A stretch of DNA of 63,792 nucleotides, filler included, from Octopus bimaculoides (GCF_001194135.2; 8 parts of 7 records of this genome joined end to end with filler, not necessarily neighbours in it), one strand, 5' to 3'; counted from the first letter of the whole stretch, positions 1-63,792 are shown. A program made the numbers and translations. Notes: a model not told the origin generated them from the sequence alone.

Positions 1-620
1 TTACGTTTTTGACTACACAAGGAGAAAGGAAAAGAGAGAAAAGGAGAGTAACATTTTAACTGAAAATTGTAGATTATAAAGTTTTAAAATTCACTAAAGA
101 TGATTTTTTCTTTGTCCGAAAAGAGAAACTGTTGTGTTCTTAGAATAACAAGGATCTTTACATTTTCGAATACTCAGGGAGAATAGGAATTCACAGAAGT
201 TGTATATATTAAAGTTTTTAAGGCTGAACGTCTGTGTGTTGGAAGACTGTAGATATATAAGTTTCTTATCTTATTTTGAAGGAAATTTAAAATACTCACA
301 GGAAATTGTAGATATTCCAGTCTTTGAGAGTTATTTTTCAGTCTTCCTGCTGGGTTGTATTAGTGTTTCTGTGTCTTCGCCTACTGGCTAGTAATTATTA
401 TTATCTTTATTATTATCATTATTATTATTATTATATACACATAAATATATACATATATTTATACATGTATATACACACACACATATATATACATATACAT
501 ATACACATATATATACATTTATATATATATTACATACATGTATATATATATATATACACATATATGCATGTATATATATACGTATATATAAAAGCACATG
601 CATACATACACAAACATACA

Positions 621-653
<33 letters not shown>

Positions 654-811
654 GGTTTACTTGTGATTATCTTTATTTCCAATCCATATGTTCAGTAAAT
701 CATACCAAGCAAAACTACGTAAAGTGATGGACTGACCTCTTAAATGGATGCTGATAATGTAGACAAAACTGTAACTCACTGAGTTGTAGTCGTACATCTA
801 TAAATGTGTAA

Positions 812-955
812 CTACACGAATGCTGTTGGCGTCCCTTTCTCGTTTCGACGAAGAGCTATGCTAGATATCTCAGAATTTTTCTTTTCACCGAGCGTCGAGC
901 TAATACATTTCTTGTGCACGTCCTTACGTTCGTCTTTTTTCGTTCTTTTATTCGT
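812..955 (-). CDS. Candidate orphan terminal exon (TNKRTKKDERKDVHKKCISSTLGEKKNSEISSIALRRNEKGTPTAFV*), gene unknown
   Basis: Pyrimidine-rich acceptor gtgtatctttatag, then 47 open codons ending in TAG, in non-repetitive sequence. No homology recognised. Confidence 0.25.
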   Translation of the reverse strand, partial: TNKRTKKDERKDVHKKCISSTLGEKKNSEISSIALRRNEKGTPTAFV

Positions 956-1310
956 CTATAAAGATACACACGAGCAATGCAATGACCATATTAGAAATAG
1001 GCTTATTGTTGCGTTGAATACATCAGGAAGTAATGTATATTTCAATACCAATTTATTTTACCCTCTGTATGTCAGGACATAATTGTTTATAATATCAGTG
1101 GCTTAGCCTGAGTAAAAAAAGAATCTAGAACAGTAAAAAATTATCAATTAATAGTTCAGGAGATTAACAAGCAGTAACGGTATGCTAAATATAGCAGATA
1201 AAATGACCAAACCAAAAATTTTCATTTAAACACAATGGTGAAAAGGGGCAAATGAATAGAATTCTAAAACCCTGTACGAATGACGGAAATAGTCGAAAAT
1301 TGTAAAAGCC

Positions 1311-1384
1311 AGTCATACCCGTATCACCGTGATTTCGAACTTTGAGAAAAAACTCTTAGTTCGTCTTCAGCGAGTCTTACTGAC
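1311..1384 (-). ncRNA. Type I hammerhead ribozyme
   Basis: Minus strand reads GUCA-GUAAG-ACUCG-CUGAAGA-C-GAACU(AAGAGUUUUUUCUCAA)AGUUC-GAAA-UCAC-G-GUGA-U-A-CGGGU-A-UGAC. It has the CUGANGA and GAAA core, a G10.1-C11.1 pair and three pairable stems. The AUA cleavage triplet predicts a cut between 1322 and 1321. Confidence 0.8.
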
Positions 1385-2976
1385 ACCAAGGTTATAGAGA
1401 CTGCTATAGTTAGCATGTCGGTACTGCTTAATTACTAACATATAAATATATATATATATACGTCTGTATGAGTTAGAGGTTAAACAACCATATTAGGGAC
1501 AAAAATATCCAAATTACTACTGGATGTATACCTATGTATTTATATCCAAATGCTTGCTGTCGTAGGGCACTAGCACTATTGAATGATAGGTATGAGTGGA
1601 AGTAAAGCAGAAATCTACCCAGAATGTATAAGTCAAAGAAGAAAACGGAGATGATAATTAATCAACAAAACATCAGACTGAAAATTTCATTTGGATCGAT
1701 TTATTAATTAATTACAATCATATGTATAAACAAATAAACAAGTATATAAAAATACATAAATAAATAAGAATAAATGATTGAATAATACTATACTCTTACA
1801 GCAGTTAATACTTTGTGGTGTCCAACTTGCCAAAGTTTACACATTATATCAGTATTATACATCGATTGTACAAAGGTTGAACAATATTTGAGCCGCAAAG
1901 AACTTCTTCAGTGAGTCCATCTTCCCTATTGTAGATCTAGGTGCTGTAAAATTAAGGCAGTGCTCCAGCATCGCTGCAGTCAAATGACTGAAACAAGTAA
2001 AGGAAGAAAAGAATATATATATATATATATATATCTTTGTAGATATGTATATAACGGTATTTGCTTGTGTTTGAGAAAGACTGAGCTGGTTTATGAGTGT
2101 GTATATATATGTCTATATCTATGTTAAGCCTTGTTATGTGAACATTTTCATAACCTAACGTCTGTGGACACATTTCGCCAGGCTTGACCTCTGTTTTGCT
2201 ACGACCAATTAGAACGCTTGTGGTTATCAAAAGAAAACTTCTCCACCCATCACCTTGACAACCGCTAAGACACGCGGATATTTCCACCAATAGCACCGTC
2301 ACTATATCCATTACCACTGCCACTGACACCTCTACCATCATTACCACTATTACTCCTGCTACCACCACCACCACCACTTTCTTTACCACTACAACTACTA
2401 GAGCATTAACACCAATAATAACCCCCTTTTAATACGACTAACTGAACATTTCTGCCGCTTTTGTTTGCTGCACCGTGAATGAAATGTGTAACGGTGGAGG
2501 TGTATGCATGTGGAGTTGTATGTCTTTGTGTGTATGTATATGTGTGTTTGGGTGTGTTTGTATCTGTGTTAGTGTGTGTGTGTATCTGTGTTAGTCTTGG
2601 CCTTTGTGTGTGTGTGTGTGTGTGTGTGGGTGGTTGGTTGGTTGTGCTCGTGGTGGTGGTGGTGTTTGCGTATGCATGCTTGTGTATGCATGTATATGTG
2701 TGTGATATTGTTTATATATGTTTAGTATGTCTGCTCAGAAGTTTGTGTGTATATGTGTTGCGTTTCTCTGTGTAGGCATGAGTGTGTCCATACGTACGTG
2801 CATACATGTGTGTATATGTACATCACGGCTGTTTATTTGTGTGTGTATTTAACGCCGTCAACAGCAACAACAACAACAACAACAACAACAAGCGTAATAT
2901 CAATAAGTGCAATAAGCACTATATAATCAAGAAGAGCGCCGCCACCATCACCACCTCCAGCAGCAGCAACAGCAGC

Positions 2977-3017
<41 letters not shown>

Positions 3018-3844
3018 CGGTAGCAACAACAACAACAACAATCACAAAACAAGACCATTAACATTTATAACAACAACAGTAGCTACCACAGCAACATCAA
3101 TAACAACAAGTCCAACGAAACTAATATAAGCAACAACAACAGCAATAACATCAATATCAAAACGACTCACAACAACAAGAGCAGGAACTACAGCATCAAT
3201 AAAGCGATAAAACCAATAAGAAATACAACTACCGCACGAACTACAACAGTTACTACAGCAGCACTGACCTTAACATCAAAACAGTGTAGATAACAAGTAT
3301 ACTACTGCAACAAGCACGGCAACATCAATAACAACAGCAACAACAATTCTACTAGGAGTAATATTAACAGACGAGTATTGATATTAACTCAAAAGTATTA
3401 ATATTTATACGGGAGTATTAAATATTGTATTAATGTGAATACAGGAGTATTAATAATAACTCAGGGACAACCAGAAAAAAAAACTTACAATGATATTTAT
3501 ATCGATATATTGACGTTAACAGTGGAAGCAAGTACAAAAGCAACAACAACTATGTCGACGATGGTAACAGCAACGTCAATAGGCACACCATCGACATCAC
3601 CACCACTGCGACCACTACCAGCATTTCACCACCAACGACAACAGTTGTCATTAGCATCGCTATCGGTATATATTTATAGTCATAAGAAGACTAACGGTAT
3701 TTATTCGTATAGAATCAATGTAAGTGCGGGATTGATTGCATGACAGATGTTTGCTCCGGGGTTCAGTCCAACTGTGTGACACCTTAGGCAAGTGCCGAAT
3801 AAAGCAGTGTAAGTTGATTTTGTAGACAGAAACTGAAGGAAACA

Positions 3845-4268
3845 AGGTGGCGAGCTGGCAGAAACGTTAGCACACCGGGCGAAATGCTTAGCGGTATTTC
3901 GTCTGCCGTTACGTTCTGAGTTCAAATTCCGCCGAGTTCGACTTTGCCTTCCATCCTTTCGGGGTCGATAAATTAAGTACCAGTTACGCACTGAGGTCGA
4001 TGTAATTGACTTAATCCTTTTGTCTGTCCTTGTTTGTCCCCTCTATGTTTAGCCCCTTTTGGGCAATAAAGAAATAAGAAACGTTAGCATGCCGGGCGAA
4101 ATGCTTAGCGGTATTTCGTCTGCCGCTACGTCCTGCGTTCAAATACCGCCGAGGTCGAATTTGCCTTTCATCCTTTCGGGGTCGATTAAATAAGTACCAG
4201 TTACGACCAGGGGGTCGATGTAATCGATTTAATCTGTGTGTCTGTCCTTGTTTGTCCCCTCTGTGTGT
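3845..4268 (+). mobile_element. tRNA-derived SINE (family 2), head-to-tail dimer
   Basis: ggcgagctggcagaaacgttagc...gagttcaaattcc...ctttcatcctttcggggtcgataaattaagtacc. A second copy restarts at gaaacgttagc near 4078. Family fragments recur at about 5450, 6440, 27420, 46010 and 47590. Confidence 0.8.
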
Positions 4269-4744
4269 NNNNNNNNNNNNNNNNNNNNNNNNNNNNNNNN
4301 NNNNNNNNNNNNNNNNNNNNNNNNNNNNNNNNNNNNNNNNNNNNNNNNNNNNNNNNNNNNNNNNNNNNNNNNNNNNNNNNNNNNNNNNNNNNNNNNNNNN
4401 NNNNNNNNNNNNNNNNNNNNNNNNNNNNNNNNNNNNNNNNNNNNNNNNNNNNNNNNNNNNNNNNNNNNNNNNNNNNNNNNNNNNNNNNNNNNNNNNNNNN
4501 NNNNNNNNNNNNNNNNNNNNGCCATCGCAACTTAGCAGTTTGGCGAAAATCACAGACAGAAGCAGTACCAGGTTTAATAGATAGTAAATAATTAGATGCA
4601 GGGGTCGATCCGCTCGACTAATATTCGTCAAGGCGGTGCCCCAGAATTGCCGTAGTCTAATAACTGAAACAAGTAAAATATAATCATAGTAGCAGCAAAG
4701 CTAATAACACTTACTACAAAATCAACAACAAAACATAGACAATA

Positions 4745-4915
4745 GGCGCAGGAGTGGCTGTGTGGTAAGTAGCTTGCTTACCAACCACATGGTACCGGGT
4801 TCAGTCCCATTGCGTGGCATCTTGGTCAAGTGTCTTCTACTATAGCCTCGGGCCGACCAAAGCCTTGTGAGTAGATTTGGTAGACAGAAACTGAAAGAAG
4901 TTCGTCGTATATATG

Positions 4916-4946
<31 letters not shown>

Positions 4947-5040
4947 TTGCGTGTCTGTGTTTGTCTCCCTAGCATTGCTTGACAACCGATGCTGGTGTGT
5001 TTATGTCCCCGTCACTTAGCGGTTCGGCAAAAAGGACCGA
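4745..5040 (+). mobile_element. tRNA-derived SINE (family 1) with internal (TA)n(TG)n tract
   Basis: Head ggcgcaggagtggctgtgtggtaag...ggttcagtccc and body cttgggcaagtgtcttctactatagcc...gaaactgaaagaag. More than 10 copies occur in the window. Confidence 0.85.
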
Positions 5041-5154
5041 TAGCAACAGCAACACAATCACCAATAACATCAAAATCCACGTTCAAAACTACCACCACCA
5101 TCATCACCACTACCACAAACACAACTACAAGATATAGATATATTTACACCCACA

Positions 5155-5212
<58 letters not shown>

Positions 5213-5297
5213 NNNNNNNNNNCAGGTGGTGCTAGTAAGTTAGATATGACCTGGGCCAATACTGGCCGAAACCTATCAAAGTATCAAAGTCTTAAAG

Positions 5298-5361
<64 letters not shown>

Positions 5362-5407
5362 CATGCGTGTGTGTGTGTTTCTTTTAATATATGTTTATAT
5401 GTATATA

Positions 5408-5438
<31 letters not shown>

Positions 5439-5839
5439 GCATATACAATCGTTTACTTTCTGAGTTCAAATTCCGCCGAGGTCGACTTTGTTTCTCATCC
5501 TTTAGGGGTCGATAAATTAAGTATCAGTTACGTACTGGGGTCGATCTAGTCGACTGGTCCCCCTCCCCCAAAATTTCAGTCCTTGTGCCTTGAGTAGAAA
5601 AGGTTAATACGGACAGTTCAATGCTGGTATTGATGTAATCTAACCTCCACCAACATTTCAGGCTTTGAGCCTGCAGATAAAAGTATTAGCGTTACTTTCA
5701 CTTTACCTTTGGCCATGCAGGTTTGGCCATGCAGTTAAGAAATCACTTTCCAGCCACGTAGTTTTGCGTCTAATACCACTGCCCAGCACTTTGGATATAT
5801 GTGTATGTGTGTGTGTGTATTTGTGTATGTGTTATTACT

Positions 5840-5928
<89 letters not shown>

Positions 5929-7194
5929 CATACAAATATACATACTTTACGGATCTCCATTTCATTCAACAAAATTCTGTCACAAATCATTAATCGACCC
6001 AGGGTGCATTTGTACACAGATGTGCCAGGTGCCAAGCTGTGGGTTTGAACCGCAATCTATATAGTTGTAAAGCGAGCTTCTTAACCAGACATCTATGTCT
6101 GCACCAAAGCCATAATTGAAAAGGACTTTTGAACATATGGCTAGCCACTTGTAATATGTAGGATCGATCATAACTGAGAACAACCACAGTAACAACACGT
6201 AAAAAAACCACTCATATTTTTGCCAGCAACTCGTTTACTTTCGCTAATATCACCTCAATAAACATTACATCATCAATACCATACCATTAGTACTAGCAGC
6301 TATTCGATACTCACTTCTTGTGGATTTACTGTACATAAAACCAAAACAACTAGACCACTATTAATAACCATTCTTTCAATAACCTTCAGTAAGATCAGTG
6401 TTTTTATTATAACTAGCGGAATCGTTACCACGCCGAAAGAAAAGTTATTAGCGGCGTTTCGCCCGTCTTAACGTTCGGAATTCATATTCTACCGAACCTG
6501 CTTTTCCGATCATCCTTTCAGGATCGATTATATATGTACCAATTCAGTACTGAGATCGATGTAATCGACTGTCTTTCTTCAACAAAATTTCGGGTGCGGC
6601 TGTGCGGTTAAGAAGCTGTCTTTGCAGTCAAGTGGTTTTCCGGTTCAATCCCATTACGTTACACTTTGGATAAGAGTCTCTTACGATAGATCCACCCTAT
6701 TAATCCTTGTAGGTCAATCTTTCGTTTGTGTTCTTACATAGATGCAGGGCCATAGATTTGCATAATGGTCCTAGTTAATGCATAAGCAACCTTTTTTCGG
6801 AAAGTGAAAAAGGAACCGGTTTAGCATCAGTTGGGCCATTCTTTTTAAAATTGCATGGTACTTCTTTGTTTAATCATGCCGATCAGAAGCTTCTGCAGAC
6901 GTTATGCGGCTACGGGCCGCGAGTTGCCATAACTGGCTTAGTCGATCATTCTAAATACAGTACAAGGTAGGTACGTTATTTTATCGATCTCGGCAGATTG
7001 AAAGGCATGTTGACCTCGACGGGATGTCAAAGCCACATACTATATGACATTTTGTTCGACGCACAAATGATTCTATCAATCCATTACTATAATTATAATA
7101 AATATCTTTTGTCCTGTGGATAGCTGATTTGATATAATACAGATTACTTGATGGGTGTTAAGCCAATATTCTGCTACTGATGATGTGCCAATGA

Positions 7195-7518
7195 CAGTAT
7201 TTCTCAACCGTGGTCCATATGATCCTTAAGGATCAGTATAAGATTTTTGGGCGGTCGACTCAACAAAACAGTAACCTGGGAATCCACAAGAGTAGTTTAA
7301 GGGCCTCTGCAAAAGTTTTGTTTTAGATTTATGTATAGGTATGTATTGCAAGAAATAGCTAGCTTTCTTTTTCTAACATTTTACATAGTTCTACCTACCG
7401 AGAAACAAAATAGGAAGTTCGAAAGAAGTCTCTATAAACATCGAATGGCTATGGGGATTCACCAGAATAAAATAGTAATCGAAGGGGTCCATAGATAAAA
7501 AATGGTCGAGAAACCCTG
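7195..7518. mobile_element. hAT-like MITE
   Basis: TIRs cagtatttctcaacc / ggtcgagaaaccctg; degenerate 8-bp flanks gccaatga / gactatga (6/8 match). Confidence 0.6.
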
Positions 7519-7614
7519 GACTATGACATAAGACAGACCTTCTAACAAACTAGTTTAACCCTTTGGCATTGAGATTATTCAATTAAAACGTAATGATTGC
7601 GTGTTGCAGATATT

Positions 7615-7838
7615 AGACTGCGGCCATGCTGGGCACCTCTTTTGAGAATTTTAGTCGAATGAATCGACCCCAATACTTTTCTTTCTTTAACCCTGGTACT
7701 TACTCTATCGATCACTTTCGCCGAACCACTTGGTTACGAGGAAGTAAACACACTGACACCGGTTGTCAAACAGTGGTTGAGGGACACAGACACAAAACTC
7801 ACATAGATATATGCATATATACACACACACGCATACGT

Positions 7839-7871
<33 letters not shown>

Positions 7872-7995
7872 TATAAATATATATACGACGGGTTTCTTTC
7901 AGTTTCCGTCTGCCAAATCCACTCACAAGGCATTGAGTGACTTTACGCTGTAAAATTGAATCCGGACCCTCGTGGTTGAGAAGCAGTCTTCTTAC
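7615..7995 (-). mobile_element. SINE family 1 copy
   Basis: Reverse complement of the family 1 consensus with an internal CA/TA tract. Confidence 0.75.
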
Positions 7996-10900
7996 CACAC
8001 TATGCACCCCTGCGCATTTATTCACATTTATTCTGAATTAATCATGCATAATCTGGTAGCTTCGAGACTTCGAATATTCTTTCATTCTTTTATTCTTTTA
8101 TTCCTTTACTTGCTTTAGTCATTAGACTTTGGCTGCTTTGAAGAATTTTAGTCGAATAAATCGACTATAGTACCTTTCACTTTTATTTTCTTTAAGCCTG
8201 GTAATTGTTTTATCATTCAATTTTGCTGAACCACTAGGTTACAGAAACCTAGAGGCACCAACAAACACACCAGCACCAGTTGTCAAGGAGTTATGGCGGG
8301 GACAAACAAAAAGACACGTGCACACATAGGTATATATATTTATTCCATCTACCAGATCTACTCACAAGGTTTTTTGGTCGACTCGAGGCTATAGTAGAAG
8401 ACATTTGCTTAAGGTGCCATGTAGTGGGACTGAACTCGGAACCATGTGATTGGGAAGCAAGCTCCTAACCACATGATCCACGACCACTCCTGCGCCTGTG
8501 ATGTGGTGACTGTTTATTTTCAGATTGATATTTTAGGGTGGATGTGGGATGCCGGATCTGGTCAGTTTCAACAAAATAACAGGTTGGATATGGCCAGTTT
8601 AAATCCAAATATGTTAAGAAATAAACACACTGTTCTGTTGCGCAGGGGTCGCTAGGGTCTAGGAGCCCAATTCCAATGTATGCATTCTGTGGTTTGCTCT
8701 CAATGTATATTGTAGGACAGAGTGCATTGATTTGATTTGAGGTTCATAATTCTGCTAAGGTGGCTCTGCTGCAACATGTACTGCAACACCACCACTACTA
8801 TAATAAACACCAGTTGAACTACAACTTCTTCTACACCATTATTATAATTTACATTTGCGTTAATATCTCTTCAATGACACCACATTTGAACCACTTTTCC
8901 ACCATCGCCAAGTCAACCGCCATCACCACAAAACCATTCCTAATATAATTACCACTTATACTACCGCCACTACAACAATAAAGCTGATATAGAAAACTTC
9001 ACTTTCACTACCACAACTACAACAACGCTACTGCAACAAACAATTTTTCATGCAACCACTGCAACAATACCGGTACAACCACCAATTGCACACCAAGACT
9101 ACTACCACCACTGCTACTACTAAAATTGTCACTACTACTATTACTAATAAAATTGTCACTACTACTACTACTACTAAAATTGTCACTACTACTACTACTA
9201 CTACCTTTACTACTGCTACCATCACCACTACCACCACCACCATTTCCGTCACCACCACTACCACCACCATTGATATTATGGCCATTGCCGTTACTAACAA
9301 CACTACAAGCCGACAACAGCAATAACAAAAACAGAAATATCTTTGAAGTGATGACTAAACCGGGTTCTCTGTACCTGTATGCTTGAGTGAACATGTTTAG
9401 GTGGGTAAGACGACAGCGGCGGTGACGAGGAGGCAAAGAAGGGGGGAGAGGGTAAGAGAGGGGTAGTGTGAGATGGCAGGAGAAAGAGCGGTGGAGAGAG
9501 AGAAGGAACGCGAGCAGCAGAGAAACATATGCAGACAAATTGATTGTTATGAGGGAGACGGAGGGTAAATTGGTGAGAAAGCAGACGACCGAGAGTTAAA
9601 AGAGAGAGAAAGAGGAGGAGAGAAAGTGAGAGGGGGGATTGAGGGATAGTGCGAGGCAAGTAGAGAGTCAGACAAAAGCATATAGAGAGTGACTGAAAGA
9701 AAGACACAAAGACAGAATGCAAGAAAATTGAAGGATAATTTCTATAAAGAGCCAGGTATATTGATAGCTAGATCGAAAGAATTGTTGCTAAAGGGACCAC
9801 AAAGAAACAGGGTAAACTCCGTGGGGGAAAGGCGTGGCTTTGTGGTAAGAAGCTTGCTTCCTAACTACATGGTTCCGGGTTCAGTCCCACTGCGTGATAC
9901 CTTATATTCTGCACACTAGCGTATAGCGCCATTGAAGCCCCGAGTGAACTACTATGGATATGGAATTGGAGTTTGGAGGAACCAAATCTTTCATAACGTT
10001 TCTTATACATGAACGTCATTATTCAGTTTAATTTCAAGATTTCATGTCAATAGAGAAAAAAGCCGGCTTCTAATCTAGATTCAAAGCTCCTTCTTTGAAA
10101 TTTCAACATGAACAAGGTGTCTTTGTATATAAATATATGTGTAGATTTGAATGTCTAGACATACTCATACACACATACACACACACATACGCACAAACAC
10201 ACACACATATGTATATATATATATGTGCAGATCTGTATCAGTAACGACTCCGGCACTATGGTTGTTCGGGCTTAGACATACATAATATGTATGTATGTAT
10301 GTATGTACAGATTTTGTATGTTTGATATATGTCTCATGCATATAGTTGCATTTCTGGACATGCTCATATATATTGAAATGGAAAATTTGCAACTATGTTC
10401 CATTGAGGGATTGGATCTGTACCCTACGAATTAGCTTTCGCCTTTCTAGTTTTGAGAAGCCTAATTTCTCAAGATTGGTATTTTCGCAGTGTGTTACAAA
10501 TCCCAGGGCCCCAATAATTACAGGTATAAACCTGAACTTGTAATACTAGATAGAGTGACTGTAGATTTCTCAATAGTTCTGCATTGATGTTCTCTTTTTC
10601 ACTCATCTTCAGCTTTCCACTGGGCTGCTAATTTCTACAACTACGAACAGTTTCTTTTCTCTATCTCAAATAATTGTATGTATGTATGTATGTATGTATG
10701 TATGTATGTATGTATGTATGCATGTATGGATGTATGTGTGTATGTGTATGAATACAATTAGTTGGAAGCGACAGTGCAATGAGGCTGTTTTGGGGTCAAT
10801 CAAGGAACTTCAGAGTTAAGATCAACCTGACTACATAGGGAAAGTGTCCCTCTTCGAACTATTATTCCCTGATCTTTTAGATCCTTTAAGAAATTCACTA

Positions 10901-11217
10901 GAGTAATGCGCCTTCCTCTCGACCCTAACGGTTCCTTTCCAGATGGAACTTGAAAAAATTCGGTATGGAACTGGCTGAAAACTAATTCCGGTCCTTTCTG
11001 CCTCTTCCAATACATAACATATTACACCATACCCGCCAGACAGAAGGAAACTACTAACCCGCTCTACTTAAAGGTAGCATACCGAACAAAATACCTAACA
11101 GCATTTCTTCCGGCTTTACGTCCTGTATTCAAATTCCACTTTCGTTCATTTTTCCTTTCATTCTTTCGGGTTCGATAACATAGGTACTAACTGATTGTTG
11201 GTGGTCGTACTGATTCT

Positions 11218-11288
11218 ACTTCGCAGATTCTCACCTATCGCGGGGTGGGGGGTTACGTAACACCCGCGATAATCGAAGGATCATTGTA
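11218..11288 (-). mobile_element. Tigger/pogo-like terminal inverted repeat remnant
   Basis: Minus strand TA-CAATGATCCTTCGATTATCGCGGGTGTTACGT...CCCCGCGATAGGTGAGAATCTGCG resembles Tigger-type termini with their internal hairpin. Confidence 0.5.
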
Positions 11289-11478
11289 TATCGAACACAA
11301 CACTAGAATGGCATTTCATTTTATCGACTTCGTTTTATAATGATGGTGGGAATGAAATTTAGATATTCAACTGGATTCGATCTCCGGACGTTTGTTTCCA
11401 GACTGAGATTAAGTGCTTCGGATTCGTTGTGGAATGATGACGTCGTGGTTTTGTGCGATCGTTTACAAGAAAGAACGA

Positions 11479-11513
<35 letters not shown>

Positions 11514-11990
11514 GAGCTGTTTTCCGTTAGAATCTCTACTACCACCACCACCACCACAACAACAACAACAACTACTACTACTACTACTACTACAACCACC
11601 ACGATCATCATAACCACTACCACCGTTGCCGCCATTATCATCACCTCCTTCACTACCACAACCACTACCACGATCATCATCATCATTATAAANNNNNNNN
11701 NNNNNNNNNNNNNNNNNNNNNNNNNNNNNNNNNNNNNNNNNNNNNNNNNNNNNNNNNNNNNNNNNNNNNNNNNNNNNNNNNNNNNNNNNNNNNNNNNNNN
11801 NNNNNNNNNNNNNNNNNNNNNNNNNNNNNNNNNNNNNNNNNNNNNNNNNNNNNNNNNNNNNNNNNNNNNNNNNNNNNNNNNNNNNNNNNNNNNNNNNNNN
11901 NNNNNNNNNNNNNNNNNNNNNNNNNNNNNNNNNNNCACCACCATCATCATCATCATCATCACCACCACCACCACCACCACTACCACCACC

Positions 11991-12022
<32 letters not shown>

Positions 12023-12035
12023 CATCTTCATCATC

Positions 12036-12067
<32 letters not shown>

Positions 12068-13781
12068 CTCTGCCTTCGCAGTAGTTTTAAGTCAGCAAGT
12101 CCGTCATGCCTCGGCACACATTTACTTCCTGTGTGAAATGTTTATGTGCGAAACTAACCGAGCCATTAATAGCAATAAAGAGAAGGCTTCAATATAATTG
12201 TGGTAATGAGGGGGTTGGAGGGGGTGAGTGGAGGAAGAGGGGGAGAAGGAGAAGGGGAGGAGGAGGAGGTAAAGTAGTGACGGTAGAAGTACAATTGAAG
12301 TGGTTGTCGTTGCGGTTGTTGGTGTTGTTGTTGATGTTGTAGGTGTGTTGGTAGCGGCGGTGGTACCGGCTNNNNNNNNNNNNNNNNNNNNNNNNNNNNN
12401 NNNNNNNNNNNNNNNNNNNNNNNNNNNNNNNNNNNNNNNNNNNNNNNNNNNNNNNNNNNNNNNNNNNNNNNNNNNNNNNNNNNNNNNNNNNNNNNNNNNN
12501 NNNNNNNNNNNNNNNNNNNNNNNNNNNNNNNNNNNNNNNNNNNNNNNNNNNNNNNNNNNNNNNNNNNNNNNNNNNNNNNNNNNNNNNNNNNNNNNNNNNN
12601 NNNNNNNNNNNNNNNNNNNNNNNNNNNNNNNNNNNNNNNNNNNNNNNNNNNNNNNNNNNNNNNNNNNNNNNNNNNNNNNNNNNNNNNNNNNNNNNNNNNN
12701 NNNNNNNNNNNNNNNNNNNNNNNNNNNNNNNNNNNNNNNNNNNNNNNNNNNNNNNNNNNNNNNNNNNNNNNNNNNNNNNNNNNNNNNNNNNNNNNNNNNN
12801 NNNNNNNNNNNNNNNNNNNNNNNNNNNNNNNNNNNNNNNNNNNNNNNNNNNNNNNNNNNNNNNNNNNNNNNNNNNNNNNNNNNNNNNNNNNNNNNNNNNN
12901 NNNNNNNNNNNNNNGGTGGTGGTGGTGTTGGTTATAGTGATGGTGGTGGTGGTGGTGGTGGTGGTGGTGGTGGTAGTGCTGTTTTTGCTGCAGGTACTGG
13001 TGCTGCTCGTTGTTTTAGTTGTTGATGTTATTCCTGAGGTGGTGGTAGTGGCTGCCACTGAGGGATTTGCAATAGTGATGATACAATGCTACAGTTGGTG
13101 GTGATGGTGATGATGATGAGGATGAGGAGGAGGAGCGGAGAGGAGGATTTACAGCACAAGTCCAATTAAAATGATCTTTTACTGTTGTGTAATTTGTGTT
13201 TATGATGAGCATATTTAAAATCCTGGTCCTCGATATAAACTTAAAACGAAGTTTTCCCAGAAATCCTGTCCTACATCTCTTCTTTCTAGCATGTCCGAGG
13301 TAACATTTCAGTCTTCCCCACTTTATTTTTTCCCAAATATCTTGATTTTCTCCCTCTCCACAGCAAATTCAATTTTTAGGCTTTTTTTTTTATTATTTTC
13401 AGATTTTTATTCATGGAGAAAAACGGAGTACGAATTTTTAAGAATTTTACCCATCCCCTCATCATTTTCAAAAAGCTACAATGTTTCACTTTTAACTTTC
13501 GAAAAACGGGGGAATTTTTCTTCAGAAATAATGTCGCTTACCTGTCGTTTCTAGCATGTCGGGTTTTCTGGCGATGGCCTGGTATTTTTTAAGTCTACTA
13601 TTTTAGTAGAATTCTACGCATGCATGAAACAGCCAAAAGTAAAAGATTGCGAGATTTTAGCTATTTGAAGACTGGTAGATGATGGGTTGGCGAGGTGGAG
13701 GAAGGGGCATTGAGTGTTACTTTAAGAAAAATTAAGCAATAAAAAAATGTATGTATATACATATATATATACTCTTTTACT

Positions 13782-14096
13782 CTTTTACTTGTTTCAGTCA
13801 CTTGACTGTGGTCATCCTGGAGCACCGCCTTTAGTCGAACAAATCGACCCCAAGACTTATTCTTTGGATGCCTAGTACTTATTCTATCGGTCTCTTTTGC
13901 CGAACCGCTAAGTTACGGGGACATAAACACACCAGCATCGGTTGTCAAGCGATGTTGGGGGGGGGGGACAGACACAAATATACAAACATATACACACACA
14001 TACATATATATATACATATATACGACGGGCTTCTTTCAGTTTCCGTCTACCAAATCCACTCACAAGGCTTTGGTCGGCCCGAGGCTATAGTAGATG
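13782..14096 (-). mobile_element. SINE family 1 copy, truncated by scaffold join
   Basis: Reverse complement of the family 1 body and tail (tgactgaaacaagtaaaagag). Confidence 0.8.
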
Positions 14097-14140
14097 NNNN
14101 NNNNNNNNNNNNNNNNNNNNNNNNNNNNNNNNNNNNNNNN

Positions 14141-14152
14141 TTAATTAATTAA
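14141..14152. other. Artificial scaffold-join spacer TTAATTAATTAA within a 100-bp gap (44 N + 12 + 44 N). Also at 33389, 48798, 53208, 57297, 58972 and 62292.
   Basis: An identical 12-mer with stops in all six frames is centred in seven exactly 100-bp gaps. Confidence 0.95.
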
Positions 14153-14196
14153 NNNNNNNNNNNNNNNNNNNNNNNNNNNNNNNNNNNNNNNNNNNN

Positions 14197-15750
14197 TGAT
14201 GCCAGTGCCACCTGACTGGCACCTGTGCTGGTGGCACATAAGAAGCATCATTTGAGTGCGGTCGATGCCAGTGCCACCTGACTGGCACCTGTGCTGGTGA
14301 CACGTAAAAAGCATCATTTGAGTGCGGTCGATGCCAGTGCCGCCTGACTGGCACCTGAGCTGGTGGCACATAAGAAGCATCATTTGAGTGTGGACAATAC
14401 CAGTGCTGCCTGACTGGCACCTGTGCTGGTGGCACATAAGAAGCATCATTTGAGTGCGGTCGATGCCAGTGCCGCCTGACTGGCACCTGTGCTGGTGGCA
14501 CATAAGAAGCATCATTTGAGTGTGGACAATACCAGTGCTGCCTGACTGGTACCTGTGATGGTGGCACATAANNNNNNNNNNNNNNNNNNNNNNNNNNNNN
14601 NNNNNNNNNNNNNNNNNNNNNNNNNNNNNNNNNNNNNNNNNNNNNNNNNNNNNNNNNNNNNNNNNNNNNNNNNNNNNNNNNNNNNNNNNNNNNNNNNNNN
14701 NNNNNNNNNNNNNNNNNNNNNNNNNNNNNNNNNNNNNNNNNNNNNNNNNNNNNNNNNNNNNNNNNNNNNNNNNNNNNNNNNNNNNNNNNNNNNNNNNNNN
14801 NNNNNNNNNNNNNNNNNNNNNNNNNNNNNNNNNNNNNNNNNNNNNNNNNNNNNNNNNNNNNNNNNNNNNNNNNNNNNNNNNNNNNNNNNNNNNNNNNNNN
14901 NNNNNNNNNNNNNNNNNNNNNNNNNNNNNNNNNNNNNNNNNNNNNNNNNNNNNNNNNNNNNNNNNNNNNNNNNNNNNNNNNNNNNNNNNNNNNNNNNNNN
15001 NNNNNNNNNNNNNNNNNNNNNNNNNNNNNNNNNNNNNNNNNNNNNNNNNNNNNNNNNNNNNNNNNNNNNNNNNNNNNNNNNNNNNNNNNNNNNNNNNNNN
15101 NNNNNNNNNNNNNNNNNNNNNNNNNNNNNNNNNNNNNNNNNNNNNNNNNNNNNNNNNNNNNNNNNNNNNNNNNNNNNNNNNNNNNNNNNNNNNNNNNNNN
15201 NNNNNNNNNNNNNNNNNNNNNNNNNNNNNNNNNNNNNNNNNNNNNNNNNNNNNNNNNNNNNNNNNNNNNNNNNNNNNNNNNNNNNNNNNNNNNNNNNNNN
15301 NNNNNNNNNNNNNNNNNNNNNNNNNNNNNNNNNNNNNNNNNNNGCCTGACTGGCACCTGTGCTGGTGGCACATAAGAAGCATCATTTGAGTGCGGTCGAT
15401 GCCAGTGCCGCCTGACTGGCACCTGTGCTGGTGGCACATAAGAAGCATCATTTGAGTGTGGACAATACCAGTGCTGCCTGACTGGTACCTGTGATGGTGG
15501 CACATAAGAAGCATCATTTGAGTGTGGACAATACCAGTGCTGCCTGACTGGTACCTGTGATGGTGGCACATAAAAAGCATCACTTGAGTGTGGTCGATGC
15601 CAGTGCCGCCTGACTGGCACCTGAGCTGGTGGCATGTTTGAAGCACCATTCGAGCGTGGTCGATGCCAGTGTTGCTTGACTAGCACCCGTGCCAGTAGCA
15701 TGTAAAAAGCACAGTTTGAGTATGGTCGATGACAGTGCCATTTGACTGCC
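14197..15750 (+). repeat. 66-bp minisatellite array derived from the RTE 3' UTR subrepeat
   Basis: Unit gccagtgccgcctgactggcacctgtgctggtggcacataagaagcatcatttgagtgcggtcgat starts at 14201, 14267, 14333, 14399, 14465 and 14531, and again at 15401-15731 after a 772-N gap. It runs directly into an RTE tail. Confidence 0.9.
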
Positions 15751-15955
15751 CCCCCCCCCCCACTTCCATGCCAGTGGCACATAAAAAACACCCAGTACAC
15801 TTTCAGAGTGGCTGGCATTAGGAAGGACATAGAGCTGTAGAAACCTTGCCAGATCATTTTGGAGCCTGGTGCAGCTCCTGGTTTGCCAGTCCTCAATCAA
15901 ACCATCCAACCCATGCCAACACGGAAAGCAGACGTTAAACAACAATGATAATGAT
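15750..15955 (+). mobile_element. RTE LINE 3' tail ending in (GAT)n
   Basis: taggaagg...agctgtagaaac...ccaacccatgc...gacgttaaac(aatgat)n; same tail as that attached to the RT at 51.5-53.2 kb. Confidence 0.8.
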
Positions 15956-15987
15956 GAAGCTGTATATTCTTTTCTCATCCAACTTAC

Positions 15988-16101
15988 CTTCATGGCTTTA
16001 TTTAGATTGGTGGCATCAAACTCAACTGGTTTCATACAAAGACCAAGAATTGTATCACGGAAACAACCACTAAGTTCACTTTTCAATTCTTTTATTAAAT
16101 C
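15988..16101 (-). CDS. Annexin second core, exon L (DLIKELKSELSGCFRDTILGLCMKPVEFDATNLNKAMK)
   Basis: cag|GAT...AAG|gtaagt; 114 bp, phase 0/0, the same size as first-core exon D; 22/38 aa identical to it. Confidence 0.92.
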
Positions 16102-16743
16102 CTGTGAATAAAATGGTTTCAGAAATTATAATTTTTCGGCTTCTGTCTGTGTGGTTTATTTCTGATGTTGAAGGTGAAGGCAGGTGTTATTGTTTAATGA
16201 AGTTACACTTGAATGAGCAGAGCTACAACAACAGCTCCCCTGCTCTTCTATATTGTCCTTGGTTGAGCAGCCACTTCAGGCACCAGAATCCTTCACATCC
16301 ATCAAGATAAAGCGACTCAATCACTGGTTACAAATCTCCGACTTGGATCCGAGATAAGCAGAGGAGGGAGTCTGGATTAAAATTAGAATATAGCAGAGAG
16401 TGTCAGGGACAAAATTAGCTCACAGGGGGCCCAATATCATATATAAGATCCAAGATGATTCTTCGAAACATTTTCTTGGACAAAAAATGCATCATATGTG
16501 CCATCAAATATGAAATTTAGCTTTCTCCCTTTCAATCCTGAGTTCAAATCATCCAAGAGCTGCTTTTGATTTTTATATCTCTAAGTTCAGTAGAATATGT
16601 AAATCAATTTCAATATCTGATTGCAAAGAAAAACAAAAAAAGAAACAGGATGGTCATGGCTGGTATGCAATTGATCATAGATTTGTTTGATACAACAGCT
16701 GTGGGAATCCTGGGGCTTCAGAACAAAAAATGTGCTAACCCAC

Positions 16744-16838
16744 CTTTCCAAACATGGTCTTAAAGGTTTGCATTATTTTCTGTCTCTGGTTGCATGATCG
16801 ATGGGTTATTACATCTATGATGGCAGCTTCATCAGTAC
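16744..16838 (-). CDS. Annexin second core, exon K (GTDEAAIIDVITHRSCNQRQKIMQTFKTMFGK)
   Basis: Poly-T tract then cag|GT...AAG|gtgggt; 95 bp, the same size as exon C; 20/32 aa identical; GxGTDE motif. Confidence 0.92.
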
Positions 16839-17140
16839 CTGTAAAAAAAAAAAAAAAAAAAAGAACAAATATATTTTTCTTTCATAATTTAATATTTTAA
16901 GTAAAAAAAAAAAAACAGTATTTAATTATTAAGCCTCTGAATTCAAATCCTGTTGAAATCCTCTTTGTCGTTCATCTTCAGTTGTGGTGGGGTGGTGGTA
17001 GGGGTATATCTTATACATTTTACCTTTTATTTATTTCAGTCTTTACACTGCTGCCATGCTGGGGCACCACCTTGAGGGGTTTAATGAAGCCGAACTGCTA
17101 AGTTGTGAGGACACAAATAAACCAACATGTATCACAGTTG

Positions 17141-17308
17141 ATATATTGTATTTTAACGTGTATAAGGTACCCCTTAATTTTTGGGGCTTAAAATTTGGAA
17201 AAAAGGTTTTGTAAGGGATTATAATACTATCCATGTATAAGAAACTCCCATATTTTTTAACCTAATTTTTGACAAAAAAGGGTTCCTTATACACATTAAA
17301 ATACAGTA
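17141..17308. mobile_element. Tc1/pogo-like MITE
   Basis: TIRs attgtattttaacgtgtataagg / ccttatacacattaaaatacagta. Confidence 0.55.
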
Positions 17309-17639
17309 ATTCTAAGAATTTAAAGAACTAAGGTTAAGCAAAGGAACTAAATGATCAAATGATAGAAAATAGAATTCTTATTTTTATAGCCACATCTTCT
17401 CTGATGAAATGTATGAGACGAGATGCTATTGAGGCAGTATTTTATGGTCAGAAGCCCTTCCTGACACTAATCCTTGCTTGGTTTTCCCTCTGCCTATTTG
17501 AAAACTCTCCTGTACATTGACACAATTGTATGTGTGCACTTTGTCAAAAACTGACCTCCGTCTAATAAAAAAAACCTGCCCTGTTCCAATACTTGTCGTT
17601 ATGGAAACAGATTCATTTAAATTATAAAGTTCATTAAGG

Positions 17640-17955
17640 CACGTGAAAAAACATTTGAGCGAGTTCGTTGCCAGTGCCGCTAGACTGGCTCCTGTGCAGG
17701 TGGCACATAAAATACACCATTTTGAGCGTGGCCGTTGCCAGTACCGCCTGACTGGCCTTCATGCCGGTGGCACATAAAAGCACCAACTACACTCTCGTAG
17801 TGGTTGGCGTTAGGAAGGGCATCCAGCTGTAGAAACTCTGCCAGATCAGATTGGAGCCTGGTGTTGCCATCCGATTTCACCAGTGCTCAGTCAAATCATC
17901 CAACCCATGCTAGCATGGAAAGCGGACATTAAACGATGATGATGATGATGATGAT
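17640..17955 (+). mobile_element. RTE 3' UTR/tail copy
   Basis: 66-bp subrepeats, conserved tail and (GAT)n. Confidence 0.85.
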
Positions 17956-17966
17956 TAAGTACTTAC

Positions 17967-18291
17967 CAAAGCCCTTCATAGNNNNNNNNNNNNNNNNNNN
18001 NNNNNNNNNNNNNNNNNNNNNNNNNNNNNNNNNNNNNNNNNNNNNNNNNNNNNNNNNNNNNNNNNNNNNNNNNNNNNNNNNNNNNNNNNNNNNNNNNNNN
18101 NNNNNNNNNNNNNNNNNNNNNNNNNNNNNNNNNNNNNNNNNNNNNNNNNNNNNNNNNNNNNNNNNNNNNNNNNNNNNNNNNNNNNNNNNNNNNNNNNNNN
18201 NNNNNNNNNNNNNNNNNNNNNNNNNNNNNNNCGATGTTGTTTGCTCTGGTAAAGCAGACCTACGACCAAAGTCATGGCCGTCCAATGTTTT
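17967..18291 (-). CDS. Annexin linker / start of repeat 5, exon J (KTLDGHDFGRRSALPEQTTS...gap...AMKGFG). Could be more than one exon.
   Basis: tcag|AAA acceptor in phase 0; ends ATGAAGGGCTTTG|gtaagt in phase 1, like exon B. Interrupted by 250 N. Confidence 0.7.
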
Positions 18292-18319
18292 CTGACTATT
18301 TTTAAATAGATATCTTTTA

Positions 18320-18775
18320 TCTTTTACTTGTTTCAGTCATTAGGCTGTGGCCATGCTGGGGCACCATCTTAAAGAATTTCAATTGAAGGAATTTAGCCCA
18401 GTACTTATTTTTTAAAATTTTAAATTTTTTTGTAAAACCTGGTACTTATTCTATCAGTTTCTTTTGCTGAACTGCTAAGTTACAGGGATGTAAACACACC
18501 AACACTGGTTGTCAAGTGGTAGTGGGGGACAAATACATACACAAACACACACAAACACATAAATATACATGACAGGCTTCTTTCAGTTTCTGTCTACCAA
18601 ATCCACTCACAAGGCTTTGGTTGGTCTGAGGCTATAGTAGAAGACACTTGCCCAAGATGCNNNNNNNNNNTTGGTCTGAGGCTATAGTAGAAGACACTTG
18701 CCCAAGATGCCATGCAGTGGGACTGAACCCAGAACCATGTGGTTGGGAAGCAAACTTCTTAGCACACAGCCATAT
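18320..18775 (-). mobile_element. SINE family 1 copy
   Basis: Full reverse-complement match to family 1. Confidence 0.8.
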
Positions 18776-18839
18776 TGTTGTTGAAATACACTGACTTTGT
18801 TTCAATCAATTTTGAAAATAATGAAGAATTTAGCAAAAT

Positions 18840-19150
18840 AACTGGCACTCTGTCGGTTATGATGACGAGGGTACCTGTTGATCCAATCAGTGGAGCATCT
18901 TGCTTGTGAAATTAACATGCAAGTGGCTGAGCACTCCACAGACATGTAGTTCTCAGAGAGATTCAGTGTGACTCAGGATGTGACCAGGTTGGCCCTTTGA
19001 AATACCGTTGCTACTCATTTTTACCAGCTAGGTTGACTGGAGCAATGTGAAATAAAGTGTCTTGCTCAAGGACACAATGTGCCACCAGGAATCGAACTCA
19101 TGACTTTACGATTGTGAGCTGATTGCCCTAACCACTAAGCCACGTGCCTT
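18840..19150 (-). mobile_element. tRNA-derived SINE (family 3)
   Basis: Minus strand has A box tggcttagtgg, B box gttcgattcc and gtgtccttgagcaagacac. Its 3' part (gtggagtgctcagccacttgc...) is shared with 25930-26322. Confidence 0.75.
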
Positions 19151-19209
19151 CACTGGCTCAGCAATACTGATGTTATAACTTCACAGCTATTTTAATTGTG
19201 GAGGAGTAT

Positions 19210-19640
19210 TGTTAGAGCGTGATCATCGCTAGAACAACTGTCTGGCTTCCGTGCCAGTGGCACGTAAATAGCACCATTTGAGCGTGATTGTTACCAGCGT
19301 GGCCTTACTGGCACTTGTGCTGGTGGCATATGAACAAAACGTTCGAGCGAGATTGTTGCCAGTGCCACTGGACTGGCTCCTGTGCAGGTGGCACGTAAAA
19401 TACACCATATTGAGCATGGCCGTTGCCAGTACCACCTGACTGGCCCTTGTGCCGGTGGCACGTAAAAGCACCCATTACACTCTCTGAGTGGTTGGCGTTA
19501 GGAAGGGCATCCAGCTGTAGAAACTCTGCCAAATCAGATTGGAGCCTGGTGTAGCCATCTGGTTCGCCAGTCCTCAGTCAAATCATCCAACCCATGCTAG
19601 CATGGAAGGCGGATGTTAAACGATGATGATGATGATGAAT
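19210..19640 (+). mobile_element. RTE 3' UTR/tail copy
   Basis: Subrepeats, tail and (GAT)n. Confidence 0.85.
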
Positions 19641-19779
19641 ATCAGGTTGACAATAAAATACTGAAGTGTTCTGTACAATAGAGAATATCGTACTGGTTGG
19701 GAAAATACTGTATGTTGTGGGCTGTAATGATTGATGAAACGCTGTACTGTTATAAGAAGTACAATAAATCTATACTAAC

Positions 19780-19865
19780 CTGTATATCTTCGGATTCCAT
19801 TTTCACTTCTTTATCCAATTGTTTTACACTTTTATTCTGAACTGACTGCACCAGAGCTTTTCCTC
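19780..19865 (-). CDS. Annexin inter-core linker exon I (GGKALVQSVQNKSVKQLDKEVKMESEDIQ)
   Basis: cacttcag|GA...CAG|gttagt; 86 bp, phase 1/0, open. Phases match both neighbouring exons. Ends in MESEDIQ, like the N-terminal exon's MEVEDIE. Confidence 0.7.
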
Positions 19866-21121
19866 CTGAAGTGGTTTTATAATGCAAACATGATACAAGT
19901 ACACACACACAGACAGGTATACAAACACAAAAAGAGTACTCAATGGAAAATACTATTGTGACACACACACAGAGCATAAGACAGTGTGTTTGTAAACGTC
20001 ATGCGATATATTGGCAGAATGGTTGACTGTTGGACTAAATACCCAGCACTTGTTTCAACTTTTTTTTTTTTTTTACCAGTGACAACACTGGTGCCAAGCT
20101 CCACAAACCTTGTTTTGTTTTGATAAACATTTGTGACATGGAGAGACTTGCTGATCTTCCATTAAAAAATAAATAAATACTTTGCCCAGCCCTGAACCGT
20201 TTGGGGTAAATTTGAAATGACGCAAGCACATAGTCAACCCTGACTGACAAAAGCCCTAGATGTCTCTCTCCACTTAATAAAAATACATAAGTGACTCTTT
20301 ATACCTCACAAAATAAATAATCCATCATTGTCTTAGGAAATTTATGCAGTTCAGTGTTTTGTAATTCTATCCACTTATAACAAAACAATTCTTGTAAAAG
20401 CTTTAGAATTCCGTAGAGGTTTTATTTCAGTTGGTGATTCTGACATGAAATAGTATAAGCGCTAGAAGAGTTTTACTATTTTACTAGAATTTTGCAAAGT
20501 ATGGGAGGTTAAATGCTTTAGCCAAGAATTCTTTGATATAGTCATGAGATCATATAATTTGTAAAGTAATAGGAATGCTCATTTTAAGCTGATTTTGATA
20601 AAGATTCTGCTATGTAGAATTCGGTCTTTACACTTTTACTAACAAATTATTCATATAAATGCATGAAGGAATTTTTGTCTCAAAACTACTTTAACTACAA
20701 AGTAAACAACTAAAATCTGAGATGTAAAGTTATATAGATTTTGTTTAAACATATGGCAAAAAATGTCCAAAGTCATTGAATTTGTCTTCTGTTTTCTTTT
20801 GCATACATTTTGTAAAATAATCCAATCCAATTAAACTGGAATAAGCAAAAGTAAATTGTCAGTGTATTTGAATCATGAGGATGATTGATAGGAAACAGTT
20901 ACTTAAAATTTGGAAGAGCAGCATTTTAAAAGTTTTCACTGCATAGTCTTTCTAGAAATCACTACTTTCACAACAGCTGTTTGATATTGTTTAAACACTT
21001 GGCATTTGCAGTAAATAGTAGGATTAAATAGAAACAGTAAATAATAGCATTTGAATTTCTGCACATCCACTGCATAACTGCAAGGAAGTCCAGAGGGAAA
21101 ATAGAATATTTTAAGATATAC

Positions 21122-21155
<34 letters not shown>

Positions 21156-21208
21156 GTAACAAAAGAAAATTATTTATAAATAAGAGAAAAAGCCATATGG
21201 TAACTTGC

Positions 21209-21287
21209 CCATGACTTTTAAATCAGGAGGTTTTCCACCAGCGACTAAGGCCAAAATTATCTTGAGGTAATCTCCTGAGATATCACC
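21209..21287 (-). CDS. Annexin exon H (GDISGDYLKIILALVAGGKPPDLKVM). GC donor at 21208; read-through adds GKLPYGFFSYL* with stop at 21174-21176.
   Basis: acag|GGT acceptor; canonical end of annexin repeat 4; no stop at the usual position; G|gcaagt donor in phase 1. Confidence 0.85.
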
Positions 21288-21432
21288 CTGTAAAATAAAT
21301 AACAAAATATCAGTATGACATGCTAAATAAAACGGAATTTCCAATAGGAAAAATCAATTCCGCTGCAAAACAATAGGTGCAGACATGATCCTTTAGTACA
21401 TACACCTCTCTCTCTATATATATATACATATA

Positions 21433-21464
<32 letters not shown>

Positions 21465-21866
21465 TATCACATACAGGGTCCGCCATAAGTAACTATATAT
21501 TTTCTTTTGCTTGTAATTTTGTTGATACTTATTCAATTTTTCTATTTCATATGGCATTTGAAAGCTGAAATCTTCTACTTTTATTTCTTCCCCCCTCCCC
21601 ACTTCAGATATACTGTTATATCGATTATGTCCACCTGATTAACAAAAGTGCCAAAAAATTGCAAAATGAGAGAGAGAGATAGAGAGAGAAAGGGAGAGGG
21701 GGAGGGAAAGAAAGAGAGAGGAGAAAAGAGAAAAAGGGAGGGAAGGAAAGAGAATAAGAGAAGGGGAGAGGAGAGGGAAGGAAATAGAAAGAGAGAGGGA
21801 GAGAGAGGAATAGAGAAAGAAAGAAAAGAGAGTGGAGAGAGGAAGGGAGGGATGAAGAGAACTTAC

Positions 21867-22048
21867 AGAAATATAATCTTCCAATTTTTGGCTTGCAAGG
21901 TTGAAGAATTCTTTCTTAATCTGCACCATGTCAATTTCACAGCGTGACGTAACAACTCTGACCAAAGTATCATCATCCGTGCCCAGACCTTGCATCGATT
22001 TCATCAGTTGACGAGCAAAATAGTTGGCTTTGTTTTGGATGCATCGCA
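21867..22048 (-). CDS. Annexin exon G (VRCIQNKANYFARQLMKSMQGLGTDDDTLVRVVTSRCEIDMVQIKKEFFNLASQKLEDYIS)
   Basis: aag|TG...TCT|gtaagt; 182 bp; annexin repeat 4 motif. Confidence 0.95.
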
Positions 22049-22770
22049 CTTTAATGAGAGGAAAATCAGACGAGAGAGATCAGATTGGAAACAGACAGGG
22101 TTTTCAGCTTAATCTATCTACGTTCATATTGCATATCTGTCTGGATTAAACTAAATCAATTAAGATCAAAATAACTATTTCGTTTTTTTTGCCTTTTTAA
22201 TTAGGTTCAAAATCTTGTATTTTTTTTAAAATGCTCACTTTTCCATGCTTCCAAAGGTCAAATGAAATTTATTGAGGTAGATTATCTATGGCCGGATGCC
22301 CTTCCTGTGACCAACCCTCACCAGTTTTCAAGCAAGGTAATATTTCCTGGACATGTCCTCGCAGAATATCAGAAATGAATGACACTGCTTGTATAACAGT
22401 GACAATCATTTACAACTATCACATGACCTTAAGACAAGGAGGCACACACACACACACACAGAGGTTTCTTTCAGTTTCCATTTACCAGATCCACTAAAAA
22501 GACTTTGGTTAGCCTGGAGGTATAGTATAAGACATGTGTGCCTAAGGTGCCATACAGTGGAACTAAACCTGGCACCATGTGGTTGGGAAGCAGGGGACTG
22601 AACCCCAAATCATGAAACTGGGAAGCAAACTTCTTAACCACACAGCCATACCTGCACCTATGATAGATATAATTTATCAAAATCCTTAAAAGTGGTGCCC
22701 CAGCATGGCCACGATAGAATGACAAACTTGTGAAAGAATAAAAAGTAAAATCAAAGATGAAAACACAAAC

Positions 22771-23097
22771 CAATGGTGAGCATGCCAGTCAAAAGATCTC
22801 CACTGAGTTCACTCTTCAGGGCATCCTCAATGCTCTTACGGGAAATCTTTGCATATTCGACAAATGTGGCCCTCAGCTGAGGGTAACTTCGAGTGACGAG
22901 AATGGTATGGAATTTTGACTCATCGGTTCCCCATTTGCCTTCACCGGCTTGGTACATTGCTTTAGCATCCTGGTTGGCTTTGTTCCGGTCCACTTGTTTG
23001 CTTTCGCTTCGGTTGGCAGACACCAGTGCCACAAGAAGTCTCTTGAAATGTCCGGATGTTTCAGAAATTATGTCTTTCTCTAAGTCTCGATTGAAAA
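22771..23097 (-). CDS. Annexin exon F (end of repeat 2 and repeat 3; ...SETSGHFKRLLVALV...GEGKWGTDESKF...SELSGDLLTGMLTI)
   Basis: ttttcag|TT...G|gtttgt; 327 bp, phase 1/1; clear annexin motifs. Confidence 0.96.
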
Positions 23098-23247
23098 CTG
23101 AAAAGAACATGGGAAAGAAAAATAAATACTATTAATATAAAAATAGAAAATATTAATATTTTAGGTACAGGAGTAGCTGTGCATTTAAAAAGCTTACTTC
23201 CCAGCCATACGAGTATACATATATATATTTATATATACTTCCCAGCC

Positions 23248-23289
<42 letters not shown>

Positions 23290-23336
23290 NNNNNNNNNNN
23301 NNNNNNNNNNNNNNNNNNNNNNNNNNNNNNNNNNNN

Positions 23337-23387
<51 letters not shown>

Positions 23388-23390
<3 letters not shown>

Positions 23391-24276
23391 GGTGTTTCAA
23401 AAAATTTGATATCATTTCGCAATTTAATAACTTTGCCAGTTCTTGGTCAAATGACTTCAAATTTTAACAGCATGTGTAGAAACAGGTGAAAATTTCATGT
23501 TTAATGTCTGATATGTTTATCTTTTCAGGTATAGAAATGGCATTCGCTGGAAGAGAAAAGGTGTTTAATGTGTTGGAGTATGCTCAAACACAGTCGAACA
23601 AGACTGTGCAGCGTGCATTTGTGAGGGAGTTCTCTAAAACGTCACCAACGGCAATGCAGAATTGGAAATGGCACAAAAATTTCAAAGAGGAAAGCTGTCT
23701 GTGCAGGGCAAAAGGATCTGGACAACCACTAACATCAGAAGAGACGGTTGAGTGGGTTCGCCAAAAGCTCTTGCGAAGCCCCAAGAAGTCCATAAGAAGA
23801 ACAAGTCTGGAAACCCAGATTCCTTCAATGACAGTTTGGGGGCATCGTGAGGAAATGCTTGCTAATGAAGCCCTACAAGCTGCAGCTCATTCAGACCATA
23901 ATGGCAGATGACCAGCAAAAGTGCAAACATGGGCTACGTGAAGGGCCTGGTGTATGTCACCCCACTTCCTGCAAACCTAGAGGAACTCAAGCAGAGAATC
24001 ACTACCGCAAAGGAGACTGTTACCCAAGACATGCTGCAGCGTATTTGGGAGGAGCTGGACTACCGATTTGACATGTGCCATGTCTCAGGTGGTGTGCATA
24101 TTGAATATTTGTGAAATCATTCATGGAATCCACATACCTTTGAATTTCTCATTCGAATTTGGAGGAATAAATCTTATGTTGCTCAACATTAAGCCTGTTT
24201 AATTTCATTTGCTTTGATTAGGTAGTTTCTGTGATATTTACACCTCAAATGATATCAAATTTTTTGAAACACCCTG
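23388..24276 (+). mobile_element. Internally deleted Tc1/mariner-family transposon (HTH and C-terminus kept, DDE core lost)
   Basis: About 30-bp TIRs ca(a/g)ggtgtttcaaaaaatttgatatcattt. ORF pieces MAFAGREKVFNVLEYA...SPKKSIRRTS and GYVKGLVYVTPLPANLEELKQRI...HIEYL. Confidence 0.88.
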
Positions 24277-25090
24277 TGTGTATATGTGTGTGTGTGTATA
24301 TACATGACAGACAGATATATGCCATAATTTCAATGTCTAATTTTTCATGCTTGCACATGTTAAACAGATTAAAGAGATAGATTTTTCTATGTCCAAGATA
24401 CCTTTCCTGTTGCCAACTCTCACCTATTTCCAAATAAGGTAATATTTTCCCATGGTCAGGCAAGGTTTTCACAGAATATTGGAAATGAATATCATTCATT
24501 TACAACAATTTCATGCTATCAAGACAAGAACCCCAACACACACACGTGTGTGTGTGTATGTAACGGTGGTTCCCCAGCATGGCTGAAGCTCTTGAGCTGA
24601 AACTAGTAAAGAAAATATATATTTACACCCACACCCACACACAGACACATATGAATATTAATGTTGGTTATGATAAAAACAATTTTACATTAATCTGTTG
24701 GGTTACTCTACTCTTATGTAGAGTACAAATTTATTATTCTTTCACAAGAATATCACTGACACCAACTTCAAAATTTCAGACAGCTAAGCCATTGTTGGAT
24801 GATGGTTGAGCTGGCTGAAACTTTGAAGTCACTGACAATGATATTATTGCTTAAGAAATATAGATGTGAGCATCTTTCAATTTCCATCCACTACATTCAC
24901 TTACAAGCCTTTGGTCAGCCTGGGGTGAGAGTAGAAAACATTTGCCCAAGGTACTATGCAGGAGATAGACACCCCAAAACTACATGATTTCAAAACAAAT
25001 CTTTTAGTTACCCAACCATGCCCATCCCTTCTTAATAATACAGCTGTGTAACTGTACATAACAATTGTGGAACAGAATCAGTTGACTTAC

Positions 25091-25181
25091 TTTTCTTATA
25101 AGTTGAAATGATTTCTTTGATTTGAGCGTTTGAACGTGTGCAGAGGATTTCAATAAGGACGGTTTCATTAGTTCCAAGACC
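25091..25181 (-). CDS. Annexin exon E (GLGTNETVLIEILCTRSNAQIKEIISTYKK)
   Basis: ttccag|GGT...A|gtaagt; 91 bp, phase 0/1. Confidence 0.95.
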
Positions 25182-25929
25182 CTGGAAGAAATTTCAGCAA
25201 CTGAATAACTCATAGAATATAATGTGTTGAAATGGGATTGTTCTTCTAGAATAATATGGTGACATTCAACAAAGGAAATATAAGACATAGTGGCTGAATG
25301 GGTGTAGGTACATTCATCATTATCCATCAATTGCCAAAGGGTTGGACTAGTTGTGTTGCAGTATCTGTTCCAGCTCCTTGCATTCTGACATAGCGTTTGT
25401 GATAACAGATGTATGAAGCAGTGCTGGTTCCATGGAGAGCAAGGAGGCTTGCATGCCATGCATGTAAATCTCCCCACTTCTGCTGGGCTCCCTCAAAAAA
25501 AAAAAAAACTTGCCCTGGCCTGTCCATACATGGGTAGATCAATGGAAGCCCAAGCGCTGGCCTGGGGACTAAACAATGATTACATATACTGTCTTGTAAA
25601 TCTATGATATGTAATTTATATTAAATATTAAATACTAGGCATGTAATATGTAAGTTATGCTATATATTACATATTAGACATAGTGCTCTTAGCTTAGTTT
25701 TTCCTTGGGGCTGGCCAGATTGGAGCAATCTCGAGTATAACCAGCTGAAATTGCAAAGATAATCTGGAACTCAACTGAGGACAGAAAACTCTGAATGACC
25801 CCTCCTTGTTTTTTCTTGTCCCTTTTTTGAATCATCTGTCTGGATGTTTTGTTGTCCCATTTTTTGTATTCCTTTTTATATATTCAATCCTTAAGTTATA
25901 CTATATACTATATATACGACACTATATAC

Positions 25930-26322
25930 TGTTGTTGTTGTTGTTGGCACTCCGTCGCTTACGACGTCGAGGGTTCCAGTTGGTCCGATCAATGGAACAG
26001 CCTGCTCGTGAAATTAACGTGCAAGTGGCTGAGCACTCCACAGACACGTGTACCCTTAACGTAGTTCTCGGGGGATATTCAGCATGACACAGAGTGTGAC
26101 AAGGCTGACCCTTTGAATTACAGGCACAAGAGGAAACAGGAAGTAGGAGTGAGAGAAAGTTGTGGTGAAAGAGTACAGCAGGGTTCGCCACCACCAGAGC
26201 CTCGTGGAGCTTTTAGGTGTTTTCGCTCAATAAACACACACAACACCCGGTCTGGGAATCAAAACCGCGATCCTATGACCACGAGTCCGCTGCCCTAACC
26301 ACTGGGCCATTGCACCTCCACG
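25930..26322 (-). mobile_element. tRNA-derived SINE (family 3 variant) with (CAA)n tail
   Basis: Minus head tggcccagtggttagggcagcggactcg...ggttttgattccc; 3' end shared with 18840-19150. Confidence 0.75.
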
Positions 26323-26621
26323 ACACTATATACTAGATATGTGATAACTAAGTTATAGTATATATTACATGTTAGATATACAAAATGCAAGTTATACTAC
26401 ATATCAGTTATCAGATAGGTAAAGCATATCATATATGATCACTGTATCAATCAAATTATCAAATGTTGTTATACACAACTGGTCACAATGTGCTTCCTTA
26501 CATTGTTGTAGCTTTTGAATGTTGTCATCCTACTGGTTATGCACAGAGGTTGATTGATAAATATATAAAGTTAATATGTATGTTATATATCATTCACTAA
26601 AGAAGAATTATGTGAACTTAC

Positions 26622-26735
26622 CTTCATAGCATTTCGGAGGTGCTTGGCATCAAATTCTGCTGGTGCCATACATAGAGATTTCACACACTCACATAAATTG
26701 CCACTCAGTTCACTTTTCAATTCTGCAACTAAATC
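26622..26735 (-). CDS. Annexin exon D (DLVAELKSELSGNLCECVKSLCMAPAEFDAKHLRNAMK)
   Basis: ttttag|GAT...AAG|gtaagt; 114 bp, phase 0/0. Confidence 0.95.
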
Positions 26736-26820
26736 CTAAAATAAAGAAGGAACAGAAATAGATGTCATCATCCTAATTATTAATTCCAGCATTTTAAAAT
26801 ATATAATAGAGAAACAATTC

Positions 26821-27302
26821 TTAACCTTTTCGATACCAACCTACCTGAAACTGGCTCTGGCTCTATAGTACAAATGTCTTGTTTTCAAAAGTTTTGAATG
26901 AAAATCTTCCACCAAACCTTAGTCGCAATTCATATTCCTAACACTAGCTTAATGATAACTAAGTTATTTTACTAAATCCTTTGTTATATTTAAAATCAAT
27001 TGAAAGAAGCACGGAGCATCTCATAATAAATATGGTTACAAAAGGTTAAAAAATATAATAGAGAAACAATTCTTAATCCTTTTGATACCAACCTGGTTGA
27101 AACTGCCTCTGGCTCTGTAGAACAAATGTCTTGTTTTCATAAGTTTTGAATTAAAATCTTCTACCAAACCTTAGTCACAATTTATGTTCCTAACACCAGC
27201 TTAATGATAACTAAGTTATTTTACTAAATTCTTTGTTATATTTAAAATTAACTGAAAGAAACACAGAGCATCTCAAAATAAATACGGTAATGAAAGGGTT
27301 AA
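26821..27302. mobile_element. Two tandem TTAA-flanked piggyBac-like MITEs (26821-27049 and 27073-27302)
   Basis: Each copy is about 230 bp, reads ttaa-cc...gg-ttaa and has imperfect TIRs. The upstream flank aaaatatataatagagaaacaattc is duplicated as well. Confidence 0.65.
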
Positions 27303-27775
27303 CATCCACTTTTCCATACCTGTATGGGTCAGACAAAACTTGTAGAAGCAAGTTTTTCTGTGGTTAGATACTGTTTCTGTTGCTGACCTACACACCAGTT
27401 TCCAAGTAAGGCAATATCTCGCACAGGTATGGTGGCAAGCTGGTGGAATCATTACAGAGCAGAATGCTTAGCAACATTTCATCTATCTTTACGTTCTGAG
27501 TTCAAATTCCACCAAGGTTGACTTTGTCATTCATCCCTTTCAATCTCAATAAAACAAATACCAGTGGAGCACTGGGGTTGATGTAATTGACTTGGCCCCT
27601 CTCACAAAATTGCCGGCTTTGTGCCAAAATTTAAAACCAATGTTTCCCCGTAGTCCTTGCAGATCAATTTCTGGACATGTTTTGAGGAAGATTGCAAACA
27701 AATGACACCATTTGTATAAGCAGTGACCTTGTATTTGATTCAAGGCACACACATGAAAACAAGGAGAAAACACCA

Positions 27776-27812
<37 letters not shown>

Positions 27813-27819
27813 CATATAT

Positions 27820-27869
<50 letters not shown>

Positions 27870-28074
27870 GGCTTCTTGCAACTTTCACTTGCATATTTTC
27901 TATTTCTTTTTCTGTGCTGTCATGGGTTGGATGACTTCAACAGCGTCTCAATTTAATCATATCTTTCCCACGAGGGTGTGGTCCCTTACATCAATGTTAG
28001 AAACATACAGTTATGTCCATCAGTCTTCACTCCCCGATTTATTTTGCAAGTAATGAAATTTTCTTGTATCTTAC

Positions 28075-28169
28075 CTTTCCAAACATAGTTTTAAATTTCT
28101 TCAAAATTTCTTGACGTTGTGGGCTTGACCTGTATGCTAATACATTTATAATCATGTCCTCATCAGTTC
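28075..28169 (-). CDS. Annexin exon C (GTDEDMIINVLAYRSSPQRQEILKKFKTMFGK)
   Basis: ttttcag|GA...AAG|gtaaga; 95 bp, phase 1/0. Confidence 0.95.
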
Positions 28170-28399
28170 CTGAAAAGACAAAAAATATTCCATATTTAGC
28201 AAGGTTCTAATATCATTCTTATTTAGCCCAGGTCAGTCCTTATCGAGCATTCCAATCGTGATCACCCTATCGTTTATTAAGGCACAGTGCGAGACACCTA
28301 TCTTTGTCCCTCAATACCGTTAATCTCTCAAGTAACACAAAACCACCCCTGCCTCAATATTATGTCCCACTCCCAGCCAAAGAGTTTTGTCTTGCAAGT

Positions 28400-28640
28400 T
28401 GCTTGGTGACCCTGTCAGTGCTGGTGCCACATGAAATGCACTGATGCTGGTGCCACACAAAATGCACTGATGCTGGTGGCACATAAAAGCACCCAGTATT
28501 CTCAGTAAAGTGATTGGCAATAGAAAGGGCATCCAGCCATAGAAATCATGCTAAGACAGACAATGGAACCTGGTGCAGCTCCTGGTCTTACTAGCTCCTG
28601 TCAAACCCATGCCAGCACGGAAAATGGACATTAAGTGATG
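28400..28640 (+). mobile_element. Degenerate RTE 3' tail copy
   Basis: ggcacataaaagcacc...gaagggcatccagcc...ggacattaagtgatga. Confidence 0.65.
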
Positions 28641-28979
28641 AAAATGTATCAAGAATACATTATACAACGTGTCCTTGAAGCAGCAATTAAATCACCTTTA
28701 AATTATACCTAACTCTTTCCTGTCATAAGGAAGGCGATATCAGATAATGTAGTTTAGAAGAATCTTAGATTAATAATGTAAACCTGTGATGTGTGTCAGC
28801 AATAATATACTATGTACTTTTAGATGTCATGCAATGGAGGGTGAAACCAAAAAATCTCCCTCTAATATCATTTCCAAATATTTCTCTGTAAATATTTACC
28901 TAAAACTAAAACACATGTGTACACACCAGAGCCTGGTTAACCCTTAAGTAAAATAAGAACATGGTAAATGGTTTACAGC

Positions 28980-29313
28980 ACAAAAGAAATCACTTTAAAC
29001 TTGCTAAAATAATATTCGGGATGCCTTTGTCTCTACTAAGTATAGATGCAGATATGTTACCTAAGATTAATTTCAAAGATCTGATCAAAGATTTTGCAAC
29101 TCAAAAAGGTAGGAGGGGACTTTTCAAATATAAATAAAGTGGAATTAAACAAAAATAAACATTATTTTCCCTCTTACTGTTTTGTTTCGTTTTGAAAAAT
29201 AAAAATTTATTTTATGGTTTGTTATTGTTTATATTTTGAATTACATAATCTTTTATGGGGTCACCAAAATCTTTTAAGTGCTTCGGGCCTCGATGGGTCT
29301 TAATCCGGCCCTG
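28980..29313 (+). mobile_element. hAT transposon 3' remnant
   Basis: Translation LSLLSIDADMLPKINFKDLIKDFATQKGRR resembles the hAT C-terminal dimerisation region; ends in the TIR-like ggtcttaatccggccctg. Confidence 0.55.
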
Positions 29314-29365
29314 AAAGAGGGCATTTGTAAAATGAAGCAATTATATTAGAATATTTATATGTTAC

Positions 29366-29450
29366 CTAATCCTTTCATAGCTTCTCTTAGAAGTTCACAA
29401 TCTTGTTCAGCATTGAATTTGGGGTAACTCTTCACTGTTCCCTCTTGAGC
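29366..29450 (-). CDS. Annexin exon B (AQEGTVKSYPKFNAEQDCELLREAMKGLG)
   Basis: ccttacag|GCT...G|gtaaca; 85 bp, phase 0/1; canonical start of the annexin core. Confidence 0.95.
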
Positions 29451-29965
29451 CTGTAAGGTGAAACAGAAACAGACTATATACATAAAAAAAAACATTAAGA
29501 ACTGTGAATGACAACATTGTATATTGAGGTTTTATAAGTGAACCAAATAAATGTTGTTGCTATCAAAGTAATCTTTGACTGGGTAGCTTTATGTGAAGGA
29601 GCCTGCAGCGCTGTCTAAAGAGATGTGCATCCTGGCCAATTGCCCAGCAGTCTCAATGGATCAAGCGGGGGCCAATTTTGATATGTGTATGCTGTGGGTA
29701 ACTGTTAATAAATACTATAGGACTCAGTGCACTGATCTGGCCAGGGCTCAATAATGCTGCTTAGAAGGCTCTGGTAGTCAGCAAATCATATGTTAAGGCC
29801 TCATTCATGCAATCAGATTCAGTTTAATTTCCGGGATCATGTTGAACATTTTCCCCATGCTGTAGGGTGTTTGATCATTGAGGTTATGGGGTTGTGTTCA
29901 GTATCCCATACAATTGTTTGATTAAATTTTCATGGGCTGCACTCCTTACACATCTATTTGAGTGC

Positions 29966-30001
<36 letters not shown>

Positions 30002-31019
30002 ATTAAGATTCAGTTGAATTAGGTACTTAAGTTGAAGCACCAAGTCAGTCCAGTGTTATCCACAGCTTGAAGTAAGGTGAATAAAATCCAAGCAAAGCAG
30101 TATTTCTTCAAGGCTGGGTGTATTTTCATAGACGATTAAAAACAAAAGACACCACTTATATGACAGTGTTGTTCATTTACAACTCCCATGCAATTTCAAG
30201 TCACACACACACACACACACACACGGGTTTGTGTTATTATCATTCAACGTCTATATTGGTTTTCAGTGTTTGCTTTGGCAAGGTCTCCACAGCTGGATGC
30301 CCTTCCTAATACCAATTACTTTACAGAGTGTAATGGGTGCTTTTCATGGCCACCAGTGTTAATGGGTAACCTAGTAAAACATGAGGCTATCTATCTATAT
30401 ATACACACATATATATATACATACACACACACACAGGTTTTTCCCCGTTTCTGTCTACAAAATCCACTCACAAGGCTTTGGTTTGCACAGGGCTATAATA
30501 GAAAACGTCTGTCCAAGCTGTCATACATTGGGACTGAATCTACAACCAAATGACACTCCTATCACTTTTTGCAGATCTGATTATATTGCTGTCATGGGTC
30601 GTACTCCAACATTGGTCTTGGGGATATACTCCTTATATAACTGTTTCATTACAGGTTGTTAATGGGATACACACTCTCGCCCTTTAACACTGAACCTGGC
30701 CATATCCTGCCCAAATATTCTACCTGCTTTATGCGCAAACTGACCAGATCCTAACTCTCACACCTATCCTACAATGTCACTCTAGAAATAAACAATCATG
30801 GCATGGAAATCATGAAACTACAAGATAATGCATAATTAATTCAAAACCATGTGAATAAAAATGTATCGCATTTGAGTGAGTAATGTGAATACTAAGGGAT
30901 TAGACATTTTTATTGATATCATAAGCTGTACTCCTTAGGCATTTCATTATATAATATTTAAAAATCTATGCTCCTTACGCTCATGTTTAATTATATTAGT
31001 CATGAAATCAAATCAAATT

Positions 31020-31510
31020 GCTGATGTGGCCGATGACAGTACCGCCTGATTGGCACTTGTGCCAGTTGAATGTTAAAATCACATCCGAGCATGATCGTTG
31101 CCAGGGCCATGGATTGGCTCCCATGTCAGTGGCATGTAAAAAGCATCATTTGAGTGTGATTATTGCCAGCGTCGCCTTACCGGCACATGTGCCAGTGGCA
31201 TGTGAAAAATAACATTTGAGCATGGTCATTACCAGTGCCACTGGACTGGCTCCCATGCAGGTAGCACGTAAAAACACCTTTGGAGCGTGATCGTTGCCAG
31301 AATTGCCTGACTGGCCTTCATGTCGGTGGCACATAAAAGCACCCACTACACTCTCGGAGTGGTTGGTGTTAGGAAGGGCATCCAGCTGTAGAAACTTTGT
31401 CGATCAGATTGAGCCTGGTGTAGCCATCTGGCTCACCAGTCCTCAGTCAAACTGTCCAACCCATGCCAGCATGGAAAACGGACGTTAAACAATGATGATG
31501 ATGATGATCT
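31020..31510 (+). mobile_element. RTE 3' UTR/tail copy
   Basis: Several subrepeats, tail and (GAT)n. Confidence 0.85.
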
Positions 31511-31724
31511 GTGTTGCTTAGACATTGGTTAGAGGCTGTACTCCTTAGACATCTGATTAAATAGTGCTTATGAGATATACTTCTTACACAAGTGGTTGAT
31601 TAGATTTCAGTTATGATCTGTGTCATAGACATTCTTTAAAGGCTGTAATCTTTAGACATCTATTTGTGTAAAAGACAATGTATATCTGTGTTGTATGGAA
31701 GGTAAAAGTTTGGTCATATCCTAC

Positions 31725-32113
31725 CTCAATATCTTCAACTTCCATTTCAAAATAAGGGTCCATTTTTGGAATTTCCTTCTTTGGAGTTTCTTTGTTTGGT
31801 GGCTGTGGAGTTACAGCAACTGGTTTCTTTTTCTCAACGGTCTTAACTTGCGGTCTTACCTCAATATCCATAACTTTCTTTTCAAAAGCAGGATTTGATT
31901 TTGGAATTTTCTCCCGCAGCAGCTGTGGATTTACAGAAACTGGTTTGTTTTTCTCAACTGTGTTAGTTTGTGGCCTTACCTCAATATCTTCCATTTCCAT
32001 TTCAAAATATGGATCTGATTTTGGAATTTTCTTGGGAGTTTTCTTTTTCTCATCTGTGTCAGTTTGTGGTCTTGAAACATTTCTAGATTTGAGCAGTTTG
32101 TGACGAGGAGCAC
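31725..32113 (-). CDS. Annexin N-terminal exon A with three Pro/Lys/Glu-rich repeats (IPKxDPYFEMExEDIE)
   Basis: gctttatag|GT...GAG|gtagga; 389 bp open, phase 1/0, splices in frame to exon B. Confidence 0.8.
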
Positions 32114-32425
32114 CTATAAAGCAAAAATTGAATATAAAAGTCTGGAGTAATGGGTGCATGTTTTTACATGAAGTTGTATCTAAAATCAATTTAACATTAA
32201 ATTGATGGATCACTCAGGATTTTTTAGTAGAGTACCATGTTCATTAATTTTAATAAGAAACAGTTGGCAATAACTTTGAACTTACCACCCGTTATCAAAC
32301 ACTTTGATGACTGCTAGTAAGCCAGAACTTCAAAGTCAGTGTCAACATTATCCTTGTAAAAATTAATGAATACACACACACACACATCAAAGTTTAGCAG
32401 TTTAACAAAATGGCAAATATCTTAC

Positions 32426-32501
32426 GTTGAACACCAGGCTTTTCCATTATCAGAGTTATTCTGTAGCAATCTTCTTCATCTTCAAAGTCACTTGTCAAAA
32501 C
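32426..32501 (-). CDS. Probable upstream annexin exon (VLTSDFEDEEDCYRITLIMEKPGVQ); contains an in-frame ATG
   Basis: ctgttccag|GTT...C|gtaaga; phase 1 end joins exon A in frame. Confidence 0.5.
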
Positions 32502-32699
32502 CTGGAACAGATCGGTTAGGAGTTCAAATACAAGCAGAATCATACAAACAGAAACCTTGGGACAAATATGCAGGTTTAAACTTGAATTTCAGATTTGTCA
32601 TTTTTATTTGAATATTTTGAAAGAAATGTCTCGGCTTAAAATTCATTTCTTGTTGTCATTATGTGTGTATGTGTATGTAAAAATTATATACATGTACTA

Positions 32700-33040
32700 T
32701 AGAGCATGGTCGTTGCCAGTGCCGCATGAATGGCTCCTGCACCAGTGGCACGTAAAAAGCACCATTCAAGCATGGTTGATGCCAGTGCTGGCTGACTGGT
32801 CCCGTGCTGGTGGCATGCAAAAAGCACCATTCAAGCATGGTCGATGCCAGTACCGCCTGACTGGCCCTCGTGCTGGTGGCACATAAAAAGCATCCACTAC
32901 ACTCTCAGAGTGGTTGGCGTTAGGAAGGGCATCCAGCTGTAGAAACTCTGCCAGATCAGATGGTGCAGCCATCTGGTTCGCCAGTCCTCAGTCAAAAGCC
33001 ATGCAAGCATGGAAAGCAGACGTTAAACAATGATGATGAA
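32700..33040 (+). mobile_element. RTE 3' UTR/tail copy
   Basis: Subrepeats, tail and (GAT)n. Confidence 0.85.
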
Positions 33041-33052
33041 AATATATATATA

Positions 33053-33344
33053 GGCGTAGGAGTGGCTGTGTGGTAAGTAGCTTGCTTACCAACCACATGG
33101 TTCCGGGTTCAGTCCCACTGCGTGGCATCTTGGGCAAGTGCCTTCTACTATAGCCTCGGGCCGACCAATGCCTTGTGAGTGGATTTGGTAGACGGAAACT
33201 GAAAGAAGCCCGTCGTATATGTGTATATATATGTGTATGTGTGTGTGTATGTCTGTGTTTGTCCCCCCAACATCGCTTGACAACCGATGCTGGTGTGTTT
33301 ATGTCCCCGTAACTTAGTGGTTCGGCAAAAGAGACCGATAGAAT
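33053..33344 (+). mobile_element. SINE family 1 copy, truncated at scaffold join
   Basis: Close match to the family 1 consensus. Confidence 0.85.
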
Positions 33345-33799
33345 NNNNNNNNNNNNNNNNNNNNNNNNNNNNNNNNNNNNNNNNNNNNTTAATTAATTAA
33401 NNNNNNNNNNNNNNNNNNNNNNNNNNNNNNNNNNNNNNNNNNNNGATTTAACTGAGGCAGCATTCATCCAAACTCTCAAGATCCAACCTCAGATTTATCA
33501 TCGCATTGTCTCTCTACTACCTCTGTCAAATGAATCACCAAAATTGGCCTTTCATTATTTATAATCTGTACCTGTTTGTTTGGTTACGAAATAAAATACA
33601 CAAAACGTGTTTCTGAATTACGTGTATTTACTTTATATACATATGAGTTGAAAACTTTCTTCTAGCATTCCACTTAATGTCTATGTTCCATGCTGGCATG
33701 GATTGGAGAGTTATTAATGTAGAAATATGGTATCGTAGCTGCTAACAGTTGAGGGTTGCGTAGTCTAGACGGCGTTTTTAGATTTCATTATTCTCTTTA

Positions 33800-33828
33800 A
33801 CCCGGGCAACGCCGGGTATTTCTGCTAG
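33800..33828 (+). mobile_element. Helitron-like 3' terminus
   Basis: Hairpin acccgg-gcaacg-ccgggt followed 7 nt later by CTAG|T. Confidence 0.5.
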
Positions 33829-33829
33829 T

Positions 33830-34571
<742 letters not shown>

Positions 34572-35509
34572 TAGACTACAATTTTTATCTCAGAATGAAG
34601 ATGAAATAGAAATCTCTAAAGCAAGGGCCACCATTAAAAAGCCTTGTTATATATCATCAGGAAAGGATTTCAGGGAACAAAATATTAAGTAATGAAATAT
34701 TAACCACATTTAAAAGAAAAACCTCAGTATTTCGAAAATCTATTATTCATTTCAGGGGAAATGTGCATTTATAAGCTTATTACATGAAATATTAGAATCT
34801 ATGAAAATTGCAAAATATTTTTTTTTAAATGAGTTTTAAATTTCATATACACACAAAACTATTGTGATTTTTACAAAATTATTTCCTTTGACTGTTAAGA
34901 TCCCAATTTGTTGAGGAAGACAAAGGAGGAGGAAAAAACAGAAAAAAATATTTTTATTTTTATTTTTATTGATGCTTTTACCATTGTTCTTATAGTAATT
35001 CTTGTTATTGCATATACAAATGACCTAAATTTTAGCAATTTCTAAACAAAATCTATATTTTGTATAATATTTCCTTATTGAACTTAACTATAACATCTCA
35101 CTAAGGAATAATATTACTTCTGTTCTTGTTAGAGAAACAACAACTTTGCAATAACAATCTATTGATGCTTCTGGAGAATTCTATATATTTCTAAACCTAC
35201 CACTATTTGACAGAAAGAACTCGTGTGATCAATCATTTCTTTTTGCAGTAGCTATATATGTTCTTAATATACAACAGTTATTGAATTTTCTTTTCATTTT
35301 TTTTTACACTTCTAAAATGCAATGAAGGAGAAAAATTTATAGCAGATAGGCACAAGCATGGCTGTATGGCTAAAAAGTTTGCTTTCCAGCACAATAGTTC
35401 CAGTTTCAATCCCACTGCATGACACCTCGGACAGGTGTCTTCTACTATAATGACTGACCAACAAAAGCTTTGTGAGTGGATGTGGTAGATTAAAACTGAA
35501 AGAAACCCC

Positions 35510-35558
<49 letters not shown>

Positions 35559-35837
35559 CATTATATGTGCCCAAATCTGGCCAATCCCAAGGAAAAACTA
35601 AGCTAAGAGTATTAGATTCCTTGGAAGAAAGCAGCAGATGTATATGAAAACAAGGACGGAAAAAAACAGGTGTCTTTTGACTATGGATGAATTAAATTAA
35701 GCTGGCGTGTGTGGAAGTAAAGCCTTATGGCAGGGATTCAAGATTTCACAGACACAGGGAGGAATATAGATGTTGCATGGACGGCAGCCAAACCAAGAAA
35801 GAAAGGTCAGGCTTGGCCGAACACCGGTCACATGGCG

Positions 35838-36044
35838 ACAGGACGTCAAACATTAAGGCAAGCTGAACATCTCGAGTCATATACAATATTACTACAGGAA
35901 GAAATTCAAAATCTTACAGCTGTTTCTGGTATATCCTCAAATATGGGATATCCCAGAAACAGCTGTAAGATTTTGAATTTCTTCCTGTAGTAATATTGTA
36001 TATGACTCGAGATGTTCAGCTTGCCTTAATGTTTGACATCCTGT
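35838..36044. repeat. Near-perfect 92-bp inverted repeat with 23-bp spacer
   Basis: 35838-35929 is the reverse complement of 35953-36044 with one mismatch. Confidence 0.92.
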
Positions 36045-36191
36045 TTAACAATTATATATCTGCAACATCGGAAATCTGCAATGGCTCCATAACTACTGTC
36101 TCATTTATAACTTCGGAGCCCATTAATCTGTTACAGCACTCACCTAGCATACCTAATTGTTTAAATCACCTGTGAACTAAACCCCATACTT

Positions 36192-36242
<51 letters not shown>

Positions 36243-36877
36243 NNNNNNNNNNNNNNNNNNNNNNNNNNNNNNNNNNNNNNNNNNNNNNNNNNNNNNNNNN
36301 NNNNNNNNNNNNNNNNNNNNNNNNNNNNNNNNNNNNNNNNNNNNNNNNNNNNNNNNNNNNNNNNNNNNNNNNNNNNNNNNNNNNNNNNNNNNNNNNNNNN
36401 NNNNNNNNNNNNNNNNNNNNNNNNNNNNNNNNNNNNNNNNNNNNNNNNNNNNNNNNNNNNNNNNNNNNNNNNNNNNNNNNNNNNNNNNNNNNNNNNNNNN
36501 NNNNNNNNNNNNNNNNNNNNNNNNNNNNNNNNNNNNNNNNNNNNNNNNNNNNNNNNNNNNNNNNNNNNNNNNNNNNNNNNNNNNNNNNNNNNNNNNNNNN
36601 NNNNNNNNNNNNNNNNNNNNNNNNNNNNNNNNNNNNNNNNNNNNNNNNNNNNNNNNNNNNNNNNNNNNNNNNNNNNNNNNNNNNNNNNNNNNNNNNNNNN
36701 NNNNNNNNNNNNNNNNNNNNNNNNNNNNNNNNNNNNNNNNNNNNNNNNNNNNNNNNNNNNNNNNNNNNNNNNNNNNNNNNNNNNNNNNNNNNNNNNNNNN
36801 NNNNNNNNNNNNNNNNNNNNNNNNNNNNNNNNNNNNNNNNNNNNNNNNNNNNNNNNNNNNNNNNNNNNNNNNNNNNN

Positions 36878-36915
<38 letters not shown>

Positions 36916-37329
36916 GTGTGTAATATAAATGTAAATTTATTGTTGTGCCTGTGTGTGCTTGTTTACCTTTGCATTTCTCTGAAAATCACTTCACTAGAAA
37001 TGACAACATTGTTGTCCTTTCCCTTGTCAACAAATCATCCACAAGCATCACACCTTATATACACATGCACATCAAGACATCTCTAACTTGAAAGACAGGT
37101 AAGGGTTAGGTACAGGAATGGCATCCAGCTGAAAAACTGCACCTTAACCTTTCATAAAATGTTTTTGGGTGTTTCTGTGGTGTTATGACCCAGTTCAAAC
37201 TCATAAAGCATAAGTTCCTGAATTAGACTATATTACACTTCATCTGTGCAGCTTTCAAATAATATATTTGTCTAACCCTTACTAGAATGAACAAAATGAA
37301 AGTAAAAATAAAATGTTTCTTTTCTCTTT

Positions 37330-37645
37330 TTTACCGCTGGACTGGCTCCTGTGCAGGTGGCATGTAAAATACACCATTTCGAGCGTGGCCGTTGCCAGTA
37401 CCTCCTGACTGGCCTTCATGCTGGTGGCCAGTACCTCCTGACTGGCCTTCATGCTGGTGGCTCGTAAAAGCACCCACTACACTCTTGGAGTGGTTGGCGT
37501 TAGGAAGGGCATCCAGCTGTAGAAACTCTGCCAAATCAGATTGGAGCCTGGTGTAGCCATCTGGTTCACCAGTCCTCAGTCAAATCGTCCAACCCATGCT
37601 AGCATGGAAAGCGGACGTTAAACGATGATGATGATGATGACGATG
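37330..37645 (+). mobile_element. RTE 3' UTR/tail copy
   Basis: Subrepeats, tail and (GAT)n. Confidence 0.85.
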
Positions 37646-38272
37646 ATTCATATATTGTAAGCACAGTATGGCCCAGTGGTTTAGAAGTTTGCTTCACAAT
37701 CACTAGGTCGCAGGTTCATCCTACTGCATGGCATTTTGAGTGTCGTTTTCTATTACTTTAAGACTAATTTATATCTTGTGCATGAAATGGGGTAGATGAA
37801 AACTATGCAAAAGCTTGCTGTAAGAATTGTACCTGTAACTGAAAGATACAATATACATTCATACAAAGGTATACAATTACATTTATACAACTACATTTAT
37901 AGCATAAATTTTCTTGAGAAAGAAAGTAACACTACAACTTCATTCTTACCATGTTTACATGTCTATGTAATATATCATTCATATATGGTTTTCTTTTAAA
38001 CATTTAACTACCATAGCATTATATGTGGAAGCATATAAAACTATGGAAAAAGGGTGTGAGAAACTCTTTTCTTTTCAGAACACCTTTCAATGGTCTGTGA
38101 GAATTTCTGAAATATGTCATACAACTAACTATAACTGGGTAGATGTAGCATGCAAATAACAAGGTAAAGAAAAATTATATGCACACACATATGTATATGT
38201 ATTCGTATATGTATGCATATGTATGTATGTATGTATGTGTCTATATATGTATATGTGTGTATGTAAGTATTA

Positions 38273-38303
<31 letters not shown>

Positions 38304-38589
38304 ACACACACAAGGCTTTGGTATTGTGGATGTGAAGCCTTGGGTAACTTTATATAAAATTTTGTTGTAATACATGTGTGTGTGTGTGTGTGTGTGTGTA
38401 TTGAGGCAAGTCAAAGGTTTTGCAATATTTGTATATGTGTGTGTATGTCACATGACTGAAGCAGTTGAATCCATGCAGGGTACCTGCTGGGGTAGGTTAT
38501 ATCATGGTGGTTAGTGCGCTGACACATCAGGCATTGCTTCACTTCGTATGTGATTTGAAAGCTGCACAAATAGACTTGGAATGTAATCT

Positions 38590-38870
38590 AATTCAGGAAG
38601 TTATGCTTTATGCGTTCGAACTTGGCCATAATGCTGTAGAAGTAGCCAAGAACATGTTGTGCAAGAGGTGAAGATGCAGTTGATGATAGTACAGTAACCA
38701 GATGGTTCAAAAACTTTTGCTTAGGTTGCAAGAACCTTGACAATCAGGCATGTTTAGGTAGGCCTAAAACCATGGATTCCATGGCTATGCTCCAAGCCAT
38801 AGAGGCAAATCTAGTGAGTAGCACTCAGAGAGTATCAGGTGAGATTTGCATCTCATGGATGTATGCCATT
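38590..38870 (+). mobile_element. Mariner transposase N-terminal remnant
   Basis: Frameshifted IQEVMLYAFELGHNAVEVAKN...STVTRWFKNFCLGCKNLDNQACLGRPKTMDS...AIEANLVSSTQRVSGE (mariner HTH). Confidence 0.8.
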
Positions 38871-39410
38871 GTGCAGCTAAAAATACTTGCCAATGGTTAG
38901 CAGAAAGACTGAGATGCCTGGTGCTTTGCTGTACTATAGAAGACCCATACTCCACAGCAGAAGAGTCAAAACCAGTGCCTTGGTGGAGAAGATTGACCTG
39001 CAAGAATCCTATGCCAGTGCCACATAAAAAGCACTCATACTAGGCAAAATGCTTACCTGCATTTTGTTCATCTTCACATTCTGAGTTCAAATTCTGCCAG
39101 GGATAACTTCCATCCTTTTATCCTTTCAACTTCCATTCTTTCAGGGTTGATATAATAAGTGCCAGTTTTTAGTACTGGAGTCAATTTAAGAGATTTGTGC
39201 CATCCCCCAAAAATTCAGGCAGTGGCATATAAAAGCACCCATGTGATTCCACGAAAGAGTGCCTGTGCAGTGTCACATAAACGTGCATGTGTGGTGCCAC
39301 GTAAAAGCACCCATGCAGTGCACCATGTAAAAACACCCAACACACTCTGTAAAGTGGTTGACATTAGGAAGGGCATCCAGCCATAGAAAACATGCCAAAT
39401 GTATATATAT

Positions 39411-39414
<4 letters not shown>

Positions 39415-39446
<32 letters not shown>

Positions 39447-39830
39447 GTTTTACGTCCGCTTTCCATGCTAGCATGGGTTGGACGATTTGACTGAGGACTG
39501 GCAAGTCAGAAGGCTGCACCAGGCTACAATCTGATCTGGCAGAGTTTCTACAGCTGGAGGATGCCCTTCCTAATGCCAACCACTCCAAGAGTGTAGTGGG
39601 TGCTTTTACGTGCCACCTGCACAGGAGTCAGTCCAGCAGCACTGGCAACAATCTTGCTTGAATGCTTTGTTCACAAGCCACCAGCACAAGTGCCAGGAAG
39701 GCAACGCTGGTAACAATCACTCTCAAATTTTTATGTGCCACCAGCATGTAAGCCAGCCCACTGCTCTGGCTGTGATCCCGTATGGATGGTGCTGTTAGCG
39801 CTCCACTGGCACAGGTGCCACTCATCGAAT
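39415..39830 (-). mobile_element. RTE 3' UTR/tail copy
   Basis: (ATC)n followed by the reverse complement of the tail. Confidence 0.8.
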
Positions 39831-39865
39831 TTGGTTTAGTTTCGCTTTCAATTTCAAATTCGATA

Positions 39866-40172
39866 CATATATATGCAAAATTTAGGTAAGTTAAAATATA
39901 TTTGTGACACATTTAAACTGCTAAAAGGCAAATGCAGTGCAGTTACCAATGAGAAAATATCTCCCTTATGGTAAAAGGTGTGAAAACACCTGATCTGTTC
40001 AGTGTTGCCATCTATCAGGAATCCCAGGCAACACTAAACACACTGGGTGTTTTCACACCTTTTACCATAAGAGAGATATTTTCTCCATGGTTACTGCACT
40101 GTATTCACCTTTTAGCAGTTGAAATATGTCACAAACATATTTTAACTAACCTAAATTTTGCTTATATACATG
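39866..40172. mobile_element. Foldback (palindromic) MITE
   Basis: About 140-bp imperfect arms, e.g. gcaaaatttaggtaagttaaaatat...ggtaaaaggtgtgaaaacacc versus ggtgttttcacaccttttacc...attttaactaacctaaattttgc. Confidence 0.75.
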
Positions 40173-40849
40173 ATGGCCATTCTTTGTTCTCAGGTAAATC
40201 AATTGATTTGTGACATTTCAGGCCATCAAGTGATCTACACCCTTTGGCAAAGATGTTACAAGCTTGATTGTCTCTAAAGACAGGAGCTTATATGGACAGT
40301 TTGTTCTAGAAAACTTTCAGGTGAAGAGCTACTATTGACAACTTATTGAAGTTACTGTTAGGTTGGCAGTATTAACTTAATGGCACAAGCCGGTCAAGAT
40401 TAACTCTATTGGCCTAGAAGCATCATCAGATGTAACTGTATTGAAATGTGTACAAAACAATGAAAATATTTTGCATGGCCACTTTCAGAATCTGAGTATT
40501 TCTGACTTGTAGATTGTGTCAAACAGTTGCTACAGAGTGTAGGACGAATCTAGCTATTGACCAATTCCACCATGGGAATTGCTTCATTACTCTCTTTTAA
40601 ACAGATAGAATAGGCATTGAGTTTGAAAAAAAAAATTCTTTTGAAGTGGATGAGGCTGAAAATTACTGGGGATGGACACTTTCCTCTTGAGTCCAGCACT
40701 CACTGAATAAGTTCTGGCAAGCAAATCCATGTTATTGAGCAGAATATTTGCTGTAGCCCTTCTTTTATACCAAGAAAAAACAATGTACATGATAACACTT
40801 CCAATCAGTTAGGATGAGAAGCCATGAGAGCTGGTATTGCATCAGGTAT

Positions 40850-41106
<257 letters not shown>

Positions 41107-41653
41107 GTCATTGTTGTTGTTTCTTTTTTTGATAAGTTGATTTTGTTCTTCTGTTCATGGATTATATCGTGTCAATTTTTTCAAAGATTGGATTCTTATT
41201 TATGTGTCACATTCCTACGACAACCCCACACAAGAGACAGTTCAGGGGCACCGGCAACGATCTCGCTCAAATTATTACAAAGAATAGTGAGAAGCTTCTT
41301 TTCATTTCCTTTTCTACCATGTTTAAGCAAAAAACACATATTGGAACACTTCTTAAAGTTTTTTTTTCACTTAGCTATGCTTCATTGTAGGGTAGTAGGA
41401 AGCGATGCTCATCACAGTAGTGGTAGTGACAATATAAACAAATTTGCCACCCAGCCGCGAAAAGAAAAAACAAAAACAAAAATATTAGCAGAAATCTTTT
41501 TTTTTTAAAAAAAAGAAGGATAACAAATAAGAAATCTAACAACACTGAACAAACAGATACACAGAGAAAATAGATAGCTGTGGCAGATAAGGCAGATAAC
41601 AGTAATAACAGTGACTTAAATATTTGATGCAAAAAGGCAAATAACAAACAACA

Positions 41654-41696
<43 letters not shown>

Positions 41697-42149
41697 ATAT
41701 ACACTTTGTCAATTGAACAAAACGGAAATTTGGGTGAAGGATCAGTTTTGTCTTTTAAAACAATAACTTCTGAGAGATTAGCTACAAACATGGAATATCT
41801 AAAAAATTTTTAAAAAAAGAAACAAACTGCATAGTAGCTTTGTATAACAAAAACAGGTGCATTTTACCTGAAGTTATCATGCAGGTTTGAGAGAAAAAAA
41901 TAGTTGATTGCTCAAATTTCTTTGTACCCTATAAAGAACAACTTGGCCACCCAAATTCATGGAACCTGATCTACATCAGGTAAGGAAGGGGTATGGCACA
42001 ATATGTGTTGTTTTTAAGGTAAAAGAGATAGTCTTATTTCATATGTCTGACATCCACCTGCAGATAAATCCCACAGAAATGAAAGAACATATAAGTTGCC
42101 ACAAAAGTCATCAGTGAGGCACTGACCTCTGGCTCACAGTTATATTCTT

Positions 42150-42480
42150 CACTCAAAATGAGCAGGTGATCAATATTGATATGATTTTTGATGATATACA
42201 GTTGGGTGAAATTTCTACTGACACACAAATTCTCATGACCCCAAAAGACAGACCATAAAACATGTAACAGTCAAGTCATTTAGATTTTTCTTCCCTGAAG
42301 AACTGTTAAAGCTAAAACAAAATAAGAAATGTATGTTGCCAAGGTGACCATTCCCAGAGCACTATAGGGTGCAGTGCCTGGAGCATCAAGGAGCATTGCC
42401 TCATTCTTAGTTCCAGAAAAACCAAAGGATTCCTTCCCCAGTCATAAACCAGTAATGCTATTACATCATCTTATGGTAAG
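42150..42480 (+). mobile_element. Highly degenerate LINE RT fragment
   Basis: W...SIASFLVPEKPKDSFPSHKPVMLLHHL loosely resembles the W..A.V..I.KPGK....SYRPISLL motif. Confidence 0.3.
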
Positions 42481-43379
42481 GAAGAGATGGAAAGCAAGCA
42501 GGAGTGGAAGACTGTTTAACACAGTAGGAAGGGCAAGTAAAGAAGGAGTACCTAAAGAATAAAGGCACAAAATACTCCTAGGCAAGGTAAGCAAAAAGTA
42601 TAAGAAGCTGATAGCATCAGTAAAGTGGGGAAAGATAAAGGGAATAACAATGTTTTGATTGAGGAACAGTTGTACCTCAATTTTATGAACTAATCAAATG
42701 ATAGACTGCTATCCAACCAATATAGCAGTTTATACAACTATCAATTATACCACCATTTTATGAACTTCAGTACAATTTTGTATAGGATGAGGGATTGTTT
42801 TTCTAGATGAACACCAAAGATACTCACAGGTAACTTTGGATTATAACAATTTTGAAACTTATTGGAAAACCAGTAATGTGGGGGTACCAGTGTTGTGGGG
42901 TACCAGTGTTGTGAGGTATTCTGGGCCAACTTAGCTGATGCATATTCACCCATGTAGGTAGGTAACTTTAAATGTTTACATTTTTTCGTTATTTTTTTAC
43001 ATTCATAACTTGTTTTAATTATTGCACATTTTAATCATATTTATGTCAATTTTTTATATATTCATTATATAATGCTATTAATCCACTTGTTTTTTTGTAT
43101 AACAATGTGTTGTCTCACCCTATGTATGATACATTGTTATGTCATGCTTTTGATTTTATTGTATGTATATTTAAGGCATTGTGACTCATAAAACATATAC
43201 TAATAAATGGTAGGTTGTAAAGGAATTACCCTCATCTATAAGTTGAAGGTCTACTGTGCAGTTGTTCTCTCTCAAAACTTCTTTATACTTGTGAGTTGTG
43301 AACTGTTAATAAAAGGCATCTCAACTATTTCTACATGAGAGTCACTGCAGCATCTGGCATATCTGCTGACAGAGCACAA

Positions 43380-43870
43380 ACCTTGACACTGAGATGCTTG
43401 AAACACAAGATTTTTTGCACCAATGATTATTGTGATAAATGAGAATTTATCATCAGGATTGGGGAGCTGCAGGGTGTGAAGTATTTGTCCTTAAATATTC
43501 TCCTTCTTGCTGATTTTGGTACAGATGTTCACATCTGCAGAGTAGCTAACTTGTATCGCTGAACATAACTTTTCTTTTCAATCCCAAATGACAATATCAG
43601 GCCTGTTTGCACTTGGTAGAAGTTTTGATAGGAACATTCTATTAATATTCCTTTTGTTGATATGTATTTGACAGCAGAAATGTTGCTTATATTTAACCCA
43701 GAGCAGGCTTTTCTGCAGCTGGCATTGTATGTAGATTTAGCATGAAAATCATGTCACAGTGGGAAGTAGGAACCACCATGATATTTTTTAGCAGCTGCTG
43801 ATTTCATTTTATGTCTTCCACAGAAGAGTGACATAATTGGCATTTGCAGATGCATCTTGGGAGTTTAAGG
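43380..43870 (-). pseudogene. 3' remnant of an RLE-type (R4/NeSL/CRE-like) non-LTR retrotransposon
   Basis: Zinc-knuckle-like KCQLCHSSVEDI...ISSC...L*HD..AK..YN, then ANRPDIVIWD*KEKLCSAIQVSYSADVNICTKISKKENI*GQILHTLQLPNPDDKFSFITIIIGA (PD-(D/E)xK restriction-like endonuclease). Confidence 0.75.
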
Positions 43871-46589
43871 GCTTTACTGTTCTGTTTGTTCATTAATTAT
43901 TTTGTAGCTATCTCTTGCTTTTGGATTGCAAAAGCATGGCCTTTGGGGTGTGACATGGTGCAAAGGGGTCACGAATTCAAGAAAGGCTGCATGCATTCCT
44001 TTGCATGTGGGAATCTGTAAGTTTCAACTCATGTATGTGAACATTAATGTTTATGCACTTTTATATGTAATCATGCACATATTACAGGTTAATTCAGGAA
44101 TGTTTTACATGTTTTTGCATTTATTTTAATGGATTGTAATAATAATTTTCTTATTACTCATGTTCTTCCTGATTTTGTCATTCCCAGCTTCTGAAAATTT
44201 GGGTCTCAAGCAGTTTGCTATATAACCACGTACCCAAAAAAATTACAGATATAAAATATATTGTGTTATAGTTCAGGTGTAGTAACTGAAGATTTCTCAT
44301 TAGTTCACCAATTTGTATGCATGTGTGTAAATATGTGCATGTGTAAGCATGCAGGTATGTAAGTGTAAATGTATAGATATGTATTTATGTGTGTATATGC
44401 AACTATGTATGCATGCACTTATGTGTGTGTGTGTATGAGTATGCAGGTATCTATATATATGTATGCATGCACACATGCATGTATCTATATGTGCGTATGT
44501 AGGTATTTGTGAGTATATTTATATATATAAATGTGTGTTGTTTTGTGTGTGGGTAGCTGTGGGTGGGTGGGTGTGTCTGTGTGTCTGTGTGTATGCGTGT
44601 GTGTGTGTGCGCGTGTGCGTGTGCGTGTGCATACACATGTGTGTGCATGTATGTGTGTACATCTACAGTCAGAAGAACTTACAGTCTTGTCTGAAAGTGA
44701 AAAGAACGTCAAGTTTGGTTCCTCTAAATTGCAGTGGTTACGTGACTACTTGTGAAAACTGTTTACTTATTCAGAATGTTAAATTGATTTGCACAGGAAA
44801 ACCAACTGCTCCAAAGCTAAAAGAAATTCTTCACCTGAGAAACATTTTGTTGTGTAATATTTTAACTCAAAAGGCCTTGAAGTATTACAACCCAAGTACT
44901 CAAACACTGTCAATAGCGACACAAAATAGGTACAACTAATGAGGAAGACACCTACATGGTTGCCCAGACTACCAGAAATGGCACCCAAACTTTTCTCTTC
45001 TGATACTCTACTATATTTAAGAAGTCAAGAATAATACATTAGGTAATGCAGTCCTAAGTACATCGTCATCATCATCATTCTAATGTCCACATTTCTATGC
45101 TTCATGGGCTTGGATGGAATTCATTGAGGCAGATTTCTTATGGCTTGGTGCCTCTTCTTATCTTTAACCTGAACCTTGTCCCCAGGAAGGTAATATTTCC
45201 CCATGACAAGACATGTTTTCATGGAAGTCTGAAAATGAAGATCACCACTTGTATAATGGTTTACTTGTTTACAACTCAAAGGGTAAAGGGTAAAGACCTC
45301 CTTCAGTCATGAATGACCATGGGGTTGCACCTAGAAAGTTTCCCTCTGAGGCACAAGTCTGAGCAAGGTTGTTAATGGAAGACCAGCAGTCGCCCAAGCA
45401 TACCAGCTTCCCCCTCCATACCGCTGATGCTTTCCAAAGGCTGATACAGCTTGGTACCAATGATGTTGCAACTCATTTCTACAGCTGACTGAACTGAAGC
45501 AATGTGAAATAAAGTGTCTTGCTCAAGAACACAACACACAACCTGGTCCAGGAATCGAACTCACTACATCATGATTGTGAACCCGATGTTCTAAACACTG
45601 AGCCATGTGCCTTCACATAACTCTCACATGACATAAAGACAAATGGATACAAACATACACACATATATACATACACATGCACATGCTGTTATATGCATAC
45701 ATATATGCAAGTGTCTTCTATTATAGCCTCAGGCCGACCAAAGCCCTGTGAGTGGATTTGGTAGACAGAAACTGAAAGAAGCCCGTCGTATATATGTATA
45801 TATATGTGTATGTGTATGTATATGTTTGTGTGCCTGTGTTTGTCGACATTGCTATGCCTGCATCTATAGCCATGCTTGTATCAAAACAGAGAAAAATAAA
45901 CTAAAACAGAGCCATCAAAACTGGAATACCTGGAGATAATAAGCTACTCTCAAAAGCTCTGTCAAGTGGACAATGTTTTGAAATGTCAGTTAATAATAGT
46001 TAACCTTTAAAGCGGTGAGTTGGCAGAATCGTTAGCATACCAGGCAAAATGCTTTGCAACATTTTGTCTGTCTTTATGTTCTGAGCTCAAATTCCACCAA
46101 AGTCAACTTTGCCTTTCATCCTTTCAGGATCGATATAATAGGTAACAGCTGAGCATTGGGGCTGATGTTATCAACTTACCCTCTCCCTAAAAGCTGAAAG
46201 TAATAATAGCTAATCCTAAATGACTTATACTAACATATAAGCAGCCTAGAACTTCAGATATCTACAAAAATCAAGCTACTTAACCTCCATATTTTTTTAT
46301 AATTATGGCATTTGGTCTTTTCATATTATTAAAGAATATGTAAATTAATCTCAATGAGAAGCAGTGTAATTATGTAGATAACTTTTGTTACTTATTTACT
46401 TTCCAATATTCCCTGAATTTTATGAATTTATGAATGTTTACTGAAAGAAAACCTTTTTTTTTCATTTCATTGGCAGGCACAAGTATGGCTGTGTGAGTAA
46501 GAAGCTTGCTTTGGAACCATGTGGTTTCAGGTCTGCTCCCACAATGCAGCTCCTGTGTAACTGTCTTCTATTATAGTAATGGTCTAATC

Positions 46590-46895
46590 CGGTGCTACTC
46601 AAAGTGGTGGTCCATGGACCGGTGCCAGTCCATGAGCCATTGGCTGCTAGTATGTGGTGAGTTACCAGAAAAGAAAGAAATATCATAAAATGCTTATAAA
46701 ATTCTTATGTAATATTGTATTATTTGTTTACAAAATAAATATAAGATGAAAAAAATTTGTCAACTTTTATTATATCCATTATATATATTGTGTCCAGTAT
46801 AAATTAATATTACTAAGAAATATTACCGGTCCCTGGCACATTGGAAAAAACAAAAAGGTGCCAGTACGCCACATCAGATAGTTTGAGAAGCACTG
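46590..46895. mobile_element. hAT-like MITE nested in a family 1 SINE (SINE about 46475-47240)
   Basis: TIRs cggtgctactcaaagt / agtttgagaagcactg; the SINE body resumes immediately after; degenerate 8-bp flanks gtctaatc / gtcaaact. Confidence 0.6.
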
Positions 46896-46948
46896 GTCAA
46901 ACTAATGCCTTGTGAATGAATTTTGTAGATGAAACTGAGAAGCTTGTC

Positions 46949-46979
<31 letters not shown>

Positions 46980-47989
46980 TGTACGTATGTGTTTGTGTTT
47001 GCTTGTATACATGTGTATATATATGTGCCCCTCTTCAGTTTTGTGTTTGTCCCTGCCACCACTTGACAACAAGTGTTGCTTTGTTTACATCCTTGTAACT
47101 TAGTGGTTCAACTAATGAGCCAAATAAAATAAGTACTAAAGTTAAAATAAATGCTAGAGTCAATTTGGTCATCTAAGCCTTGCAAAATGGTGCTCCAGTA
47201 TGGTCACAGCGGCCCAATGACTGAAACAAGTAAAAGCATAAAAGAGTAGTGTGTCTGTTATAAACAGAAATTAATATAAACAAATTTAATTTTATGCATT
47301 TACACATTTAAACGCAGCTCCATGTTTTAATCACAAACAAATTAACATATGAAAAGAAAAAAATATAGCCTTCTTCCCATACTCAATTGACCAACAAGAT
47401 ATAAACATATGTTCAGAAATCTATATATGAAAATTATTAATAACATTAGCATATGAAAACAATATAGTAGTCACTAAATTAATATAATATTTCCTGCTAC
47501 CTAAAGGAGATACACACTGTGTAAATAAATAAAAAGTATTGTAAAGAGTCAGGTTTAAAAGCTGCTGGAGTGTCAGATACAATACCTCACAGTATTTCAC
47601 CTGAATCTCTACGATATGAGTTCAAATCCTATTGAGGTCAACTCTGTTATTTATCCTTTCAAGGTTGCTAAAACATACCAAACTGGTATGATGAATTGGT
47701 AGAACTGTTCAAATATTGAGTCAAAGGCCTTTCAGTATATATTCCAGCTCTTTGCATCCTGAGTTCAAATCTTGCTGGAGTCAACTTATTTATCTCTTCA
47801 GGATTAAATAAACAAATCAATCCAGTGTTTGATTAGTCAAACTGTAAAATCACTGGATATGTTCCAGTTCTTTGAATTCTGAGTTCAAATTTTGCCAGGG
47901 TATACTTGAGTGGTACACTTAATCCATTACCTGGTTTAGGACTTGACACTTTGGATGACTTTATTTTAGTAATCACCAAAAATTCCAGT

Positions 47990-48210
47990 TATGGCATGTG
48001 TGCTTCAATGACCTCAAGAGAAATGTCAGTTGAGTGCAAGCTCCTGATGGGGGCCTTCCATCTTAAACAGATCAAAAAATAGATGTCAGACTAATATGGA
48101 CCACCTCTTTCCAGAAGGAAAAATAGGTTTGTGTAGGGCCGGCAACCCTACTTAGTAAAAAGCAAAGTTACAGAAGTATCAATGACAATTGAAACCAGCA
48201 AAACCTGGGA
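47990..48210 (+). mobile_element. Decayed RTE-type 5' UTR
   Basis: gctcctgatggggg...cagactaa...gtagggccggcaaccctac...gtaaaaa...gttacagaa resembles RTE 5' UTR layouts; judged from recall, not aligned. Confidence 0.35.
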
Positions 48211-48399
48211 GAGGAAAGAAAGACACCCTGTTACCCCTAAAGAAAGATTAACCCACCAATTAATATTTCTAGTTTAGTCATTTACTCAATGTCCTGTAGC
48301 GTTACACTGCAAAATGATATGATTTATATATATATTAAGCCTTCATTCTTCTTCTCGAACCTCTTCCTCGTTTATTTTCTTTTCTTTTATGTATTTTTC

Positions 48400-48521
48400 C
48401 CCACTCTGATGAAGCTCCATGTTCCAGATTGGATGTGTTACAAAATATGACAAATATTATTCTCAGAATTTTCAATGGCAACAGTGAAGGACATTGGAAG
48501 CAGAAACGGCTGTTAGATGGG
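48400..48521 (+). ncRNA. Degenerate type I hammerhead-like motif
   Basis: cccact-CTGATGA-a-gctccatgttcc...ggacattggaagc-a-GAAAC-ggct-GT-T-agatggg; bulged stems, extra bases at the stem II junction. Confidence 0.45.
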
Positions 48522-48604
48522 ATAAAGTTTTGTATTAAAAAATAATAATCGATGTTAGTCAATTGTTGTTGATCAAGATTTCTCCATTTTCTGCTTAATC
48601 TATA

Positions 48605-48753
48605 TATCATCATCATCATCATCGTTTAACGTCCGCTTTCCATGCTAGCATGGGTTGGACGATTTGACTGAGGACTGGTGAAACCGGATGGCAACACCAG
48701 GCTCCAGTCTGATTTGGCAGAGTTTCTACAGCTGGATGCCCTTCCTAACGCCA
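48605..48753 (-). mobile_element. RTE 3' tail copy truncated at scaffold join
   Basis: (ATC)n then gtttaacgtccgctttccatgctagc... Confidence 0.85.
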
Positions 48754-49019
48754 NNNNNNNNNNNNNNNNNNNNNNNNNNNNNNNNNNNNNNNNNNNNTTA
48801 ATTAATTAANNNNNNNNNNNNNNNNNNNNNNNNNNNNNNNNNNNNNNNNNNNNTAAATTATCATTGTTTTAAATACAAGTTGAACGAAGTTTAAGTTTAA
48901 AATAATAATGAAGATAAAATTAGTACATATTTATATATACACATACACACATATGGATCTATATTGCAAAATCATATGTCCAATACAGCTTATTCAAATA
49001 TGGTTCCTCAACTTCATGT

Positions 49020-51480
49020 GTATTAAGAGTTGCGAGTGCCATGTATACATCAAGTTATGTATGGTCTGGATTGTAGTATGTAAATGTGTGTTTCGCTGCA
49101 TGTAGTCATCTGAGTAATTGTTCAGTGTATTTATTTATAATGCACTCCTTTGTCAACATTATCGAGAGTGACTACTCTGAGCATAATTAGCATTTGCGGG
49201 ATATAGTGTTGTAGGGACTTGTGTGTCTAAGTATGGACCATGTAAGGTCGCATTTTGTCTTTGCTTCCTTAAGCTGCCAGATAAAATCAGCCAGGGATGT
49301 TACATGTCATTTAAGAATATTTTGAAAGCTGGTGATATGGTTGCGATATCAATTTTTGAAAAAATCGGCTGATGCCCCGATATATACGTAGGGGCCTCCT
49401 CGAGAGTTTATAGTGCACTTGTATACGACATTCTTAGTCATACATTGGTTATCCAAAGGGCAATTGGATCTATTTCTGCATGAGCATAGCTGTTTGATTT
49501 TGTTGGCTTGAGTACATTGAGCGCTGGAGGGATTGGTTTGTTCGGTATATTGGTTGTCAATATTATCCTTTTATTATCACTAGGTGTTCTCAGTTTATTA
49601 TTTGAATTGTTGCTGGTGTTATTTTTTGGATGGTTATCATGGATATTGTAATTATTGCTCTGTTGATTGGTACTATAATTCAAGTTATAAACATTGTCTT
49701 TAGGTTGGTCATATGAGTTATGGTTAATGTCAAGAAGGTTTTGAGTGCTGACTAATCTTCTTCTCAGTTTACGGTTGTTAATCCTATGAATATGGTGCTC
49801 TAAATTTGATGAATTTTCATAGGATAGTTTTGTAGTGTGACGGTTAAATATTTTGCTGTACACTCCATTTTTAGGGAAGCAGCGATCAAATGCGCTGAAT
49901 ACTTGTTTCGTGATATTAGATAAGATGTTGGAGTTCCAGACTGGGTTATACCAAAGGATGTCATGGTTTTTATATTTTCATTTAGGTTTGTTTGTCTGGG
50001 TGCTCAGAGCGGCAGTTGGATTTTGTGGCAGTGGTTGTTTAATTTGTTGTCTATTATAAGCTTTCTTTAACTCATGGTTGATACTAGTGTGTCTGGGTTT
50101 GGTTGGTCTTATCTTATCATTTGGGATTCTATTTTCTAGGTTTTTTATATTGTTTTTGTAGTTATTATTGTGTTTGGCAAGGTTGTTATAATGAATCGTA
50201 TTATTACTAGTTGAGTTATAAGAGTTATTATTATTATTATTACTACTGGCATACTGGATTTTCTCACGGTATCTGGCCTTAGCTAAGGCTGAGTTATAAG
50301 GTGTGTGTATGTTGAATATACTTTCATTTGCAGATAACCTGGATATTCTAGCCGAGATGTTGTTAACAAGTCCCCTAATTATTGATGGTGGATGATTAGA
50401 TTCAACACTGATGTATTTCAGGTTCTCATTAGGTTTATGGAACGGTTCATGTAGACCAGTATCCAAGTCAAAAGTAGAATCTAAAAAATTGACGATATTC
50501 ATTGATTATAGTGAAAGAGAGTTCATTATTTAAAAAAAAAACTTGAATAGAGATTTTTTTTGTACTTTTCACGCTGTACTTTGCTACATTTATATAGGAA
50601 GAATAATGCGTCATCTCTGTACAGGCCTTTGTTCAATCCAGGAATATGTAATTGTATCTGGGATAAGGATGTAAATTCCTAAAAGGTCAGTTACTTCTGC
50701 AGAATCAAATGATCCTATAGCTATGTCAAACACATTTGGAGTGTCAGATCTAGTTCATAAATTATTATGAAAATCTACCAAGGTTCCTCACACGGCTAGT
50801 ATTATGTCAATTTTGTAGCTGGAAAGATCCAAAATGTTCCTAGCAAAGATTAAAGCCCTATTTAAGGGGATAGGGTTAATATTGGCATAATATCCCTCTA
50901 CATCTAGTTGAATGAATTTGCTTTGTTTGCTTGTTATTGGGTGGTTAAACCACCCAATTACTTGTTGGGTGTCAGACTTTAGTGCTAGAGTATTTCTAGA
51001 TTGAGGTTGGGGTATAATCCTATCTAATATTGTCTTACTTATCCTCCCGATATCAGATTTTCAGGGGCAGATTAATCTAACACAGGGGGCAATACGGAAG
51101 TTTGGTTTGTGCTATTTTAGTTGTATTCGAGGTTTGTGTGGTGCATAAGGTTCAGTTCTATCATGTATATTTAAGTTATTTACTATTTCTAAACCTTTTC
51201 TATTCATTATGTTGAGTGTATCTGCTTGTGCATGTCTGTATTTACTGCATAGATCACGATGTATCAGACTATTATATAGATTAAAGTAAACAATATAAAC
51301 ATTACAGGTTTCATCAGCTGGTATGATTATTCCCTGGGCTTTTTCAAATTCATCAAGTATTTTCCTAAGTTTACGTTGGTGTGGGTGTGTTTTGACACAG
51401 ATTTTTCTAAATTCAATGATTCAATGTTTGTGACAATATTGTATAATTCTTCTTTGAATTTAGCAAGATGTTTGTTGATG
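49020..51480 (-). mobile_element. Penelope-like element (RT + GIY-YIG), degenerate
   Basis: IIIPADETCNVY...HKPNFRIAPCVRLICP*KSDIGRISK (RT); FLDSTFDL...KPNENLKYISVESNHPP (thumb); CPLDNQCMTKNVVYKCTI...YVYIGAS (GIY-YIG); multiple stops and frameshifts. Confidence 0.9.
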
Positions 51481-51504
51481 GGTGGGTTGATTCATGATCT
51501 AATA

Positions 51505-53163
51505 TCATCATCATCGTTTAATGTCCGCTTTCCATGCTAGCATGGGTTCGATGATTTGACTGAGGACTGAGGAACCACATGGCTACACCAGGCTCCAATC
51601 TGATTTGGCACAGTTTCTACAGCTGGATGCCCTTCCTAACACCAACCACTCCGAGAGTGTAGTGGGTGCTTTTACGTGCTACCGACCCGAAGGCCAGTCA
51701 GGCGGTACTGGCAACAGCCACGCTCAAAATGGTCTATTTTACGTGCCACCTGCACGGGAGCCAGTCCAGCGGCACTGGCAACAATCTCACTCAAATGACT
51801 TTTCACATGCCACCAGCACAAGTGCCAGGAAGGCGACGCTGGTAACGATCATGNNNNNNNNNNNNNNNNNNNNNNNNNNNNNNNNNNNNNNNNNNNNNNN
51901 NNNNNNNNNNNNNNNNNNNNNNNNNNNNNNNNNNNNNNNNNNNNNNNNNNNNNNNNNNNNNNNNNNNNNNNNNNNNNNNNNNNNNNNNNNNNNNNNNNNN
52001 NNNNNNNNNNNNNNNNNNNNNNNNNNNNNNNNNNNNNNNNNNNNNNNNNNNNNNNNNNNNNNNNNNNNNNNNNNNNNNNNNNNNNNNNNNNNNNNNNNNN
52101 NNNNNNNNNNNNNNNNNNNNNNNNNNNNNNNNNNNNNNNNNNNNNNNNNNNNNNNNNNNNNNNNNNNNNNNNNNNNNNNNNGTGCTTCACCACCTCATCC
52201 CAGGTCTTCCTGGGCCTGCCTCTTCCACGGGTTCCCTCAACCGCTAGAGTGTGGCACTTTTTCACACAGCTATCCTCATCCATTCTCGCCACATGACCAT
52301 ACCAGCGCAGTTGTCTCTCTTGCACACCACAACTGATGCTTCTTAGGTTCAACTTTTCTCTCAAGGTACTTACACTCTGTCGAGTATGCACACTGACATT
52401 ACACATCCATCGGAGCATACTGGCTTCATTCTTTTCGAGCTTACGCATATCCTCAGCAGTCACGGCCCATGTTTCACTGCCATGTAGCATGGTTGTTCAT
52501 ACACATGTGTTATACAGTCTGCCTTTTACTCTGAGGGAGGGACCCTTTGTCACCAGCAGAGGTAAGAGCTCTCTGAACTTTGCCCAGGCTATTCTTATTC
52601 TAGCAGCTATACTCACAGCGCACCCACCCCCACTACTAACGTGGTCACTTAGATAGCGGAAGCTATCAACTACGTCTAGTTTTTCTCCTTGGAATGTGGC
52701 AGAAGTTGTTTTCTGCACATTTACAGTGTTTATTGCTCCTGAACATCTACCACATATAAAAACTAACTTCTTACTTAACCTGCCTTTGATATTGCTGCAC
52801 CTTTTATGTGTCCATAACTTACTCTTATAGAGTTACTACCTACACCTTTTCTACATACTGAGCAGGGCCATCTACCTGAAGGGGTTTGTATTTTGTCTAC
52901 CTTCCTACTTATTAGGACTTTGGTTTTAGCTAGGTTGACTCTAAGGCCCTTCGATTCTAGTCCCTGCTTCCACACCTGAAACTTCTCCTCTAGTTCTGAT
53001 CGTGACTCAGCAATTAGGGCAAGGTCATCAGCATAGAGGAGCTCCTAGGGGCATCATATCTTGAATTCCTCTGTTATCGCCTGGAGGACTATGATAAATA
53101 GGAGGGGGCTGAGGACAGAACCTTGGTGGACTCCTACCTCTAGCCGGAATTCTTCACTGTACT
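51505..53163 (-). mobile_element. RTE LINE 3' part (RT C-terminus, 3' UTR with 66-bp subrepeats, (GAT)n tail)
   Basis: LLYADDLALIAES..., GLRVNLAKTKVL, VDSFRYL, MLHGSETWA...LRWYGHVARMDE...GRGRPRKTW, followed by the ubiquitous tail. Confidence 0.92.
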
Positions 53164-53401
53164 NNNNNNNNNNNNNNNNNNNNNNNNNNNNNNNNNNNNN
53201 NNNNNNNTTAATTAATTAANNNNNNNNNNNNNNNNNNNNNNNNNNNNNNNNNNNNNNNNNNNNGTTACGCACTGGGGTTGATCTAATCGACTGGTCACCT
53301 ACCCCAAAGTTTCGGGCCTTGTGCCTAGAGTAGAAAAGATTTTCAATGTCGTTCTCTTATGTCGTCAACGCTTAAATGCTTCTTTATGTTCTTTGACACA
53401 G

Positions 53402-53582
53402 GTAGAGACAAGATACTACCCCTGCTGTCCGGAGAGTTATGTCACTTACATCATGACATTCGTTCTGCGCCGGCACTTCGTGTACTCTTGTCAAGTACTG
53501 ATTTTCCCAGCTATAATAATCGCGGCACTGATTCCTTTTATGTTCTTGTTACCTTCAGAATCTAAAGAACGTATAACTTTAG
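53402..53582 (+). CDS. Nicotinic acetylcholine receptor alpha-type subunit, exon with loop C and M1 (VETRYYPCCPESY...RR...LIFPAIIIAALIPFMFLLPSESKERITLG)
   Basis: YxCCxxxY vicinal cysteines; RR pre-M1; M1 proline; G|gtatgt donor. The exact acceptor is uncertain. Upstream exons are absent because the contig starts at 53264. Confidence 0.93.
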
Positions 53583-53789
53583 GTATGTAACAATGAACAT
53601 TTTTACCTATATATTTATTGTAAATTTTTTCTTTGCTACTGTGTATAAATATATACATACATGCATGCATGCATACACATCTAAATATATGCCTAATATC
53701 ACGCAAATCCTTTCGATGCATTATCACATTATCTTCAGAGGTCACGTATGGTTATGTCAAGAATGTTCTATATATTTATACATATCTAT

Positions 53790-54870
53790 ACGACTTTGAA
53801 TCTTGGAAAGAGGCCCACAGAGGCAGTCTGGTTGGGGGTAGTGGGGGGAAGGGCGATGCCAAGTGCCTTACTCACAGACCAAGACGTTTTTTTCAGAGAA
53901 GGAAGAAGCTCTATGACCTTGGGTTGAATGTAACGGTAGTTGGTGTTAGTAACTGGAAACTGCGAGCAAGAGCTTTGCACCCTCGATGGTCGTAGTCAAT
54001 GTTGAACCCTGCGCACCAGCTGGCTGAAGCAGCAGTATGAGTATTCGGGAAGCACTTCTCAAGGAGAACTACTCGCCTTGGAAGGGAACGTCCCTAGAAA
54101 AGGTGGGGTAAAGAAATCTTGCGCAGAACAAAAACTTGCTGGTTCACCGCAATCAGTAAGATTTCACTAAGAAAATGAATATGTTTGTAACAATTTGGAA
54201 CGTGCACATTGTGCTTGACCAAGATGTCTTAATAAATCGTGAGATCCCTAACCACTGAAAAGTACACGAAGAGACCCTAATGTACATTGAGGCCTTTACC
54301 TATCTCGGCAGCGCTGTGACGTGTACTAATTCCTCTGACTTAAAATTTGAGAGGCAAATAGTCTGCCACAAAGGTATTTGGCTCTCTTGAGAAGCATCTA
54401 CAAAGCTGACATCACATTGTGCGCAACATGAAGATAAAGGTGTGCGTGCTGCAATGATCCTGTGTTTCCTCTACGCCACAGAATGCATGGCTCTCTACCG
54501 CAGGCTTATCAAAGCCCTGACGCGAGTCCTCTTTCATCATTTGTACTCCATCTTGTATGCCAGACAGAAGGCTCGCATTCAAGATGAGGAGGTTCTGTTC
54601 TGCGCTTGTACAGTTAGTGCAGAGGCCCAAATGACCTCATCGCAGCTGCAGTGGGAGGAACATATTTACAGAAATGAAGTCGACATTCTCCCGCCAAGGG
54701 CAGTTTACTACCCTGAAATGCGTCATGGACGGAGGCTGCAATGCAGAGAACACTGAAAAGACATATGAAAAACTCCGGCACCTCTCCAGAGACCCGGAAG
54801 GACAAGGCCCTGCGAAGAAATGAAGAACACTGGTCGCTTGAGCTCGTATTTGCAGTCATTGAAAATAAAC
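53790..54870 (+). mobile_element. Internally deleted RTE LINE in the receptor intron
   Basis: 5' UTR-like segment; MNMFVTIWNVHIVLD (APE start); then an abrupt jump to IEAFTYLGS...AAMILCFLYATECMALYRR...QLQWEEHI (RT C-terminus). Confidence 0.7.
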
Positions 54871-54960
54871 CACAATTGCAATTCCCACAATGCATCTGCA
54901 AATGAACTGATTTAATTATCCTATGCTCCTCCTTCCATCCAATCTTTCTGTCCCTATCAC

Positions 54961-55110
<150 letters not shown>

Positions 55111-55182
55111 TGTTTCTACGCCTTTCTTCAATTATTTCCCTATTTCTCTCTTACTCTCTCTCTCTCACTCTTTATTTCCTAG

Positions 55183-55269
55183 GAATCGCACTCATAGTGG
55201 TATGTGTCATGCAGATTAACGTAATCAACAACAGCTTACCGAAAGGCTATTCGACGATCCCGGTTATTT
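55183..55269 (+). CDS. nAChR-like exon with M2 and M2-M3 loop (GIALIVVCVMQINVINNSLPKGYSTIPVI)
   Basis: tttcctag|GA...T|gtaagt; 87 bp, phase 1/1; aligns without gaps to the canonical [29 protein letters not shown]. Confidence 0.88.
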
Positions 55270-55619
55270 GTAAGTATAATCATGATAATGATGAACACAT
55301 TGGTGATAGTGATAGGGTGATTATGATGATGATGATGTTGGTGATGATGTTATCGCTGTTTGTTGGTGGTAGTGGCGCTGCTAGTGCTGTTGATGAGGGC
55401 GGTTACAATGACAATGATGTGATGGTTGTGATGTTGGCTTTTTCTTTTATTGAAACTAAAACAGAACTTTTTTCACAATTCGAGTTTCATGCCAATGAGA
55501 TCTTCAGGCGAGAACTGTAACAACTCAGTATTGATAGTGTATTCATAATTTTAACGCGCGCGAGTCTTTATTCAGCTGTATGCTTTTCGTTTATATTTCG
55601 TTTATATATTTTTTTTCAG

Positions 55620-55658
55620 TGACGTACCACGTGCTTACGTTGATCTTGGTTGCGTTGT
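55620..55658 (+). CDS. nAChR-like exon start, M3 (LTYHVLTLILVAL...), runs into a gap
   Basis: Poly-T tract then cag|TG in phase 1; hydrophobic M3-like sequence. Confidence 0.8.
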
Positions 55659-56417
55659 NNNNNNNNNNNNNNNNNNNNNNNNNNNNNNNNNNNNNNNNNN
55701 NNNNNNNNNNNNNNNNNNNNNNNNNNNNNNNNNNNNNNNNNNNNNNNNNNNNNNNNNNNNNNNNNNNNNNNNNNNNNNNNNNNNNNNNNNNNNNNNNNNN
55801 NNNNNNNNNNNNNNNNNNNNNNNNNNNNNNNNNNNNNNNNNNNNNNNNNNNNNNNNNNNNNNNNNNNNNNNNNNNNNNNNNNNNNNNNNNNNNNNNNNNN
55901 NNNNNNNNNNNNNNNNNNNNNNNNNNNNNNNNNNNNNNNNNNNNNNNNNNNNNNNNNNNNNNNNNNNNNNNNNNNNNNNNNNNNNNNNNNNNNNNNNNNN
56001 NNNNNNNNNNNNNNNNNNNNNNNNNNNNNNNNNNNNNNNNNNNNNNNNNNNNNNNNNNNNNNNNNNNNNNNNNNNNNNNNNNNNNNNNNNNNNNNNNNNN
56101 NNNNNNNNNNNNNNNNNNNNNNNNNNNNNNNNNNNNNNNNNNNNNNNNNNNNNNNNNNNNNNNNNNNNNNNNNNNNNNNNNNNNNNNNNNNNNNNNNNNN
56201 NNNNNNNNNNNNNNNNNNNNNNNNNNNNNNNNNNNNNNNNNNNNNNNNNNNNNNNNNNNNNNNNNNNNNNNNNNNNNNNNNNNNNNNNNNNNNNNNNNNN
56301 NNNNNNNNNNNNNNNNNNNNNNNNNGTCTCTTACAGTCTTTCATTTCCTCTATCCTTCTCTACCTCTCTCTCTCCCTCTTTCTCTTAAGCTCACATCCTC
56401 TCAATCTCTCCCTCCAG

Positions 56418-56747
56418 ATATTCCTGAAAGGATTACGCAAGTTGGTTTGTCTTGGAGACGATACTTACCATCCGACTGACGAGCAAGAGACAATGAGCAT
56501 GCGCGGAAAAGACGTCGTCGTTGGAGTAAATGATGAAAAACCTCCACAGACATCCGGTGGAAATATGGACGAAATCAACAAACACATGCAATCTTTGGCG
56601 CAGCGAGACAGCGTCTTGGATGCTCGCCAAGAAGTCCTTGCCGAATGGCAGCAGATGGCGATGGTCATCGATCGGATCATGTTTATTTTGTTTTTGATTA
56701 TTTTTGTCATCTCTACAATAAGTATCTTTCCTGATGCCTTCTATTAG
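56418..56747 (+). CDS. nAChR-like terminal exon (MX helix, short loop, MA helix, M4: ...EWQQMAMVIDRIMFILF...PDAFY*)
   Basis: ctccctccag|ATA; IFLKGLRKLVCL and the EW..xAMVIDR motif; TAG stop. Confidence 0.93.
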   Translation: MFLKGLRKLVCLGDDTYHPTDEQETMSMRGKDVVVGVNDEKPPQTSGGNMDEINKHMQSLAQRDSVLDARQEVLAEWQQMAMVIDRIMFILFLIIFVISTISIFPDAFY

Positions 56748-57168
56748 GGGACTGAGTGTGCATTATAACTTATATGCGTTTATATAAGAACAAAATGGGA
56801 GAGACTTCACATATATATATTCTAAACTTAAACACAGAATACATGTAATGACAAATAATAAAGATTGGTGTTGGAGAATAATTTTGCTTTTCTGTTTACA
56901 GTTGTTTCATCATTATTCAATATAGCAAGTCTTACAAAACATGCCGTAAACATACTTGCAAATGTTGATTAGTTTCCATGTGATATATTGCAGTTCTATA
57001 ATAACACGTTCTGAATATAATTTGTCGGAAACTTTTACGTATATTAGTTATATTGAATATTGACTGCTGGTTATATTTATTAATCATTAAACGATTGCAA
57101 GCAAGATATAAAAATAACTTTTGTCTTTTTGTCTTTTCTTTTTCTGTTTTCTTTCTTTCTTTTCATCA

Positions 57169-57252
<84 letters not shown>

Positions 57253-58198
57253 NNNNNNNNNNNNNNNNNNNNNNNNNNNNNNNNNNNNNNNNNNNNTTAA
57301 TTAATTAANNNNNNNNNNNNNNNNNNNNNNNNNNNNNNNNNNNNNNNNNNNNGGAGGAGGAAGGGGAGGAGGAGGGGAGGAGGAGGAAGGGGAAGAATTG
57401 TGAGAATTGTGAGGAGCAGTATTAGTGGAATGTAGGGACCCCAGTTCAGGACTGCTGATTTCATTTATCGACTCCCAACAGATTCTGGTTCACATGTTTC
57501 TCACATGTGGCATACTTATACATGGTTATTGTGGTGGTTGGTGTTTGTTGCTGGTTTTTGGCGTGATTATCAGGCGCTAGTTTTCATGAGTTGGTTTCTT
57601 GGAGTCGATGTTGTTCTGTGATTATTACCCCGTTAACCATGGGTTTCTACTAGCCAACGTTATAGTCTATCAGTCCTGAATTCACCCACCCCGCCACACA
57701 CCCACAAACATCCTGGTGGTTTACCGTCGCTCGACGATGAGGATTCAATGTTTTGATCAACAGAATTACTTGCCGTTGATTTAACTTGTAAGCGACTGCA
57801 TACTAAATGGACATGGGTACAGTTTAGGCAATTCTTTGCTAGTATCCGCCTGACACAACGCATAAGGCTGAACCGTTTCTAATTACAAGTACAGATTATC
57901 CTCCAAATTCCTGTGTATTTTATTTCATTTGCTGTATACGGGTCGACCCGGGGCTATAGAAAATGGTGTAGGCTCAAAACGATACGCTCTGGAATTGAAC
58001 CTATGACCTTGTAGACCATAATACACCTACAGACAAATATCACCATCAACAACAAAATACCAACAAAAACAGCTACAATAACAACAACAACAACATTACG
58101 TACAAGAGGATACCACTAAAACCGCCCCCAATAACAGCAAGATGAACAATAACGAAAAGCAAACGGAGTAACAGCAAAGCCAGGACTGCCACCACCGC

Positions 58199-58229
<31 letters not shown>

Positions 58230-59027
58230 AACAACAAATCGAAAAACAACTTCAAGAGCATCAAATAAGCAACACATATAAAATTTACAAAACCAACAAC
58301 AACCACAGAAATAAACACTTACACAACAAACAGCAACAACCATCATCGTCATCATCATCGTCATCACCATCATTATTATCACTTATCATCATCACCATCA
58401 TCATCACCATCACCATCATCATCATCATCAATATCCTCGTCGTCGTCATCAACATCATCATTAACATGATTATCCTCATCATCATCATGGACAGCAATAA
58501 CAGCAACAACAACGACCAGAACCGTAACAGCACCAACAGCACCAACAGCAAGGGCGGTGGCAACGTATGTAACAAAAAATCAAAAAATCAAAATAAAGAA
58601 AATTTACAAAACAAGTCAAGAAAAAAAACATTAAAATTAAAGAGAAAAACACATAAGGAAATACAAAGTAAAAAACCACAACAGAACCAGAGCAAGAAAC
58701 ACTCAAGTTGTGATAGAAAATATATAAATAAATAATGCAAGGAATGGTTGATAAGCAATATGGCTGAGGAGTAAGGATTAAATATAGAGTAACAAAAATA
58801 CAAATAAGAAACAAAATGCAGAAAAAGGAACTCGACATCTCATCTGTTTTGTATTTTTTATTATTATTTAAATATATTTATATAGTTATTTCGTTTTGGT
58901 TCTTGGTTAATACTTGTTGTTGTTGTTNNNNNNNNNNNNNNNNNNNNNNNNNNNNNNNNNNNNNNNNNNNNTTAATTAATTAANNNNNNNNNNNNNNNNN
59001 NNNNNNNNNNNNNNNNNNNNNNNNNNN

Positions 59028-59078
<51 letters not shown>

Positions 59079-59525
59079 AAATCCATTCCACTTATGGTTA
59101 TTCCATTGTAATAATATACCAGAGTTTAATGGTATATTAATAAATTGATCTCTTAAAATTCAGTGCAGATATTTTATAGTGCTTAAATACACACAAATAC
59201 ACACATACACATATATTCTTTAAGCAGCCGCAACCGAGATACATATTAACATGTCACAGTAAACATTTCTATCTCCCATCACTTTTGGTAAATCTTCAGT
59301 TTGATATTGTGTCTCGACCAATAATATCAATTCATATTCATTATCGTTGTTCAATTCAGGCTAGCCTTTGTTGACCACTGCTGTCACACTGAAAACCGAG
59401 CGATATATGTCTGTGTCTGTATTGAACACATACTCACACATACGCATAAGCGCGCTTACACATAAAACAGTATCTTTGAAAGCATGAAATCTGTAGAAAA
59501 TAGAAAGCCATTGAGATGAACTAAC

Positions 59526-59687
59526 CTCCTACTTGACTCATCACATCCCTGCCGTTTGTAATAACCGAGCATCTTTCCATTGGACGCTGTACACTGTTGC
59601 CGACAGGGGGTGTCATGTTTCCAGACTGTGATGATAAGCCGTCGTTGAAATTTAAGGAACTCGGCATGAGTTCTTCCCCGAAATCAA
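59526..59687 (-). CDS. RFX4: Probable RFX4 downstream exon (VDFGEELMPSSLNFNDGLSSQSGNMTPPVGNSVQRPMERCSVITNGRDVMSQVG)
   Basis: ttttctttcag|TT...G|gttagt; 162 bp, open, phase 1/1, matching the upstream RFX exon. Confidence 0.6.
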
Positions 59688-59724
59688 CTGAAAGAAAACA
59701 ATGAAAATTACTTCATTACATCAA

Positions 59725-60200
59725 GGCGCAGGAGTGGCTGTGTGGTAAGTAGCTTGCTTACCAACCACATGGTTCTGGGTTTAGTCCCACTGCGTGGCAC
59801 CTTGGGCAAGTGTCTTCTACTATAGCATCGGGCTGACCAAAGCCTTGTGAGTGGATTTGGTAGACGGAAACTGAAAGAAGCCCGTCGTATATATGTATGT
59901 GTGTGTATAGGTTTGTGTGTCTGTGTTTGTCCCCNNNNNNNNNNNNNNNNNNNNNNNNNNNNNNNNNNNNNNNNNNNNNNNNNNNNNNNNNNNNNNNNNN
60001 NNNNNNNNNNNNNNNNNNNNNNNGCTGGTGTGTTTATGGTCCCCGTAACTTAGCGGTTCGGCAAAAAGAGACTGATAGAATAAGTACTAGGCTTACAAAG
60101 AATAAGTCCTCGGGTCGATTTGCTCGACTAAAGGCGGTGCCCCAGCATGGCCGCAGTCAAATGACTGAAACAAGTAAAAGAGTAAAAGAGTAAAAGAGTA
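59725..60200 (+). mobile_element. Near full-length SINE family 1 copy
   Basis: Head through tail (gtaaaagag)3, with an internal gap. Confidence 0.88.
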
Positions 60201-60639
60201 CATGATTCTAATGAGATTGCTGCTTCTCGTTTTCTTTCTCTTTTTTGTTATCAATATCGTTTATCTTTCACTCGTTTCAATCAATGAACTGCGGCCATCC
60301 TGGGGCACAGCCTAGAGAGGCTTTGTCGAACATATTGACCCCCTCCCCAGTACTTATTTTTCGAGCTTGGTGCTTATTGTACCGCAAGTTAGGGGGACGT
60401 GAATAAACCAACACCGGTTAACAAGCGGTTGACGGGGATACAAACACATACACAGACACACGCACACACATTTGTGTGTGTGTATGTATAGAGTAGAAAA
60501 GACTTGCCCACGATGCCACGCAATAGGAATGAACCTGGAACCATGTGGTCACCGCGAAAATAACGTCTGGGCCTTCTTTATGGACTGTCTTATACGTTTG
60601 CTGTGATTCAACAGTTAAAAATTTGGGTCGTAAATACTA

Positions 60640-60945
60640 TTGGGTAATTTGGACAATAATTTGAATAATACAGAAGAATACACAGGAGATAAACTAAGGT
60701 GGAAAGTGAGACAGGTACTAGAGAAAGCGAAACTTCCCAAACCAAACATCACCAAGGAAGAAAAGTTCGCTATTAAAACATTACTGAGTGACAGTTCCAT
60801 CATAATACTTTCAGCGGACAAGGGCAATGCTACGGTGGTGAACAATGCTGAATACCCTGAAAAATTGGCAAGTTTCATAAATGATGGCAGCCACAGCAAA
60901 ATAAAGAAAGACCCAACTCTGAAAACAGAGGGGAAGTTGTGACAG
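60640..60945 (+). mobile_element. Penelope-like RT N-terminal fragment
   Basis: PNITKEEKFAIKTL...IIILSADKGNATVV...KIKKDPT. Confidence 0.75.
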
Positions 60946-61197
60946 ATCTTAATTTGAACAATAATTTGGACAATAATTTGAACAATAATTTGAAAAGTTT
61001 TCCCTTGTGAATTCTTGTGATACGATGTTTTCTTCTAAGAGGAATGTGATATAGAGGCTTTGATATATTGTAATTTTACTGTATTAGTTTTCTTGACACT
61101 AGAGTTTGCTTTGATTTTCATAATTTTGCTCATTTTTTTTTTCTTTTTGCTTCGATCCTCAGCCATTTTTTTTTTAAATGCTGTTTATTTAACTCAC

Positions 61198-61320
61198 CTA
61201 TTGATGTGTCTCCTTGACGGATATTACGTAAAAATTCACTGGCTCTTTCCTGACAATGGAGATTTTCCACCAGGTAGAGAACATAGTCATCAAACATAAG
61301 ATGCAGCAGGTGAAATGAAC
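61198..61320 (-). CDS. RFX4: RFX4-type transcription factor, dimerisation-domain exon ([41 protein letters not shown])
   Basis: tctcttttacag|GT...G|gtgagt; matches the vertebrate RFX4 signature [27 protein letters not shown]. Confidence 0.9.
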
Positions 61321-61779
61321 CTGTAAAAGAGAGAATGAAGTTTCGTGTGTGTAAATAAAGCTATAAAGATAAAATTGTCAAGTAGTAAAACAATATTTCG
61401 GGCAATTCTTTTTGTGTAGACCTGTTTAGTTTTGTAAAAACTCTCTCTTTTATTTATTAACAAATATAATTACCTGCATTTAAGAGCTAAAAATAAATCC
61501 ACAATGTGCATATATATATATATATATATAACACTCAATATTTCATCTACATTCAATACTTTATTTCATGGTGCCATCCATTTTTATTTTATTTTATTTT
61601 ATATTATATATTGTATATTATATATTGTATATTCCATATTCTATACCCCACATTGGTTCTGCAGGAATATAAATAAAACATAAAAAACAGACAGTGTTGG
61701 AACTCTTTTCAACAAAATAATATATTCCTCGATACACAATCATACAAAAAACCCCACCTTTTTTGTATTTATTTTTACT

Positions 61780-61825
<46 letters not shown>

Positions 61826-62208
61826 ATGGATGGATGGATGGATCTGTGTGTGTGCGTGTGTGTGTGTGAACGTATTATTCAAGAACTGTCGATTGTTTCT
61901 TCACAGAAAATTAATGAAAACTTCTTAATATATAAAGGAAAGTAATCATACATACGTTATTGCATAACATTATTGTGTTCTTGTTAAAACAGCAATGTAG
62001 TCGTGATTCTTGTTGGTACGTGTATACATACATACATACATACATACATAATTGCATACATAATTATATACATATGTACATGCATACATACATAGACATG
62101 CTTACGTACACATCTATATACATGCCTCTATGTATATATGAATACACACATACCTACGCATATACACACATGCATACATACTCACACATATATGTATGTA
62201 TGTATATA

Positions 62209-62247
<39 letters not shown>

Positions 62248-62347
62248 NNNNNNNNNNNNNNNNNNNNNNNNNNNNNNNNNNNNNNNNNNNNTTAATTAAT
62301 TAANNNNNNNNNNNNNNNNNNNNNNNNNNNNNNNNNNNNNNNNNNNN

Positions 62348-62590
62348 AAAAAATAAATATATATATAAATAAAAAAATAAATATATATGTAAATAAATAT
62401 ATATATATGTATATATGAATAAATAAGTAAATATATATATAACTAAAAATATATATAAATAAATATATATATATAAATAAATATATATATAAATAAATAA
62501 GTAAATATATATATATATAAATAAATAAATATAAGTAAATATATAAATAATTAAATATATAAATAAATAAACAAATATATAAATAAATAA

Positions 62591-62621
<31 letters not shown>

Positions 62622-63740
62622 TATATATATAAATAAAAAAATAAATAAATATGTATATAAGTAAATATATATATAAATAATAAATAAATAAAAATATACA
62701 TAAATAAATATATATATCAATAAAAAAAATGTATATAAGTAAATATATGTATAAATAATAAACAAAAATATAAATAAATAAATATATATATAAATAAAAA
62801 GAAATATATACATATATATAAATAAAAAAATAAATAAATAATAAATAACTAAAAATATAAATAAATAAATATATATATAAATAAAAATAAATGAATATGT
62901 ATATAAGTAAATATATATATACATAATAAATAAATAAATATGTATATAAGTAATATATATACATAAATAAATAAATATATATATAAAAATTAATTAAATA
63001 TATATATCAATAAAAAATAAATAAATATATATATAAATAAAAAAACATAAATAAATATATATAAATAAATATAAATATATATAAATAAATATATATATAT
63101 ATAAATATATATATATATAAAATAAATAAATAAATATATCAATAAATAAATGTATAAATACATAAATAAATACATAATTAAATAAATATATATATATAAA
63201 TAAAGAAATATCTATATAAATAAATAAATAAAAATATATATATATAAATAAGAAAATAAATATATATATCAATAAAAAATAAATAAATATATAATTAAAT
63301 AAATTAATAAATATATATAAATAAACACATAAATATATATATTTATTTATCTATTTATTTATTTATGTGTTTCAGCCAATTGGCTACAGTCATGCTGGTG
63401 CACCAAATAAATAAATATATATACTTATAAATAAAAATATATATATAAAGAAACAAAAAAATAAATAAATATATGTAAATAAATATATAAATAAATAAAT
63501 ATATATATAAATAAATATATATATATATATAAATAAATATATATATTAATAAATATATAAGTAAATAAATAGATATATAAATAAATATATATATATATAT
63601 TAATAGATATATATATTAATAAATATATAAATAAATAAATATATATATAAATAAATATATATATATATATTAATGAATATATATATAAATAAATAAAGAT
63701 GAATATATAAAAAATAAATTAAAAAATAAATAAATATATC
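62348..63740. repeat. AT-only low-complexity satellite (ATAA/ATAT mosaics)
   Basis: Seen directly. Confidence 0.9.
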
Positions 63741-63792
63741 GTTGACATACTACGACGAAGTCTCCAAGATGCTGATAAGATAGAGATTTTTA

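What the first reader, a model, noticed from the sequence alone, without database searches (positions are those of the whole stretch)
15988..32501. Probable double-core (eight-repeat) annexin built by whole-gene duplication and fusion
Seen: a complete four-repeat core (exons B-H, with GxGT loops and D/E caps in all four repeats) has no stop at the normal end. It is followed in frame by two linker exons and a second core whose exons match the first in size and phase (95 and 114 bp; 42/70 aa identical). Only about 1.3 kb separates exon H from linker exon I, tight for a 3' UTR plus promoter plus first exon. Established: vertebrate ANXA6 is the textbook eight-repeat annexin. Inference: this is an independently derived octad annexin with a much longer linker (at least ~60 aa). 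The rest of core 2 is lost at the 14196 join.
Basis: partly seen in the sequence, partly recalled or inferred. Interest (0 to 1): 0.85.

Follow-up and report, generated by a model that had tools for sequence, protein, structure and literature searches.

The report
Partial protostome eight-repeat annexin gene
The piece holds the middle of one minus-strand gene for a two-core (eight-repeat) annexin, a member of an uncharacterised family already predicted in snails, annelids and a priapulid, which my trees place apart from vertebrate annexin A6.

Summary
The exons are real. On the minus strand there is a complete four-repeat annexin core (Pfam Annexin, E 7e-93). It is followed by a linker exon and the first repeat of a second core, whose 95- and 114-bp exons match core 1 in size and phase (42/70 aa identical, as reported).

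If exon H is read to 21174 it ends in an in-frame TAA (21176-21174). The join to exon I works only through an internal phase-1 donor, G|GCAAGT at 21209/21208 (a GC-AG intron), or a weak GT donor further upstream. The second "linker exon" is the normal first exon of core 2. Only its last 15 bases (…MKGFG|gtaagt, 17981-17967) are visible at the edge of the 250-N gap.

Fusion is supported by orthologues. Biomphalaria, Aplysia, Bradybaena and a transcript contig carry the same linker (z 10.7-12.9 against shuffles). The two snails with DNA in hand have a phase-1 intron at the same place.

The family also occurs in annelids and Priapulus, with a long Fn3_assoc N-terminus. In neighbour-joining trees vertebrate ANXA6 halves group with ANXA4/ANXA5 instead. 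So this octad is independent of ANXA6 but old and already in databases. The linker is about 47-50 aa, not 60 or more. No transcript from this species was available.

The parts
32426..32501 (-). Internal coding exon (76 bp, phase 0 in, phase 1 out): VLTSDFEDEEDCYRITLIMEKPGVQ. The ATG at 32447 is probably not the start codon.
   Evidence: It aligns to Bradybaena P0243 residues 332-360 (ILEAKMEDEGDGYSLNIVFEKPGTQR) and to a discrete Biomphalaria exon in L001 at 2191-2268.
31725..32113 (-). Exon A2 (389 bp, phase 1 in, phase 0 out). It encodes the Lys/Pro-rich N-terminal tail and contains three tandem units, each ending in GATATTGAG|GTA.
   Evidence: (120-bp period). It is homologous to Aplysia and Bradybaena ...KKADPYYEKEIENIP.
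29366..29450 (-). Exon B: start of core 1, repeat 1 helix A (AQEGTVKSYPKFNAEQDCELLREAMKGLG).
28075..28169 (-). Exon C (95 bp): repeat 1, [32 protein letters not shown].
26622..26735 (-). Exon D (114 bp): end of repeat 1 and start of repeat 2.
25091..25181 (-). Exon E (91 bp): repeat 2.
22771..23097 (-). Exon F (327 bp): end of repeat 2 and all of repeat 3.
   Evidence: It is 70% identical to P0243 residues 558-667.
21867..22048 (-). Exon G (182 bp): repeat 4.
21209..21287 (-). Exon H as spliced in the octad model (79 bp): GDISGDYLKIILALVAGGKPPDLKVM + G. This is the end of core 1 and the start of the linker.
   Evidence: Colinear with the gastropod GGPPPKAK(S).
19866..21208 (-). Intron H-I, 1343 nt, with a GC-AG donor (gcaagt). 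If retained, it reads KLPYGFFSYL and then TAA at 21176-21174.
   Evidence: The donor is inferred from phase and from intron position in Biomphalaria and Aplysia. It has not been seen in RNA.
19780..19865 (-). Exon I (86 bp, phase 1 in, phase 0 out): linker GKALVQSVQNKSVKQLDKEVKMESEDIQ.
   Evidence: Scores against gastropod linkers give z 10.7-12.9, with 0 of 2000 shuffles reaching them.
17967..17981 (-). The visible last 15 bases of exon J (core 2, repeat 1 helix A): ...MKGFG|gtaagt, phase 1 out.
17982..18231 (.). Assembly gap hiding the acceptor and about 70 nt of exon J.
   Evidence: tblastn finds no B-like exon anywhere between exons I and K. The end of the exon abuts the gap.
16744..16838 (-). 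Exon K (95 bp): core 2 repeat 1, GTDEAAIIDVITHRSCNQRQKIMQTFKTMFGK.
15988..16101 (-). Exon L (114 bp): end of core 2 repeat 1 and start of repeat 2. It is the last exon visible before the edge of the piece.

Best explanation
The piece carries the middle of one minus-strand gene, an orthologue of a protostome family of eight-repeat annexins. These proteins have two four-repeat, Ca2+/phospholipid-binding cores in one polypeptide, joined by a linker of about 47-50 residues.

Shown here:
- All exons of core 1.
- The linker exon.
- The end of the first exon and the next two exons of core 2.
- Conservation of the linker peptide in four gastropod orthologues, and of the intron position and phase in the two with DNA in hand.

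Inferred here:
- Exon H is spliced at the GC donor G|GCAAGT (21209/21208) to exon I. This skips the in-frame TAA, which lies 11 codons into the intron.
- The fusion arose when an upstream copy's last exon became spliced to the second (N-terminal-tail) exon of a downstream tandem copy. Exon I still resembles the tail exon A2 and keeps its phases.
- By analogy with ANXA6, the two cores could bind two membrane surfaces at raised Ca2+ and so bridge or reseal membranes.

The 5' exons lie beyond 33344; in orthologues they encode an Fn3_assoc domain and a long disordered region. Repeats 2-4 of core 2 lie beyond 14197.
For: - Gene model and phases.
- Pfam Annexin: four repeats (E 7e-93) and the core-2 fragment (E 2e-21).
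- Linker homology. Biomphalaria P0001, Aplysia P0034/P0037, the Logan transcript contig P0002 (an uninterrupted 666-aa ORF on a 2181-nt contig) and Bradybaena P0243 all read ...GG(P/A)PP...SGKAFVESVK.KT.EQLD.EVK(L/M)E.EP..E.PTL.PF.GFN... between the cores. Alignment scores against three of these linkers are 71-83, against 22-24 +/- 4-5 for shuffles. Bradybaena was matched by the library search and tblastn.
- Same intron place and phase in Biomphalaria (AAAT|gtaatg ... ttttag|CTGGGAAAG) and Aplysia (ACAT|gtcagt).
- With the GC donor, the window's linker has the same length as that of P0002 over 39 residues, with no gap.
- The end of exon J, MKGFG, matches gastropod KAMKGFG|TDE.
- Core 1 groups with gastropod first halves (0.96-0.99). 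K+L are slightly nearer to second halves (40-44 of 70) than to first halves (34-36 of 70) of the snail and annelid orthologues, apart from one second half at 37.
- The intron-encoded tail KLPYGFFSYL has no counterpart in Biomphalaria read-through.
- No AATAAA or ATTAAA occurs within 750 nt after the TAA, and no convincing first-exon candidate lies in the 1.3-kb interval.
Against: - No RNA from this organism, and no near-identical protein in 5.8 billion clusters. The H-I junction is therefore unobserved.
- The conserved intron position carries GC instead of GT here.
- Read-through gives a complete tetrad with a stop.
- Exon I contains an in-frame ATG (MESEDIQ).
- Most of exon J and repeats 2-4 of core 2 are not in the sequence, so eight repeats are not seen directly.
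- The trees are neighbour-joining only, with weak support deep in the protostome part.
Confidence: 0.8

Rival explanations
1. There are two separate tandem annexin genes. The upstream gene ends at the TAA of 21176-21174 as a tetrad with a 20-residue tail. The downstream copy has its own promoter and starts at the ATG in exon I (MESEDIQ...) or at an unseen first exon.
For: An in-frame stop follows if exon H is read through. There is no GT donor at the conserved position. There is an ATG in exon I. Some database 'annexin A6-like' entries, such as Mya P0009, look like two tandem genes merged by annotation.
Against: - The 20 codons of exon I upstream of that ATG (GKALVQSVQNKSVKQLDKEV) are conserved with gastropod linkers, which lie inside octad ORFs, one of them on a transcript contig.
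- Exon I opens with a phase-1 AG acceptor, as in the snails.
- The tail GGKPPDLKVM is colinear with GGPPPQIASK.
- No plausible first exon and no nearby poly(A) signal were found.
Confidence: 0.08
2. The gene is an octad gene whose junction is damaged or mis-assembled in this genome. The GT-to-GC change at the donor is either a sequencing error in a gap-rich draft or a real mutation that has uncoupled the two halves.
For: The assembly is poor in this region: three gaps, one of them false. The snails with DNA in hand use GT at this site.
Against: GC donors with the remaining consensus intact (G|GCAAGT) are a recognised minor class of functional donors (general knowledge, not tested here). Exons I, K and L keep open frames, good splice sites and conserved residues.
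Confidence: 0.07
3. The gene makes both forms. Splicing at the GC donor gives the octad. Retention of intron H-I, or early polyadenylation, gives a tetrad ending in ...KLPYGFFSYL.
For: The first stop in the retained intron comes only 11 codons in. The donor is of a non-standard class.
Against: The read-through tail is not conserved in Biomphalaria. The nearest AATAAA is 750 nt downstream. There are no expression data.
Confidence: 0.05

Closest known systems
Predicted gastropod eight-repeat annexins: Biomphalaria glabrata 'annexin A6' (P0001), Aplysia californica 'annexin A4, partial' (P0034/P0037), Bradybaena similaris BFZ22448.1 (P0243)
   Same: Core 1 is 65-66% identical. They share the linker sequence, the phase-1 intron before GKA, the phase-0 intron after the linker exon, the Lys/Pro-rich tail ending ...DPYFE.E.E.I., and the preceding EDE.D.Y...EKPG.QR exon.
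   Different: The window has a GC rather than a GT donor at the junction intron, two extra residues in the linker relative to Biomphalaria and Aplysia, and a triplicated unit in the tail exon. Only five of the eight repeats are visible.
Annelid and priapulid Fn3_assoc + eight-repeat annexins: Dimorphilus CAD5122128.1 (P0393), Capitella CAPTEDRAFT_158666 (P0004), Priapulus XP_014664979.1 (P0244)
   Same: The two full-length models (Dimorphilus, Priapulus) have a long N-terminus with an Fn3_assoc/CHB_HEX_C_1 domain followed by the annexin repeats. Dimorphilus has eight; the Priapulus model has 11, probably with a duplicated segment. The shorter Capitella model shows only the eight repeats. Core identity is 55-60%. 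The mollusc and annelid second halves group together (0.54-0.66).
   Different: Their linker sequences are not detectably similar to the window's (z -0.3 and 0.7 for the two annelid linkers tested). In Capitella the end of core 1 and the linker form one exon, with no H-I intron.
Vertebrate annexin A6 (ANXA6)
   Same: Eight repeats in two cores joined by a linker. Core identity is 45-50%. Canonical type II Ca2+ motifs are present.
   Different: ANXA6 halves group with vertebrate ANXA5 and ANXA4 (0.91-0.93) rather than with the protostome octad halves. The linkers are unrelated (z -1.4). ANXA6 has a short N-terminus with no Fn3_assoc region.

Membership tests
Annexin superfamily (Pfam PF00191) | Four or more annexin repeats of about 70 residues | tested here: met
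   Four repeats in core 1, E 7.2e-93 and 305 bits against a cut-off of 25. The core-2 fragment scores 76 bits.
Annexin superfamily (Pfam PF00191) | Type II Ca2+ site: GxGT loop with an acidic cap 38 residues after the T | tested here: met
   Strict in core-1 repeats 1, 2 and 4 and in core-2 repeat 1. Repeat 3 has KWGT plus an E cap.
Eight-repeat (octad) annexin architecture | Two four-repeat cores in one reading frame or transcript | tested here: inconclusive
   Five repeats are visible. The H-I junction is in frame only through a GC-AG donor or a weak GT donor. Orthologues are continuous. There is no RNA for this organism, and repeats 6-8 lie off the piece.
Protostome Fn3_assoc + octad annexin family (the gastropod, annelid and priapulid predictions) | Mollusc-type linker ...GG.PP...GKA(F/L)V.SV..K...QLD.EVK.E.E... 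with a phase-1 intron before GKA | tested here: met
Protostome Fn3_assoc + octad annexin family (the gastropod, annelid and priapulid predictions) | Long N-terminal region with an Fn3_assoc/CHB_HEX_C_1 domain | not testable with these tools
   The domain is at residues ~23-109 of P0243, P0244 and P0393. In the window only the exon homologous to P0243 332-360 is present. Earlier exons would lie beyond 33344.
Vertebrate ANXA6 orthology group | Halves grouping with the ANXA6 N- and C-halves in a phylogeny | tested here: not met
   Core 1 groups with gastropod first halves (0.96-0.99). ANXA6 halves form a clade with ANXA4/ANXA5 (0.91-0.92) that excludes it. Neighbour-joining only.

The most novel reading that the evidence does not exclude
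Protostomes have their own ancient two-core annexin, joined to an Fn3_assoc N-terminal domain. It arose independently of vertebrate ANXA6. I could not find it described in any paper of the held library; it exists only as automatic annotations such as 'annexin A6' or 'hypothetical protein'. In this genome its junction intron has a GC donor with a stop 11 codons inside. Splicing versus retention at that intron could therefore switch the product between a one-core and a two-core annexin.
Probability: 0.25. Interest if true: 0.5.

Novelty: new member of a known kind. Interest (0 to 1): 0.3.

Why it matters
It gives a corrected partial gene model for a gap-rich locus. It shows that the 'annexin A6' labels on mollusc proteins are misleading, because in my trees the protostome octad is a separate invention from ANXA6. 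Two independent origins of the same two-core design would suggest that linking two annexin cores is functionally useful, for example for bridging membranes. The family could then serve as a natural comparison for work on ANXA6. For this window alone the result is ordinary: one more member of a family already present in public databases.

Tried and rejected
- I first modelled core 1 as a stand-alone 472-aa gene starting at the ATG of 32447 and ending at the TAA of 21174. The start was rejected after P0243 and the Biomphalaria flank showed that this exon is internal. The stop was demoted once the linker homology appeared.
- I looked for the missing core-2 first exon by tblastn (E up to 50) and by motif regex between exons I and K. 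Nothing turned up. Its end was then found at the gap edge.
- I looked for a phase-0 or phase-2 route from H to I. The two AG acceptors nearest the start of the conserved exon I are both phase 1, so AAA|GTCATG (phase 0) and CAA|GTTACC (phase 2) do not fit (sequence).
- A word-index search with the junction peptide gave only two distant hits. A search with the N-terminal half gave no close relative. The species therefore remains unidentified.
- The look-up of encoding contigs had no record for P0243.
- Five literature searches and one paper read found no description of invertebrate eight-repeat annexins. A 2013 survey (PMC3795353) stated that no molluscan annexin had yet been identified.
- Rfam gave no hit in the piece. 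Pfam gave no hit for the plus-strand ORF at 23486-23911.


Full report
**Layout.** The usable piece is 14197-33344. It is about 37% G+C and holds N runs at 14572-15343, 17982-18231, 18661-18670 and 23290-23336. All annexin-like reading frames are on the minus strand.

**Core 1.** Reading the splice sites gives these exons:

| Exon | Coordinates | Length |
|---|---|---|
| internal exon before A2 | 32501-32426 | 76 bp |
| A2 | 32113-31725 | 389 bp |
| B | 29450-29366 | 85 bp |
| C | 28169-28075 | 95 bp |
| D | 26735-26622 | 114 bp |
| E | 25181-25091 | 91 bp |
| F | 23097-22771 | 327 bp |
| G | 22048-21867 | 182 bp |
| H | from 21287 | see below |

- Every junction has an AG acceptor and, apart from exon H, a GT donor. 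The phases agree throughout.
- The product has four Pfam Annexin repeats (E 7.2e-93).
- GxGT-38-D/E sites are present in repeats 1, 2 and 4. Repeat 3 has the usual KWGT form with an E cap.
- The 47-N gap at 23290-23336 lies in intron E-F between microsatellites. It costs no residues, because core 1 aligns to Bradybaena P0243 residues 430-742 over equal lengths.

**Linker and core 2.**
- Exon I is 19865-19780, bounded by cag|GA...CAG|gttagt. It enters in phase 1 and leaves in phase 0, and encodes GKALVQSVQNKSVKQLDKEVKMESEDIQ.
- Exons K (16838-16744, 95 bp) and L (16101-15988, 114 bp) repeat the sizes and phases of C and D. They are 42/70 identical to C+D.
- tblastn found no B-like exon between I and K.
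- The 15 bases just below the 250-N gap read CT ATG AAG GGC TTT G|gtaagt, that is ...MKGFG with a phase-1 donor. This joins K to give MKGFG-TDEAAII.
- So the gap at 17982-18231 swallows the acceptor and most of the first exon of core 2. This exon is not a second linker exon.
- The 10-N gap at 18661-18670 is intronic and is flanked by the same 40 bases on both sides.

**Is it one gene?** The database answers this better than the window does.
- A search with core 1 returned eight-repeat annexins from molluscs, an annelid, amphioxus, a centipede and vertebrates.
- The gastropod sequences carry, between their two cores, GGPPPKAKSGKAFVESVKNKTDEQLDEEVKLENEPKKEDPTLLPFPGFNAEQDCE.... This is colinear with the tail of exon H, then exon I, then the missing exon J.
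- Exon I scores 71-83 against three gastropod linkers, while shuffles score 22-24 +/- 4-5 (z 10.7-12.9; 0 of 2000 shuffles reach the observed score). It shows nothing against the annelid or ANXA6 linkers.
- One of these octads, P0002, is an uninterrupted 666-aa ORF on a 2181-nt Logan contig. That is most simply a transcript.
- In Biomphalaria genomic DNA the junction is AAAT|gtaatg ... ttttag|CTGGGAAAG. This is a phase-1 intron one codon before GKA, followed by a phase-0 donor after the linker exon.
- Aplysia has the same arrangement (ACAT|gtcagt).
- In Capitella the end of core 1 and the linker are one exon.

**The junction in the window.** Both possible acceptors of exon I are phase 1. Exon H offers only two phase-1 donors:
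- G|GCAAGT after ...AAA GTC ATG G, with 21209 as the last exon base.
- The weak GCTG|GTGGAA.

The first sits at the conserved position. It keeps GGKPPDLKVM, which matches GGPPPQIASK. It gives a linker that aligns without gaps to P0002 over 39 residues. I therefore model a GC-AG intron of 1343 nt. This step is inferred and has not been observed in RNA.

**Arguments bearing on two separate genes.**
- The part of exon I upstream of its ATG is conserved as protein.
- The read-through tail is not conserved in Biomphalaria.
- The interval holds no AATAAA or ATTAAA within 750 nt of the TAA, and no convincing first exon.
- In favour of two genes, there is no RNA and no close relative in the databases.

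**Origin of the fusion.** Exon I resembles the last unit of exon A2: KEIPKMDPYFEMEVEDIE against KSVKQLDKEVKMESEDIQ (score 38 against 18.9 +/- 3.2; 0 of 2000 shuffles). It shares A2's phases. This fits a fusion in which the last exon of an upstream copy was spliced to the tail exon of a downstream copy, skipping that copy's 5' exons.

**How old, and how related to ANXA6?**
- An exhaustive HMMER search with exons G+H+I found Bradybaena similaris BFZ22448.1 (1096 aa), which matches query positions 1-114 of 116, linker included. It also found Priapulus XP_014664979.1.
- Dimorphilus CAD5122128.1 (1094 aa) shares a 90% cluster with P0003.
- All three have an N-terminal Fn3_assoc/CHB_HEX_C_1 domain followed by annexin repeats. 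Bradybaena and Dimorphilus have eight; the Priapulus model has 11, probably with a duplicated segment.
- The window's exon 32501-32426 aligns to P0243 residues 332-360. Biomphalaria has the same discrete exon upstream of its truncated model. So the ATG at 32447 is internal and the gene starts beyond the piece.
- In neighbour-joining trees with bootstrap, core 1 joins the gastropod first halves (0.96-0.99).
- The mollusc and annelid second halves join each other (0.54-0.66).
- The ANXA6 first half joins ANXA5 (0.91-0.92).
- All ANXA6 halves together with ANXA4 and ANXA5 form a vertebrate clade (0.91-0.92).
- The Strigamia, Branchiostoma, Mya and Lgn5 (P0005, an unnamed Logan contig) halves each pair within their own protein. 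This points to further independent fusions or to merged gene models.
- Deep protostome branches are unresolved.

**Linker length.** From GG to the F of FNAEQD is 45 aa in Biomphalaria and 39 aa in ANXA6. The window shows 37 aa plus the hidden start of exon J, so about 47-50 aa. This is not 60 or more.

**Function.** No function was tested. By analogy with ANXA6 (general knowledge, and the reviews listed), two Ca2+-dependent phospholipid-binding cores on a flexible linker could attach to two membrane surfaces.

**Verdict.** The octad reading is well supported by comparison but unproven for this organism. The octad is independent of ANXA6 in my trees, but it is old and already present in public databases. 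It is therefore a new member of a known, though uncharacterised, kind.

Noticed in passing
window 31725-32113 (minus strand): The N-terminal tail exon holds three tandem copies of a unit of about 40 aa (...IPKSDPYFEMEMEDIE). Each copy ends in GATATTGAG followed by GTAAGG, GTAAGA or GTAGGA, with last exon bases at 31980, 31860 and 31725. All three are phase 0, so they could act as alternative donors and give three tail lengths. The duplication seems to have copied the splice donor along with the coding sequence.
   Followed up: partly
window 18611-18720: The 10-N gap at 18661-18670 is flanked on both sides by the same 40 bases (GCATCTTGGGCAAGTGTCTTCTACTATAGCCTCAGACCAA). It looks like two overlapping contig ends joined with a spacer, not missing sequence.
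   Followed up: yes
window 14198-15957, 17615-17951, 19238-19638, 31108-31507, 32702-32977: At least five same-orientation copies of a SINE-like element of about 350-400 bp. It has internal 65-67-bp tandem subrepeats and a (GAT)n-rich end. One array is expanded to at least 6 units on each side of the 772-N gap. One copy begins about 10 nt after the donor of exon J. These elements produce long spurious ORFs (YVPPAQVPVRRHWHRPHSNDAS...). Rfam has no match.
   Followed up: partly
window 18529-18772, 22460-22547, 24866-24953, 30433-30548, 33063-33256: A second interspersed repeat family, present in both orientations within introns and upstream of the first visible exon.
   Followed up: no
window 23486-23911 (plus strand): A 141-aa ORF in intron E-F on the opposite strand. 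To the eye it resembles a transposon helix-turn-helix region, but Pfam gives no hit at E <= 0.01.
   Followed up: partly
L001 179-286, 2191-2268, 2730-2789, 2926-3015 (Biomphalaria): The Biomphalaria 'annexin A6' model (P0001) starts at MKGLGTDE and is truncated. Upstream exons for the long N-terminal region and for repeat-1 helix A lie in the flank of the annotated gene.
   Followed up: partly
P0009 (Mya arenaria 'annexin A6-like') and P0244 (Priapulus): The Mya linker is about 95 residues with no annexin similarity, followed by a second Met and a full N-terminus, and its two halves group with a Haliotis tetrad. It is probably two tandem genes merged by annotation. The Priapulus model has 11 repeats with a near-identical duplicated segment, which is probably an assembly or annotation artefact.
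   Followed up: no
window 21663-21841: A (GA)n-rich low-complexity tract begins about 25 nt downstream of the donor of exon G. It keeps the frame open for about 85 codons beyond the exon and so gives a misleadingly long ORF.
   Followed up: no
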